From positions 49,170,312-49,234,311 of the forward strand of contig NC_081363.1 of assembly GCF_030684315.1 (NCBI RefSeq): a DNA stretch of 64,000 bases, read 5' to 3'. This stretch comes from Stegostoma tigrinum (lineage: Eukaryota). Both the position numbers and the translations under genes were made by a program. Below are positions 1 through 64,000 of the stretch, piece by piece. The notes under the pieces were generated by a model, which ran no database searches, was not told the origin of the DNA, and worked only from the letters and a program-made list of their open reading frames with translations. Positions within the stretch are counted from its first letter, which is position 1. Every line of letters starts with the position of its first letter.

Positions 1-3000
1 GGTCTTCAGGTGCCTTGGTCCTTTGTGTGACGTGATGTAGTGTGATGTACTGATGATCTGCCACTATCACGCTGTGATACTTATGTTAATTCACATGACA
101 TAAGGATGAGATGTGAATCATGCAATACTGAAGAATTCAATGAACTTTCATTTCAGTGTCTGGCATTTACACGTGTACTCTGCATTCACTGGCACTTGTA
201 CGTCTGGGCTCAATTCAGACATACTGCAGCCAGCCTCCCTCAACATGTTATGCTGCCAGTTCATTAAGTGGAGACTGAGATCTTCATACAATTACATCAC
301 ATGCCATGATATCATGATTATATCACGAGCATGTTTTTAAAGCCACTCATCTGCTGTAGGACATAACACAACAGTTCCAATCTCTTTGTCTCTTCACTTT
401 AAAACTCCTTTTTAAAAAAAAATCCCCAAATCAATTTCTTTTCCCCAGGTACGGCTCTGAATGCTTCCTTGAATAGCTCATACCCATTTACCTGTTTATT
501 TCCAAATTAAAGGCCCTTCAACGTTACATTGATATTATGAGAATGCAATTGTTTTTGCTATTGCTTATTTAAATGAAGTGAATCAGAAACAAATGGCATT
601 GAACGTTATGTAAAGCTCTGGGGCAAGACAAGGTCCAAGAATATCTGCTCTGATGAGCCTTGGACCCCATCTACCACTTACTTCTCATTCCCAAACACGC
701 CCCCAAACAGATTCCAAATCCTCAGACTATTTGCGGCAGGCACAGAAGATAGAGAAGATTTCCTCATATAAATTTAAATTAAAAATGAATTGAATTTCTG
801 TCCAGCCGTCTAGTCAGGTGGAGTGGTAGACGTAATGGTAAAGTATCATCTCAGTTAATGTGGGATCTAGCTTAGGCTTCAGGTGAGTCAAAAGGGAAGG
901 ATTGGTAATGACAAATATTACAGAAGATTCAATTTAGAAGCAATTTTAATATAGCATTTTATTCAGAACATGTGCAATTGTAATACTAACATCTGATAAC
1001 AATGACAAATGAATATATTTAGAGACAATTCCATTGCAGCAAAACCATCAGCAGAATATAAATATTGCCCTTAACGAAATTCCCTGTATTTCTTTTAACG
1101 TTGAAGAATTTGGCTTAGATTTTTCCATTTGCACACATGTTCTAGTCCACACATAGGAAAGGTTAACAGCTATAGAGAGAACAGTTGCAGTGCAAATTTT
1201 GCCAGAAGGAGGCAATTTATTCACATCTACATACACACGTTTTCAATGTAAAAGGATTAGTGGAGCAAAGAAAATTGACCATATCTCTAGTTTACAGGGA
1301 AGGCAACAGATTCTGGGGGAAAAAAAAATTGATTGTTTTATGCCTCCACTGAACCACCACAATTTTTTTTTTCTTTTCTGAGATACAAACACCATATGCA
1401 TCACAGCCAGAGCAATGGCAAGAGATTCACATTGCGTCACAACGTGTGTCATTTCACAGACTCTCCTTGCATCCATATTGCTCAGTTCATCCCAGAATGG
1501 TGGCAATATAAACCATACTATTAAAAAAAAGTCAGAATTATAAATTATAAAAGGTATACCTCAGTTGCAGAAAATAAATAATTTGTGTGGTGATCTGTCA
1601 TGTATCTATCAAGTGGATATCATACATTAACAAGTGTTAAACATAACGTAGCATTCAACTGACTCCAATCAAAAGAATAAACCAAGGCCTAAAAGTTCAG
1701 TGAGTGAAGAAATTACCACAATGTTTGTGTATTTATATAAGTCAGACATCAACAGTCAGTACTACTTCATATTTTCCACATGCATCGAATGTTTATTGAC
1801 TGCTACAGCTAAACTTCCTCTTTAGTGAAACAATGTGTTTAAATTAAACCAAGGATTCAATATGGAAAAAGGTGCTTTGGCCGCTTAAGAAATCATTACA
1901 GGAACAAACTGGAATAAGTTCTTATTAACTGCAGGCTGATGATTACAAGGTACAACACAAACAGCTAAGCTGTTCTTCTGCCAAGTCTTCCACAAAACAA
2001 CTAGGGGATCAACTCGATACATCAGTAAGGGAAAACACAAAAATACCATGAGCAATTCTGCAAACTCAATGATGATTGGAATATTATAACCCCATTTTTG
2101 TATCACATATCGATGCCCAGATGCTGTCAAGTTTGGATGATGAGAGCGGTGAAAGATGCCTGTGCTCTTTGCCCAGGTGATTCTGAAGCATACAAATAAA
2201 TTGAGACATGAGCAGCAAGGCCTCCACGGGAGGAGTTGTCAATGCTGCAGTCTGGAATGTACACTGCTATACACCCATCTCAGCATGGGATGAGAAATAT
2301 TGGATTTTATTTTCTGCCCTGTGCAAATAAAAATTAGGAAGACAGAAAGCTGGAATGAGGCCCTTGCTTCGTCCTGGTGAAGCGTACAGAGTCAGTGGCA
2401 CAAGTGTTTGGAGCTGCCGTCTCTCTCCAGAGGCTGCCATTCATTTCTGTGGGAAAAGGGCCGCTTATGTGATGATTGTTTCTGCTCAAATTAACAAGAC
2501 ATGAATAATAACAAAAACTAATGCACCGCTAAGTGTTTGAACTTTTATGTTGATCCCTAATACGGCAGTCACCTATGAGCCTTTTGCTGCCTGAAGGAAA
2601 GTGATGGGGCAACAGGGAGGCAGACAGATAGACAGAGAGAGATGTAATGTGGCACTGTTCACCTTCACAGTCAGCATCTCAGATCTGAGCTTTACATCTG
2701 TTTGTGTAAACATGGGGTTGGCGCACTGTTTCGCACTGGTGACAGCTGAAGACAGCATTTCTCACTGTTTTTTTTTCATGACTCAGACCAAAAAGAAGAT
2801 TAAAGGGACATGCAGTGATCTGCATTTTGATTGAATGATCATTTGCCCCAAGCTGTAAACTCCAAGAGCTAAAAAATGAATAAAGGCAGCATATTATGAT
2901 GGTTTCACTTCAAAAAACTTGTCTTCATTGACGTAATCTGCAGTACAGTGTTTACCAACAGTGTTCAGAAGACATACAACCATTTTATACTCTGCCTTTT

Positions 3001-3479
3001 CAAGTGATTTTTGTAAATTATTCCAGAATTATTGTAAGGAATATTTCACCAAATTTAAAGCAAATATTTCTTTTGTTTTTCAATGAAAGTCCCTATAATA
3101 ATTAAGAAATGTTTATTCTTTTTGCTGGGTAGAAATTAAGATGGACTTTAACACATCTCTCCATAGCTTTAGAAGAAAGGATTTTTAAAAATTGTTTACC
3201 CATGTTAAATAAAAGTTGAACTGCTTGCTTCAAAGGGTGTTCCTGTGCTTGAAACAATCTGAAGGCTCAGAGGTGGATGGAGGAGACTGAAGATCAGGGT
3301 TGTTTTGTGTCCCTAGATATCAGATGGATGGATGGATAGGGACCTACCAATTATCTGGTGATAGAATTAAATATCAGTGAACCACGTCAGTTGGCACTCA
3401 GCCACATTGACTTAATTTCAACAGTGAGTACGGCCCTTAGTTTCAACCCCTGCAGTCCTGGGGACACAGACTTGAAAGG

Positions 3480-4615
3480 CCATATCAAGCAATAATTGTT
3501 TCAGCCGTTCTCTGCCAGGTCTTGCTGAGTTACATAGAGCACTATCGGTGCTGCTGTCACCTGATGAAACTCTTCATTGTCACAGAAACATCCTGAAATG
3601 CAAAGATAACACCAGCTTCTTTTGTCTACTACACACTGCTTTCTTATACACTTCATCCCTACAATAAGAGTGACGAGTTCATGGAATTCTTTGTCTCTAA
3701 AATTGAGTCTATCCAATCAGCTGTCTCTTCCAAGGTTCTTCCACCCATTAACCGACTAGACCAAACCTTATTAAATATTCCTCTTGTCCTCATGCTGAAC
3801 TCACATCATTCTCTAGCCCATCTCTTATGCTGTCTTCAAATTCATCTTGTCCACTGGAACCACCTCCTGCTGCTTCAACCCTATTTCCGCTAAACATTTG
3901 ATCACCCAATTTAGCTTCCTGGTCCCCACTTTATTGTTACTGGTTCTCTCTCTCCCTCTCCGGGTTTTGCTCATCTGTTGTCCAAATCCACTGACATCAG
4001 CCATCTTCTCAAAAAACCCACTAATTCACCAATCATCCTTGCAAACTATTTCCCGATCTTTAACCTATCTATTGGCTGCAAAGTCATTGAGTGTCATTGC
4101 CTCCTACTTCTGAATTCATCTTTCATGATGCTCAATGATCTACCCCTACCACAGTGCCACAATAGCTCTCACCAAAGTTACAAATAACACTCCATGTGAC
4201 TGTGACAGAGATATACTTGTACTCCTCATCCTTCTCAAAACGACTGCCTTTGACATGGGTTGACCAAGCAATCTTCCCCATCATTTTCCTCCTTGGTGTG
4301 ACAGTTCTCACCTAGTTCCAGTCTTATCTACCTCCTTGTAACCAGAGAATCACCTGCAATGGCTTCTCTTTCCACTTCCCCACAATTACATAGGATACAA
4401 ACAAGGATCTCTCCTTGAAATGTCCTCTTTCTCATCAGTGTGCTACCACTCAGTGAAAAATAGCATTAGTTTTCACTTCTATGCTAATAGTACCCAGCTA
4501 TAGCTCACTATCACTTCTCTCAATTCTTGTGTAGTGTCTACTTTTCTTTGCAGACGTCCAGTAATGCCTGAGCAGAAATTTCCTCTAATTTGATATTGGG
4601 ATGATCAAAATCATT
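3480..4615 (+). mobile_element. Decayed L2-clade LINE, RT region
   Basis: Frameshifted RT motif remnants on +: LLKKP..ANY.PI.NL (~4005-4070), LILL..TAFD (~4220-4255), FQSYL (~4317), and FHFYAN.TQL for YADDTQL (~4470-4500). Confidence 0.75.
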
Positions 4616-5139
4616 GGGATGAATTCTCATGGTCCATGGACCAAAGCTTTGTTGGGCTCAGAAACATGAGGGCACCAACAACTAACTGCTTCGCAACCCG
4701 TTCCCACTTTCACATGATTCTGTGGAAATTGAAGTTATGGCAGAAATAGTTACCCGCCTGAGCCCAATTAAACCCCATCACACTTTAATTAAGGGCACTT
4801 CCGTTATGCTGACCTTTTGAGCTGGCGCACCAGGAGCAAGTTGCATCAGGAAGATGGCAATGAAATGACGGTGGCTGCCCAGCAGCAGGCAAAACCCGCA
4901 TCATAACTAGAGTTCCCATTCAATGGGAAAACATTCTTTCTAAAAACTGGTCATGGACAGTATCAGTGCTAACTCTTGTCAGCCAGTATTCACTCACTGG
5001 TTTGCCATATTGTCTTAAATTCAAATGGCACAGTAGACTGCCACAAAATGAAGGCATCATGACCATTGCCAGGATTCTATTACACTGTGAATATTCACCA
5101 GTGGGCTGCACATTGATGTAATAGAATCAGTTTCAGTTG

Positions 5140-6075
5140 CTGCACCTCTCAGAGTTGAGACAAGACAATAAAGGAGGAGGAGTCGCATTTATAGTGAGAG
5201 ATGGGATCAGAATGTTTGTAAGGGAAGAACTCAAATTTGAAGTACAATATAAGGAATCTGCTTGGGTTGAAGTAAGAAACATCAAGAAGCAGGAGACATT
5301 GCTTGGAGTTATTTCGAGGCCAGAAAATAGTAGTGATAGCATTGGGCATGGTATTAATCAGGATATGAGAGAAGCACATAGCAGAGGCTACATAGTTATC
5401 CTGGGTGACTTTAATCTGCACCTAAACTGGTAAACCAACTGAGCACTAAAGCTGTGGAAAACAGGTTTGTGGAGTCTGTTTAGGGAATACTTTCTACAGC
5501 AGCGTGTTGAGGACCCAATGACAGGACATGTTATCTAGAAATGAATTTGAGCTAATTAACAATTTTGTTGTGGAAGAATATTGCAGAATGAATGGCAACA
5601 ATATAGTAGAATTTTACATTATATCTGACTATGATATAATTAAATCTGAACAAGGGTGTTAACTTTGAATAAGAGAAATTGTGAAGGCATGAGATACTAT
5701 TTGATTGATTATCTAAATACATTAAAAGGCATGACTGTACAGAGGCAATACATAGTCTTGAAAGGACTATTACAATGCTTACAGCTAACTATACACACCT
5801 TTAAGGTTCAAAAATTCAAAAGAAAGTCAACTGTAACTGACGAAGGAAGTTATGGATTGTATAAGATATAACGTAAAGGCTTAGAATGTCGCCAGAAATA
5901 GTAGTAAATCTGAGGAATGGGAGGTTTTTAGAATGTAGCAAAGATCAACTAAGAAACTGATAAAGCAAAAGAAAATTCCAATATGTATGAAATCTAGCTA
6001 AATAAAAAACACATGGAAAAATAGACTGTAAATGCTTCTATAATTTCTCTTTGCACATAAAAGAATAGTAGGTCT
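5140..6075 (+). mobile_element. Decayed CR1 LINE, APE endonuclease region
   Basis: ORF 5137-5433 reads KGGGVAFIVR...ESAWVEVRN...LLGVISRP...VILGDFNL, typical of CR1 ORF2 endonuclease; it continues with stops and frameshifts. Confidence 0.85.
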
Positions 6076-6351
6076 CATGTTTGAGGACTGTTGACTCTGG
6101 TTCTGATCTGCGGCTCATTTCTCCAACGGAGAGATTTTTAATTCTTGCTTATCCTGTATGGAAGCTGCCATTCCTTGTAGACACTTTTGTTAGCCCTCTA
6201 CTATCCTGGATTTCTGGACAGGTAACCACTTTTTAACTTAAAGAGATGTAGTCCCTTTCTGCAATATATTAAATTCTAAGGCAAGGCTACTTTTCCTCCT
6301 CAACTACGTCCTGCGTCTGTGGATATTGATCTGGTTCTCATATGCAGATTT

Positions 6352-6650
6352 TTCCTATTCAGTCATGAGATATGGGCTCGGCTGGCTGGCCAGCTTTTAT
6401 TGCCTGTTCCTAGTTGCCCTTGCAAAGGTGCTGGTGAGCTGATTTCTAGAACCGCTGCAGTTCACATGCTGTAGGTTGATCCACAATGCACTTAGGGAGG
6501 GAATTCCAAGGTTTTGAAGGACTGGTGATATTTTCCAAGTCAGGATGATGAGTGACTTGGAGAGGACCTGGTAGGTGGTGTTCCGTGTATCTGCTACTCT
6601 TGTCCTTCTGAATGGAATGATCATGAGTTTGGAGCTTATTTCCTTGAAAT
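6352..6650 (-). mobile_element. 3' end of a LINE (tail family shared with tRNA-SINEs)
   Basis: Minus strand encodes WNSLP (ggaattccctccc), followed by the tail ...gggcaactaggaacaggcaataaaagctggccagccagc...catgactgaat. Homologous to 38575-38818. Confidence 0.75.
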
Positions 6651-7044
6651 TCTTGACGAGGCTAGGTGTCTTCATTGGAATTGTTGGACTGATAAATAAA
6701 CTTTTTCAGTCTCTGTTGTGCTACTGAAAATGTCAAGTGAACGGTGCTCCCTCTGTCACTGGCTATTGTTTTTCAGAAGACAGAGAATTGAACGTTTCTG
6801 TCAGTCCTGTGGCTTCCTGTATGTTGACAAAGTCAAATAACTCTCCAATGTCAGCATAAGTGATGTCATTTTATTCTTTCTTCTGTATGGATTCTGCCAT
6901 GAGCCTGGGCCCTCAAAGAGGTCTTCCATTGGTTGCCTCTTCAAAGGTTGATCAATGATGTTTTATTCCTGACAAGCGTTAGAAAGCTGTTTTGCCCCTG
7001 TTATGTTCTCTAGGAAGTTGTCAAGCTTTTCCAATTGTTCAAAA

Positions 7045-7750
7045 AGTCATAAATTTATAGAGATGTACAGCACGGAAACAGACCCTTCAGTCCAATTTGT
7101 CCGTTCCGACCAGATGTCCTCAATAAATCTCGCCCCATTTGCCAGCATTTGGCCGCTATCCCTCTAAACCCTTCTTATTCATGTACCCATCCAGATGACC
7201 GTCAAATGTCGTTAATATACCAGCCTCCACTGCTTTCTCTGGCTTGTTCCATACATGTACCATCCTTTACATGAAAAAGTTGCCTGTTAGGTCCCTTTTA
7301 ATCTTTCCCATTTCACCTTAAGTCAATGCCCTCCAGTTTGGGACTCCTCAATAAGAGGAAAAAGACCTTGGCTAATCACCCTGTTCATGTCCCTCATGGT
7401 TTTATAAAGCTCTGTAAGGTCACCCTTCAGCCTTTAACACCCCAGGAAAAAAAAGCCCCAGACTATTCAGCCTCTTCCTATAGATCCAACCCCAAATCCT
7501 AGCAACATCCTTGTAAATATTTTCTGAATCCTTCCAAGCTCAAAAACATCTTTCCGGGAGCAGGGAGAACAGAATTGAACACAGTATTCTAAAAGTGGCC
7601 TCACCAATGTCCTGGCTACATTATGATGTCCTAACTCCTATACTCAATACACTGACCAATAAAGACAAGAATGCCAAACATCTTCTTCACCCTGTCTACC
7701 TTCAACTCCACTTTCAAGGAACAATGCACCTGCACCCCTAGGTCCCTTTA
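7045..7750 (-). mobile_element. CR1 LINE 3' fragment
   Basis: Minus strand has LVRPLLEYCVQFCSP and the C-terminal CR1 ORF2 region, plus a CR1-type 3' UTR (gggtctgtttccgtgctgtacatctctat). Similar to 36490-37548. Confidence 0.85.
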
Positions 7751-7759
7751 CTGACAACA

Positions 7760-8830
7760 AGATATGTGTGCAGGCTCAGAGTTGAAGTTGTTTGTTTGCA
7801 AAAGTATTTCATATTCTCAAGTTTCTTATGTGCAAGATAATTTAGTGAAAATTATTGCATTCCTACGCTTCTGAAAATTATTCCACAAACATCATACAGC
7901 CTTATCTCTGCAGGTTGTAATGTCAGCTTCTTCAGCCATGGTAATTGGTCTGATAAGACACTAACATTTGCTCTTGTATCAGGCATACAATCACATACAA
8001 TAGCCAAGGTCTCTTTGTTCTGGCTTTTGGGGATTGCCTCAAGAATTTTCTCCATCAGAGCTATCTCACTTTTTTGTTGGCAACTTTTCTAATGGTGTTC
8101 GGTGTTTTACTGTGTAGACCTCTTATTGTATGTGACTAGTGTGTCCACTGTCTTACTTTTCAACATCTTCTGGAAGTTGTAAAAACTTACAGTTTACAAA
8201 TGTATAATTCATTTGCAATTGGTGGACATTTGTCTATGCCTGTGAGCCATTGTTAATCTTTCTTTAAAATCTCAGGCTTGTCCTCTGTGTAGGCTTGTCA
8301 CATATCTCTAGAATGTCCATGTTTATAAAGTCAAAAGACCTTATAGACTCTGTACCCATTTTGAGGGCATGTTGGTCATGAGCTGTATGTGAATCTTTCT
8401 GGTTTCTGCTTCCAGAAATTAACTTTCTCCAAAGGTAAATTTTCAATGAAGTACAAAAAAAAGACAATGTTTCATGAAGAACTCTATGAATAATTCAGTC
8501 TCTTATGAATTATGAATCTAAATCTTCATAATCATAATTTTCCACTGTTTTATAAACATTATTAACAGCTTGTCTATGGTGTCTCGTGGAAGCTGAACTC
8601 TTTTACTGAAGCTTGTTCATTCATGGGTTTTATTTATTCTTAAAAAGAAGTAATTATCAAAAGCTTTACAGATATCTTCAAGAGATGAAGTACTTTCATG
8701 GGTGTTTAGGCTTTTATATTACATTATTTGCAATCAGACCCATTGAATATGAAAGCATATTCATTCGCTCAGCTTTAGTCTTAATGTTTCATTTTGAGGT
8801 AATGTTGTAACTTAAGAAATGTTGCCACTA
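7760..8830 (-). mobile_element. Decayed Gypsy LTR retrotransposon gag-protease remnant
   Basis: Minus translation gives ..LSYSMG..ICKAFDNYF..THE*TSFSKRVQLPRDTID..YKTVENYDYEDL..FIRD*II, matching the Gypsy gag pattern ERARFNxRxQ..IRDRIV. DTRANVSVLS (ORF 7852-8055) resembles the aspartic protease DTGA motif. Confidence 0.7.
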
Positions 8831-9228
8831 TAAAATACAATTTTGTGTTCTGTATGGTCCATATCTGCCTCGAATCTTCTAGGAAACATTAAATATATTT
8901 CTATCTCTTGTCATTATGTTGATTAATCTTAATATGAAGTTGTCTAAAATCTATATCATTGCAATACTGTTTATAATCTGCTGTCTTTTAAGTTTGCATT
9001 CTTGCATTTACCACGTTTTGCTTTAAATTGAATGACTGTAAAGCGGTTTATGTTCTGTACCACAATAAAGTCACAGTATTCCCTTTATTTGCTAGTTTTT
9101 AACGTATGTTATCCTGTAATATTGTAATAAAGTTTAAAGCGTATCACTGCATGTCACTATTTGTAATAACTTATTTCCTGAGTGCTTTTTAAACCAGCTT
9201 CTTTTTAATACTAAAGTTGATAATATAT

Positions 9229-9364
9229 TGTGAGTCAACATGGCGAAAATATTGAATATATATCAACCAAATGGAAGCATTAATTTGGTGGAATTCTCTC
9301 CATATCATTTCAGAAACTCTTTTACCACAACAGTAAATTTCAATAACAAACACTAGGAAGAACT
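9229..9364 (+). repeat. Direct repeat, copy 1 (partner at 11801-11937)
   Basis: tgtgagtcaacatgg...ggaagaact aligns to 11801-11937 at roughly 85% by manual alignment, with one indel. Confidence 0.9.
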
Positions 9365-9387
9365 CGACCACTACATCTGTGAGCTTA

Positions 9388-9505
9388 TTCCATTTGCACA
9401 CCTCTGCATGAAAATGTTGCCCCTCAGATCCCTTTTAAAATTTTCCCCTCCCACCTTAAACCTGTGCCCTCTAGCTTTGGACTCCCCTACTTTAGGGAGG
9501 GGACA
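9388..9505 (-). mobile_element. Short CR1 fragment
   Basis: Matches the RGHRFKV..G..FKRDLRGNIF region seen in the other CR1 copies in this window. Confidence 0.7.
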
Positions 9506-10489
9506 TTGTTTATTGTGTTTTTCTGCCATCTCTAGACTTCCTGTTACCTTTTATGGCAAACAAAATTATGGCTACCTACTTCTTCTAGGGTTTTCCCACC
9601 ATCTGCAAAAATTGTAGTTTTTCCCCTTCTACTCAAATAAAACAGATGCTTTCCTGCTTTTCATGGTCTAAAGCACCAAGAATTTCTACATACATTTTTA
9701 CACGAAAGATACTTCAGTTGCAATTGTCAATTGTTCTACCAAAATAAATTATCGAGTTGCAGCCCTCCTAGATCTTTAATTTTTCATGAATTTTCTTTTC
9801 CTGCTGGACTCTTTCACTAGATTCATTTAAAATTACTGTTTATCATCTGAAATCAGCTCGCAGACCTGATTCTGTTGCCTTAGTCTAAATTTTACTGCTG
9901 GCTTTTTCTTTGTCCCTTGTAGCTGAACCTAATGGGTGCTAATGACAAGAGTGGTGCTGCTTATTTTCGGAGATGAAAATTCTCTTTTACACTCTCATCC
10001 CTTCCCTTTATGATTTTTGTACCATTTTCATAAAGTTATTTGGTTTTCCACAAAAGGATTTCCTTTCACTGGTCCTCTTTAGCTAAGGAGCTTTGTTTTC
10101 TATGCTTTCCTCTCTCTTCCTAGCCACACAATTGTGTGCCAGGACTTCTTACCTGCTTCTGAATGAAGTTTTATCTTTGGAGTGCTAACTTCATCTTTTC
10201 ATTACTGCCATGCCTACTTTCCTACCTCACTGTTGATAATCACTTTTCAGTTGCTAAATGATTATTTGCAACTTCTTAAAGCATTAATGCCATTAAAGTG
10301 GTAAACAAATTTGTCATAACATTTTGGCTTTTTTTCTAGGTCTTCTGGATTTCTTCTGCTCATGGTGAGGATCAGATCCACACTGCTGCAGCAATGTGTC
10401 ATTTTCCTAGCTGACTATTCCTGACAACCTGTGTTGTTTGCCATCTCAAAGAATGTACTGTGCTGGGCATAGGTTGCTTGAGGTAGTTC

Positions 10490-10798
10490 ACTGCCACAAA
10501 TGCTCATTTCTCTACTTTTTCTGAGGCATATGTAATAATTTGTTGAAGATATTACACTACCATAACTATCTACTGAGGGACACAATTTTTAGATAGCAAG
10601 AAGGTTTATTGCAGTACCAGTAGTAAGTAGAATAGTGAAGTAAATAACAACTAGAAGCAGCAAGTGTAACATTAGCAAACTGTTACAGAAAGATCTGAAA
10701 ACTAAAGTAGAATTCTTAGTCTACATTCATAACTGTCTCACATCAATAGAATGATTGTAACATGAACATTTACCTCTTCACAATCATTATCTTACACA
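10490..10798 (-). mobile_element. Possible LTR remnant
   Basis: Minus strand starts TGTGTAA, contains AATAAA and ends near a PBS-like tggcagtg. The adjacent 9510-10480 region is strand-asymmetric, like a decayed retroelement interior. Confidence 0.3.
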
Positions 10799-11800
10799 AT
10801 ACTGCTGTGTATGTCTAAAAAAATGCGAGCTGATGTACTAACTGCCAAAATGGCATAGGTGGTATCAAATCAGCATTACACACGGAATGACATAATAATC
10901 TGCATTCGGTGTACAATTCCAGCAGGCAGACTATGTGAAATAATGGCCTGACCAAAATACAACCATGAGCTGCACGCACCACAAGTGTACATGCATGGCA
11001 CAGATGAAACTTTGGGGACAAAACATTACTTATAGCACAAGAAAAAAAAGGAGTTAAGCAGGCAAACGTTGCCATCTCAGTGTTTACACATCATCACCTC
11101 TCATTGTTTATCTATGCACTGATGATAAGGGAAAGCCTAAATCAGTTTTATGAAATTAACTTTATTGGCTAGATTCATTATCCAGGACTAAAATAGTACA
11201 TCTTATATATAGTGACAGAAGCCCAGTAGGTAACAGAGAAATGGACAACTAAGCTTTATTTATATAATAGTAAAGTTCATCATTATTATAATCAGTATTC
11301 AATGACTTAATTTATGTACTAATTATTTTTAATTGCAAAATACCACAGGAGGATTATATGTGGCCACTTCTAACCTTGGACACCAGTAATGTCATCCAAT
11401 ATGTAACATCTGTGACTCCTCCCTTAATTGTTTGCATAATGAGTTTGAGCAGTTTTGTTCAGCTACTAGTGGGAACAAGACCCATCAGGCAAAATAGCCT
11501 TTAATCCAACAAAATGGTACCAGAGAAAATAGCAGTAAGATAGAATGTTCAACTGCATCCGAGATTTGCAGATGAGAAAATGGGGCGGGGATTTTTTGCC
11601 ACTGGCTCCTGTTAACCTTGTAACTCAATGCCCAAACAAACTGGGTAGTCCTGTCTGTACATGTAGAAGCATACCAGTATTCTGGGTAGGTAAGCTATAG
11701 AGTTTAGCTGGTTAAGATTCAGCAGTAACTTTTGCCTCTGCTTATAGGGCTTGACTGTTCCCAACCTGTGCCCAAATTCTCTAGGCTTGAGTAGATATGG

Positions 11801-11937
11801 TGTGAGTCAACATGGAGAAAGTATTGAATATACATCAGTCAAATGAAAGCATTAATTTGGTGCAATTCTCTCCACATTGTTTTAGAAACTCTTTTTAGCA
11901 CAGCTCTAAATTTCAGTAATAAGTACGAGGAAGAACT
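11801..11937 (+). repeat. Direct repeat, copy 2 (partner at 9229-9364)
   Basis: See copy 1. Confidence 0.9.
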
Positions 11938-12723
11938 GCCTGAAATTGGGCTGGAGCTTTACAGAAAGAATAAAACTGTAGCAATGGTCCAGGAATAACC
12001 TATTAAGCCTCTACAGCTTGTTCTATCATTAACTCAAATCATTGCTCATCTGTATCTCAATGGCATTTACTTATCTTTGATTCATATGTTTGATATCCTT
12101 CTCAAACAAATCATTGTTAATTTCAACTTTGAAAATTGTACTAGGTGACCATGAAGTTATAAATTATATCTTATTACTCTTTAATTCAACTGACTGATTT
12201 AATACCTGGGACTTCTGTTCAGGAGAAAAATTCTAAGATGGCTGCAGAATCCACCTGTGCTGAGAATGACAAAAAGGCCACCTCAACAATAATGCTAAGG
12301 AATATACTTAGATGATGATATTTGAGATTGTCAGTTAGCAAATAACTTATTTTCAAGAATGGCCAGAGCCAAAAGGAAACTTACTGAAATCTATTCTACA
12401 AAAAGGCTCCTCTTTCTGTTTCTCTCTCTATGTGCCTCAGCCTCTCGGAAGACATGCTTGATGGAGAGCAAATCGGAGAAATATCCATTGACCAAGAACT
12501 GAAAGAAATCTTTAAGTTTCGCTAAAGCTAAGATACAAGTCATTGATTGAAATAAAGTTTCATGTTCAAACCTAACATCTCAAGAACTGCACGTTCTTTT
12601 AATCTTCTAGTTTGTAGTGGACACTTGTCTCTTTTTAAGAATGGGTAAGAAATGTGAGAGAGCTATCATATTTTATTATTTATCTCCTCACCAAGGGACA
12701 AAGGACTCCTTCACTTACCACTG

Positions 12724-13043
12724 GGGAGGCATTGTGGCTCAGTGGTTAGCACTGCTGCCTCACAGCACCAGGGACCCAGGTTCGATTCCACCCTCAGGTG
12801 ACTGTCTGTGTGGAGTTTGCACATTCTCCCTGCGCCTGTGTGGGTTTCCTCCAGGTGCTCCAGTTTCCTCCCACAGTCCAAATAAGTGCAGGCAAGGTGG
12901 ACTGGTCATGATAAATTACATATAGTGTTCAGGGATGTGTAGCTGAGGTGGGCTATAAGGGGATGGGCCTGGGTAGGATGCTCCAATGGTCAGTGTGAAT
13001 TTGTTGGGCTGATTGGCCTGTTTCCACACTGTAGGGATTCTAT
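12724..13043 (+). mobile_element. HE1-type tRNA-derived V-SINE
   Basis: A box tggctcagtgg, B box ggttcgattcc, V-domain gtggagtttgcacattctcc...tttcctcccacagtccaaa, and a CR1-derived tail (gcctgtttccacactgtagggattct). Confidence 0.9.
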
Positions 13044-13461
13044 TAATAATTCATCTCAGAGTGAGTCAGAAAATAAAAATTTATTTTTCTTTCATTCAAG
13101 AATATCTTGTCATTGGCTTCAGAAATTTGAACGAGCAAACAATGTTTTAATTGAATTGCAATACAGCTGCATGTGGAGGTCAACTGAGTAGGTTAAAAAG
13201 AAAAAAGTCTATTCATTCCTCCTCACCTAGTCATACTTAAGTTGGACTCTCAACTGCTATGTTCCAACAGCCTAATGAAGAATTGGAAGGGAAAAATATT
13301 TTTCTTTAAAATTGTTTAAAAAGTTGCAAAGAAGTTTTCTTGGATCTACATTTTTTTTAATTCATGGTTTTTCTCAGGTTTTGCCTCCACACTGAGACCG
13401 CCAAAAGTAATCCCAGACATCACCGTCACTGAGGCCGAGCCCCAGCACAGAAGAACACTTG

Positions 13462-13552
13462 ATCATTCACAGGATAAAGGCATCACCAGCTAGGCTAGCA
13501 TTTATTGCCCATCCCTAATTGCCCAGAGGGCAGTTAAAAGTCAAACACATTA
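13462..13552 (-). mobile_element. SINE 3' tail fragment
   Basis: gcatttattgcccatccctaattgcccagagggcagtt is nearly identical to 63271-63308. Confidence 0.8.
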
Positions 13553-13559
13553 AAGTGCA

Positions 13560-14700
13560 TGGATGCCTACATTTGATCTTATTGCTTTCAAAGACAAATG
13601 ATGAGATAACCTTTTAAAATTAAAAGCATTCTCCTGTGAAAAATTAGAACAGGGTAGTAGCTAATGACTTAAATGTGAGTTTTCCCCAAAAGCCAGAGAA
13701 ATTCAAATTGCGAAATGTATAGCAAAACACCTAGTAGATGGAAACAGAAGACAGTTACACTGATAAAACAAAAGTGTAGCAGATCAAGAAATTAAAAGTA
13801 GAATTTCAACAGCAAAGAAAGGAAAGTGAATTTTGGGAAAGGAAAGAGACTTCTAAGGAAAGGAGAGGTGAAGGACGGATGGAAAGTGAATCAGAAAGGG
13901 TGTTGTCACTGACACAGCTCGAGCTAAGAAAGCAGAATTCTACTGAATTAAGGGAACCATATTGAACTTATATTTAAGAGATAAGGTATTCAACTTCACT
14001 CATTTACTTCCACAGATTTGATCAGAAAGAGATGAACATCTTTTTCATCTCTTTTGAGAGTTAAGCACCGCAATTAAAGTGACCAAACTAACAGCAGACG
14101 CAAAGCAGGCTGTCAGAGAAAACTCGCAAAGTCTACTCCCTCTTGCCTGAGGAGACTGTAAATGACTAGGTGGCAGCAAAAGGGCATGTTTTCAGTGTAT
14201 AACTGTTAATGCCAGAGGCGGACTGGCAACAATCCATACTCTCAAGAATCAGCCTGACCAGACATAGCTGGAATTTGAATAATTTAAGTAGCTCATTTTT
14301 GACTAGTGGGTTCAGATACTTAAAATTGGGACCATATATGTAAACCTCTGAGGTAATTGTCCAAGGATTCAATAACTCAATACCATTTCTAACCCAGATG
14401 AAACAAACAGGAACAGTCAGTGGGATGACCCAGGCAGGCAGCCAATCTGTCTGATATCTATGAGTTAACACACAGACCCATAAACTCAGGGACTCTGGGG
14501 TCCAAAAGCATTTACGTTGAAACACAGGAGAGGTTTATACCCCTGAGTAGCCTTAAGTTCTGCTGGAGAGAAAGGAAAGTCAGGCAGAGAACACAGAGTC
14601 CACATTTTAAGAGATCTAGATGTAAGATAAGTGGAAAATTGTAGGAAGCCTGAGCATGTAAAGGACAATTATTGTTTCTAGTATCCTGTGGAAACTCAGG
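13560..14700 (+). mobile_element. Decayed Gypsy (Gmr1-like) gag remnant
   Basis: From ~14000: LLPQ/FDQKEMNIFFISFES*APQLK*P...QSRLSEKTRKVYSLLPEETVND*VAAK..V...*LLMPEADWQQ, matching the recalled pattern FERxAxxLxWP..LxGKAxEVY..DYxxVKxAILxAYELVPEAYRQ. A degenerate knuckle NCRKPEHVKDN lies at ~14640. Confidence 0.7.
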
Positions 14701-14805
14701 CTACAAGACAGCATTAGTAAATTAAAGATGAACAGTGTCTGCTCTGTTGGTCAGGTTATCTGCCCTGAGTTTGTGTCAAAAGGAACAATGACCTCGGATT
14801 GTTCT

Positions 14806-14848
14806 CAGTTATCTCGGATTCTCCAGCATCTGCAGTTCCCATTATCTC
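14806..14848 (+). mobile_element. Penelope-derived terminal fragment
   Basis: ttatctcggattctccagcatctgcagttcccattatc matches the end of the element at 31005-31230. Confidence 0.8.
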
Positions 14849-17800
14849 TGAACAACGATCACTGACTATTTAAGTTCGGTGACTTAAGACTATTATAACT
14901 TAAGGTGAAATCTTACTTAGTTAAAGTGGCAATGGCTGAATCTGAACATCTCCTGTTGGCAGTAATGTTCCATACTCCCTGGGAACAGTTTTGGAGAAAA
15001 CCCATTCCCAAAATGAAGGGAATAAAGGGAAAGAAACATAGCCTACAATTACAGCATTGATGGAGATGCTGTGAACTAGAAACAGAATTGCTTTCTGGGA
15101 GATCAAAGGGACAGCAGCAAGTTTCAAAAGGTGCAAACAGGCTGATGAAAAATTTAACAACAGTGAGGTACAGGATGCAGATCAAGTTGCAAACATCAGA
15201 TAACCTTCCACCTGCCTCCTAGAAATCAAACTTGGAAAAATACCTGATTCTACCTGAAGGGATTACAAAATTGGGCAATGAGGAGTTAAAATTCGGAAAG
15301 GTGCCAAACCAGGGACCAGGTCTGGCTGCCATTTTCAAAGTAGGTTAGGATAAAGAGAATAAGCATGGAACATGAGTTTTGTCATTCCAATTTTGTTTTT
15401 TTCATTATTTCATGCAGAACTTATAAGGGAATGTTCACTGTAAACATTGTTTCTCATTGCCTGGAGGCATTAGGATAGCAATACAAATTTTCAATAAGTA
15501 ATAAAAACCATTTTTCAATTTTCATCATTCGATTTTAAATATCTGGATTAAACCAGTTTTTGTAGTAGAGGTAGCTAACAATAGATTTAATGAGTTGGTG
15601 TTAATTTTCCAAAATTCACTGGATTCTGGAAATATTGCATCAGACTTGAAAATAGCATTTGTTTTATTTTTAAAAGTTTTATTTCTATTGAAGAAAAGAG
15701 GGAGGCAAGAATCTGGATGTTATAGCCAATTAGCTTGACATGTATCAAGGGGAAGGTGTTAGAATTGATCATTATGCAATAGTTTACAGCTCACTTTTGT
15801 TAATGACCACTGAAATGTCTCCTTCCATTGCCACTGATTTTTACCAGTGTTGTGGTGTGCCTTGCCACGTGATGAGGATTCCAGCTGCACAAGGTATCCC
15901 TATGGCTAGATGGGCCTTCTCCTTGGTCGGGCACCTAAAGAGGGTCCCCAGCAATTCAGTTTGGAAGAACAGCCCTGATATCTCGATTTCCACTCTCCTA
16001 TTCACCTGGGCCTGGCTGAGTGACCCCAACAAGCCAGTCACTTTAATTAAAGGCTGCCAATAATGCTCCTGGTCTGAGGCCTGCTACAGACTCAGCAGTC
16101 ACCATTGTTCTCAGTAGTAGTGGCACTGAAGAGTTGTGGGTACTCTGGCCAGCATTCTATCTCAGGGGAAGGTCAGTTAGACTTCAGACAGCTAAATGCC
16201 TGAGCCACATAAAATAGTGCCGTGACTTCTGAGACAAAGGTGTACTCATTATTTACGTTCCGGCAAGTAGGCAGTACTATTGCCTTCAGTTGATCCCTGT
16301 CTTAGTATGCAACATGTCGTCAACTTTCAACTCAACTGTGCATTTCTCAAAGTCTGTTTTAAATCATGCAGATTTCATCTTATTTTATCGCTAAATTCTT
16401 TGCAAGACTAGGCTAAACTTTGTAAGGTGTCTATCCTTGGAAGATTTCCTTTATCTATTGATATTTCTTAATAAAGGATATAATTTGTTCACAGTGTAAA
16501 TTATTGTCTTTTGCCTCCTGTGTCTTACAGCCTTTCTACATTCCTGTCTTTAAAAGAATGGCCAGACTCCACTCCAAGGACAGGTCCTCATTTGTCACAA
16601 TGCAATTGGACAGTTAGAAAAGGAGGTACTTGAACTTCAATCCTGTGTCCCTGATGTTCCAACAGTTAAAATGAATTACTGAAAAATTGGGAGGGTCTGA
16701 AATAGTACACCTGGTTCTCCTACTCATGCCCCCTTTAAGCAAGACCACATGTCAGGCAGGAACAGAGCTTGGCCAAATTGATTCTTACATTTAAACATGG
16801 AACTCAGTTGACAATCTCAGAGGACCTACAAGCTGATGTGATAAAGCAGAGAGCAATAATTGCAGTTTGGAATTAAAGCAGTGAACAGCCAGCAGAAAGT
16901 AAACTTTACATCTGGTCATCTTATATCTGACCTGTTATACCTGATACTGGGCAACAAAAAGAATTCCAACTTCTTCTTAAAACTGTTTCCAATTGTATTT
17001 TCTTCCCAAAACAAGTAACATTAAGCTGTTAATTATAGGAGCAATGAAATGTGATGCAACTGGAAGGGATTGTGCTGGGGGTAGTGCAAGGGGGAGGGGG
17101 CTCATTAGTGTTCGCACAAAATTTCATCCACAAGTAACATTTCCATTTACCTATTTTGAGCAAGACCACAAAATATGCAAATAAAATCAGAGGGTTTTCA
17201 AGATTAGAAAGGGATTCGAATACTCCAAGTCATGATTGTCAATCACTAGCTAGAATTAAGGGATATAGATACAAGACTTAAAAGCAACACTTCCCTCTAG
17301 CTCTCACTCTGATCAAGGTTTTGAATTTTTGCCCAATGCTAATGTTCGTCAAAACAAGACTGCCTCCAGCCTGCTGTCATATGCAAGTACAAGTGTAAGC
17401 AAATATAGTTTTTATAAAACAAAACATAAAATAGACACAAACACTTCACAGTTTTCTGATATTCACATTATTACAGTCTTTTATTACTGTAAATAGCAAG
17501 CATCCTTTATTTTTCAAATATTTTGCACTGCTCCATTTTAACACAAGCTCAAATATGTTTAGCTAACAGCTTGGAAAATCAATTGCTCTGCACCTCAAAT
17601 ACAGGCATAAAATACAGGCCTAAGGCTCAGTATGATAGTCAGCATGTCTGGGCTAAAAGTGCATGAATTGCCACCTCTGTAGGTGTCCAATACACATACT
17701 GAACAATTCAGAAATCTCAGTCTAATTTTAAAGTAGTGTTTTCTGATATCCAAGGGAAATGGTGCAACAGTTAGTTCATTCATTCAAATGAAAATTCAAT

Positions 17801-18200
17801 AGATTTTTTTCAGAAAATAATAGCTTGAAATACAACTTATGATGATTGGAGCTATGATATTTTGTGTAGTATGCTTTGAAGAAAAATATTAACTTGGAAC
17901 CTAAGTTTTCCAACGCTTTCCACCCCTATAATTTCCCCTGTGTAATGTCTGGATGTGTTAGAGACTGCTATGATTCTATTAGTACCATGGAATGAAACTA
18001 TTAGGATGGCAGAAAGTGAATTGAATGGACTTAGGATTTGCTAGGTTAGAAATGATCAATACTCCTGTATATTGTTCTTTTGAAGAGAATGGAATGAAAG
18101 GAAAGGGCCTAGAGGAGCTAAAGCATGGAGCACTGTTTCAAAAGTAGAATAAATAAGTATGTGAATGAAAGTAAGATATAAGTCAATGAGTGAAAATAGG

Positions 18201-18323
18201 AGATAACACAGTGTGGAGCTGGAGAAACACAGCAGGCCAGCAGCATCAGAGAAGCAGGAAAGTTGATGTTTTGGGTCCACATTGTTTTATCTCTGACTCC
18301 AACAATGGCAGTTCTTACTATCA
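18201..18323. mobile_element. Internally deleted Penelope-derived mini element
   Basis: Shares agataacacagtgtggagctgg..acacagcaggccag..agcatcaga and the tail with the elements at 26828 and 30201. Confidence 0.75.
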
Positions 18324-18939
18324 CTGTGTCAGAATAGGATGTGTGGTTTCTTGTGGTTGCTTTAGCAACGACCCCAGCATGGACACAAACAAGTCAATGT
18401 CATTCTCTGTGTTGTGATTCTTTAGGAATAAGGCCACCTTAATCCTAAAAAAGGTTTATACTGGAAGCCAGAAGCCAACCATCTCATAGATGTTTGCCAT
18501 ATTGGCAATACCTTTAAAGAACAATAGTTTAAATTTAAGGGATCAAGCATCATACCAAAGGACAGTATTGTGGGTAATGAAGAGAAAACAAGAACAAATT
18601 ATATGAATAGAAAACGATATTGTTGCTTTTGTGCATATAAACATTGTTTTTTCCAGTGTTTGATTGCAGTTTTAATGAGGTGATGTGAATGTAACCTTGG
18701 GAGTCAGTATAGACAGCAAGAGATTTGTACATGGCAGCATTTCTATGATGGGAGTGGAGATAATGTAGATGTCGAACACTGTTCATGCAATGGTCAGCCA
18801 GGTTGGTGAAATGACTATTCCCCTGTCAAATAAACATGAATATTTCTTCCTTCAAGCAGTTGGTTTTCTTCTGTAACAACATACCCGACCTGTGCCCCAT
18901 TTTGCCACCAGGACCTGAAAAAAAGCAGGTAGGTTTTCA

Positions 18940-19060
18940 ATTTAATGTCTCAATAGACAATGAAGAGCTCAACACTGCACTGGAATTTCAGCAAGATTAC
19001 GTATTCCAGCCCTAGAGTGCAACTTGGACTCACTAACTTCCAATCCAACAGCAAGAAGAG
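18940..19060 (-). mobile_element. Deu-domain SINE fragment
   Basis: Weak similarity to 38100-38200 (actgcactg..a..cagc.aagatta). Confidence 0.45.
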
Positions 19061-20369
19061 AAATTAATTCTTCAAATGAGCTCAGAAGTAATCTTGAAAT
19101 CCTGCACTTTACAGTCTCCCAGACTCAACATTGAGTTCAACAATTTCTGACTATTACTTCTGCCTGTTTTATTCAGATGCCAGCTGTTTGTGACATATCC
19201 ATTTTTTCTATTTGCACCTCAAGATCCACATTTTCTTGTCCCATTGCTCTTTCCCACTCTGCTTTCCCTGCTTCTGCCCTCGCATAAAATCGGATACATC
19301 TTCTCAAAAAGATCTGAAATTTTTACTGTGTCTTTCCCTCTCCACAATCTCTGCCTGAAGCGTTTAGTATTTATAGCATTTTCCGCGTTTGTTTCAGTTT
19401 TCTAGCTGCCGTCATTTGTGCTGTTAAGTTAGACAAAGACAAAAGTCTCACCTCAGATTCAGAGATTGTGCATCCTCACCTGGTACATGTCACCTTTAAG
19501 CTAAGAGGAAATGTGAGACCTGCGTTTCCCATGAAAAGCTGACTTAATTTTAAATTGGCAGTGCTTCTATTTAATAAGCATTCATGAAAGACAAGTACAT
19601 GATAAATAGGCTACAGTTGGCTAAGTGGTCCCATTCAGCTGCTGACACATCGTTAGCTGAATTTCTCACACTCAGTTCAATAACAGGAATCAAACTAATT
19701 TCACCTGTCCACCTTGCTTTTGCTCTTACAGCCTCCAATCAATATCACCCACTGTTTCACTATTCTTCATCATTAAATTCATTTCTCCCTACCTCGCCTG
19801 TACTTTTTACTCAGCTGAATATTTTTCTCATCTTTTCCTGACTCTTCCCTTTGACAAATCTCCTGACATCCTAAGGGCAGACTTTAATTGGCTTCTATCA
19901 GTGAGGCCTAGGTCAGAACTGAATGAGTTGTTCGGCGAGCCGCACCTCAATGTTGAGATCATCTCACTGCATCTTGTTTGCTTTTCACAAGCGGCATGGC
20001 GGGATCGTCACTAGGCGGAGATCAACTCCAAACAGACACTCCTTATTGTTTGTTCGTATACCAAATTGCCACAAGTTATGATCTTACTAAAATCACCATA
20101 TTAATTAGTCATCCGGAAAACTCAACATGGTGACTAGAGAGAGTTCTTGGTGGCTTCAACATATTGGTTGCTCCAAAAGAAAACCTGCATATTGGACACC
20201 ACCGAGTCACTACCTCAAGCATATCCCATGGACGGGAGCCACATGCACCCAAATCCATGAACATTGGCATCCAGTATGTGCCAATCTTTATGCATACACA
20301 TGGTACATCTTTGATCCACTTATAGGATGATTCTGCACTTCAGTGCTGCACTTGGGCTACACCGGTAAC

Positions 20370-20699
20370 TATCAACTCCCTAACCTGTTCTTCCTCTCAC
20401 CCATCCCTTCCTCCCACCCCAAGCCGCACCCCCATCTACCTACTAACCTCATCCCACCTCCTTGACCTGTCCGTCTTCCCTGGACTGACCTATCCCCTCC
20501 CTACCTCCCCACCTATACTCTCCTCTCCACCTATCTTCTTTTCTCTCCATCTTCGGTCCGCCTCCCCCTCTCTCCCTATTTATTCCAGAACCCTCACCCC
20601 ATCCCCCTCTCTGATGAAGGGTCTAGGCCCGAAACGTCAGCTTTTGTGCTCCTGAGATGCTGCTTGGCCTGCTGTGTTCATCCAGCTTCACATTTTATT
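20370..20699 (+). mobile_element. Penelope-like element 3' (pLTR) fragment, young
   Basis: Pyrimidine-rich tract followed by ctgatgaagggtctaggcccgaaacgtcagcttttgtgctcctgagatgctgcttggcctgctgtgttcatccagc, the same arm found at 28340 and 31107. Confidence 0.85.
20604..20645 (+). ncRNA. Minimal type I hammerhead ribozyme motif (Penelope-type)
   Basis: CUGAUGA-A-GGG(ucuagg)CCC-GAAA-CGUC at 20611-20638 has the full catalytic core, stem II and a palindromic ACGU stem III. Stem I is only ~2 bp locally. Confidence 0.7.
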
Positions 20700-21708
20700 G
20701 GCAAGAAAAGTATGCACTCAGGAACATGCACCCAGCTCATGAATTGGACCAGGTTGCATCATATATCTGGGCTCTTCACTCAATGTTATACCACTTACTC
20801 ACTCTGAGCCAACCTCGATGCTCACACTATCCCTGCTTGGAATTGCCTCACATTGGCTGTTTGTGATGTTCCCCCACAGTCAGAGATACCAGTGTCATGT
20901 TAAATACCATCTTGCCCTGTCATTTAGCATTGACACAAAGCCAGGAGACTTGTCATTGTTGTTGGCAGGCCTCATTCTGGTTGCAGGAGAGGTGGTCTTC
21001 ATTAGGGATCCCAGCACAGTAAGTCAAGGGCAGCCACTGACAGCTGACCAGGCCCAGCCTGGGGTTGTCAGAGTCAGGATAGTCTCCTCATAAGGGGTAA
21101 GGAGCCGAATAATGGACAACACACCAGTCATTTTGACACTTTCTGCCCTATTGTGGATTTGTTTGCCCCTAGAATCAGAAACAGAAGCAGATAGTGTGGG
21201 AGGTGAAAATGGGTGGCAGAGCTGTTACTATTGGTGTAGGGAAGGAAGTGCCTGAGTGCATGAGTAGGCAATGCAGGGGACACAGAGCTCATAGTATCAG
21301 ATGTTAAAGTGGGTGTAAGCAGGTGAGAAGACATGTTGCAAACAACAGTGAAAGTGGTACAGCTTTGGTGGAAGTTGGGTCTAGTAACAGAAGAGAGTGA
21401 GTGTGAAGTATCAGAGACAAGTTGATGACAGTTAACCTGGTGAAATGGAGAAGGACACTGAGCTTCTTCCTACAGTATTGTTTCTTCCAGACAGCTGCGA
21501 CTGCTCTTAGCCAGATTGGCAATATTGTAGCAGGCTGGCATGGGCTGTTCTTGGAGTCTCCAGGGCCAAGCCAGGAAAGCCCCTAACTGCCAAGACCATC
21601 ACAAACAAACATCAGAAACCATGCATGGCAGCTCTGGACTGACAGTGTTTGTCCAGGTGCACAACACCACTGGTGCCAGAAATGCTGGTCAATTCCAGGA
21701 ACCTCAGT

Positions 21709-22945
21709 GAAACATAGAAAATAGAAGCAGGAAAGGGCATTTTGGCCGATCATCCACTTTACACCCCTATTCTTTGATCCCTTTGGTCCCAACTGCTATA
21801 TTCAACTTCTCCTTGAAAATCACACAATGTTTTAGCCTCAATTGCTTTCTCAATTGCGCCAGACATTCACCACTCGTTGGGTGAAGAAATTTCTCCTCAC
21901 CTCAGTCCAAAATGGTTTACCCTGTATCCTTAGATCATGACTTCTGGGTCTGGATTCCTCTGTCATCAGGAACATCCTCCCTGCGTCTACCTTGCCCAGT
22001 CTTGTAAGAATTTTATAGTACTCTATGCGATTTCCCTGTCATCCTTCTAAACTCCAGCAAATATAATCCTAACTGATTCAACATCTCCCTATACATCAGT
22101 CCCACCATCCTAGGAATCAATTTGGTAAGTCTTCACTGCACTCTCTTTTTTGCAAGAACATCCTTCCCCAAGTAAGGAGACCAAAACTGCACATAATATT
22201 CCAGATATGACCACACAAGGCCCTGTATAATTCCAACAAGACATCCCAAATGTAATTGAATCCTGGAAACACAAAATTTTCCCTCTTGACCACATGATGT
22301 ACCTGGATGCTTACTTTTAGCGACCAGTATATGAATACACCTAGGTCTCATTGCACATCCCCCTCTCCCAATTTACATTCATTTAAATAATAATCCATCT
22401 TCCTGACTTTTCCCCTAAAGTGGATAACCTCAAATATATCCACATTATACTGCAACTGCCATGCATTTGCCCACTTACTCAGCCAGTCCAAATCACACTG
22501 AAGCATTTCTTCGTTCTCCTCACAGTTCACCCTGCCACCCAGCTTTGTGTGACCTGCTAACGTGGAGATATTACATTTAGATCCCTCAGCTAAATCATTC
22601 ATACAAATGTGAATAACTGGCGTCCAAGCACTGATTTCTGTGATACCCCATTAGTCAATGCCATCATTCAGAAAAAAAACCTTTTACTCCTATTCTGTTT
22701 TCTGCCTGTCAACCAGCTTTTAAAAATCCATTTCAATACATTACGACCAATCTTACACACTTTAATTTTACACACTAATCTTTTAGTGGGACTTTGTCAA
22801 AAGTTTTCTGAAAGTCCAAATAAATCACATCAAATAGGTTCCCTTCATCAACTACACCAGATACATGCTCAAAGAATTCCGGTAGATTTGTCAAGGATGA
22901 TTTCCATTTCATAAGTCCATGCTGACTCTGTCAGATCCTACCATG
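21709..22945 (-). mobile_element. CR1 LINE 3' portion, decayed
   Basis: ORFs 22348-22602 (NDLAEG..TKLGG..LQCDLD.LSKWANAWQ) and 22133-22351 (LEYYVQFWSPY); tail gaaacatagaaaatag on +. Confidence 0.9.
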
Positions 22946-23079
22946 TATTTGTAGTGAGTTGCATCAGGAAAAGCGCGTGGTAAGATGGAGCAAAAATCAG
23001 ATATGATAAAATTAGCGTGGCAAGTTTGGAAAACTATGGTAAATAAACACATTCAGCCACATGCTGAGAATCATTTCAC

Positions 23080-24290
23080 CGAACTAACGTCAACCGACAC
23101 TTTTCTGATAAAAGTAAGATTCAGTCCTATGCCACTCTAAATGGATTCGGTTTACCACTTCCTTTTCATCATAAATGGCCAGCCCTTTGATCATTTCTTT
23201 TCCATTTCTTGCATTTCTGCTCTCAGCTCTTACCCTCTCTCCACAATTCATGATAGACATCCACTATCCCCATCCTGCATTGATAAGACCTCTATATCTA
23301 ACGTATCATCCTCAACTTCTTCAGCACTAAACATCGCTGCTTTTCTCCAATTCTTTCACCATTCTAAATGAACTATTCCCTCTGTAGCCTGGCATTCTTT
23401 CCCTGATATGCTCAAGTGCTGTCAACACTCTCTCCCTCTCATGTGACATCTTCCCACAGGAGATGTAACACTTGCTTTTTTTAATGCCTTCCTTTATCAG
23501 TGCCCAAGCACTTTTTCCAGTTGAAACAGTAATTTACTTGTATTTCATTCCGTTTACTATGTTGCATTCACTGCTCACATGTAGATATTTTCTAATTGGC
23601 CTGTTCAGAGATGTTGTTACAAATCTTTGGAGCAGGAGAGATTTGAATCAGAGAAAGGGACATTAACACTGTATTAGAAGAACCCAATAAGTTCTTCACT
23701 GTGACATCAGCAATTCATTCAAATGTTCCTGCCTGATTACAATGTAATCTCCTTTACACCAGTGAAACAAATGTTAAATTAGATGACCACTTTGTAGAAC
23801 AGATTCAGTCACCAAATATAACTGAACTTCTAATGGTTTGTCATTTTAAAGCTTCATCCAGGCATTTGTCCCATTCCCATTTTGACTCTGACCTCAGCAT
23901 TGTGTACACTTCCAATGAAATTCAAGGAGCAACACCTCTTCTTCCAATCTGACATCTTACAATCTTCCAGGCTGCTTCCACTTTGTCAGACAGAAGATCT
24001 TGATGACCTGTTGGCTATTTCATTCTCACATCTTCTTTTCTTTACTTGTACCAATTCCATCTCCTTTTACCTGACGCCATCACCCCACTACCAAATATTC
24101 CATACTGTCGTAGGCTTTTTCGTTTGCTGTCACTCTTCTCCCCAAGTTATTTTCCTCTGCATTTCTTTGCAAATTGTTATATTTCTGACCTTTTCCAATT
24201 CTGGCAAAACCAAATTTGCTCTGTTTCTCTGTCCTTAGGTACTGCTGAATATATTCAGCATTACTGGTTTTTAAATTTAAATATACGGCA
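23080..24290 (+). mobile_element. Old Penelope-like element, GIY-YIG endonuclease region and 3' end
   Basis: RRCNTC..PK..FQLKQ*FTC..LLCCIHCS at ~23460-23580 and KFKEQHLFFQSDILQ at ~23920 (consensus KLEEQHLIFRLGTLQP). Interrupted by a short SINE-like piece at ~23600-23690. Confidence 0.7.
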
Positions 24291-25089
24291 TTTTCCTTTT
24301 GTAGCGAAAAAAATAGGCTTTTTGGTGAATCCTCCCAAGAAAGATTGTTGAACCTTTAAAATCAAACTTTTCTTTTCACTTACTGCCAAGTAACACTAAA
24401 TACATGTTTTATATGGGTGTGATTGTCGTTGGATGATAATGAGACAGTAATGAAGGAAAATGGGACAGTTGACAGATCAGCATGTCATTATTGTTCCCTT
24501 TAAATACACCTATCCACTTTAGGGCAAGTTCTTCCATTGGCTGCAAATTACAGTGGAAAATTGGGTGGGTAAGAAAATGGATAGGGATCCAATATATCCC
24601 ACAGCGACATTACCCAAAAATCATGTGATTAAGAAGAAGCTTTTGTGTTTCTTTTTTCAAACGATAAATACATTCTAGAAAACTTACGTGCCAGCACATG
24701 CATGAGTATCCATAAAGAAACTCAGCAGCTGACTAAATTAGAAATCGTGCTAAATTTTCACCAAACCTTACAAGTGACTTCAGTTTTATAGAGGCAGTAA
24801 GGTTTCTTTTTCACATAAACAAGCTCGAAATCAAAGGTGTGCTTATGTGAACATAAATGTGTATATCCATAGAGTTACCAGCTCAATCCCATTAAAATGC
24901 TTCATTAGGGTTTGACCAAATATCATAAGTAGCTTCTTGTCATTAAACACTGCTTGAGTTCCTTTTGAAAATAAACATGCTGGGAACTAATCATCCATGA
25001 ATTTCTAATGACTAACTTAATTACTTAAGACAAGTAAATTAAATTTAAAAACTAAATATGGTGTAAGAGATTACAAAGAGAAAATTGTA

Positions 25090-26825
25090 CCACATTTTCT
25101 AATAAGGAGCCACATAGCTACATGGAACACAATGCTCTGGCAATAACAAAGAATTTACTCAAATAAAATATCGGACCATGCACTAAATATTCCTGTGTAC
25201 AACACTTTCAGCAAAGGTAAGGAAGGGAAGAAAAAGGAAGACGTAGCTGTAATGATTAGAAGGAATATCAAAGTGCTGGATAGAGAAGATGTCTTGGAAG
25301 GCTCAAGACTGAATTTATTTGATTAGATTTAAGAAGCAATAGAGGTAACATTACATTAATTTTCTGTATGCTGTAGGCCACCAATTAGCAAGAACAATTT
25401 GAGGGAAACTACAAAGATGTACAAAAACTACAGAGTCATGATAATGGGGGACTTCAATTATCCTGATGTAGATTGGACCTGGAATGCTGTAAAGGGAAAG
25501 CAGGGTGTAGGTTGGCCATTGTCGTAGGTCACAGATAGCAAATACACCACAACACACAGGAGTGGTGTCATCTCATAGAGAGATGATGTCTTCACACAGA
25601 GTTAATATATTTGAGCACAGAGATCACAACTCACAATGGAAAGCATCTAATTGCATATACATGAGGTGTGGCCAAGTAGAAAGCTGGGGCAAAAAAAATT
25701 AAAACTGCCTCAGTTTTCCATGTCCCAGATGGGTTGAAGCTGCTTTATTGAGGAAAGGAATGAACACGGGACCCCTACTAAACCAGAACACTTTGCACAC
25801 CTTTGTTCAAAAAACAGTCCAAGGATGTGTTCAGCAACCTTAAACCAATCACACCAACTTCAGTGGCCGTCAAGACAATAATTAAAGGGAAAGTTAGTGA
25901 TCATTTGAACAAGTAACCAGTGAAGTAGGGAAAGGGAGAATAGATCTGTTGAGGGAAGATCATATTTAGCTAATTTGAGTATTTGATAAATTAGCTGAGA
26001 TGCTTGATGAGGGTAAGGTGATTGAGGTGGTATAGATAGGATTCCAAAAGACACTTGACAAAATTTCACATTGTATACTTGTCAGTAAATTTCAAATCCA
26101 AGGGAAAAGAAGGGAAGTTATAGCATGAATATGAAGTTTACTGAGTGACAGGAAACAGTCATTGATTGTTTTATTCCAATTGGAAGAATCAAAAAAGGGG
26201 TCTCCAGGGGTCACTATTAGGAAGACCATCTTTCTTAATCCAAATTAATGACCAACAAGGGTATTCAGGGATTAATTTTAACAATTGCAGATGACATAAA
26301 AATTTGGAAGTTAACATGAAGCATGAAGAAGAGTGATACATGAGGATGAAAAAACAGTGTAATTTGTAAACTGGTATGACTTGTTGCATATGCCTTAGAA
26401 CAGTGCTCCAGTATGACCAGTATATTCCTTCCCAAGTCTTACTGTATTATTACAAGACTTTTTCTGTCTAGGTGGTGGAATTGGGAGATTCATCACAATA
26501 TTTAATACAAAGAAATGGGCAATGATACATTTTGATGGGAAGAATGAAGAGAGGCAATACTGGAGGTAATTATAAAGTGGGTGCAGGAACAGAGACATGC
26601 ATATTCATGTAAGAAAGTGATGGCAGGATGGTTTGAGAAATTAGCTTAAAAGAAAAGCATTGGGAACTCCACGATTTGTAAATAAAGCTATGAAGTACAA
26701 AAGCAAGGAAGTTACAATGCATCTTCATAAAGCTCTAATTCAGCATAAACTGAACTATGTGTTCAATTCTGGCCACTGCATTTTAGGAAGGACATGAAAG
26801 CTTTAAAATATTTACAAAGAATTTG
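25090..26825 (+). mobile_element. Heavily decayed CR1 LINE
   Basis: IMGDFNYPDVDW (~25440), G.PQGSLLG-like (~26200) and YVQFWPLHFRKDMKAL (~26760). Confidence 0.75.
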
Positions 26826-26827
26826 GA

Positions 26828-27032
26828 GATTGTAAGAACTGCCAGTGCTGGAGTCAGAGATAACACAGTGTGGAGCTGGAGGAACACAGCAGGCCAGGCA
26901 GCATTAGAGGAGCAGGAAGGCTGACCTTTCAGGTTAGAAGGATTTCGGAAGAAGGGCCCCGATTCAAAACATCAGCTTTCCTGTTCCTGTGATGCTGCCT
27001 GGCCTGTTGTGTTCCTCCAGCTTCACACTGTG
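26828..27032. mobile_element. Palindromic Penelope-derived mini element
   Basis: Inverted arms around a degenerate hammerhead core. Probable TSD acaaagaatttgga (26814-26827) / acaaaaaatttgaa (27035-27048). Confidence 0.8.
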
Positions 27033-27674
27033 CAACAAAAAATTTGAATGGTTTTGTTGCCGTGTGTATTTTACAGTAAGTAAAACAATAAATTACAGTG
27101 AAAAGCTTTTCCACTGTCACCACGATCTGGTGCCATTTTGAATAATTTTAAGAACAGGAAAAGAAATAGAAAGAAATAGCATAAAGACAGTCCATCAGTC
27201 CTGAGCCAGGTCATCATCAACAGCATTTGTGCTGCCCTCCCACAGCCACATTCCTTGCTGCTGTCTATGCCAAGCCCAACTAACATTGAAGTTGTCACTC
27301 TTCAGGTGCCACCTTTTGTCACTGAGCTGATTCTGTTCTGCCACTGCCTTGCCACTGCTTGCACTGGACCCACCAATGTCAGAGGTCGCATCTGTCACTG
27401 ATGAGCTGACCTCGATGTCGCTGTGATGCCCTTCCTCTGCCACTTTGTTGTCGCCTGTGCTGGACACAGCTAATGACAAAGTCACTGATCCTCAGGTGCC
27501 ATTTTTTGCTGCTGGGCCTATGTTGCCAATGGCTGAAATTTCCGATGCCAGGTCCTGTACTCAACCCAGAATTATAAGTAGGGACACTCTCGCCGCTGTC
27601 ACGAGGTCCATGCTGGGCATACTTGAGTCCACACTGAGGGTCCTCACCACCATCAATGCCATCCGATCTTGAGT

Positions 27675-28110
27675 CGTCCAATGTTCCTTACCCCTAGCAA
27701 CCTATCCTTCACAATAATAGGAACATAGTGTCTCTGAACTCTCATTATTTCATTTTTGAAAACCTCCCACATAACAGACTTCCCTTTTACCTGCCAACAG
27801 CCTCTCAAATCACCTTTTGAAAGTTCCTGTCTGAAATCAGCAAAATTGACCTTACTCCAATTTAAAATTTTAACTTTCAGATCAGGTCTATCATTTTCCA
27901 TAACTAATATGTTCTCTGGTCCCAAAGTGCTCTCCCACTAACACATCAGTCACTCGCCCTGCCTTATTTCCCAGGAGAAGTTCAAGTTTTACCTTTTCTC
28001 CAGTAGGTACATCCACATATTGAATAAGAAAACCTTCTTGAATACACTTAACAAATTTCTCTCCATCCAAGGTCTTTACACTTTGACAGGCCATAGGACT
28101 AAACTGTGGG
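27675..28110 (-). mobile_element. CR1 LINE fragment (endonuclease-to-linker region)
   Basis: ORFs 27891-28148 (DGEKFVKCIQEGFLIQYVDVPT..LLLGN..VGEHFG) and 27653-27925 (KVKILNWSKVNF..WEVFKNEI). Confidence 0.85.
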
Positions 28111-28215
28111 AGGGATAATTTGTTCTTGTAGAGAATGGGCAAGCACATTGATGGCTGTCAAGTATGACAAACATTCCATTATTATAGAAGAACACCTGGG
28201 GAAGCTGACTTCCGT

Positions 28216-28430
28216 GATAATGGGAACTGCAGATGCTGGAGAATCCAAGATATCAACGTGTGTAGCTGGATGAACACAGCAGGCCAAGCAGCATCTCAGG
28301 AGCACAAAAGCTGATGTTTCGGGCCTAGACCCTTCATCAGATGAAGGGTCTAGGCCCAAAATGTCAGCTTTTGTGCTCCTGAGATGCTGCTTGGCCTGCT
28401 GTGTTCATCCAGCTACGTACTTTGTTATCT
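28216..28430. mobile_element. Palindromic Penelope-derived mini element with hammerhead core
   Basis: ~90-bp inverted arms centred on 28339. The minus strand reads CTGATGAAGGGtctaggCCCGAAACATC. TSD 28199-28215 / 28431-28447 (15/17). Confidence 0.85.
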
Positions 28431-30200
28431 GGGAAACTGACTTCCTTTGCTTTTCCTGTGATTTGGTGCTGGATATTGCCCTAATTGCAAAACGTACATT
28501 AATTTTTTTTAAAAATTGCACCAAAAACATTGTAATATACTTTACTATTTGTGGATGAGAGATATCTGCTTCTTATTAAATAAAGCTGTTCTCCTTAGTT
28601 TAGTACTTTTTTAAAATTTATTCCAGATTAAGGTCAACTGTTTTCATGAACTATTTATTCCAATATTAATTAGAATTGCAACAACTGCTTGAAAATGCAC
28701 ATTTGTCAGAGAGCATAACTTGGTAATATGCATGATAATTTAGACATAGGAAATCTGATCAACAATGTTAAATATGCCAAATAAGCCTCAGTAACATGCA
28801 TTTAATCTCCTAAAACAAATATTGCATTTAGTAATCAAAATCTATCATCAACTAACTTGGTTTTATCTTGCAAAATGTACAGTAATGGCCTTATAATCAA
28901 TATGCTTTCATTACAGATGTTATCCTGCTTTAATATCGAATATATTGGCAGCCAACCCATGCAGTTATAGCCACCCTTGGCACTAAAATGGAGTAACATT
29001 CAACACATCCCAGTGTTCAGCTGGCAAGTATGTAGAGATTCATTTCAAGCCAATAATCTCATCTCAGGGGTCAGAGAACAATTGTACAAATGCTTTGTAT
29101 TTGTACTTTATGATTTCATCAAACCTTTCAAAAAAAATACTGCCAAGTGCTCAACCATAGTCAACCATTTTATACATAGGTATGCTACGTTTGCAATTAA
29201 TTTAGGTTAGGTAAAAATTTTTGAAATATAAAATTATAATTTACATTTATTTCTATTGTAATTATAGAGGAATCTCTTAATTATAACTGCCTAGGCCAAT
29301 GATATTACCAAATCAAATAAACCTTTAAAGTAGAAACTATAAGTCTGAATCTTTATGGTTCATTGAAAGTTGTCATTTACATTGTAACATTGTAACATCA
29401 CTATGTAAATTTTTTTCTTGCTGCCTACAGAATTGTTGAATTGTGACAGAGATTCCAAACCACGCAGCTTTAAGGCATTTTTATGATATCATGACATGTG
29501 ATGTTCCAGTATAAAGGTACCCATCTTCTCTACATTCATGGTTTCTGTGTAATGGGTTCAGTATAATCACTTGGCTGTATGTGTGCAACATACAAGAACA
29601 AAATAGGCATAGAACTCAGACTATGTTATCTGTAATATTATAACATTGTAAATAGTGATGTAAATAAACATCAAGATAGCTGACTCAAGAAGGGCCTGAA
29701 TATATGTGGTATAATGTTATGTCTACCAAAATATACAGAAAACCACAAATTACGTCCTGTTGGCGACATTTGGGCACTAAAGACCAGTCGTGACAGTTAG
29801 TTAGTGGTAACAAGAAGGTACTAGAGGCTGAAAAGACGTCCTCAGTCTGACAGTTGTTAAAATTATTTCTCTTAACAGCTGTCCATCAATCTGTCTGTGT
29901 TAAAAACTGAAGCAATAATTACAAAAATGCTAAAATGCTAAACCAAGATGTGCACTAAAGCACAGTGAGTATTCTCTCTCTCTCCCTTTTTAAAAATAAG
30001 AGGCTGCTGATCAGTTTTTATTCCTAAGTGAAGTTTTAAGTAATCCTAAAATTATCTCCAAAGTGCTTCTAGAAGAAATAGAGCTTAAAGAATACTGTAT
30101 TCTAAAGAAGCATGACCTGTGTCCAGACATCGGTCAATTCCACCATTTTCTTTTTATATTCATGCCAATTTGGAAAATGTAAGCTCATGTGACACTTTGA

Positions 30201-30400
30201 GATAGTAGGAACTGCTGATGCTGGAGTCTGAGGTAACAAGATGTAAAGCTGGATGAACACAGCAGGCCAGGCAGCATCAGAGGAGCAGGAAAGCTGACGT
30301 TTTAGGTCTGGAAGAAGGATCCAGACCCGAAACATCAGCTTTCCTGCTCTTCTAACGCTGCCTGGCCTGCAATGTTAATCCAGCTCTACACCTTGTTATC
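30201..30400. mobile_element. Palindromic Penelope-derived mini element
   Basis: Inverted arms and a core remnant gaagaaggatccagacccgaaacatc. TSD catgtgacact at 30186-30196 and 30400-30410. Confidence 0.8.
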
Positions 30401-31004
30401 ATGTGACACTATGGCCTCTTACCCATGACTGACCCAAACATGCTGCAACATGTCTGCAACTTTTAAGTGGCCAGGTATAAAACAATGACAAAAAGCAACA
30501 ACATTTTAAAGAATGTAAAGAACTCAATAAAAATGGAAAGCAGACACACACTAATAGGCTAGCATCCCATTGGAATTCTGTCAGAACTTCAGTCATTCCA
30601 AAAAAAAAACAATCTTTACTTTATGGATCAACAGATAACTGACAAATGAACAACAGCCAGTTAAACTTTTCACTTTGGATACTATGTCTTAAGAGGAATC
30701 AAAAAAAAAATTGCCAGTAGTACTTCTGACAATAACTACAAAGATCCTGACAAAATTTTTCAGATTTCAACTAATCAACTTAAAGTTTGAGTCAATTTCA
30801 GGATACATAGCTTTGAGTCCATTCGTAATGCCCTTAGCTAGGTGAAATGCTCAACTAGTTCATAGGCAGGTGTAATCCACATGAGTGTAACAAACATGAT
30901 TTCACCAAAGCCAACTTTGCCAGAAGGTTATAGAACTGAGCTTTGCCTCCACATCCATTCAATCTTTCAGAGAAACATTTCTGGACAAACCCTAATATAA
31001 TGCT

Positions 31005-31230
31005 AGATAATAAAGTGTGAAGCTGGATGAACACAGCAGGCCAAGCAGCATCTCAGGAGCACAAAAGCTGACGTTTCCAGACTAGACCCTTCATCAGAGG
31101 GGCTCTCTGATGAAGGGTCTAGGCCCAAAACGTCAGCTTTTGTGCTCCTGAGATGCTGCTTGGCCTGCTGTGTTCATCCAGCTTCACACTTTATTATCTT
31201 GGATTCTCCAGCATCTGCAGTTCCCATTAT
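31005..31230. mobile_element. Palindromic Penelope-derived mini element with two opposed hammerhead cores
   Basis: Near-perfect ~95-bp arms. Perfect 15-bp TSD ccctaatataatgct at 30990-31004 and 31231-31245. Confidence 0.9.
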
Positions 31231-31868
31231 CCCTAATATAATGCTGTTGGTGTTTTACTTGAAGATGGAAACATATTTAAAGCAATTGTGACAAATCAGC
31301 AACATCTGCAAGTGCCTGACTCTGCAACAACGATTTTAGCTGTACATTCAAAGGAAGATCCAAATCTTGCATAAGATGTAGTGTACCTCATCCATCATGA
31401 TAGTGTTGATTATTTTGCAACACATGCCTGCTATAACTGCAAAACAACAATGGTCTAAGTTGTGTAAGAAGGCCAATCAATCAGAAAAATCCAAAGTACG
31501 CTATAATGCTCCACAGTAGTATATGAAGAAGAGCCAAAGTACTTTCCAAAGTTCCTTTCATGGCAAAAAAAACATTCTAACAAAATCCAAGAGACAACCA
31601 TCCAAGAGATAAAAAAAATCACAAAAGCAGAAACCATTGCCTCTACTGAGTGATATATTCCAAAAGGAATGAACAATATTCACTGAATGCCTAATCAACA
31701 CTGGTGTGAATGCCAAAGTCATCATTATATGGTATCTTACACCAGGTGTACTCAAGAAATTGGCACAGTATGATAAATTCCACACAAAATACGCTAACTA
31801 CTCACAACAAGTCTGACATTCCATGCATTGGCATTACCTGTCTTAAAAGTGAATGCAATTCTCAAGAT

Positions 31869-32205
31869 GAGGGAGGTGATGGTCTAGTGGTATTAACACT
31901 GTACTATTAATCCAGAGACCCAGATAATGTTATAGGGACTTGGGTTCAAGTCCTGCTATGGCAGATGGTGAAATTTGAATTCAATAAATATCTGGAATTA
32001 AGAGTCTAATGAATGCCATGAATCAATTGTCAAGAAAAGTCCATCTGGTTCATAATGTCCTTTAGGGAAGGAAACTGCCATCCTTACTTGGTCTGGCCTA
32101 TATGTGACTCCAAACCCACACCAATGTGGTTCACATGTGGATAAGCAGTAAATGCTGCCTGGCCAGCAATGCCCTCATCCCATGAATGAATAAAGGAAAA
32201 AAAAA
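31869..32205 (+). mobile_element. tRNA-derived SINE
   Basis: A box tggtctagtgg, B box gggttcaagtcc, body tagggaaggaaactgccatcctt, tail catcccatgaatgaataaa plus A-run. Second copy at 63225-63587 (-). Confidence 0.85.
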
Positions 32206-32660
32206 TGGACATGTGAAATGGATGTATCTTCTATTATCAGTCTACCGGCATGAATGGATCAATGGATATTATTATGATCCATGAGCTGACAAATCCATCA
32301 GAAACAAGGCCAAAGATTCTAGACTATCGCATCAATCATACACATTTTGGTCACAGCCAAGGGGACTGGATTCAGCAAGCTACATCCGATGACCACGCAG
32401 TTGAAACAGCTCATCAGTGGGTGGCCAGTATGTTTGTTCTAGTCATTCAGGGATTAATTAGACTATTGAGATTGTAATCTTCGAAGGTGAAACACATTGT
32501 AATTCTCCATGCTCCACATCAAGGCATGCATGACCACACAGAAAAAGGTCAAATAAGTACAGAAAAATAATCTAGAGATTGGCACTTAAACCCATGTATG
32601 AACTCAGCAGCTTGTGTATAAAATCAAAGTTTGCAAATAAAACAAATCTGAAGTAAAAGG

Positions 32661-32860
32661 AACAAAAACAGAAATTACTGGAAAAGCTCAGCAGGTGTAG
32701 CAACATCTGTGGAGAGAAATCAGAATTATGTTTCAGGTCCAGACACCCCTCTTCAGAAGGTCTGAAGATGTTGCCAGATGCTGCCAGATGCTGAATTTTT
32801 CCAGCAATTTCTGTTTTTGATTCAGTTTTCCAGCATCTGTAGTTCTTTTGTTTTTGTTTG
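32661..32860. mobile_element. Palindromic Penelope-derived mini element (second family)
   Basis: Arms aaaaacagaaattactggaaaagctcagca / tgctgaatttttccagcaatttctgttttt. The minus strand has the core remnant CTGAAGA-ggggtgtctggacct-GAAACAT. Confidence 0.7.
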
Positions 32861-35309
32861 ATGTAAGAGGAAACCAGATACACTACTCATTCATATTTCC
32901 ACTTGTATGTTCAGTGACCTTTGTCATTAGCATGCCAGTAACACTATGGCTGACTACGTAATACAAAACAATGCTCAAGAGTTCAAGTCTGAGGATTGCT
33001 TGATGGCTGAGTTTCTTTGTTCAATGGAACTGCACCAAGAGGGCTTAATCAGATTGCAGTGAATCTTTCTGATAATGTAGCACCTTGGTTGTATGTTGGG
33101 TGAGAGATTTTAAAATGGAACAAATTTTGTTTCTTGTCATAGAATTTAACTGATACAGGTTCTGAAATCATAGAATCATAGAACAATTTTGAACTTCCCA
33201 ATTTAACCAGGTGTAGAAGATTGTCTGAGATGAGCAGTAGATAAATAACCAAATAAAAATGATATTCAGAATTGATTTGGTGAGATGGCGATAGTTCCAC
33301 TCCAAATGAGCTGCTTGATGAAATCAAAAGTTGAATACTTAAGTATCATTCCAAAGTACGAACAAAGTCTGATTAAAATGCAAAATGTTCATTCTGTGAT
33401 TCTATGCAAATGTAGTAACATAGTCTTTGGGCACCTGCAAAAGAGCTGTTTCCATTTTACTTATTTAACATTGCACAGGCCGCATATGATATGCTGAGAG
33501 TGCTAATTTGTGAAATGTTGAAAATACCAAACTAATGAGGAGATTACAACAGAATTCTTTGTAGCATTAAAAAGACATTTAGCATTCCAGAAAACTCCAT
33601 ATGAAAATAAATGAATGGTGACCCATACAGCAGGTATTCAATGCACACAGCGTAAAATTCAATAGCCACTTTGTCAAGGCATCCAAAATTTAAAGTTAAT
33701 TAATAAGCTTGATTCTGGACTGCATAGACTCCTTTCAAATGCAAGTACCATAATAGATGAACAGTAACTTATGCAAAGTTCTCATTAAGCAGCCCCTTCA
33801 GTGATCGCAATGATTGAAAGAGGAGATTAAAAGCATTTGCTGTGTGTACCATTATATTATTCTTTTTGCCAATTCATCATTAGCCTTAATTCCTATATTT
33901 GTAATAACTGATTAACTACAAGAGTGAGCACCATAATAGATGTTCAAGAAGTAGTCTTACAAATTATATAATCTAAAAAACAGATGGACTGTGCAACAGT
34001 ATCGCGTTTTACTAGTCACTCATAATTCATCCTGTTAGTCGTTTCCACAGATTCATTCCTTGCAAATTCTTACAGCAGCTTTTTTTTTTATCTGAAACTA
34101 GCAATTGTAACCATACATCACCTACAAAATGGCCACGCATTCGCAGAGTTTTTGCTATGTAGAACCATTTGTCTATAACCTCAAATCATGTTAAATTCTT
34201 ACACTGAAGGTAACATCTGCCTTCACTCTTTTTTGTACCATTTGTAAATGCATTTATGTGCTGTAGTGTTCCCCAGTTCTTATCACAAAATGAACCATTT
34301 ATATAATGAAAAGTTTTAATGAAAATTTAAATTCAAATGTTATTGTTTTTTCAAGATAAATATAACGGCATTTATTTTTTTTAGATCCAAGAAACCTGCA
34401 TTTCTTAATATACCCTCAAATACTTTCAAGAGAAGTTCACATTAGGTAATTATTCTGAATATTCTTCAAGTCTTCAAAAGTTAAAATCAATCTGCTGGAT
34501 CATGCTGTAAGTAATCTTGAATAAATATCTGTGTAATATTAACTAAATATTTGCTTATTGTCTTTGAATACTTCTTTAGCCATTAGAACATATGAGGTGC
34601 GAAAAGTGACTAACTGGATGGATTAGTTGGATACATATGCTGTGATATGAAACATGCAGGAATATCAAGCACAGCTGATCATTCCATCACAGATCCATAA
34701 TATTATTTTGTAGTCTCCCAAATAATTCTGGCAACAATTTCAATGACATTATGCATAACAGCATTAGAAAGATCAGGCTTACGTCTTTTCAAAACACAAC
34801 AGATCAGAAAAGCCAACCACACTGGAAGAACAGCTACTAACCAAAAACAACATTGAAGCAATACAACAGGACAAATGAGGACATGCACAATCCTGACATA
34901 AGTTAACATTATACACAGTGGTGGATGGGATGTGTTAATGTCCACTGCAGGCAATATACCAACACAGGTGATAATAAGAGAATTGCAGAAAGACAACAGT
35001 AATGACAGGGTGCTTATGGTCGAGGAGACTTACAGATTAAACAAAGAATTACATGGTTTTTGGGCATTATTGGTAATTACTAAACCTGAGGTTAGTTCAA
35101 CTGGTAATAGAAAACGCTGGGCCAGTAAACAAACTTGCGCCACTATTATTAGCAGGGTGAGGCTTTAGGTGGTGCACTCTTTAACAGTTCTTAATTTGCT
35201 AGTTATGCTGTTTCTTTAATTTATCATTGCGCCTTTTCAATTCATGAGAGATCAACTTATGACTGAGGGACCAGAGGCTGTAAGACATAACCACTACCGG
35301 TGTTTCGAA

Positions 35310-35610
35310 AGAAATTGGTAATGGACAGGGTTTAGAAATGGTGGAACACCAAGTCTTAAAAGTTTGTAGGGATGGAGAAAGTTACAGAAATGAAGGAGGC
35401 TATAGAGAAATTCAAAACAAAGAAGAGAATCTTTAAAAAATTACATTGGCAACTGGGAACCAATATGAGTCAATAAATAGAGCGTGATTAGGTTAGAACA
35501 TGGTAGCAAAATTCTCTATGAATGTTGGACAGTGGATGATAGGAGACTAACCAGGAGAACATTAGAAAATTGAGTCTGAAGGTAACAAAGGGACGGATGA
35601 GGGTTGCTTA
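35310..35610 (-). mobile_element. Old L2-like LINE fragment
   Basis: Minus strand resembles the L2 C-terminal region (W.PV....FK.IL.L.F, LCNFL); strongly decayed. Confidence 0.45.
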
Positions 35611-36019
35611 TGGATTTACCATGGCTCTGTAAAAATCTTTGCATTTAATGATCATGGATGCTCCTATACCCTAACTTCCTACTTACTTAAGTTTGAGGAA
35701 TTTACATGTGGGAATGAATGATTTTTAATCCTTTTAAAATATATATAAACCAGTTCATACTAAATTTAAAAAACTACTTGCTTCCAAACACTTCTCTGTT
35801 GGTATTTATATCTCAACTATTGAATCTACAGGCTTTCTAACCTGCTTTTCAATTAAAGAATCATTCTGAAAGAGCTCAAAATTATTATTAGATATGGCAG
35901 TACTCCCAGGAATACTATAGGAGTCCATTAGGTTCACCTGAATCTCTCAATGACTTTTTAAAAGAAATCCAGGTGATTTTTAAAGCTAAAGCAATTACTC
36001 AGTGCTTAGAAAATCTCAT

Positions 36020-36172
36020 GATGTGAAGGTGCCGGTGTTGCACTGGGGTGGACAAAGTCAGAAATCACATGACACCAGGCTGAAGTCCAAGAGAATTATT
36101 TGAAATCACAAACTTTTGGTGCGTTAATTTCAAATAAACCCGTTGGACTACACCCTGGTGTTATGTGACTAC
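36020..36172. mobile_element. Short palindromic element, probably Penelope-derived
   Basis: Arms tcacatgacaccagg..gtccaa..ttatttgaaat / atttcaaataa..ttggact..cctggtgttatgtga, plus a one-sided tail as in the other mini elements. Confidence 0.6.
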
Positions 36173-36489
36173 CGATTTAGAAAATCTTAGACAGAAAATG
36201 GGACTGGGATTTGAGGTCATACAGTGGCAAAGAGAGAGCTTACTAACTGGGTCTGAGTCAGGCCAGACCAGCAGAGTGGAACCAGAGATCTGCATTGCTA
36301 TTTTGCTGTGGACATCATTTGATGTGCTGAACACATCAAGAGTCAAAAATGACATTTCAACTGTGAGTCTATTCAAATGAATCCCTTGGAAGGGAGACAG
36401 GCAGAGAGAAGTTGCATTATGCCCAATGAAAACTGTCAAAGATGCTTGTTAAATTAATCATTTCAGTGAATTGGGAGGGCAGAGGATAG

Positions 36490-37548
36490 AAGACAGATGG
36501 TGGTGGTGGACGGTTGCTTTTCAGACTGGAGGCCTATGACTAGTGGTGTGCCACAAGGATTGGTGCTGGGCCTATTGATTTTTGTCATTTATATAAATGA
36601 TTTGGATGTGAATATAGGAGGTATGGTTAGTAACTTTGCAGATTATACCAAAACTGGAGTTGTAGTGGACAGCAAAGAAATTTACCCCAGAGAACAGTGG
36701 GATCTTGATTAGATGAACCAATGGGCTGAGGAGTGGCAGACGAAGTTTAATTTAGATAAATGTGAAGTGCTGCATTTTGGAAAGACAAATCAGGGCAGGA
36801 TTTATACACTTAACATGAAAGCCCTGGAATGTGTTGCTGAACAAAGATACCTTGGAGTGCAGGTCCATAGTTGCTTGAAAGTGGAGTCACAGGTAAGGTA
36901 GTGCAGGAAACTTTCGCCATGTGCCCCTTTATTGGTCAGTGCATTGAGTATTGGAGTTGGGAGGTCATGTTGCAGTTGTAAAAGACAATGATTAGGTCAC
37001 TTTTGGAATACTGTGTGCAATTCTGATCTCCCTGCTATAGGATGGACATTGTGAAACTTGAAAGAGTTTAGAAAATATTTACAAGGATGTTGCCAAGTTT
37101 GGAGTTTTGAGCAATAGGGAGAAGCTGAATAGGCTGTGGCTATTCTCTCTGGAGTGTCGGAGGAGGGATGATCTTACAGAGGTTTATAAAATCATGAGGG
37201 ATATATTAGGGTAAATACACAAGGTCTTTTCCCAGGTGAGGGAGCCCAAAACAAGACTGTAAAGGTTTAAAGTGAAAGGGGAAAGATTTAAAAGGGACCT
37301 AAGGGACAACTTTTTCACGCAGAGGGTGGTGCGTGTATTGAATAAGCTGCCAGAGGAAGTGGTGGAGGCTGGTACAATTACAACATTTAAAAGTCATCCG
37401 GATGGGTATATGATTAGGAAGCATTTAGAGGAACATGGGCCAGATGTTGACAAATGGGGCTAGATTTATTTAGGATATCTGGTCAGCCTGGATGATTTGG
37501 ATGAAGGGTCTGTTTTGGTGCTGCACATCTCTACAATTCTATGAGTCT
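36490..37548 (+). mobile_element. CR1 LINE 3' portion
   Basis: SGVPQGLVLG..YINDLD..FADYTK, WAEEWQ..KCEVLHFG, FFTQRVV...LPEEVVEAGT, then a CR1 3' UTR. Confidence 0.92.
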
Positions 37549-37884
37549 ATAGCTGTCTGAGAACAGTTTTGCATCACATCAGTAGCAGTTTTTTGCCACA
37601 TTTGATGTACTACTGACTCACTCAGCACAAAGGAAGTGTTACATGCAATAGTTCTGTTTTCCTAATGGAATATGTCAGGAAACCAGAATTAACGACTTAT
37701 CAGAACCCGAAGGCGGCTGTTGTGGGAAATAGAATGGAGAAATCATGAAGTGAAAAATATTGTCAAAATAAAAGTGAACTTTGCTGGGAGCTCAACAAAG
37801 GGTAGTGGATGGTATGGCAGGATGGTAAGCTCTAGCAGGGTGAATGAGAAACTGAAAACACTCACATACATGTGCCACCAGCTT

Positions 37885-38200
37885 TTCAGGGTATCACTTC
37901 CATGACATGTCCCAGATATGTCCAAACCATTTTTGTAATGCTAGTTACAATGTGGTAAACTGTGCAGTCAATTTGCACACAGCAAGCCCCTGCAAAAAGC
38001 ATTGAGAGAAATGACCTTTTAATTTGTTAGGCCAAGATTAAGAGTGCATACCGATAACAGCATGGGAATTTTTATATCCTCCACCTGACCTGGCAGATGA
38101 AGCCTCATTTTAACAACTCAGCCAATAGGTGGCAACATTACCTTAATACTGCACTGAAACACCAGCCAAGATTAGTGATCTGAACGTGTAGATGTGCATG
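37885..38200 (-). mobile_element. Deu-domain SINE (SacSINE1/AmnSINE1-like), old
   Basis: Minus strand has gttaaaatgaggcttcatctgcc..aggtggaggatataaaaattcccatg and gcttgctgtgtgcaaattgactgc, matching the recalled Deu-SINE core and tail. Confidence 0.65.
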
Positions 38201-38574
38201 TGCATATGAAATGGGGCTTTGGGAGGACGAAGAGAGGTTTGGTGGTGTTGATGGGGAGACATTGCATGGGCAAAAGCCAGACATCTTTCAGCAGGTTGGA
38301 ATCCTGGTTTTCAGCTCATTTGTGGCTATAAATTTTTATTTCACTGTTTTGCAGCTTCAAGCTACACGGACACTGTGATGTTGATCTACATAATGCAATC
38401 TCAACTGCATTTTAGGGACAATATGTAGATGTGTAATTTGGAATGTTTGGGAGAAGGTTTTGGAATACCAGTACAAAGGCAAAGACTAGCACCCAGGTTT
38501 AACGATACATCACAAGTGTTATAGCTACTGGAGTAAGGAGCGGCAGGGACATGCTTTACACCAGCAATGGGAAC

Positions 38575-38818
38575 ACCGCCAACTTCAAGTTCCCTCCAAG
38601 CCACTCACTATCCTGATTTGGAAATATATTGCTACTTCTTCAGTGCCACTATGTGAAAATCCTGGGGAAATTCCTGCTAACATAATTGTGGATCTACCTA
38701 TGGCACACAGACTGCGGCAGCTCAAGAAGCAGCTCATCACCACCTTAAGGGCAACTGGGGATGGTCAATAAATGCTAGCCAGCTAGTGATACCAAATCCC
38801 ATGGGTGAATTAAAAAAG
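38575..38818 (+). mobile_element. 3' end of a LINE (same family as 6352-6650)
   Basis: caagttccctccaagccactcactatcctgatttggaaatatatt...aagcagctcatcaccacc..aagggcaactggggatggtcaataaatgct...cccatgggtgaattaaaaaa. Confidence 0.75.
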
Positions 38819-39299
38819 AGAGAAACCAACAATTCTCACTAGCTTTTTTGGAGGTAATTGAGTCATCAGGCAGCCAGAACATTAAGCCTGGTGTTGAATG
38901 CAATGTAGGACGCAGTTTAATGTTGTGATCAAGTAAAAGTGGGTATTTGCTGATCAATGTACATTCTGTAGTTTAAGCTCGCTCCGTCTTTCATTCTTCC
39001 TCATCCAACATTTAGCAACACTTCACTCCTAACAACTACCACTTGCAGCAGCGTTACGTTCCTTCTATTTGTGTGCAGTTCCATGACTTTCCCAATTCTT
39101 CATCCGCTGTTACCATTCATCCCAATTTTTGTACAACATTCATCCATTTTATGGAGGGTGGTTTTAGCACTCACTAAGTCAGGTGGAACAAAAGTGAAAA
39201 ACCTCAAAGCAAAACCCCACAACAGACCTTAAACTCATCCAATTCCAGTTTATGTGAGGCAGAGCAAAGGGTAATTAAACAAACCGTTCTCTGGAGATG

Positions 39300-39470
39300 A
39301 GTCAGACATTTCCTCTTAATGTATCTTTACACACATATCCTTAAGCCTTCACTGAGAGGGGAGGTTCATTGAACTATATCAATGCTCCTTCCGCGACCAA
39401 GATTTGCTGGCATGGGAACTAAACAAAGCTTCTGGTTCAGTGATAGGGTCTCTACCACTGCACCACAAGG
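39300..39470 (-). mobile_element. Decayed tRNA-derived SINE
   Basis: Minus strand begins ccttgtggtgcagtggtag (A-box-like). Confidence 0.45.
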
Positions 39471-41112
39471 TCAGAAATTTTTTAAGGAAACGGCATGCTT
39501 CTATTGTAACAAGACTTGTATTTTGTTAATATGTGTTCACTAACTTAGGGATACCTGGCTGATGAATGGTAGTAAGTGTCTTTACCACACTGCTCATGGC
39601 CAGGAGAAACAGGAGTGCACACTCCATTCCCAATGAGCTAGCCCTGTAACATCCACCCTACTCTACATCCAAAGTCTCCCTGATTCCCACAATGCCCCAC
39701 AATCTGTCTTCCCACTCCGACCTGCAACCTTCAGCAGCCACACTCTCTCCACAATCTGTCAGTTCCTTCCACCATTAGTGACCACTGCCAACAATTTGTA
39801 TCTTCCCGGCCTTGTAACATTCCCCATCATTACCATATCCTCTACCTGGTCCCATATTTGTGCTACAGCCTTTTGCATCACTGTCCATCAGGCTAGATTT
39901 CAAGTGAAATACTGTGGGAAAAAATGTTAACTCACACTGGTGTTAAACCTCCAGAGAGTTGACAAAACCTGAACTCAGAGATTTCCAGTCATACCAGCTG
40001 CTCAGTTGGTTGATTCCTTTTAGGAACAGAGAATGCAAAAGCACAAGAGTAAGCCCGAGAAGTGGAGGTGAGTAATTACAACAAGCCCAGCTCAGTGATG
40101 GAGAGGAGAATGTCATAGAGATAAACTTCCCACTTGGAAGCATGTGTGAGAACTACAGGCAGCTAGTGACAAAATTACAAATATTACATTTTTGACTTAA
40201 TTTCAACCACTGAACTATGAGAGCACTGAGTATAATGATAATCAGGATGCCAGAACCAATTCTTATCCCGATCTTTTGTCTTCAGGGGCTTCACTGTACA
40301 ACTGTCAATGAACATCCATATGGATGATCCTTAGTGGAAGCACAGTCACAGGATATACAGCAGTGCACTAATGCAAAGACCTGCACATCAGTCAACCCAA
40401 CATTTTCACTTAGTGATTCCGAATTGATGGATAAACTAAGAGCAGACACTTGTGACACAGCCTGCTGCAGAAATTCCTGGTTCAGAATGGGAGGAGAAAC
40501 CTTTGAAGCTCAACATAGCTGGGCAAAGATACTGAACTCCAAAGGCTATGGTGAAAGAGGATAACGTGACGAAGCTCAACAGCAACCTGCTAACAGATGT
40601 GCCATACACACAATAACAGAGAACAGAGGAATTAATCCGATTGGTAATTGATTGGTGGCACAGGGAGTTACCATGGGGAGGTTTAAGTGTGAGTTTCAAG
40701 TGCAACGATAAGAATTCACACCAGCCATTAGCACAGTTGTGCAGATTTTGGGATACAAATATAGTTAACCTTAAACAGAACGACAAATATCTTAACTGCG
40801 GGTTCACAATGTGGATATTGTTCTCCAGGAAATTACTGAGTTTTAGAATCCTAGGAATGATTTGGCACTCGCCCAAGAAACTGGAATTAGCAAACAAGGT
40901 CATAGAAGTCAGGATTCCTCCCAAAGCTCTCTGACACCTCACCATTTGCACCTCCATGTAATATCAGACATGCTGCCTTTTCTCCAAGTCTGCCATTGAA
41001 AAGATGGAGCGGTCTTTGGGGATCCCCTCCCAGGCTCCAAAACTACAGGGCATCCCTAAAAATTTGTCAGCAGTCGGGTATGGCTCTGCGCAGACTGAAG
41101 AAGTGTCACAAG

Positions 41113-41326
41113 CTAAAACAGCAACTGCTGGAGAAACTCAGCAGCTCTGACAGCGTCTGTGGAGACAGAAACAGAGTCAACATATTGAGTCCGATGACTG
41201 GTGAAAGACACTGGACTTGAAATGTTCACTCTGCTTTCTTCCCACCAATATCGCCAGACCTGCTGAGTTTACTCGCAATTTCTGTTTTTGTTTCAGATCC
41301 CCAGCATCCACAGTTCTTTGTTTTAT
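41113..41326. mobile_element. Palindromic Penelope-derived mini element (second family), old
   Basis: Arms aaaacagcaactgctggagaaactcagcag / ctgctgagtttactcgcaatttctgtttt and tail cagcatccacagttctttg, as at 32661. Confidence 0.7.
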
Positions 41327-41353
41327 GACAAAATGTCATGTTGTTCATTTTTT

Positions 41354-41853
41354 AGAACATAGAACATAGAAAAGTACAGCACAGTACGGGCCCTTCGGCC
41401 CACGATGTTGTGCCGTGGAATAATCCTAATCCAAAAATAAAATAACCTAACCTACATTCCCCTCAATTCACTGCTGTCCTTGTGCATGTCCAGCAGTCGC
41501 TTAAATGTCACTAATGACTCCGCTTCCACGACTACCACTGGTAAACTATTCCATGCACTCACAACTCTCTGGGTGAAGAACCTCCCTCTGACGTCTCCTC
41601 TATACCTTCCTCCTAACACCTTAAAACTATGACCCCTCGTGGCAGTCAATCCTGCCCTGGGGAAAAGTCTCTGGCTATCAACTCTATCCATGCCTCTCAT
41701 TACCTTGTACACCTTGATCAGGTCACCTCTCTTCCTCCTTCTCTCCAGAGAGAAAAGTCCGAGCTCAGTCAACCTCTCCTCGTAAGACAAGCCCTCCAGT
41801 CCAGGCAGCATCCTGATAAGCCTCCTTTGCACGCTCTCCAAAGCCTCCACATC
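41354..41853 (-). mobile_element. Young CR1 LINE 3' end
   Basis: Open ORF 41452-41850 (ALESVQRR..LFSLERRR.RGDLI..RGHSFKV..FFTQRVV.AWNSLP) and a (CTATGTT)n tail. Confidence 0.95.
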
Positions 41854-41855
41854 TT

Positions 41856-41972
41856 ATATCCAACTGAATCCGATAACCTCTGTACATCTACTCCACTGTG
41901 AATTCCCAGCCCTTTCAACACGTATACTACAACTTCAGTTGCCACATTTCCAGATTCAGCTTGTGCAAAGGT
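41856..41972 (-). pseudogene. HMGCL: Processed-pseudogene fragment of HMG-CoA lyase (HMGCL/HMGCLL1 family)
   Basis: TFAQAESGNVATEVVVYVLKGLGIHSGVDVQRL versus recalled human HMGCL [33 protein letters not shown]: about half identical, gapless. Confidence 0.8.
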
Positions 41973-42309
41973 GTTGACGAGACTTATGGGCATTGCTTTC
42001 ATTGCCTCATTCCTTACTGCCCTGAAGGAGCTGGTATTGAGTTTCTTTCTTGAACTACATTTGCTGCCACGGTATTTAGATGGCTGGCCCAATTAGAATG
42101 GGCAATGAATGCTGGTCTACTTAGTGTAGACCACATGCTATGAATGAATTAAAAGAAGTTGTTTCTGGTCAATTGTATCTCAAGGATGTTGACAGTGGGG
42201 TCCTCACCACTTGTAATACTACTGAATGTCAATGGGTGTTGGTTAAATTCTCTTGTTTCAGATGATAATTGTCTGACGGTTGTGTAGCATGAATGCCACT
42301 TGTGTAATG

Positions 42310-42540
42310 GAAAGACGTGATCATGTACAAAAAATGACAATCGCTGTTATTGCAACAACTCTCAAGGCACCTCCCTGTTGAGTATCACAGGCAAAATATT
42401 TATTGAACTGCTCTTGTTGGATTGCAAATTCTGATTGTAAATGTCTATCCTGAATCCTAGTGTAGTTTCAGAAATGGAAGATCTACAAATGGTGTGATCT
42501 TCTCAGACTATTGGCTGCAGGAGAAATACTATGAATAATG
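42310..42540 (+). mobile_element. RTE-clade LINE RT fragment
   Basis: CNNSQGTSLLSITGKIF...VYPES*CSFRNGRST..VIFS matches the RTE pattern CxNYRGISLLS..GK..PESQCGFR.GRST.DMIF. Confidence 0.8.
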
Positions 42541-42692
42541 GAGACCACAAAGGAGGCCTTCTGTCCATTTGACCCAAGAATTTAACCAGCGTTTGGTTTT
42601 CAGAAGTTGTTGCCATGCATGAACTTTGAAGGATCACGCAGAAGAAAACAATATTGGAGGGAATGCAACAATCAAGTGCATAAGCAGAAGCA

Positions 42693-42875
42693 CAGGAATT
42701 TCTGCTATAACGCTTGTTTCATTAACTCAAATTGGTCGCAATGTGATTGATGAATAGTAGACGCTGTTTGGATAACACAAACTTTCTTTCCTATAACACG
42801 ATTTTTTATAGCATGACTTTCTATTGCGTGAAGTCACATAAGAACACAACTATCATGTTATAAGAGAAATACCTG
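42693..42875. mobile_element. MITE, Tc1/mariner-pogo (Tigger)-like
   Basis: 19-bp TIRs CAGGAATTTCTGCTATAAC / GTTATAAGAGAAATACCTG (16/19), followed by TA on the right. Confidence 0.7.
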
Positions 42876-45214
42876 TAGTCTATTTCAGTACATGTAGAAA
42901 ACTGGCTACCTGCTGAACGTGAGCATGCAATGGACATACATCTGGATGAAGGACCATTTCCTACAAGGAGGGGAGTAGATGGTGGGGAGGGTGGTGAGTG
43001 TAGACTCAGGAATTTTACTTGCAGCTTGTACCTGTTAGAGTCACCATTGGCTGAAGCTTTGAACTAATACTGTATTTCTGTCATCCTGACCCATAATGAG
43101 TGTGATATGCCCAATGTTGCCGGCTCATCCTCATATTCCCACTCGCCCAACCCCCCCATCCCAATGTTCTCCTGATCTCAAAATGAAACGAGAAATTTTG
43201 TGCTCTTCCACCTGCTTTCCTCTCTGGCGTGTAGGACATAGCACACCACTGTAATTCTGGACACCCTTGCTGGGAAATACTGTTAGGTATCTCAGGGAAA
43301 AGAATTAAGGGCAGTGGTTATTTCCAACATGTTTAGCAGATCCAGTCTTCTTCCTGAATGCTGTAGATAACTCTGACCACTGAACATTTACAACCGCATG
43401 ACATGACAGTGACAGCGTCAGCCTATGGAAGCACTGCCCTTCTGAAAGGGAAATAATGGAGTTGGATTTTATTCAAAAACTTGCCAAGTTCTGCAAAGTC
43501 TGTATTGTGGCAAGAATTCACTGCTCAGTATTTGTCAGAAGGAACCGACAAAGCAGCTGTAAAAATTGAGCATATTTTAAATTTGGATTATCTGAAGTTA
43601 ATAGACCCCCATGAATTGCACCTGCAAGTCAACTTGGTTTCACTGTTCACTTTCCCAAACTTTGGAGACCCATGCTGGAAGTAATAATCCAAAGAAGATT
43701 TAGATTCCTGACGAAAGGGCCTCATTTGCATTCAATTATCCCTGTAAATGTATGAATTTCTCACTGCTTACACTAAATAGATTGCAGCTACTCCCGTGAA
43801 CAGATTGTTTGCACAAACACAGCCAAATGCACCTGAGTAAAACCTGGAGGTTAATGCATTGTTGCAGTCTGAACACTATTATTCTTCTACAAAGAACTAT
43901 GTACCCGAGCCATTGTACCCAAGTCCAAAACACCAATTAAATTCCCCACCACTGATCAAATATGTTCAGCACTGAAGGCAAGAATACTATCACTGAGTAA
44001 AATTGACATAATGGTTTGAATGACAGACATTTTGACTGTTGGCATCAAAATGGTGATGGCATCACTTTACACAAGAAGATACAGCAAGCCAGAAAAGCAC
44101 AACAAGATAGCAAATTTATTTAGTACACAGAATGAGTACACCTGTAATACAATAAATGTAATATATCTTTATTTTTAAAAATGCATTGTCAAAAATCCCG
44201 AGTATGTCAACTTACTAACCATTGTTTCATGAAGACAACCATTTCCCTCAGTATTTTATCATATGAATGCTCTACTTTAGTGGACCCAAAAGAAAATCCC
44301 CACCTGGAACACAAAGTAAGATGCCTGACAAATCAATAAAAATTTGCAACAAATATATGCCTTGTTTACTCAAACACATTGTAATTCCACATTTATAATT
44401 CCACACACAAGTTGCCACAATAGCCGTTTCTTTATACAGAAACAGATTTCATCTTATGTGCTTTACAAACAGGACTGTCCAAGCAATATCCACTACCAAG
44501 CTAAAAGCAAACCAACTGAATTATGAAAAGACACACAATCAATAAAGGGATCCAGATCAGCAACTACATTGCACTCAAGCTTAGAAATTGCAGCTTTCTA
44601 TCATTGAGAATATATCAACATTCAGACGAAGACAAATATGAGAATTCTCTTCAAATTTCAATGAAGGGCATACTATATAGAAATTGAAGTAAAGTAGAAA
44701 GTAAGCATGAGTTATGTTTACCTATAGTGCACACAGATAGGATTGTTTATTTCAAAATCAAAGGCACAATAATTTCTTCCTGAGCATTTGCTGAGAATGT
44801 GTAGCTGTGTTATCTACAATTACAGATGCCTTGTCGGAAAGCCCTAAGGAATCATCGTAATTATCTCATTATTTATAGAAATTACATTGGATATTGATAT
44901 TTGTAGCCTATCTTCTGAATGTTTCCTGACAAAAGTTGCAAAGTGGAGGTTGTTCAGCTCTGCTGATTCAGGAGGGAGACTCGATTTTTTTTGTATTATA
45001 CCTCGAAAGAATATAAATGTTATAAGACCAAACATTGATCCCAATGAACAAGCCCCATTACGCTCCCAGGGGGAGCACAGATGCATTTCTCAGAACAATG
45101 CCAAGGAATTCTGAAATTTACTTTTTAATACCCATCTTTCCTGCCCTAATAGGCCGATTGTGCCATGAAACTTCCATTGATTTACCTGCGCTACCAATAT
45201 AATGTCCCACCAGT

Positions 45215-46163
45215 AGCAAACTATTATAAAATTGGTGGCATTGTAGACAGGGAGGAAGATTTTCGGAGATTAAAATGGGATTTTGATCAAATGGATGAAT
45301 GAGCCGAAAAATGGCAGATGGAGTTCAATCTGGATAAATGCAGGGTATTGCATTTTGGTACGAGAAACAAGAGTAGGGCTTATACAATTAATGGTAGAGC
45401 CTTGGGTAGTGTTGTGCAACAGAAGGACCTGGGGTGCAGGTATATATTTCTTTAAAATTTGCATCACATATAGACAGGATGGTTAAAAAGGCATTTGGTA
45501 CACTTGCCTCCATTGCTCTGTCCTTTGAATATAGGAGTTGGGACATTCTTTTGAGGTTGTATGGGACATTGGTGAGGCCTCTTCTGGGGTACTGTGTGCA
45601 GTTCTGGTCGCCCAGTTATAGATTAGATTCCCTACAGAGTGGAAACAGGCACTTCGGCCCAACAAGTCCACCCCACCCCTTGAAGCATCCCACCCAGACC
45701 CATCCCCCTATAACCCATACGCCCCTGAACACTACGGCAATTTAGCATGGCCAATCCACCTACCCTGCACATCTTTGGACTGTGGGAGGAAACACGGAAC
45801 ACCTGGAAGAAACCCACACAGACACAGGGAGAATGTGCAAACTCCACACAGACAGTCGTCCGAGGCTGCAATTGAACCCGGGTCCCTGGAGCTGTGAGGC
45901 TGCAGTGCTAACCACTGAGCCACTGTGCTGCTCTTGGATGGATATTATCAAGCTGGGGAGGGGTCAGAAGAAATTTACCAGGATGTTGCCAGGTATAGAA
46001 GATTTGAGTTATAAAAGAAGGCTGGATACGCTGAGACTTCTTTCACTGAAGCATAGGAGGTTAAGATGACCTGATAGAAGTCCTTAAAATAATGAAAGGT
46101 ACAGATAGAGTCAATGGTAGTTGTCTTTACCCTAAAATCGGGTATTTAGAAACTGGATCCACA
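45215..46163 (+). mobile_element. CR1 LINE fragment split by an HE1 SINE and truncated at the Penelope/Tx1 complex
   Basis: LY.TLVRPLLGYCVQFWSPSY [SINE] DIIKL.R.QKKFTRMLPG..LSYK.RLD.L.LLSL. Confidence 0.88.
45621..45932 (-). mobile_element. HE1-type V-SINE
   Basis: Minus strand gtggctcagtggttagcactg...gggttcaattgc...gtggagtttgcacattctcc; same family as 12724. Confidence 0.9.
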
Positions 46164-46221
46164 TTCTGGATGTGAGTTTGCTCGCTGAGCTGGAAGGTTC
46201 GTTTTCAGACGTTTCGTCACC
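46164..46221 (-). mobile_element. Penelope element 3' terminal piece (downstream half of the interrupted hammerhead)
   Basis: Minus strand GGTGACGAAACGTCtgaaaacgaaccttccagctcagcgagcaaactcacatccagaa directly follows the Tx1 poly(A). Confidence 0.8.
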
Positions 46222-46499
46222 TTTTTTTTATTTGAAAAAATACACTTTATTCATAAGATGTACAAAAAATAAAACATATTTATGCACCTATCCAGTCATG
46301 CAAGCCGCTCTGGGTTACCCAGGGGGTATGTACACCAACTAAAAGGAAAAAAACAAACAAAGAAGAAAAAAAAGCAAAAAAAATACTCCGGCAGTCGTCT
46401 CCCCGCACAGTCCCAGTTGGCCCCCTGACCAGTTGGGGAAGGCGCCAGCTGGGCCCAGTTACCAGATAGGGCCCTTTTTTCTATTATGGACGAGGGGTT

Positions 46500-49400
46500 T
46501 CATACCGTGGTCTTTCCCCACCGCGCCTTGGCAGCGGCTGCCCCAAGTGTTAGCGCGTCCCTCAGCACGTAGTCCTGGACCTTGGAGTGCGCCAGTCTGC
46601 AACATTCGGTCGGGGTCAGTTCTTTAGCTGGCAGACCAGCAAGTGGCGGGCAGACCAAAGAGCGTCTTTCACCGCATTGATGGTCCTCCAGGCGCAGTTG
46701 ATGTTGGTCTCGGTGTGCGTCCCGGGAAACAGCCCATAGAGCACGGAGTCCCGCGTCACGGAGCTGCTCGGGACGAACCTCGACAAATACCACTGCATCC
46801 CCCTCCAGACCTCCTGTGCATAGGCACACTCCAGAAGGAGGTGATCAACAGTCTCGTCCCCCCCGCAGCCACCTCGAGGGCAGCGTGCGGTGGCCCAGAG
46901 ATTCCGGGCATGCATAAAGGATCTCACTGGCAGAGCCCCTCTCACCGCCAGCCAAGCAATGTCCTTGTGCTTGTTTGAAAGTTCTGGCGATGAGGCATTC
47001 TGCCAAATGACTTTGGCAGTCTGTGTGGGGAACCACACGACGGGATCCACCCTCTCCTTTCCCCAAAGGGTCCCGAGGATACTACGTGCTGACCACTGCC
47101 TGACAGCCTTGTGGTCAAAAGGTGTTGCCTTTCAAAAATTTCTCCACGAAGGACAGGTGGTACGGAATGGTCCAACTACTCGGAGCGTTCCGCGGCAACG
47201 AGGCCAGGCCCATCCTTCGCAACACCGGGGACAGGTAGAACCTCAGTAAGTAGTGACACTTGGTGTTTGCGTACTGAGGATCTACGCACAGCTTGATGCA
47301 GCCGCACACAAAGGTAGCCATCAGGGCGAGGGTGGCGTTCGGTATGCCCTTTCCCCCATTTTCCAGGTCTTTGTACATGGTGTCCCTGCGGACCCGGTCC
47401 ATCCTCGACCCCCAAATGAAGTGGAAGATGGCCCGGGTGACCGCAGCGGCGCAGGTCCAGGGAATAGGCCAGGCCTGCGCCACATACAATAGTACCGAAA
47501 GCCCCTCGCACCTGACAACCAGGTTCTTACCCGCGATGGAGAGGGACTGCAGCGTCCAGCTGCCCAGCTTCTGCTTCAATTTGGTGAGATGCTCCTCCCA
47601 AGTCTTAGTGCACGTCCCGGCTCCACCGAACCAAACACCCAGCACCTTCAGGTAGTCTGTCCTGACGGTGAAGGGGATGAAGGAGCGGTCGTCCCAGTTC
47701 CCGAAGAACGTGACCTCGCTCTTACCCCTATTGACTTTGGCACCCGAGGCCAGTTCAAACTGGCCGCAGATGTCCAACAGCCTACTCACCGACCGACGAT
47801 CGGTGCAGAAGACGGCGACGTCGTCCATGTACAGGGAGGTCTTGACCTGAAGGCCTCCGCTGCCTGGGATAGTCACGCCCTTCAGGCTCACATCCTTCCT
47901 GATGGATGCGGCAAAGGGCTCCACACAGCACATGAACAAGGCAGGAGAGAGCGGGCAGCCCTGCCTGACTCCAGATCCGACAGGAAAACTGTCCGATTCC
48001 CACCCGATGATCGAGACTGCGCAAACAATGTTGGTGTAGACCAGCCGGATCCAATTGCGGATGACCTCCCCGAACCCCAATTTGGAGAGGACGTCCCTCA
48101 TGTAAGCATGAAAGACCCTGTCGAAGGCCTTCTCCTGGTCCAGGCTGACGAGGCAGGTGTTCACCCGCCTGTCCTGTACGTAGGCGATCGTATCCCTGAT
48201 GAGCGCGAAGCTCTCAGCGATCTTCCTGCTCGGCACAGCACAGGTTTGGTCAGGGTGAATCACTGACTCCAGGACAGACCTGACCCGGTTGGCTATGACC
48301 TTGGCCAGGATTTTGTAGCCCACGTTCAATAGTGAAATGGGACGCCAATTCTTAATTTCTTCCCTCTCCCCCTTCCTCTTGTAAAGGAGGGTGATGATGC
48401 CCTTCCTCATGGACTTGCACATTTCCCCTGCCTGAAGCGCACTATCGTACACCTCCAGCAGGTCCTGGCCGACCAGGTCCCACAGAGCGGAATATAGCTT
48501 GACCGGTAAGCCGTCGCTCCTGGGAGTCCTATTCCTCTCCAAGGACTTGAGGGCTCTGGTCAACTCGTCCAGGGATATCGGTCAGTCCAGCCACTCCCTC
48601 GTGCTGTTGTCTAAGACCTCCGTGATAGACGACAGGAACGACTCGGAGGCCGTGCTGTCCGTGGGCTTCGTGTCGTACAGTCCGGCATAGAAGGACCTGC
48701 TGATCCTCAAAATGTCGGGCCGAAACGACGTCACCGAGCCGTCGTCCTCCTTCAGCCGGCTAAGCACAGAGCTCTCTTTGTGCACCTTCTGAAAGAAGAA
48801 GCACGAGCACGTCTTGTCCTGCTCCACGGAGCGGACCCTGGACCGGAAGATTATCCTGGAGGCCTCCGCAGCGAAGAGCGAGGCTTGCTGGCCCCTCACC
48901 TCACAGAGGTCCTCCGTGACATCGACCCCCATCAACTGCAGAAGGAGCAGGTTCTGCACCCTTTTCTGGAGTCGCGACAGCTTTCCCCGGCTCTCTCTCG
49001 CCTTCCGAACACCCTTGAAGACAAAGAACCTCTTGATGTTCTCCTTCACCGTCTCCCACCAGTCGCCTGGAGACTCAAAGAGGGGTTTCACGGTTCTCCA
49101 ACCGGCGTACACCCTCTTAAGCTCCTCGACGTTCTCTGGGGTCAACAGAGTCGTGTTGAGCTTCCACGTCCCCTTGCCGGCCGGCTGGTCATCCTGTAAG
49201 TGACAGTCGGCCAGCAGGAAGCAGTGGTCAGAGAAGATCAGCGGCTGGACGCCGTGGACCTGACTGAGAACGTCCGTGACACAAACAGGAAGTCTATCCT
49301 TGAGCGAATAGACCCGTCTGGTCGCGACCAGGTGTACCTCCGCTGCGCTCCGTCTGCAGGGGTGCTGAAGACGTCGAGCAGCTTGGCATCCTTCAGCGTG

Positions 49401-49908
49401 CCGATCAGGAATCTGGACGTGATGTCCAGTTGACTCCCCCCCGCACCCGCTGTCCCCATGCCGGATCTTGAAGTTGAAGTCTCCGCCTAGGATGACCGGC
49501 CTGGACGTAGCCAGCAGGGGTGGAAGCCGCTGCAGGACGGCTAACCGCTCACTCCGTACCGCTGGGGCGTACACGTTGATCAGCCTCAGGGGAGCGTTCC
49601 TGTAGGTGACATTAGCCACTAGGAGGCGCCCCCCCCCCCACCACCTCCTGAACTTGAGAGATGGTGAAGTTGTGCCCCCGCAGCAGAATAGCCAGGCCCG
49701 AGAAGCGACAGTCGTTATCCCCCAACCAGATCGAAGGCCCACAGGTCCAGGCGCCGGACCATTTTCCGTACCTGCCGAGGTACGGTATCACGCACTCCTA
49801 CAGAAACAGGAGGTCCGCCTTGATGGTGGTCAGGTAGGCCAACGTGGATACACATCTCGCGGTGGACCTGACGCTGCGCACATTAATGCTCACAACTCGT
49901 ACCCCCAT
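46500..49908 (-). pseudogene. Tx1 ORF2 (APE endonuclease, reverse transcriptase, C-terminal zinc finger), disrupted
   Basis: ATG at 49908, MGVRVVSINVR..LLFL*EC; INVYAP, LGGDFN, SRIDF, SDH; NWRPISLLN, LDQEKAFDRV, GVRQGCPLSP, YMDD; CPRGGCGGDETVDHLLLEC. Several frameshifts and stops. Confidence 0.92.
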
Positions 49909-51358
49909 TGTGGGCAGTGACCGCAGTACCCTCCCCGAGTCCAAGGTCCAGCCCCTCCATCTGTCCCTTCATGCCTGTTTCCCGGGCTAACTGCTGGACG
50001 CTCTCCGGGCTCAGGAAACCGTCTGTGCTGCCTTCCGGGTGGCATCCCTCCGTCGGGGGTAAGGAGGCAGGAGAGTCCGGCTCTGGGTCAGGCTGGGGAC
50101 ACACTGTTTCCTCCTTCCCACCTGGAAGTTCTGGGGGGCCCTCCAGTGCCCCAGCAGCACTTGACTGGGTGTCGGCAGGAGCCTCAGGACACCTCCCGTC
50201 ACCTGGAAGCGGGGTGCTGCTTTCCTTCTCCCTTGAGATCATTAACTTCTGCTTCGGGCGGGACATCTCCAAATCCCCCTCGTCAGAGGAGCTCTTATAG
50301 CCCCCCTGTAGCTGCCTCTTCCTGCCTGATGGTTGCGGTTCCTGGGCCCACCAACGCACCTTCCTCCTCGCTTTCCGGACCGTCGTCCACTCCCCTGGGT
50401 CGCCTGTCGCCGCCTCCATCGACTCCGGGTTGTCGGGGTGGGGGGGAGCGGAGCCTGCAGGGGCGCTTTGCTGGCCTCGGGCCCATCCTGTGGGGCTGGG
50501 CCCTCCTGCACGACCTGGCCCTCCTGCTCATTAGTGGGGTCCCTGCTGGGCTCTGGTGCCTTCCTCTCCTCCGGGGGGGCTGGCCCTGCATTGCCCCTGC
50601 CGGCGACCTGGGCGTAGGTGGTCCCCCGCCGCGAGCATGCCCTATAGAGGTGGCCCGCTTCCCCGCAAAGGTTGCAGCTTTTCTCTTGTGGGCAATCCTT
50701 TGCAAGGTGTCCCTCCTCCCCGCAGTTCCTGTAGATGGTGGCTTTGCAGTCGGCCGCCACGTGACCTGACCTACCGCAGGCATGGCAGACTTTAGGTTGC
50801 CCTGCATAGGTCAGGTAGCCCTTGCTCCCGCCGATCGCGAAGCTGGACAGTGGGTGTACGACGTTCCCGTCCGCGCCCATCCTCAGCGTCACCTTGACCT
50901 GCCTCTTACTGGTCCAGATGCCAAAGGGGTCCCCATGATGTCAGTTAGGTCCCCTTCCACCTTTATGTACCTTCCAAGGAAGGTCAGGACATCAACTGCT
51001 GCTGGCACATGCGGGTTGTACTGTGTACAGTCACCATACGGCTCCTCTGTGCTGGCATCACAAACAGCGGGACAGCGGTCAATACAGAGAGGGGGCTCTC
51101 ACCTCCTTTCTCCTTGGAAACCTCCAGGAAGCGCTCGCAAAGCTTGGCATGCCTGAAGGTCACATCGTAAAAACCTCCTCCGGGGAAATCCTGCAGGCAG
51201 TAAATGTCCGCAGCAGCGAACCCACAACAGTCCAACAGGACCCTCTTCACGAAGAGGACGCGGCCCACAGGTGCACCTTCATCCACCTTCTTCGGGGAAA
51301 CACAGATGGTGTTCCGGACCCCCTGACCTGGGGCACGAGCACTTGCCACAGCCATCAT
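49883..51358 (-). pseudogene. Tx1 ORF1 (ZCCHC3-like gag with three CCHC knuckles), frameshifted
   Basis: MMAVASARAPGQGVRNT..IYCLQDFPGGGFYDVTF; YAGQPKVCHACGRSGHVAADC, (Y)RNCGEEGHLAKDC, CNLCGEAGHLYRAC; low-complexity C-terminus. Confidence 0.88.
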
Positions 51359-51544
51359 TGCAAGTTGGCTGCTCCCCTGATCCAGCGTTAGGCCGAAGCC
51401 AGCATTAAGATCCACCGGTTGCAAGGTTGCACAGCCAACCCGACATCTTCCTTTCACCTCCAACACAGCGCTCTCCTCCTCTTGGTTCACAAGAGAGTGG
51501 GTCTTTATTTTGTTCCAGATGTAAGCTGGTTCACTGAGCTTGAA

Positions 51545-51600
51545 GGTTTGTTCCCAGACATTTCATCACCATTCTAGGTAACATCAACAGTGAGCCTCCG
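51545..51600 (-). ncRNA. Type I hammerhead ribozyme motif (mutated copy) spanning the Penelope/Tx1 5' junction
   Basis: ggaggcuca-CUGUUGA-U-GUUACC(uagaau)GGUGAU-GAAA-UGUC^ugggaacaaaccuuc. The other TSD copy preserves GGUGAC-GAAA-CGUC. One core substitution (CUGA to CUGU) and two CpG-type transitions. Confidence 0.7.
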
Positions 51601-51895
51601 ACGAAGCACCGGTGTTACGTCCGGCTTTCTATTTATCTGTTTAGGTTTCCTTGGGTTGGTGATGCATTGATGATGTCATTTCCTGTTCTATTCCTCAGGG
51701 GATGGTAGATTGGCTCCAAATCAATGTGCTTGTTGATGGAGTTCCGGTTGGAATGCCACGCTTCTAGGAATTCTCGTGCAGGTCTCTGTTTGGCTTGTCT
51801 TAGGATGGATGTGTTGTCCCAATCAAAGTGGTGTCCTTCCTCATCTGTATGTAAGGATACGAGTGATAGTGGGTCATGTCGTTTTGTGGCTATGA
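51555..51895 (-). mobile_element. Penelope-like element, GIY-YIG C-terminus and 3' UTR
   Basis: ORF 51633-51914 ATKRHDPLSLVSLHTDEEGHHFDWDNTSIL..K..AREFLEAWHS..SINKHIDL.PIY is the typical end of a Penelope endonuclease. Confidence 0.88.
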
Positions 51896-52377
51896 TGGAC
51901 ATGTAACTGTACACAAAATGTCATGACAGATATGACCTAAAGAAGCAAACAATAACTAACCAATGGAATGTAGAGCCAGTATGAAGGGTAACATTTATAA
52001 AAGAATCATTCAATAATGTGAAAGAAGTTTGCGTGTCGCCATAAAACAAGCTGGGACAAAAAGTACAGTGCTAGTGTAGAGGACTTTGCTAGCTGCCTAA
52101 GAGGTTACACCAACTTATTGGTTTGGATTTTCTGTAAATATTGAATGTGGAATGTCAGCCTTTACTGTTTTCTAGAGTAAATCAGATGCAACTGACCACT
52201 GAACATTTTTGCATTGGCCTCCTCCCAGACTAGAGCAGTAAGCAATACCAATATCTCACGTCTCACAGTTACAGAAAGAGGTAACTGTTACACTTTTGTC
52301 CAGGGAGGGGAAAACCCTCTTTTCAAAGTGAAGCTGGCAAAGTATACATGTGGTTACATCAACCTTACAGACATTCT

Positions 52378-53075
52378 TGTGACGTAGGGTGACGATACTA
52401 TGCCTTTAAAAGGTGTATTTTGTCCTGTTTATTTCAAAAGAATTCTTGAGCCAGAGATGTTGAGCTGTCTCTTCCAAGCCAATAAAATAAACAGCGTGAG
52501 AGCCTCTGGGATCTTTTTAAAAAGTTAAAGCAATAGAAGCAGCATGAATCGGTAGAGTCAGGCTTCCACACAACCAAGGTTTTAGTTTAGTTTTCAGTTG
52601 TTGGGGTTTTGAAGTTCTTTGTGGAAGTTGCTGTACATCTCTCTTGGTTACAACAAAAAGCTTGTGTTTTCTCTCTCTCTTTCTCTTTCTGACTCCGTGA
52701 GAATTTTCTCTTGGAGAAACAATGCATGTGAGACAATCTATTTTGCTGAAATTGCCCTTGCCATGGGTGTTGCTATGGGATGTTACTTGAACAGTTGCTG
52801 TTTTGCAGTTAAATAATCTGTTATTCTGTTAAGTTTTCTAGTAGAGTTAAATTAGGCCTGAAATGTCAGCTTTCCTGCTCGTACTGCTGTGCTCATCCAG
52901 CTCCACACCTTGTTATCACCAATTCTTCTTTATTTTGTTTGTATTTTAATTGGGTGTTAGAATAAAGTTTGTTTTGCTGAGAAGTGTGACAAATTGAATT
53001 GCATCTGGAACACACAGCACCTTATACTTGCCTTTAAATAAGATAAAATTTAGGGTGTTAGCCGCACAAAGATAC
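52378..53075 (+). mobile_element. Probable solo LTR, with a small PLE fragment inserted at ~52855-52920
   Basis: Begins TGTGAC, contains a CT-rich tract and AATAAA (~52960); no internal domain adjacent. Confidence 0.45.
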
Positions 53076-53119
53076 GGTAATATGAAGAACCAGATTTTAA
53101 AAACTTGAAAGCAGTAAAG

Positions 53120-53350
53120 GGGTAAAGTTGCCATTGTCCTATCAGACCATAAGGTCATTGCCTCATTAGAGAGAGAGAGTGAGAGAGACACTGGTATTTT
53201 AACTTGTAGGCCACTATGCCTCAGACAAAGTGAGAGGTTGAGAAGCTATCATTTTTGAAGCCAACTTAATTGGTGCAGGAATTCAATCTCTGTCATGGAT
53301 GTCATTCTAAATAGCAAACCAGCTGTCCAGCCAACTCAGCTAACTGACCA
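53120..53350 (-). mobile_element. tRNA-derived SINE (third family)
   Basis: Minus strand head ggtcagttagctgagttggc (A box) ... gattgaattcc (B-box-like), a (TC)n tract and tail gactttacc-like. Confidence 0.6.
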
Positions 53351-54994
53351 TCACCCCCACCCCACCAAATGATCAATGACAGTTGTAGTCAATATGAAGA
53401 GTAGCCTTATAGTTCAGCTGCTGTTGGATACAAATTCATGTGTTACAGGCTTTCCCATCCAGTGGCATCACCACCAAGTCAGTATCTACGCTCTTGAAAG
53501 CAGTAAATAACTACAGAATAACCAGCAACACAATGTTAAGTTTTATTGAAGAATTTAATAGAGTCATACAATAATAGAGGTACAAAATCTGACAAATAAA
53601 ACGAATGCTGTACAGAGTCTACCAAATTCTATGTAATTCAATTTAAAATAGCATTAATGAGTACAAGAAAATTCAAGCAATATTATGTTACTACCAATTT
53701 AAAATAGCTTTACAGCAATATGATTAGTCAGTACACGGAGTAGAAACTGAAAAAAAAATCCCAGTAGATTCAACATCAAAAATTGTCTGTCCTGAACACA
53801 AGATAGAAATATTGCGAAGGTAACAACTCTTAATATGCAGCAGTGCCTTAAAATCAAACACTAAACACAAAAGTAGGACACAGTTGCAGAGCTTCAGGAA
53901 AGGAGGAGGTTACACAAACAAATACCTTAATGTAGTCTAGTAAACTAAAGTTAACATAGACACTTATAAGTAAAATTGATGATTCCAAAGATCCAGGCTT
54001 CACAGTACGTTTGTGTAAATCAATGCCTTAAAAACTTTAAGCTGGATACCAAAGCGAAGGTCACTATCCTATCAACCTGGTTTCCATTGCTGAAGAAGAG
54101 AAGCTACAGACTGCACATACGATAATACATGACATAAGTGGAATAACTGTCAAGAGCACACAGATATATGATAAGTCACACTGTAAAACAAGTAGCGTAA
54201 GAGGTTTGGAAATGTTTATATAGTTTGTAATCAACACTCTTACTTTTAAATCAAGATGCATGCTTAGGCCTCAACTTCCTTCAGAGAATTGAAACAGTTC
54301 AACAAACTCCAGAGAACCACAAGTTCTAAAGAAAACATTGTTAATTAGCTGCTTTGTAAATTCATGGCAGAATCCAAAAGTATAGGAAGAACCTGCTCAG
54401 ATCACATATGCTGGCAGAAAAGAAGTGAGGTGCCAAATTCAGCAGGAACAAGACACCAACCAAGATTGTTTTACCATTCACTGGTATTTTGTTGAATAAT
54501 CACCTTACCAGTTGTTCAGTTGGTCATCTACACTTACATTGATCAGCAACAGGATTTCATTATCACAGAAGCGTATAGCTAGTGCATGACAGAAGTCTAA
54601 TGATTCCAGCTTCCCTTGGGGAAGATATTTTGGAAAGGATGCACCTTACGACATTGTCAGTACACAACTTGCAGTTAGTCATTACTGTGGTGGCCAGAGA
54701 TTTCAGAAGAGATTGAAGTTCTCAGAATTCACCAAGATCTGTAATTATGCAGGATTGTCAAGTCTGGAAAACTCTCCTATTAATTGAAGGCAGTTCAAAA
54801 CCTAAAACTCAGCAAAGTTTGCGAGAAGCAGCAAACGCTGAGAGCAAGAATGAGCATCACAGCATACTTAAACCCACTCAGGAATTGAAAACTGTTCTGT
54901 TATCTAAAAAAATCAGCCTGGTGAACAAACTAATGCACCAATAGAACAGTTAATATCAATGGCAGGTTTAATGCTGTGTGAACTGTACCATTCA

Positions 54995-55205
54995 TCAATT
55001 TCCTTTAGGAAAGAAAATCTGCCTCTTTGCATTTATATAATGTAGATACATATTATATATACACACATATATCTTTGACTCCAGATCCACAGCAATATGA
55101 TTGGTTCTTGATTGCCCACTGAAATGGCGTAGCGATCCCCTATGTTCAAAGGGAATGAGAGATGGACAACAAATACCAGTCTTGCACCCAGAAAGCATGC
55201 AAAAA
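54995..55205 (+). mobile_element. 5'-truncated tRNA-SINE (family of 31869)
   Basis: tcctttaggaaagaaaatctgcc..tgactccagatccacagcaat..tggtt..gagatggacaacaaata. Confidence 0.6.
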
Positions 55206-55656
55206 TAGAAAGTAGCCAGTTTGAAATGTTAGTTTCTCACACCTGCACAGGTGTGCAGACTCTCAACATCATGCTCAGATACATGACATATGCAACCATT
55301 TAAATGGACAGTAAGTTAATAGGCATGACATTTGTGTGCTGCTTGCATTCGAAGCAATAGGCATTGGTTAACTGTGCTTAATAAATTCTGGCACCATTTT
55401 TTCATTTAACAAATTTGGCCCTCTGATATCTCTACTAAACAAAGTCCATGAAGACTTTTCAGGGCTCAGTCAGTGTAGCAAATGACAAGTTTCATTCCTT
55501 TGTAGTTCTCCACAAAATTTAAATCATTATATTTACGAAACATTTTAAAGCATAGACTGCTTGAGTGCTTGGACTCTTTAAATTTGCTCAAAGCTATCTG
55601 ATTCAATACCCAAAGCAAGGGAATAATTGATTGAAAATGTTTTTCTTCACTTACAG

Positions 55657-55719
55657 GAGTACAGCTTCAAGCAAATTCCCTCTTTATATCCCAACAGAGT
55701 TACTGGGACTTTCTGAATT
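55657..55719 (+). other. Candidate 63-nt orphan exon
   Basis: Acceptor ttttcttcacttacag and donor gtaagt; two frames open. Peptide not recognised. Confidence 0.2.
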
Positions 55720-57299
55720 GTAAGTATCCTTCAAATTTAAAATGGACCCAAATATACATGGTAACCTGTCAGGTATGTGTTATCTTTAAACTGCATACGT
55801 TAGTGATCAGATTCATTTTAATGAAAGTACAGATTCACAAAGTGTGTTTATAAAATGATAATCTATCAAAATATTGAAAATGATGTTGTTGTTTGCATCA
55901 ACTCTTTTTCTCAAGCAAATACTAGGAATGTACTTTTCTCCACTTATTGTGTCAATCATTTTATAGTAGTTCATAGGAATGGCATAATTTCAATAAGAAA
56001 TTGTAATGTTGTCATTTTTTACTATGTTAAATTCAGGAAATCCCACTTGAGTCTAATATCCAAAATCAGCGACCGGAACTAGTACAATATTCTTCTCTGG
56101 GTTGCACCAGAGAAATTTCTATTAACAAAATGATATTGTGTCTCATTCTTGATATTTTGAATGAAGAGCACCATAATCTTGCCAGCAAATATCAGCACTT
56201 ACTTTGGTAATTATTCTGAAATTAGTTTGAAGCCGTCAGAAATTGAAATTCGAGGGCAGACCAGCATCCATTCCCGAAAATAGATTTTGACACTTCTGCT
56301 TTGATGGCACTTCCACTGAAAGGTCTGAGTGGAAGAGCTACCTTTTAGAGATGATAGAAATCTGATGAAAAGTGATAGATCCCAGGAGCATTTTCCTATT
56401 GCCATTAAGTTAATTACATTCTCTTCATTTACTTTCATATGAAGCACTTCAGTTTATAACACTCCTGCTCTTCAACTGAGAGGAAAGCAATCTTATGAAT
56501 CACCTTTAGTCATTCTGCATCCACAATGAATAAAGCTGTTCTCTATAATACAACAGCACACAATTTTTTTTAAAAATGGAAACAGGATTTATTTTGAATT
56601 ATCATTGGTTAAATGCAGTGAATTTGCTTTCAATGGAATAGAATGCTAACCCTGCAGTTGTTTGGGGCAATAGTTTCCTTTGTAGAAATGCCACATTTGC
56701 TGCATTTTCTGTCTTACCTTTAGGAAGTTTGAAGTAGGATAAGATCAGTTCAGAAAATGGGAAAAGGAGAAGTGATGCTTGCTACCTTATTTCTATGCTG
56801 ATTTAAGGGTATTGAATACTTGAAAAATTTATTTTATGGAATTTGTTTCAGCTGGGTGGCAGTTACACTCATTCTTTGCCATGATTGGGTTTTTAGGCAC
56901 AATCGCTGTTTGTTTGGTAACATTGTATACAATGCTTTCTAATCAATATTTCTATACTTCTGCACATGCCCTAGCTTTTCTCAAATCAACAAATGGGTTT
57001 TCTGTCGATATATAGTTGTGAATTATTAGCTCTCATGTTAAGCTGTGTTTATATGACATCTTCATATTGGAAACAGTAGCAAAATAAAAAGATCCATGAT
57101 CCTCCCTAAATCTATAAAAGTTGCTACTTCAGTTGGAATGTATTTGAGATTCAAAAGCTCAGGCTGCTGAGGTCAAGAGGATGTTGGAACATTAGACTGA
57201 CAACAAAATGTTAATAACAACTGCATATGAGTTAAAGGGGCCTGAAAGAACTTTGCTGGAAGAACCTGAGTAACAAGCAGGAAACAGCAACACTGCAAA

Positions 57300-58581
57300 C
57301 TTAATGGCAGACAACAGGAGGGGCAGTGACTTAAACCAAATGATTCTGCTGTACTGACAATAATACTGTAGAACTATGAGGAGGAATATGTTCTGTAACT
57401 TAAATACTTACAAAGATAAAGCTACTGTTGTTGCGAGAAAAGAATTGGTCAAAGCTCATACTGACTGGGAAAGCAAAATACACTATCTTGTCACAGTAGA
57501 CCACTCTTCTGACTATTGGGAAGTAGGTCAGCTGACATCAATGGCCACCCGTTGAGACTGTCGAATGCCTAAAAAGGACATTTCGGCCATTGTGACCTTC
57601 CCAATGTTGTCACGAGTGACAATGGCCCTCAGTTGAGTGAAGAATTCAGTCACTTGCTGAAAGTTTGGGAAATTCTGCACCACACTGCTCCACTGTCCCC
57701 AGTGAAATGGCAAGGGTGAGACAGAAACAAAAATCACCAAAGGAATCATGAAGTCAGGCAAATCCAGCTCAGACGTATACGAGGCAATCCACGAGTGGAG
57801 AAACACACCGACTGAAAGCATGAAAAGTAATCCAATACAAAAACTAGTGTCACACCACACAAAAATACTGTTCCGACAGCAAAAATGTTGACCGAAACCA
57901 GAAATAGTAACAGACAAGAGGAAAAGAAAAATCAACACAAAATGGCTGAAACCCAAATTTTATTTCGTCAAGACTCCTAAGTCATTGCCAGAGTTTTTGA
58001 AAGAAAGTGGCAGTGGAGCAGTTGTCACTGCAATCATATGAAGTGGAAGTGAATGACCAGATATACTGTTGCAACTGCAAGTATGTATTCGCAAACACAA
58101 AGATTGCTCCTCTCCTGCAGGCAGCTGATCAGGGAGAAGGGAAATATATTCCATATACAGAACATACAACCATCAGACCAAAAGCTGCACAACAACAATA
58201 AATAACACAGGGATGACGCTCTTTGGTGAAGCAATATCACCTAGATAAACAACAACTGACAGCAAAATGCAGATGTACAATTAAGAGGACAGCACAATTT
58301 AAGGACTATACACAATGATTGCACAGAACGGATGGAAATAATTAATTGCTAAGGTATGAGAACAGTTGTGTATACAGTTCATAACTTAGGTAACGAAACA
58401 TGCATATGCCAATGTTTCATTTGTTTCAAGAGAGAGATGTTTGGATTGGAATAATAACGTACAAACGTCTATTCTAGTTTGACATGGTCATGCCATGTCT
58501 AACATGAGACATGTGCATCTTAAGCTTTACTTCAATAAAGTCCTCATGTTGAACAGACTGTTGTGTTGCACACTTGTAACA
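57300..58581 (+). mobile_element. Internally deleted Gypsy element: integrase, PPT and 3' LTR
   Basis: HYLVTVDHSSDYWEV..VVTSDNGPQ..PQ*NGKGE..YEAIHEWRNTPTE; polypurine tract aagagagaga, then TGT...ACA (58438-58581) containing AATAAA. Confidence 0.8.
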
Positions 58582-58649
58582 GTAAGAAAACCAAAACTGC
58601 ACACAGCAATTCAAATGCAGGCTCACTATGGACCAGAATTTACCTCAAA

Positions 58650-59990
58650 ACAAGCCATCATTATCCAAGCATAATGCCAACTGAAACATCTGTAGCATTG
58701 TCAAATATAAGCTCTGAGTGATGCAAGATATTTGGTTGCATCAGAAAACAGACAAATCTCAGCCATACAGAAACCACAAAGATTGGAAGAAATTCGACAA
58801 TGCTCTGAAATCAGTTTGCAGGTCCCATTGGTTCATTGCCAATCCTAAGTGCTGACCAGTCAACATTACTCACGGAAACAGCACCTCTTATAAAGAAGGT
58901 GAGCATAAAACTTCAACCTTTCTCAGCTGGTCTTCATCCATCAATAAAAAGCAATTGACCAACTACCATGGGGTGGGCTTTATCATCAACCTGAATTTTT
59001 GATAACCTTCCCACACTGTTGAGAATAAAAGTCCAATCAATTGCTGCCTAGCAGCAAAACTTCAGGTGCTGATACTTTTGAAGCTGAGATTCATATGACT
59101 GAAAACCAGCGTACGGTTAAGAAACTTACTGAACTCTTTCAGTTTGTATGGAAACAAGGAACCACTTCATGAGCATAAAAAGATGCTTTCAATATCCATC
59201 CACACAAGCACAAAGGAATTCACCTATCCTGTAACAGCCAGAGGATTCCTATTCCTTTCGATCACCTGCAAAATCCTTGCCAGTGTCTCTCTGAATTACT
59301 TTAGTCCAATATTTTCTCGAACAGAACTTGTTGCTGAGTCAGAGTCAGTGACATTTCAGAAAAGATTGGGGAACCACTGATATAGCTCCAGAAGAGCTGT
59401 CAAAACCAGAACATAGCCTTCTAAACCACCTGATCAAGACCTTTTACGCAACTAATTGTGAGAACTTATGGACGATAATGGAGAGATTTTTTTGCCGTAA
59501 AAAATTCAACACAGTGATTTTGCAGACCTGTAAAAGTAAATCCTCTGACCCATTCCCAGTCACGAATGGAGTTAAACAGGGCTGCATGCTAGCAATAAGT
59601 CTCTTCAGCATGTTTTTCTCAGCCAGCCACTTCAGGGTAGTGATCCTGGCATTGAAATCAGACAGACTGGAAGCTGCTTAATCTGACATAACTCCAGACA
59701 AACACCAATGTCTGTAAGATCCTGCTTCACAATCTGGCACAAAGTCAATAAAAAATGAAGTCCCTCTTTCAAAACCAGTCCATATCAGAGACAGAGAGAA
59801 TGCATGACAAAAGCAAATCCTGGGTCAGCAACTTGTCCAAAGCTCTATTATCTATGGTGCCTTGTCCTAAAAGTAGCAGAACCTTCCAGACCCAAATCGG
59901 ACTGAGCACTCACCTATGTATCCACCAAAACCCTTCGGCCACACAGGCAAGGTGGTCATTAGAGGGCGAACAAGGACAAAAAGAGAAACA
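58650..59990 (+). mobile_element. Decayed RTE-clade LINE
   Basis: RGFLFLSITCKILA, SDPFPVTNGVKQGCMLA.SLFSMFF and a C-terminal CPKSSRTFQTQIGLSTHLCIH zinc-finger-like motif. Confidence 0.8.
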
Positions 59991-60594
59991 AAACTGCAGT
60001 TAACTATGATGTACCATCCTTTACACATCAGTAAATATTTAACAAACTTCCGTACATTGTATTAAATATTAGTCTCATGATGTGAACGTTTACTCTATTC
60101 ATTATTACTGCTAATGTGTATAAAAACACAAGTGAATCTATAAATATCCATTCAGCTTTCAGACTTGCCTGTTTACACAAGAAAACCTGAGAATCAGGAA
60201 AGCAATTCTTAAGAAATGTTTGGTGAAAATGAACTGTTAACATGACTGATATCTGTCACAGTAACGCAGAGTAGTGAACATCAACAAATTTATGTTTACA
60301 GTAATGCTAATCCTAACCACCTGCTCAAATATCACCAGAAACAATTTCATCATATTTATAATGCATCAGTGCTTTCAATCCAGAATCTTTGTCTCTTATA
60401 TGCACAGCTGCTTCAGTAAGTGTTTCTGCCATCTGTATACAGAGGACAAGACTATTTCTAATTGTATTTAATAAATTACAATTTATAACATACCTCAAAA
60501 AATCAATACCAAGAAACATTTCCAGTTATTTGCACCTCATCAGGTCAAAATATTTTGAAGCATTTTGGACAATTAATGACACAAATAAAGCAGT

Positions 60595-61070
60595 CATCGC
60601 CTCAAGCTGTTCCGCTATTCAATGAGATTATGGCTGCCCTGTGACCTAAATCCACACACGTGCTTTCCCCCATATCCTTTAATACCTTTGGTTAACAAAA
60701 ATCCACCAACCTCAAATTGAAAATTAACAATTTATTGAGTATTATTTGCCATTTTCATAGAGTGCTACAAATGTCTTTCACCCTTGTGTGTAATACTCTT
60801 TCTCAATTCCCCTCCGAATAGATCTAACATTTTTTTTCTGTTTTGTCCCTTACATCTAGATTCTTTAACCAGTGGAAGTAGGATCGATGCGCAAAAACTG
60901 TTTCCTTTAAAGACTTAAACTTCAGTCATCCAACCAATTAATATTCTAAATTCTAGCAAATGTAAAATGAGTTTTCATACTCTCTCCTCATAATTTAACC
61001 TTTGGAGTTCAAGTATCATACTAGTATACCTATGCTGCTATCCCTCCAAACACAATATAAACTCCCATAG
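60595..61070 (-). mobile_element. Old CR1 3' fragment
   Basis: ctgttccgctattcaatgagattatggctg..ccccatatcctttaatacctt resembles the reverse strand of CR1 3' UTRs. Confidence 0.55.
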
Positions 61071-61573
61071 ATTTGGTACCCTCTGCTTCTCATTACTACA
61101 TGAGTAGAATTTTGTGGAGCCTAATTAGGTATGTGTAGGGTGGAGAGAGGGGCAGGGGCTTGTGTTTGTTGCTGAGAGCATCTGTAAAATTCTGTGTGTG
61201 TTTTTTTTGCCTCCATGAGTTAGTGGGAAGAGAGCAAAGACTTATATCATTGAGGCACTTAAATGGTCAACTCAAGGTCACTCTGGGTGCATGCCTTGCC
61301 CAGGATTAAAATTTTCACTGGTCAAAAGAAGTTAGCAACAGGCAGGAAGCTTGTCAAATCTGAAAACTAAGTATCTGTATTACATTGTTCATTTAAAACT
61401 TAGTCTTCTTCCCAAGATGAATCACACTTTATTTTCATGTTAAAACTGCATTTCAGTTGATCTTCTGTTCAATCTGTAGTGACCTCCTGAAGTATTTCCT
61501 TTTCACTGTTAACCATGCTCCTTATTTGTTTTGACTACAAATTTTAAGTTTGCACCTCTCCTAAATTGAGTCC

Positions 61574-62987
61574 AGGATAGCAAATGTTGTTCCCCTGTTC
61601 AAGAGGGGAGTAGAGACAACCCTGGTAATTATAAACCAGTGAGCCTTACCTCAGTTGTTGGTAAAGTGTTGGAAAAGGTTATAAGAGATAGGATTTATAA
61701 TCATCTAGAAAAGAATAAATTGATTAGGGATAGCCAGCACGGTTTTGTGAAGGGAAGGTCGTGCCTCACAAACGTTATTGAGTTCTTTGAGAAGGTGACC
61801 AAACAGGTAGATGAGAGTAAACCGGTTGATGTGGTATATATGGATTTCAGCAAGGCGTTTGATAAGGTTCCCCACAATAGGCTATTGTACAAAATGCGGA
61901 GGAATGGGATTCGGGAGATATAGCAGTTTGGATCGGAAATTGGCTTGCTGAAAGAAGACAGAGGGTGGTAGTTGATGGGAAATGTTCATCCTGGAGACCA
62001 GTTACTAGTGGTGTACCACAAGGGTCGGTGTTGGGTCCACTGTTGTTTGTCATTTTTATAAATGACCTGGATGAGGGCGTAGAGGGATGGGTTAGTAAAT
62101 TTGCAGACGACACTAAGGTCGGTGGAGTTGTGGATAGTGATGAAGGATGCTGTAGGTTGCAGAGAGACATAGATAAGCTGCAGAGCTGGGTTGAGAGGTG
62201 GCAAATGGAGTTTAATGCAGATAAGTGTGAGGTGATGCACTTTGGTAGGAGTAACCGGAAGGCAAAGTACAGGGCTAATGGTAAGATTCTTAGCAGTGTA
62301 GATGAGCAGAGAGATCTCGGTGTCCACGTACACAGATCCTTGAAAGTTGCCACCCAGATTGACAGGGCTGATAAGAAGGCATACAGTGTTTTAGCTTTTA
62401 TTAATAGAGGGATCGAGTTCCGGAACCAAGAGGTTATGCTGTAGCTGTACAAAACTCTGGTGCAGCCGCACCTGGAGTATTGTGTGCAGTTCTGGTCACC
62501 GCATTATAAGAAGGATGTGGAAGCTTTGGAAAGGGTGCAGAGGAGATTTACTAGGATGTTGCCTGGTATGGAGGGACGGTCTTATGAGGAAAGGCTGAGG
62601 GACTTGAGGCTGTTTTCATTAGAGAGAAGAAGGTTGAGAGGTGACTTAATTGAAACATATAAAATAATCAGAGGGTTAGATAGCGTGGATAGGGAGAGCC
62701 TTTTTCCTAGGATGGTGACGGCGAGCACGAGGGGGCATAGCTTTAAATTGAGGGATGAAAGATATAGGACAGATGTCAGAGGTAGTTTCTTTACTCGGAG
62801 GATAGTAAGGGAATGGAACGCTTTGCCTGCAACGGTAGTAGATTCGCCAACTTTAGGTACATTTAAGTCGTCATTGGACAAGCATATGGACATACATGGA
62901 ACAGTGTAGGTTAGATGGGCTTGAGATCGGTAGGACAGGTTGGCACAACATCGAGGGCTGAAGGGCCTGTACTGTGCTGTAATGTTC
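61574..62987 (+). mobile_element. Young 5'-truncated CR1 LINE (RT to 3' UTR)
   Basis: SLTSVVGK..QHGF.KGRSCLTN..DFSKAFDKVPH, SGVPQGSVLGP..FADDTK..WNALP. One frameshift (~61915) and one nonsense codon (62442-62444). Confidence 0.96.
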
Positions 62988-63224
62988 GAAGGAAACAGAT
63001 CCAAACACTCTTTCTAGCAACTGATCTAAACTCCTCCCTTAACCAAAGCAATAAAAGATGAGTTGCAGAGAAACTCAGCATTCTAGCATCAGAAACAGAA
63101 TTAACATTTTCAGTCTAATTTTCCTTTGGAACTGAGAAATGGAAAAGTGATGAGTTTTCTGCTATTGAGAAAGGTGGAGAGAACAAGTTGGATTACCTGG
63201 TAAGGCCAGGGGAAGGTGAAAGAT

Positions 63225-63587
63225 TTTTTTAAAAATTCATTCACAGTAAGAGGGTGTCGCTGACCAGGCAGCATTTATTGCCCATCCCTAATTGCCCAGA
63301 GGGCAGTTCACAGTCAACCACATTGCTGTGGGCCTGGAGTCACATGTAGGCCAGACCAGGTGAGGATGGCAGTTTCTTTCTCTAAAAGGACAAAAGTGAA
63401 CCAGATGGGTTTTACCTGACAATTGACAATGTGTTCATGGACGTCATTAGATTCTCAATTCCAGATATTTTATTGAATTCAAATACCACCATCTGCCATG
63501 GCATGATTTGACCTCAGGCCCCCAGAATGTTATCTGGCTCTCTGGATTAACAGTCCAGCAATAATGCCACAAGGCCATTGCATCCCC
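63225..63587 (-). mobile_element. tRNA-derived SINE (family of 31869)
   Basis: Reverse-complement homolog of 31869-32205, with head ggggatgcaatggccttgtggc and the LINE-shared tail. Confidence 0.85.
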
Positions 63588-64000
63588 TGTTAGGCAATTT
63601 GAAATCTAAGGTGTGAGAGAACAAAAGTAGAGGGAGTTGTGATGGACTTTAGAAAAGCAACAAAGCATAGGTACAGAGTAGCTATGAATAGATAAAATAA
63701 ACAGATAAAATCAAATCAAGTCTTGGTTTAACAATTAAACTCATTGCTGTCTCATCCAGTCTGACTGGTTACACAACAGGTACTGCATTCCATGCCACAG
63801 AGTCCATCATAAATCACTAAAGACTGTTGGATAACTTGCAACAGTTGCTATCTTTTATAAACAACTCACTGACTAATTAGGAAAGATCTCTAAGTGTTAG
63901 CTTGTGACATTTCGCATAGCGAGAGGACCTGTACTGAGGACTCACCTACACACATTTTAACAACTAGCATGATGGGATAGAGAGCCACTTATCCACATTT

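Follow-up and report, generated by a model that had tools for sequence, protein, structure and literature searches.

Evidence that a Tx1-type LINE family of Stegostoma tigrinum targets one base of a Penelope hammerhead motif and is likely recopied by its host element

The Tx1-type retrotransposon that lies inside a Penelope-like element in the 64,000-nucleotide stretch of Stegostoma tigrinum DNA analysed here (the window) belongs to a family which, as we propose with considerable confidence, targets a single base of the Penelope hammerhead by TPRT with its own endonuclease, the resulting composite being likely recopied by the Penelope enzyme. The insert in the window is one decayed copy of this young, high-copy LINE family.

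The window holds a decayed Tx1 copy within a Penelope-like element

All features of this copy lie on the minus strand:

51571..51905, minus: host Penelope-like element, upstream part (end of the GIY-YIG region, 3' UTR/pLTR), 5'-truncated, single arm; from blastn to natural Penelope copies L116 and L136
51571..51594, minus: minimal hammerhead, 5' half, comprising the core, loop II and the 5' strands of stems I and II
51512..51570, minus: Tx1 5' leader, a family-specific diverged target copy (hammerhead 3' half and a short tail)
49883..51358, minus: ORF1, two ZCCHC3-type RRM domains and CCHC knuckles, frameshifted in the window copy; from Pfam on the unbroken natural copy L127
46500..49908, minus: ORF2, APE endonuclease, RT and zf-RVT, with stops and frameshifts in the window copy
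46230..46499, minus: Tx1 3' UTR
46222..46229, minus: short A-tract
46164..46221, minus: host Penelope, downstream part, with the hammerhead 3' half and the short-form Penelope tail, with which the Penelope reading frame begins

A sequence-only reading of this DNA had described a Tx1 element co-oriented with a Penelope flank, and we found the same: the insert (ORF1 RRM-RRM-CCHC, ORF2 APE-RT-zf, both broken) has the orientation of the RT/GIY-YIG flanks at 51905-51571 and 46221-46164. The two 16-mers that it took for a TSD are indeed present at 46221-46206 and 51570-51555 and differ at two sites, both C>T at CpG, and the hammerhead 5' half is located at 51594-51571, with T at 51587. This Tx1-linked A>T change falls on core position 6, where empty sites have A. 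The extent of the repeat had been understated, as the two junctions are alike over about 60 nt rather than 16, and what lies upstream is the element's own copy: the 16-mer at 51570-51555 falls inside the leader. Its interpretation as a TSD thus does not stand for this full-length copy, in which it is mostly inherited leader, although truncated copies do show a true TSD of 14-16 bp.

Class assignment of Tx1 and of its host

ORF1 of L127 matches PF23057, PF23058 and PF00098; RRM domains together with CCHC knuckles are a feature of Tx1-type ORF1. ORF2 of the same copy matches PF03372, PF00078 and PF13966 and retains catalytic motifs (N8, E38, Y112, D142/N144, D209, the H232 region and YMDD). Its RT shares 45% identity with a zebrafish protein that bears the name 'transposon TX1 149 kDa' and clusters with amphibian proteins (support 100/99) in a tree that holds neither rows labelled Tx1L, Keno or Koshi nor an L1 outgroup. 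A sequence search for a PDB relative of the EN domain gave none at E<=0.001.

Longer copies of the host Penelope encode RT and, behind it, GIY-YIG in a single ORF, with matches in both of two fragments to RVT_1 (E=3e-10) and to GIY-YIG (E=0.005, below the Pfam curated cut-off). It shows a pLTR with a hammerhead at the ORF start, an optional tail and inverted arms with a TSD; among arm pairs with an outer TSD, 58 of 59 (some counted twice) are long plus short. From the ATG at stem II the frame is open for 183 codons in one of 30 loci (L338), and one more breaks at codon 17.

Nearly all sampled 3' ends adjoin the same base

The family counts at least 2,080 copies. Tabulation of the sequence that follows the A-tract, as the sequence-only reading had proposed, placed 97 of 100 position-ordered 3' ends at one identical base of the Penelope minimal hammerhead. 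The sample was drawn from one contig, inclusion required an exact 27-mer, and inspection of the junctions placed L242 and L264 off target and L153 on target. With about 14,600 sites matching the target pattern in 3.2 Gb, a site shared by 97 of 100 copies is far beyond chance. The insertion register shifts by 1 nt (90 versus 42 of 132 ends). The on-target ends comprise 88 that adjoin a Penelope tail and nine that adjoin, in the same register, the leader of another Tx1 copy. One such leader lacks the GAAAC core, and the idea that the endonuclease recognises the conserved ribozyme core finds no support here.

Probable recopying of the composite by the Penelope machinery

In so star-like a family, the raw identity of two arms (90-95%, against a background of 92.9%) cannot separate one event from two, and it was replaced by the sharing of rare variants. 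We compared the two arms, both filled by Tx1, in 33 distinct structures, after merging four duplicate rows and excluding L295, which has no overlap. In 19 of them the arms have more than 2 rare variants per kb in common, versus a mean of 0.10 and a maximum of 1.98 in random pairs (n=150), and the common variants (21 loci) are neutral, with a pN/pS of 0.81 and three stops. One long and one short tail with outer TSDs of 11-16 bp were found in L139, L150, L151, L166, L180, L236 and L280. Because rare neutral variants common to the arms coincide with Penelope-type tails and outer TSDs, we consider it likely that the Penelope machinery recopies the Penelope::Tx1 composite, while arm-to-arm gene conversion could also be a source of the common variants.

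One may instead assume that every copy is an independent insertion and that Penelope copies nothing, the forms filled in both arms arising from two insertions, or from gene conversion followed by deletion of the palindrome centre. On one hand, the arms are unrelated or weakly related in the remaining 14 of the 33 structures, several of them differing in age, and long inverted repeats are known to rearrange. Truncation points of Tx1 are also spread along the element, away from its 3' end, unlike those of the short empty Penelopes (median 256 nt upstream), and none of the truncated composites with a single arm had a TSD. On the other hand, this assumption leaves the neutral variants common to arms unaccounted for, and it also faces inverted similarity that ends at two different tail ends, unique flanks that are unduplicated, and an excess of pairs in which both arms are filled (partner arm filled in 15 of 46, versus about 13% occupancy, p=5e-4). 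In addition, PLEs provide a precedent by mobilising passengers in trans (PMC3846280). We therefore regard exclusively independent insertion as rather unlikely.

With Penelope recopying retained as the likely process, the possibility raised in the sequence-only reading, that the Penelope-like flanks travel with the element, holds for a minority of copies and fails as the whole account, as targeting also occurs. Locus L254 is a DNA-level duplication, flank included, and single-armed truncated copies in unique DNA were rejected as Penelope-made, three being later interruptions and no TSD exceeding 7 nt.

Full-length copies carry a diverged target copy and probably overwrite the site

The 5' end of full-length Tx1 copies is a diverged copy of the target of about 60 nt, and this leader was present in 30 of the 30 best 5' matches. 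Full-length copies appear to overwrite the site up to 17 nt upstream, and at -17 they no longer match the sister arm in their own host; beyond that position no variant distinguished filled from empty flanks at p<0.001.

The motif at empty sites fits the minimal hammerhead (PMC4209133), with CUGAnGA, GAAA, a palindromic ACGU, a stem I of 3-4 bp and an extra base before a 6-bp stem II that is 98% paired (25 rows); G10.1-C11.1, the palindromic 15.2-16.2 and NUH are present as well. The upstream copy in the window departs from this pattern, A6 being changed. An Rfam search of the window and of an empty site gave no hammerhead family match, and stem covariation scored 0.067 versus 0.069 for shuffles, the rows being too alike. 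Among 97 filled sites the upstream core is intact in 6 and broken in 91. To judge from these sequences, the element probably replaces the host motif with a dead version.

It might be supposed that the element borrows the ribozyme, the TSD and leader rebuilding a working hammerhead that frees Tx1 RNA from a Penelope co-transcript, a service that R2 obtains from the HDV ribozyme. In L211, L213 and L214 the TSD ends on the top strand at the GUC site, and an AA>GG change in the leader brings stem I from 3 to 4 pairs, both of which would suit such borrowing. Against it, the core is seldom intact, the GAAAC-GUH stretch is retained upstream in only 14 of 97 copies versus downstream in 58 of 88, and G>A at +11 occurs in 51 of 66 filled versus 10 of 76 empty sites. 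Moreover, variants upstream of the cleavage site are inherited, which requires uncleaved RNA, and minimal hammerheads need a dimer partner (PMC4209133), whereas the downstream copy is without its 5' half. Ribozyme borrowing thus seems very unlikely.

Insertion of Tx1 on its own is strongly supported

TPRT scars (A-tail, 5' truncation and TSD) are present both on target and off target. On target, truncated A-tailed copies with a 14-16-bp TSD are L260 (the same as L192 and L211), L213, L214 and L295; off target, L242 and L264 are bounded by a TSD. The 20 truncated on-target copies among the 100 include the classic Penelope-TSD-Tx1 form once (L260), the others joining an inverted arm (11), the Penelope interior (2) or other DNA upstream (6, of which three are later interruptions and three are unexplained). 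Genome-wide, three broken-site patterns led to 23 loci with three clean truncated insertions, two of which have the same breakpoint. The truncated-copy test used by Kojima is therefore passed by a single copy among the 20 of the unselected sample and by three more from the directed search.

Common variants of the Tx1 ORFs are under purifying selection: non-CpG pN/pS is 0.89 for singletons and 0.34 for variants in at least 10 of 97 copies (Fisher p=2e-5); selection was also computed for ORF1, EN and RT separately. The youngest quartile of Tx1 copies has 0.49% private changes, their Penelope hosts 1.49%, and the host is older than its Tx1 in 13 of 88 cases and younger in one. In the oldest quartile the host is not older (1.90 versus 2.39%).

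The sister arm of a two-armed host offers a direct comparison. In 38 such hosts with one filled arm, the arms are co-templated (44 of 231 discordant versus 0.36 shuffled; 3.25 versus 0.19 rare variants in common per kb), and T at -17 occurs in 16 filled arms and in no sister arm. The two arms of some hosts were filled at different times (L253, 0.38 versus 1.85%; L279; L290). Linkage between Tx1 haplotype and flank variants is slight, with 7 of 99 tests at p<0.05 and two at p<0.005.

TSDs on and off target, purifying selection and young copies in older Penelopes thus argue that the family inserts on its own, independently of host spread. This genomic evidence, the sister arms included, strongly supports the targeting part of the sequence-only interpretation, in that the element inserts autonomously and site-specifically in the hammerhead region of Penelope. 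A Penelope::Tx1 chimera founded by one or a few chance insertions and spread by Penelope only, which would make the flank uninformative on Tx1 targeting, agrees with two-armed inserts that fold inside Tx1 and have Penelope tails and outer TSDs, with an A-tract that is constant and short (in the 132 scored ends from 140 loci it measures 6-12 nt, with a mode of 8), with Tx1-linked variants in the upstream flank and with the scarcity of classic truncated copies, but is hardly credible in view of selection on the ORFs, young Tx1 in old hosts, independent truncation points with TSDs, off-target copies and the lack of filled-versus-empty variants beyond -17, and is largely refuted by the sister-arm test.

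A proposed route of insertion and recopying

The APE domain would nick the bottom strand where loop II borders on stem II, and a top-strand nick may follow 14-16 nt further downstream, either at the ribozyme GUC or immediately beyond it, a size and place that the TSDs of truncated copies match. The cDNA would then anneal to the target via the leader and overwrite the site, as in R2 with target-derived 5' ends; such annealing might be why most copies are full length. Tx1 RNA is presumably read through from the Penelope pLTR rather than freed by the ribozyme, in keeping with the broken cores. After insertion the Penelope tail sits directly behind the Tx1 A-tract, and Penelope RT, starting inside this tail, could copy the Tx1 passenger into two-armed inserts, in which the fold point can fall inside Tx1. 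PLE RT is described as starting inside the tail, extending both strands and needing no ribozyme cleavage (PMC11167929).

One tentative extension, which we hold to be about as open to doubt as to belief and lean slightly against, is a two-way parasitic loop: the LINE places itself precisely before the Penelope RT start, disables the host ribozyme in the transcribed copy and gains a second route of spread via the host RT and GIY-YIG nuclease, so that the site would be favoured for the ride and the pLTR promoter and not for ribozyme conservation. If this loop is true, one element is moved by two unrelated retrotransposition machines.

Comparison with known elements

Tx1 targeting of other transposons is already known. 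In Xenopus laevis, Tx1L inserts into Tx1D, a non-autonomous piggyBac, and the crocodilian Tx1-Mar, Tx1-8_Crp/Tx1-4_AMi and Tx1-9_AMi insert into Mariner-N4_AMi, LTR elements and Harbinger (PMC4494074). These, like the shark family, are APE-type LINEs with two ORFs that occupy defined positions of another transposon, often as tandem copies, and hitchhiking was raised there too and tested via truncated copies (PMC4494074). Unlike them, as far as the consulted parts of that source describe them, the shark family has a Penelope-like retroelement as its target, at one base and in one orientation, and a target-derived leader of about 60 nt; in contrast to SINEU-3, for which hitchhiking was rejected (PMC4494074), the host element appears to recopy part of the family.

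The leader recalls R2 elements with target-derived 5' ends, in which the 5' end has a diverged copy of the downstream target as a fixed part (in earwig R2, 22 bp of 28S from downstream), junction variants are propagated, and uniform 5' junctions are accounted for by cDNA-target annealing under a 5' heteroduplex model (PMC3774820). R2, however, cuts with a restriction-like endonuclease and has an active HDV ribozyme of its own (PMC3774820), whereas the shark Tx1 has an APE endonuclease and a host-owned ribozyme, mostly broken in the element's copy. The host resembles EN+ PLEs, namely PAc/Poseidon (PMC11167929) and Adineta Pen2a/Pen3a (PMC3846280), in its RT and GIY-YIG, tails of two lengths, inverted arms bounded by a TSD and pLTR-flanked passengers movable in trans, and in a minimal hammerhead (PMC4209133) at the ORF start. 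Unlike the PLE passengers described in the consulted parts of these sources, the shark passenger is an autonomous site-specific LINE that repeatedly places itself before the tail.

Tx1 targeting of Penelope or of a hammerhead was not found in the literature searched; Repbase, Dfam, subscription papers and supplements may have such a family. A term search of the accessible text of bioRxiv 10.64898/2026.07.22.740005 gave no mention of Tx1. A retroelement ribozyme joins the list of Tx1 targets. The family amounts to about two thousand natural repeats of a single insertion reaction and has its controls built in, the sister arm of a two-armed Penelope being a record of the pre-insertion target. In APE LINEs the 5'-joining step, of which little is known, becomes measurable as the length of the overwrite tract, and the passenger's diagnostic variants over 5 kb report whether both Penelope arms share one RNA source, a step of PLE integration. 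An APE enzyme that prefers a single base in a site of about 30 nt might also be useful for engineering site-specific LINEs.

Of the other organisms searched, one gave no Tx1/Penelope contigs, and two gave related Tx1 and Penelope pieces with no contig bridging them among those listed. In one other organism, contigs carry the leader and, short of the 31 letters required on each side for a bridging contig, span 31 and 28 letters on either side of the 3' junction.

Tx1 occupies a Penelope hammerhead site in the window

The insertion of a Tx1-type LINE (Tx1) into the hammerhead site of a Penelope-like element (PLE) is real. The window locus is laid out as follows.

51905-51571, minus: 5'-truncated Penelope-like fragment, with unique DNA on its outer side
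51570-46222, minus: 5.35-kb LINE, its 3' end being 8 A
46221-46164, minus: Penelope tail of 58 nt (3' sequence beyond the insertion point), then unique DNA
41452-41853 and 45410-46069: CR1/L2-type LINE fragment carrying a SINE

Re-reading of the window sequence bore out the positions that the sequence-only reading had given for both 16-mers and the hammerhead 5' half. Similarity between the junctions is not confined to the 16-mers but extends for ~60 nt. The window copy is decayed, with fragmented ORF1 and ORF2, 14 indels relative to the unbroken natural copy L127, and 1.9% private changes. Tx1 elements with other transposons as targets have already been published (PMC4494074, excerpt); a Tx1 with a Penelope or hammerhead target was not found in the literature searched, outside Repbase, Dfam and supplements.

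Most Tx1 3' ends are followed by the Penelope target

A Tx1 3'-end 27-mer, matched exactly and ending short of the flank, occurs at least 2,080 times in the genome (control, 0); exact matches to the empty site number 7,523. We tabulated the sequence behind 100 Tx1 3' ends, the first among the matches listed and every one on a single contig, with three automatic labels corrected by eye. It was Penelope tail in 88/100, the 5' leader (Tx1's own diverged target copy) of a second Tx1, joined in the same register, in 9/100 and other DNA in 3/100, which supports the proposed specificity. The target context was likewise present in 30/30 best matches of the 3' end and 30/30 of the 5' part, and among 367 places where A6 precedes the target, all 30 fetched belong to this family. 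Two target-site patterns gave 982 and 13,618 matches, 83 and 8 being filled (occupied by Tx1) in the first 100 rows of each; extrapolated from these rows, about 1,900 of 14,600 sites (13%) are filled. At the tandem junctions of L063/L123 the register is kept on leaders without the GAAAC core, which would point to loop II/stem II DNA, rather than the ribozyme core, as the recognised feature, although tandem junctions might also come from recombination.

Evidence for insertion by Tx1's own machinery

That Tx1 drives its own site-specific insertion is supported by TSDs, selection, host ages and sister arms (the other inverted half of the same two-armed host), but not by the classic truncated form, which is rare (1/20 truncated on-target copies in the 100-copy sample). 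Directed searches for truncated insertions gave 3 clean cases in 23 loci. Truncated A-tailed on-target copies carry a 14-bp TSD ending at GTC (L260, L213, L214) or one of 16 bp (L295); L260, L192 and L211 are one locus, and L260 and L213, with the same breakpoint, may be one event. The truncated A-tailed copies L242 and L264 are off target, with TSDs of 14-16 bp.

Among 97 full-length copies, non-CpG pN/pS was 0.89 in singletons vs 0.34 in variants present in at least 10 copies (p=2e-5), a drop found separately in ORF1, EN and RT (60 loci). Private divergence of host vs insert was 1.49% vs 0.49% in the youngest Tx1 quartile and 1.90% vs 2.39% in the oldest; at p<0.01 the host was older than the insert in 13/88 and younger in 1/88. 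At 38/97 loci a two-armed host has Tx1 in one arm. The arms of these hosts are of common haplotype (44/231 discordant vs shuffled mean 0.36), and rare variants common to both number 3.25 vs 0.19 per kb. The youngest third of their inserts stands at 0.51% vs 2.15% for the sister arms, and T at -17 from the junction occurs in 16 filled arms and 0 sister arms across the 38. Some hosts have both arms filled, at different times. Haplotype linkage is strong within Tx1 (23/55 tests) and weak to flank variants (7/99).

In L261 (5' junction), L250, L270 and L285, Tx1 abuts Penelope interior, and either the hammerhead 5' half or the 5' end of Tx1 is missing; such joins would be template jumps or deletions.

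The upstream 16-mer is usually inherited in full-length copies

The upstream 16-mer had been taken as a TSD. This holds for truncated copies with their 14-16-bp duplications, but in full-length copies it is usually inherited, because filled and empty sites (66 and 76) differ at set positions between -17 and +54, the -17 variant is found in about 43% of filled sites against some 1% of empty ones, and leader/host crossovers lie at varied points (L033, L046, L134). Upstream of -17, no difference between these 66 and 76 sites reached p<0.001. The full-length 5' junction would be best explained by annealing of Tx1 cDNA to the target, a model put forward for 5' junctions in the excerpt of PMC3774820, where earwig R2 likewise has downstream target at its 5' end, like the Tx1 leader. 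In 6/97 copies the upstream hammerhead retains an intact core, and the broken cores of the rest argue against the ribozyme freeing Tx1 RNA and for its probable origin by read-through from the Penelope pLTR.

The Penelope host and its hammerhead

Longer host fragments match RVT_1 and, weakly, GIY-YIG. One locus of 30, L338, has a 183-codon frame that starts at stem II and passes through the tail, as does the frame of PAc (PMC11167929, excerpt). The empty site agrees with the minimal hammerhead in the excerpted PMC4209133, stem II being 98% paired and stem I one pair longer in the Tx1 leader (4) than in the host (3); the alignment gave no stem covariation signal because its rows are too alike. 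Penelope copies L218, L226, L229, L232 and L169 end at, or at most 2 nt from, the hammerhead GUC, followed by unrelated DNA, and are possibly copies of self-cleaved RNA.

Two-armed inserts are a Penelope signature, nearly always with a long tail of ~95 nt, a short one of ~57 nt and an outer TSD of 10-17 bp (examples are L098/L099, L101/L102 and L109/L110, besides some 45 loci filled by Tx1). The PMC3846280 excerpt describes PLE inserts in which one of the inverted pLTRs has a tail. Of 59 arm pairs whose outer TSD is 9 or longer (some pairs entered twice), 58 combine a long tail with a short one, and this near-constant pairing implies two RT start sites divided in a fixed way between the two strands, a division not seen in vitro for PAc in the excerpted part of PMC11167929.

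Penelope may recopy Tx1 together with its flanks

The idea that the flanks travel with the element was borne out in part: in 19/33 distinct both-arm-Tx1 structures the two arms have over 2 rare variants per kb in common, against a mean of 0.10 and a maximum of 1.98 in random pairs, but signs of independent insertion exist too. Among filled arms, 15/46 have a partner that is filled too, above the 13% occupancy of target sites (p=5e-4). Since variants in both arms of 21 loci are neutral (pN/pS 0.81), with 3 stops and 1-nt indels in common, the source at these loci was a decayed Tx1 copy. In L139, L150, L151, L180, L236 and L280 Tx1 itself contains the fold, with unequal-length tails at both ends, an 11-16-bp TSD around the whole and unique flanks that are single, not duplicated; the arms of L236 are unrelated to each other. 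Recopying of the Tx1-Penelope composite by Penelope is the simplest reading and, in our judgement, a fairly probable one, because PLE RT starts within the tail and extends both strands with no need of ribozyme cleavage (PMC11167929, excerpt), and PLEs mobilise passengers in trans (PMC3846280, excerpt). However, the even spread of truncation points disagrees with the short empty Penelopes. Gene conversion between arms with central deletion is a possible alternative, and L254 is a DNA-level duplication.

Coding capacity of Tx1 and neighbouring elements

ORF1 of L127 encodes two ZCCHC3-type RRM domains and CCHC knuckles, and ORF2 has APE, RT and zf-RVT domains. The proteins closest to ORF2 are amphibian LINE ORF2s (45-47%), with which its RT forms one clade (support 100/99, in a tree with no named Tx1 reference). 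Tx1 haplotypes are mosaic across several subfamilies (60 copies, L121-L180), which suggests that template switches or recombination events between masters are frequent. Older relatives of 68-77% identity exist in the genome (L126:q1688-2010, a minus-strand locus, and L338:q142-239), and their targets could reveal a shift of insertion site.

Just downstream of the Tx1 locus, a tRNA-headed SINE that resembles shark HE1 is inserted at 45630-45935 (minus) in the CR1/L2-type fragment. A long imperfect hairpin at 30247-30385 has sub-threshold Rfam matches to miRNA families; rather than a miRNA, it is probably what is left of a two-armed insert from a second Penelope-like family, given its GAAAC-GUC-like stretch and its similarity to a fragment around 52850-52900.

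Follow-up and report, generated by a model that had tools for sequence, protein, structure and literature searches.

R2 elements use a restriction-like endonuclease. In the R2 model, 5' joining and the start of the second strand are the greatest uncertainty (PMC3774820), and for LINEs both steps are an open question. At every 5' junction of earwig R2, 22 bp of downstream target recur as a fixed copy that has diverged by three substitutions. The explanation proposed is that the RNA includes upstream target, so that cDNA and target form a heteroduplex and the 5' junctions are uniform; variants in the junction propagate when the RNA includes upstream target (PMC3774820). The Tx1-type LINE described here likewise has a fixed, diverged piece of downstream target and uniform 5' junctions. 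Unlike this Tx1, R2 has its own HDV-like ribozyme cutting upstream, and its target is 28S (PMC3774820). Here an AP-endonuclease LINE targets the hammerhead of another retroelement and itself carries a degraded copy of that ribozyme motif.

Several Tx1 families target transposons, including Tx1L in Tx1D, Tx1-Mar in Mariner-N4 and Tx1-9_AMi in Harbinger, while LTR elements are the targets of Tx1-8_Crp and Tx1-4_AMi (PMC4494074). Transcription from flanking target was proposed for this group, and SINEU-2B has a target-like 5' extension (PMC4494074). Like them, the present element is a two-ORF Tx1-type LINE preferring one site in a multicopy mobile element. Unlike the present case, "Penelope" is absent from the main text of PMC4494074, and its accessible text describes neither target conversion by donor alleles nor a ribozyme. 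Our literature searches, at the level of listings and abstract openings, showed no report of Tx1 targeting Penelope hammerheads or of target conversion by donor alleles; Repbase, subscription papers and supplements may bear on novelty. The hammerheads at issue resemble the minimal type I motifs of metazoan Penelope elements in having a 6-bp stem II with an unpaired base before it, no helix III (a palindromic ACGU instead) and copies in opposite orientation 100-700 bp apart (PMC4209133, PMC11167929). They differ from the known ones in that about 12% of the sites are interrupted by Tx1, with the upstream half usually replaced by a mutated version.

We analyzed a 64,000-nucleotide stretch of the Stegostoma tigrinum genome (the window) and searched 3.2 Gb of genome for related loci. 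Positions are numbered on the minus strand from +0, the first G of GGTGAC, which is 51570 in the window at the 5' junction and, at the 3' junction, 46221. On this scale the hammerhead is predicted to be cut at +13/+14, and core nucleotide A6 is -17, or 51587. The locus is laid out as follows.

51571..51904, minus strand: 3'-terminal arm of a Penelope-like element (end of the RT and GIY-YIG ORF), the insertion host, mostly host-derived; extent from arm comparison
51591..51599, minus strand: 5' strand of hammerhead stem I, distal GGAGG and proximal CTCA, from the fold
51584..51590, minus strand: hammerhead core C3-A9, here CTGTTGA; the T at 51587 (-17, A6) is the Tx1-linked allele
51565..51582, minus strand: stem II plus loop II, as seen in the fold; Tx1 insertion point at 51571/51570 (+0)
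51555..51570, minus strand: 5' copy of +0..+15, the TSD of the preliminary description; holds G12-C17 and the predicted cut 51557/51556
51513..51554, minus strand: captured, diverged copy of target +16..+57, 31/42 to the locus's own 3' flank
46231..51512, minus strand: Tx1-type LINE body, interrupted by stops and frameshifts
51562-50242, minus strand: ORF1 pieces with ZCCHC3-like RNA-binding domains and CCHC knuckles
49787-46616, minus strand: ORF2 pieces with AP endonuclease, RT and zf-RVT
46222..46230, minus strand: short A-run closing the Tx1 3' end
46164..46221, minus strand: host Penelope tail, +0..+57, host-derived, with unmutated GAAACGTC

The host has the features of a Penelope-like element: an RT followed by a C-terminal GIY-YIG, a variable tail and inverted arms. 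Its relatives at other loci give RVT_1 and GIY-YIG matches just under the curated Pfam cut-offs. The Penelope stop codon TAG (51576-51574) sits within hammerhead loop II, so Tx1 enters 3 nt past the stop and leaves the Penelope ORF uninterrupted.

The preliminary description had proposed that a hammerhead is rebuilt at the junction, and the minimum-energy fold (-12.5 kcal/mol) agrees: it contains a 4-bp stem I, cuca/uggg with one G-U, as well as the pairing ggagg/ccuuc at its distal end and a 6-bp stem II. The cut is predicted where it had been placed, between 51557 and 51556, and the core reads CUGUUGA / GAAAUGUC. A scan against Rfam at E<=1 did not detect a hammerhead, giving just weak matches to an unrelated palindrome. 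Core, stems I and II and the palindromic stem III of a minimal type I hammerhead are all present in empty sites, 9,370 of 12,590 with an intact core.

The element belongs to the Tx1 clade by its domains, with CCHC knuckles and RNA-binding domains in ORF1 and an AP endonuclease, an RT and a C-terminal zinc region in ORF2. The endonuclease match in this decayed copy is weak (E=0.003, below cut-off). The nearest named relatives of ORF2 are amphibian proteins (~50%) and fish Tx1 proteins (~40%). By pairwise scores only, the RT is 41% identical to "transposon TX1" (383 bits) and scores up to 552 bits with amphibian relatives and 170 bits with human L1 ORF2.

A first look gave 1,946 candidates by 5' end and 2,111 by 3' end, and about 1,800 full-length Tx1 starts are present in the genome. 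Exact patterns, which give lower bounds, counted 1,764 element-type and 12,590 target-type sites, an occupancy of about 12%. The target is sequence-specific: the same site adjoins every sampled 3' end, 30/30 in one sample and 39/39 in another (29 common to both). The spacer at the A-run is 7-11 nt in 106 out of 114 Tx1 3' ends, and such a short, uniform A-run suggests read-through at the 3' end as well. Three Tx1 3' ends in this tally (L081, L082 and L089) share more than 600 nt of unique flank and are segmental duplicates; they were counted separately, unmerged. Among 39 copies chosen at the 3' side, the 5' end is complete in 31 and truncated in seven, with one copy (L228) not assigned, a full-length share of about 80% in the sample. 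Of 40 copies chosen by 5' end, three had no 3' end in range.

Copies deviate from column majorities by 2.3% at non-CpG sites. Because a tree of 68 full-length copies was star-like and weakly supported, linkage was tested at each site separately. At 76 diagnostic sites the same copies (L091-L129 and L190-L227) form strong mosaics, which suggests that templates were often switched or that conversion was frequent. Only one of the 68 retains a stop-free stretch of more than 1,000 aa. Variants shared among copies have an ORF2 pN/pS of 0.46-0.48 against 0.87 for singletons (p=0.02 pooled), showing purifying selection on shared variants as expected of autonomous sources.

That the first 42 nt past the supposed TSD resemble the downstream target was confirmed: 51554-51513 aligns on the minus strand to 46205-46164 ungapped with 31/42 identities, or 45/58 when the 16 nt in front are added. 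The best 42-mer match in 20 shuffled windows was 23-26/42, and the next real match in the window 23/42. The preliminary description had asked whether this variant is general to Tx1 5' ends, and it is. Its diagnostic part has 1,202 exact matches in the genome; by hand count, all 100 of the matches listed run into Tx1 and none into the Penelope tail, so the 42-nt piece is part of the element.

Alternatively, the piece could be a variant from some Penelope subfamily, another terminal repeat, or an ordinary TSD that happens to be long. In two 3' flanks (L039 and L050) a portion of the variant does run on into Penelope tail, older Penelope-like families have single letters of it, and 5/5 inspected copies whose 5' side is target-type at +21 have a matching 3' side, so a longer host strand is sometimes kept. 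We nevertheless find this explanation extremely improbable, refuted by the 100 listed matches for that sample and contradicted by the target-type letter at +16 in 102 out of 107 3' flanks that have no Tx1 next to them. The piece is rather, as first described, an old target segment captured at the 5' end of the family. Three loci (L107, L132 and L079) have older Penelope-like hammerhead variants with some letters of the captured piece, such as C at +42, hinting that an older Penelope-like family might have been the source.

The 16 nt in front of it fared differently as a target duplication. The 5' copy of +0..+15 bears element-borne alleles throughout the Tx1 family and differs systematically, and in one direction, from the 3' copy of the same element, so identical duplications do not flank the element. 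Overwriting by the donor explains the mismatch; it weakens the TSD label and leaves membership in the Tx1 clade intact.

Penelope ends here are often head-to-head twin arms, and the twin therefore provides a control for insertion versus composite movement. In 35 pairs with one filled and one empty arm, rare non-CpG alleles were common to the twin in 20/40 cases at -520..-200 (0.02 when shuffled, p=0.001), in 17/42 at -100..-35 (0.16, p=0.001) and in 9/41 in the 3' tail (0.05, p=0.001). Sharing at -200..-100 was not significant (22/72 vs 0.18, p=0.09). At -35..0 alleles were again shared, in 5/34 cases, but not in the 5' +0..+58 patch (4/44 vs 0.10). Since the flanks beyond about -35 and the 3' tail track the host twin, these are real Tx1 insertions into existing Penelope-like copies. 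Tx1 enters such copies and overwrites a short patch at the 5' junction.

The extent of the patch is seen in 48 filled/empty twin pairs, from a set of 77 arm pairs of which three were unclassified. At -17 the filled arm has T and its twin A in 33 pairs and the reverse in none, in a sample enriched for T; at +11 the counts are 30 vs 1. Directional differences are limited to -17..+54, and a donor tract reaching to -70 was not significant in the 48 pairs (6 vs 1, p=0.125). Many copies are thus donor-type from -17 to +57 at least, while sequence further upstream and the 3' tail match the host twin.

These results bear on whether the Penelope end, Tx1 and the tail move as one composite RNA copied by the Penelope enzyme. 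Each of the seven truncated copies among the 39 is fused head-to-head with an inverted arm of Tx1 or Penelope, resembling Penelope insertions. Of 16 inverted Tx1 pairs, four have arms that are mutually nearest when compared with any of 63-67 background copies (L149, without arm overlap, was left out), and in vitro Penelope reverse transcription does not need cleavage by the hammerhead (PMC11167929). Against composite movement, rare alleles of the empty twin recur in the upstream arm and the tail at rates resembling those of 16 empty/empty pairs, and the tail has no family-specific allele (G at +21 in 33/107 vs 30/92). The twin is also filled in 10/58 pairs, close to the 12% occupancy. Seven of 116 3' ends (L005, L012, L020, L123, L128, L230 and L233) adjoin another Tx1 5' end in head-to-tail tandems fused exactly at the target site, and ORF2 is under the purifying selection described above. 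We therefore consider composite movement a very unlikely account of the family, though it may still be a minor route.

The core mutation was first read as decay of the window copy. It is instead a trait of the Tx1 family, and the window's own copy carries it as T at -17. In the same context the genome has 881 CTGTTGA and 12,688 CTGATGA sites; among the first 30 listed of each, Tx1 is next to 29 CTGTTGA loci and one CTGATGA locus (p=1.5e-14). In arms unselected at -17, T is present in 42/70 filled and 2/92 empty arms, and A at +11 in 49/70 and 5/92; columns beyond -565 were excluded from this comparison, as the reference is itself an inverted pair. A hand count of the first 100 listed gave T at -17 in 41 element-type and no target-type sites, and A at +11 in 74 and 8, respectively. 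The two ends of the same copy tell the same story in 64 copies, with four of 68 pairs unparsed. At +11, A on the 5' side is paired with G on the 3' side in 42 copies and the reverse is found in three, and directional counts are 11 vs 0 for G at +7 and 10 vs 0 for T at +9. A GATT allele replaces the conserved AAA at +7..+10 on the 5' side in 10-11 copies. GATT is linked to internal Tx1 site 1374 (p=9e-5; 0.007 corrected for 76 sites). No linkage to internal sites was detected in the 76-site test for the -17 and +11 alleles, nor to the Tx1 haplotype for the 3' tail marker and junction type. The +6 change (G12A) shows no excess when 5' and 3' sides of the same copy are compared (16 vs 9, p=0.23) and may be CpG decay.

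Donor alleles form a gradient, from 41-60% at -17 through about 70% at +11 and about 87% at +16/+17 to 99% at +37. The element-borne alleles 2 to 30 nt upstream of the cut affect core positions A6, A13-A15.1 and G16.2. Changes at A6 and A13-A15.1 abolish hammerhead cleavage. The nearby G12 is the general base of the hammerhead (PMC12192606). The element-borne core alleles thus likely inactivate the hammerhead, judging from sequence. Target immunity as a cause of the mutations is not favored, as the tandem 3' ends (7/116) adjoin donor-type junctions, the order of insertion in tandems being ambiguous.

The preliminary description had further proposed that the chimeric hammerhead cleaves a co-transcript at GUC and thereby defines where the transposing RNA begins; this could apply today or to an ancestral state. 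Release of R2 by a ribozyme is a precedent (PMC3774820). The proximal stem I does gain a pair (4 bp in 88/103 filled arms, compared with 3 bp in 85/91 empty ones), the core is still intact at 210 element-type junctions, and one junction (L017) begins near +15. Yet a template cut at GUC could not carry the upstream alleles, and a cut-defined start fails for most copies. If upstream sequence came from hosts of the same age, an intact core would be expected in about 59% of element-type junctions, based on decay measured on 3' sides. Only 210/1,764 (11.9%; 9/103 among fetched arms) have one. A start set by the cut is therefore compatible with no more than about 20% of insertions, and some of the 210 may be point-changed empty sites. 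No internal marker groups the intact copies into a lineage, in a comparison of low power. The distal stem I is weaker when the site is filled (5 bp in 69/103 filled vs 75/91 empty arms), other non-homologous starts lie at about -28, -3, +26 and +28, and metazoan minimal hammerheads were inactive as single motifs in PMC4209133. Release by the rebuilt hammerhead is therefore unsupported for at least about 80% of insertions, and for these the 5' end of the transposing RNA does not fit a ribozyme cut as in R2. We judge such release very improbable as the general route; it is possible for up to about 20% of events or as the ancestral state.

Another part of the same proposal, that Tx1 is co-transcribed with upstream sequence and that homology assists 5' joining, is supported by the allele patterns and would extend to upstream of the cut. 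Out of 151 distinct 5' ends, 137 run into plain Penelope sequence upstream, one more does so by inspection and seven are tandem, and tandem duplications of upstream target, the R2-type marks of an RNA start, were not found among the 151. Such uniform junctions are consistent with a template RNA that would include upstream target.

Our main reading, to which we assign a probability of roughly three in four, is that Tx1 inserts at one site in the Penelope hammerhead, carries alleles that likely inactivate it, and is likely copied from an uncut RNA starting upstream, whose cDNA end likely anneals to the target and completes the 5' junction. By analogy with established TPRT, the AP endonuclease would nick the site and prime reverse transcription by the element's own ORF2. 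The template would begin upstream of -17, and the cDNA would pass through the hammerhead and form a heteroduplex with the host strand; crossover within this heteroduplex or its repair could give the donor-allele gradient. The 42-nt piece may go back to a former duplication of downstream target that has been passed on from copy to copy since the transposing RNA includes it, a history like the one proposed for earwig R2. Transcription could originate in a Penelope remnant or in genomic read-through. Penelope has an internal promoter in Drosophila (PMC2377424), which these truncated arms may or may not retain. A point against an upstream start is that none of the seven truncated copies has plain target upstream.

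It could be argued that the RNA starts at or near the element boundary and that ectopic gene conversion between Tx1 copies spread the upstream alleles afterwards. The strong mosaicism at the 76 diagnostic sites fits this, as do two copies (L197 and L208) with a donor-type patch on the 3' side too. But conversion anchored in Tx1 should also homogenize the 3' tail, which tracks the host twin, and it would need to reach about half of some 1,800 loci in one direction. We regard this as unlikely to be the main cause, although, the copies being mosaic, later conversion may contribute to the allele pattern under an upstream start. In L197 and L208, whose 3' ends are the same as L039 and L050, the patch is about 35 nt long and is followed by the normal Penelope tail; these are possibly targets scarred by aborted insertion or by excision between homologous ends.

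Returning to the upstream-start reading, sources with a dead ribozyme might be favored, since they would keep the upstream arm and a capped RNA. T at -17 persists, in both subgroups at +29 (18/26 and 20/32), though each insertion can restore the host allele, and the frequent upstream alleles hit the core, suggesting selection for a dead ribozyme. Of the four core lesions two are CpG transitions, and with only two non-CpG lesions (A6U and GATT) selection is undemonstrated, plausible as it may be. More tentatively still, and on balance doubtfully, the element could be a LINE parasitic on the ribozyme site of another retroelement and selected to kill the ribozyme in its own copy. The uncut co-transcript would then keep homology arms at both ends, one upstream of the hammerhead and one past the short genome-encoded A-run, allowing mostly full-length, homology-guided joining and gene conversion of each host site.

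The family offers about 1,800 natural events of an AP-endonuclease LINE with marked donor alleles and two built-in controls for each, the target's 3' copy and the inverted twin arm of the host. A single genome is enough to map how long the heteroduplex is, where the nick falls and how repair is biased. With about 80% of its copies full-length in our sample, the family also matters for tools that insert DNA from an RNA template. It extends the list of Tx1 targets to Penelope hammerheads and indicates that a hammerhead motif at the 5' end of an element need not define the transcript start.

Other features of the locus and family were observed. At 3' junctions (46221-46190 in the window, and others) the substrate half of the hammerhead is kept, with GUC and the stem I 3' strands, while the CUGAUGA half is absent. 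Speculatively, a read-through Tx1 RNA might be cleaved in trans by Penelope RNAs that are intact, which would leave 14 nt of target homology at the 3' end of the Tx1 RNA. Another short repeat family in the window has CTGATGA...GAAACGTC-like motifs, often in palindromic pairs (20607-20699, 26823-27034, 28213-28434, 30196-30403, 30970-31231 and 52853-52918). These are probably the ends of another Penelope-like family, and the copies in the window contain no Tx1. Truncated Tx1 fused head-to-head was seen at L195, L206, L207, L211, L213, L215, L216, L139, L144 and L208. These fusions could have arisen through insertion at both twin sites at once, through copying driven by Penelope or through conversion from one arm to the other.
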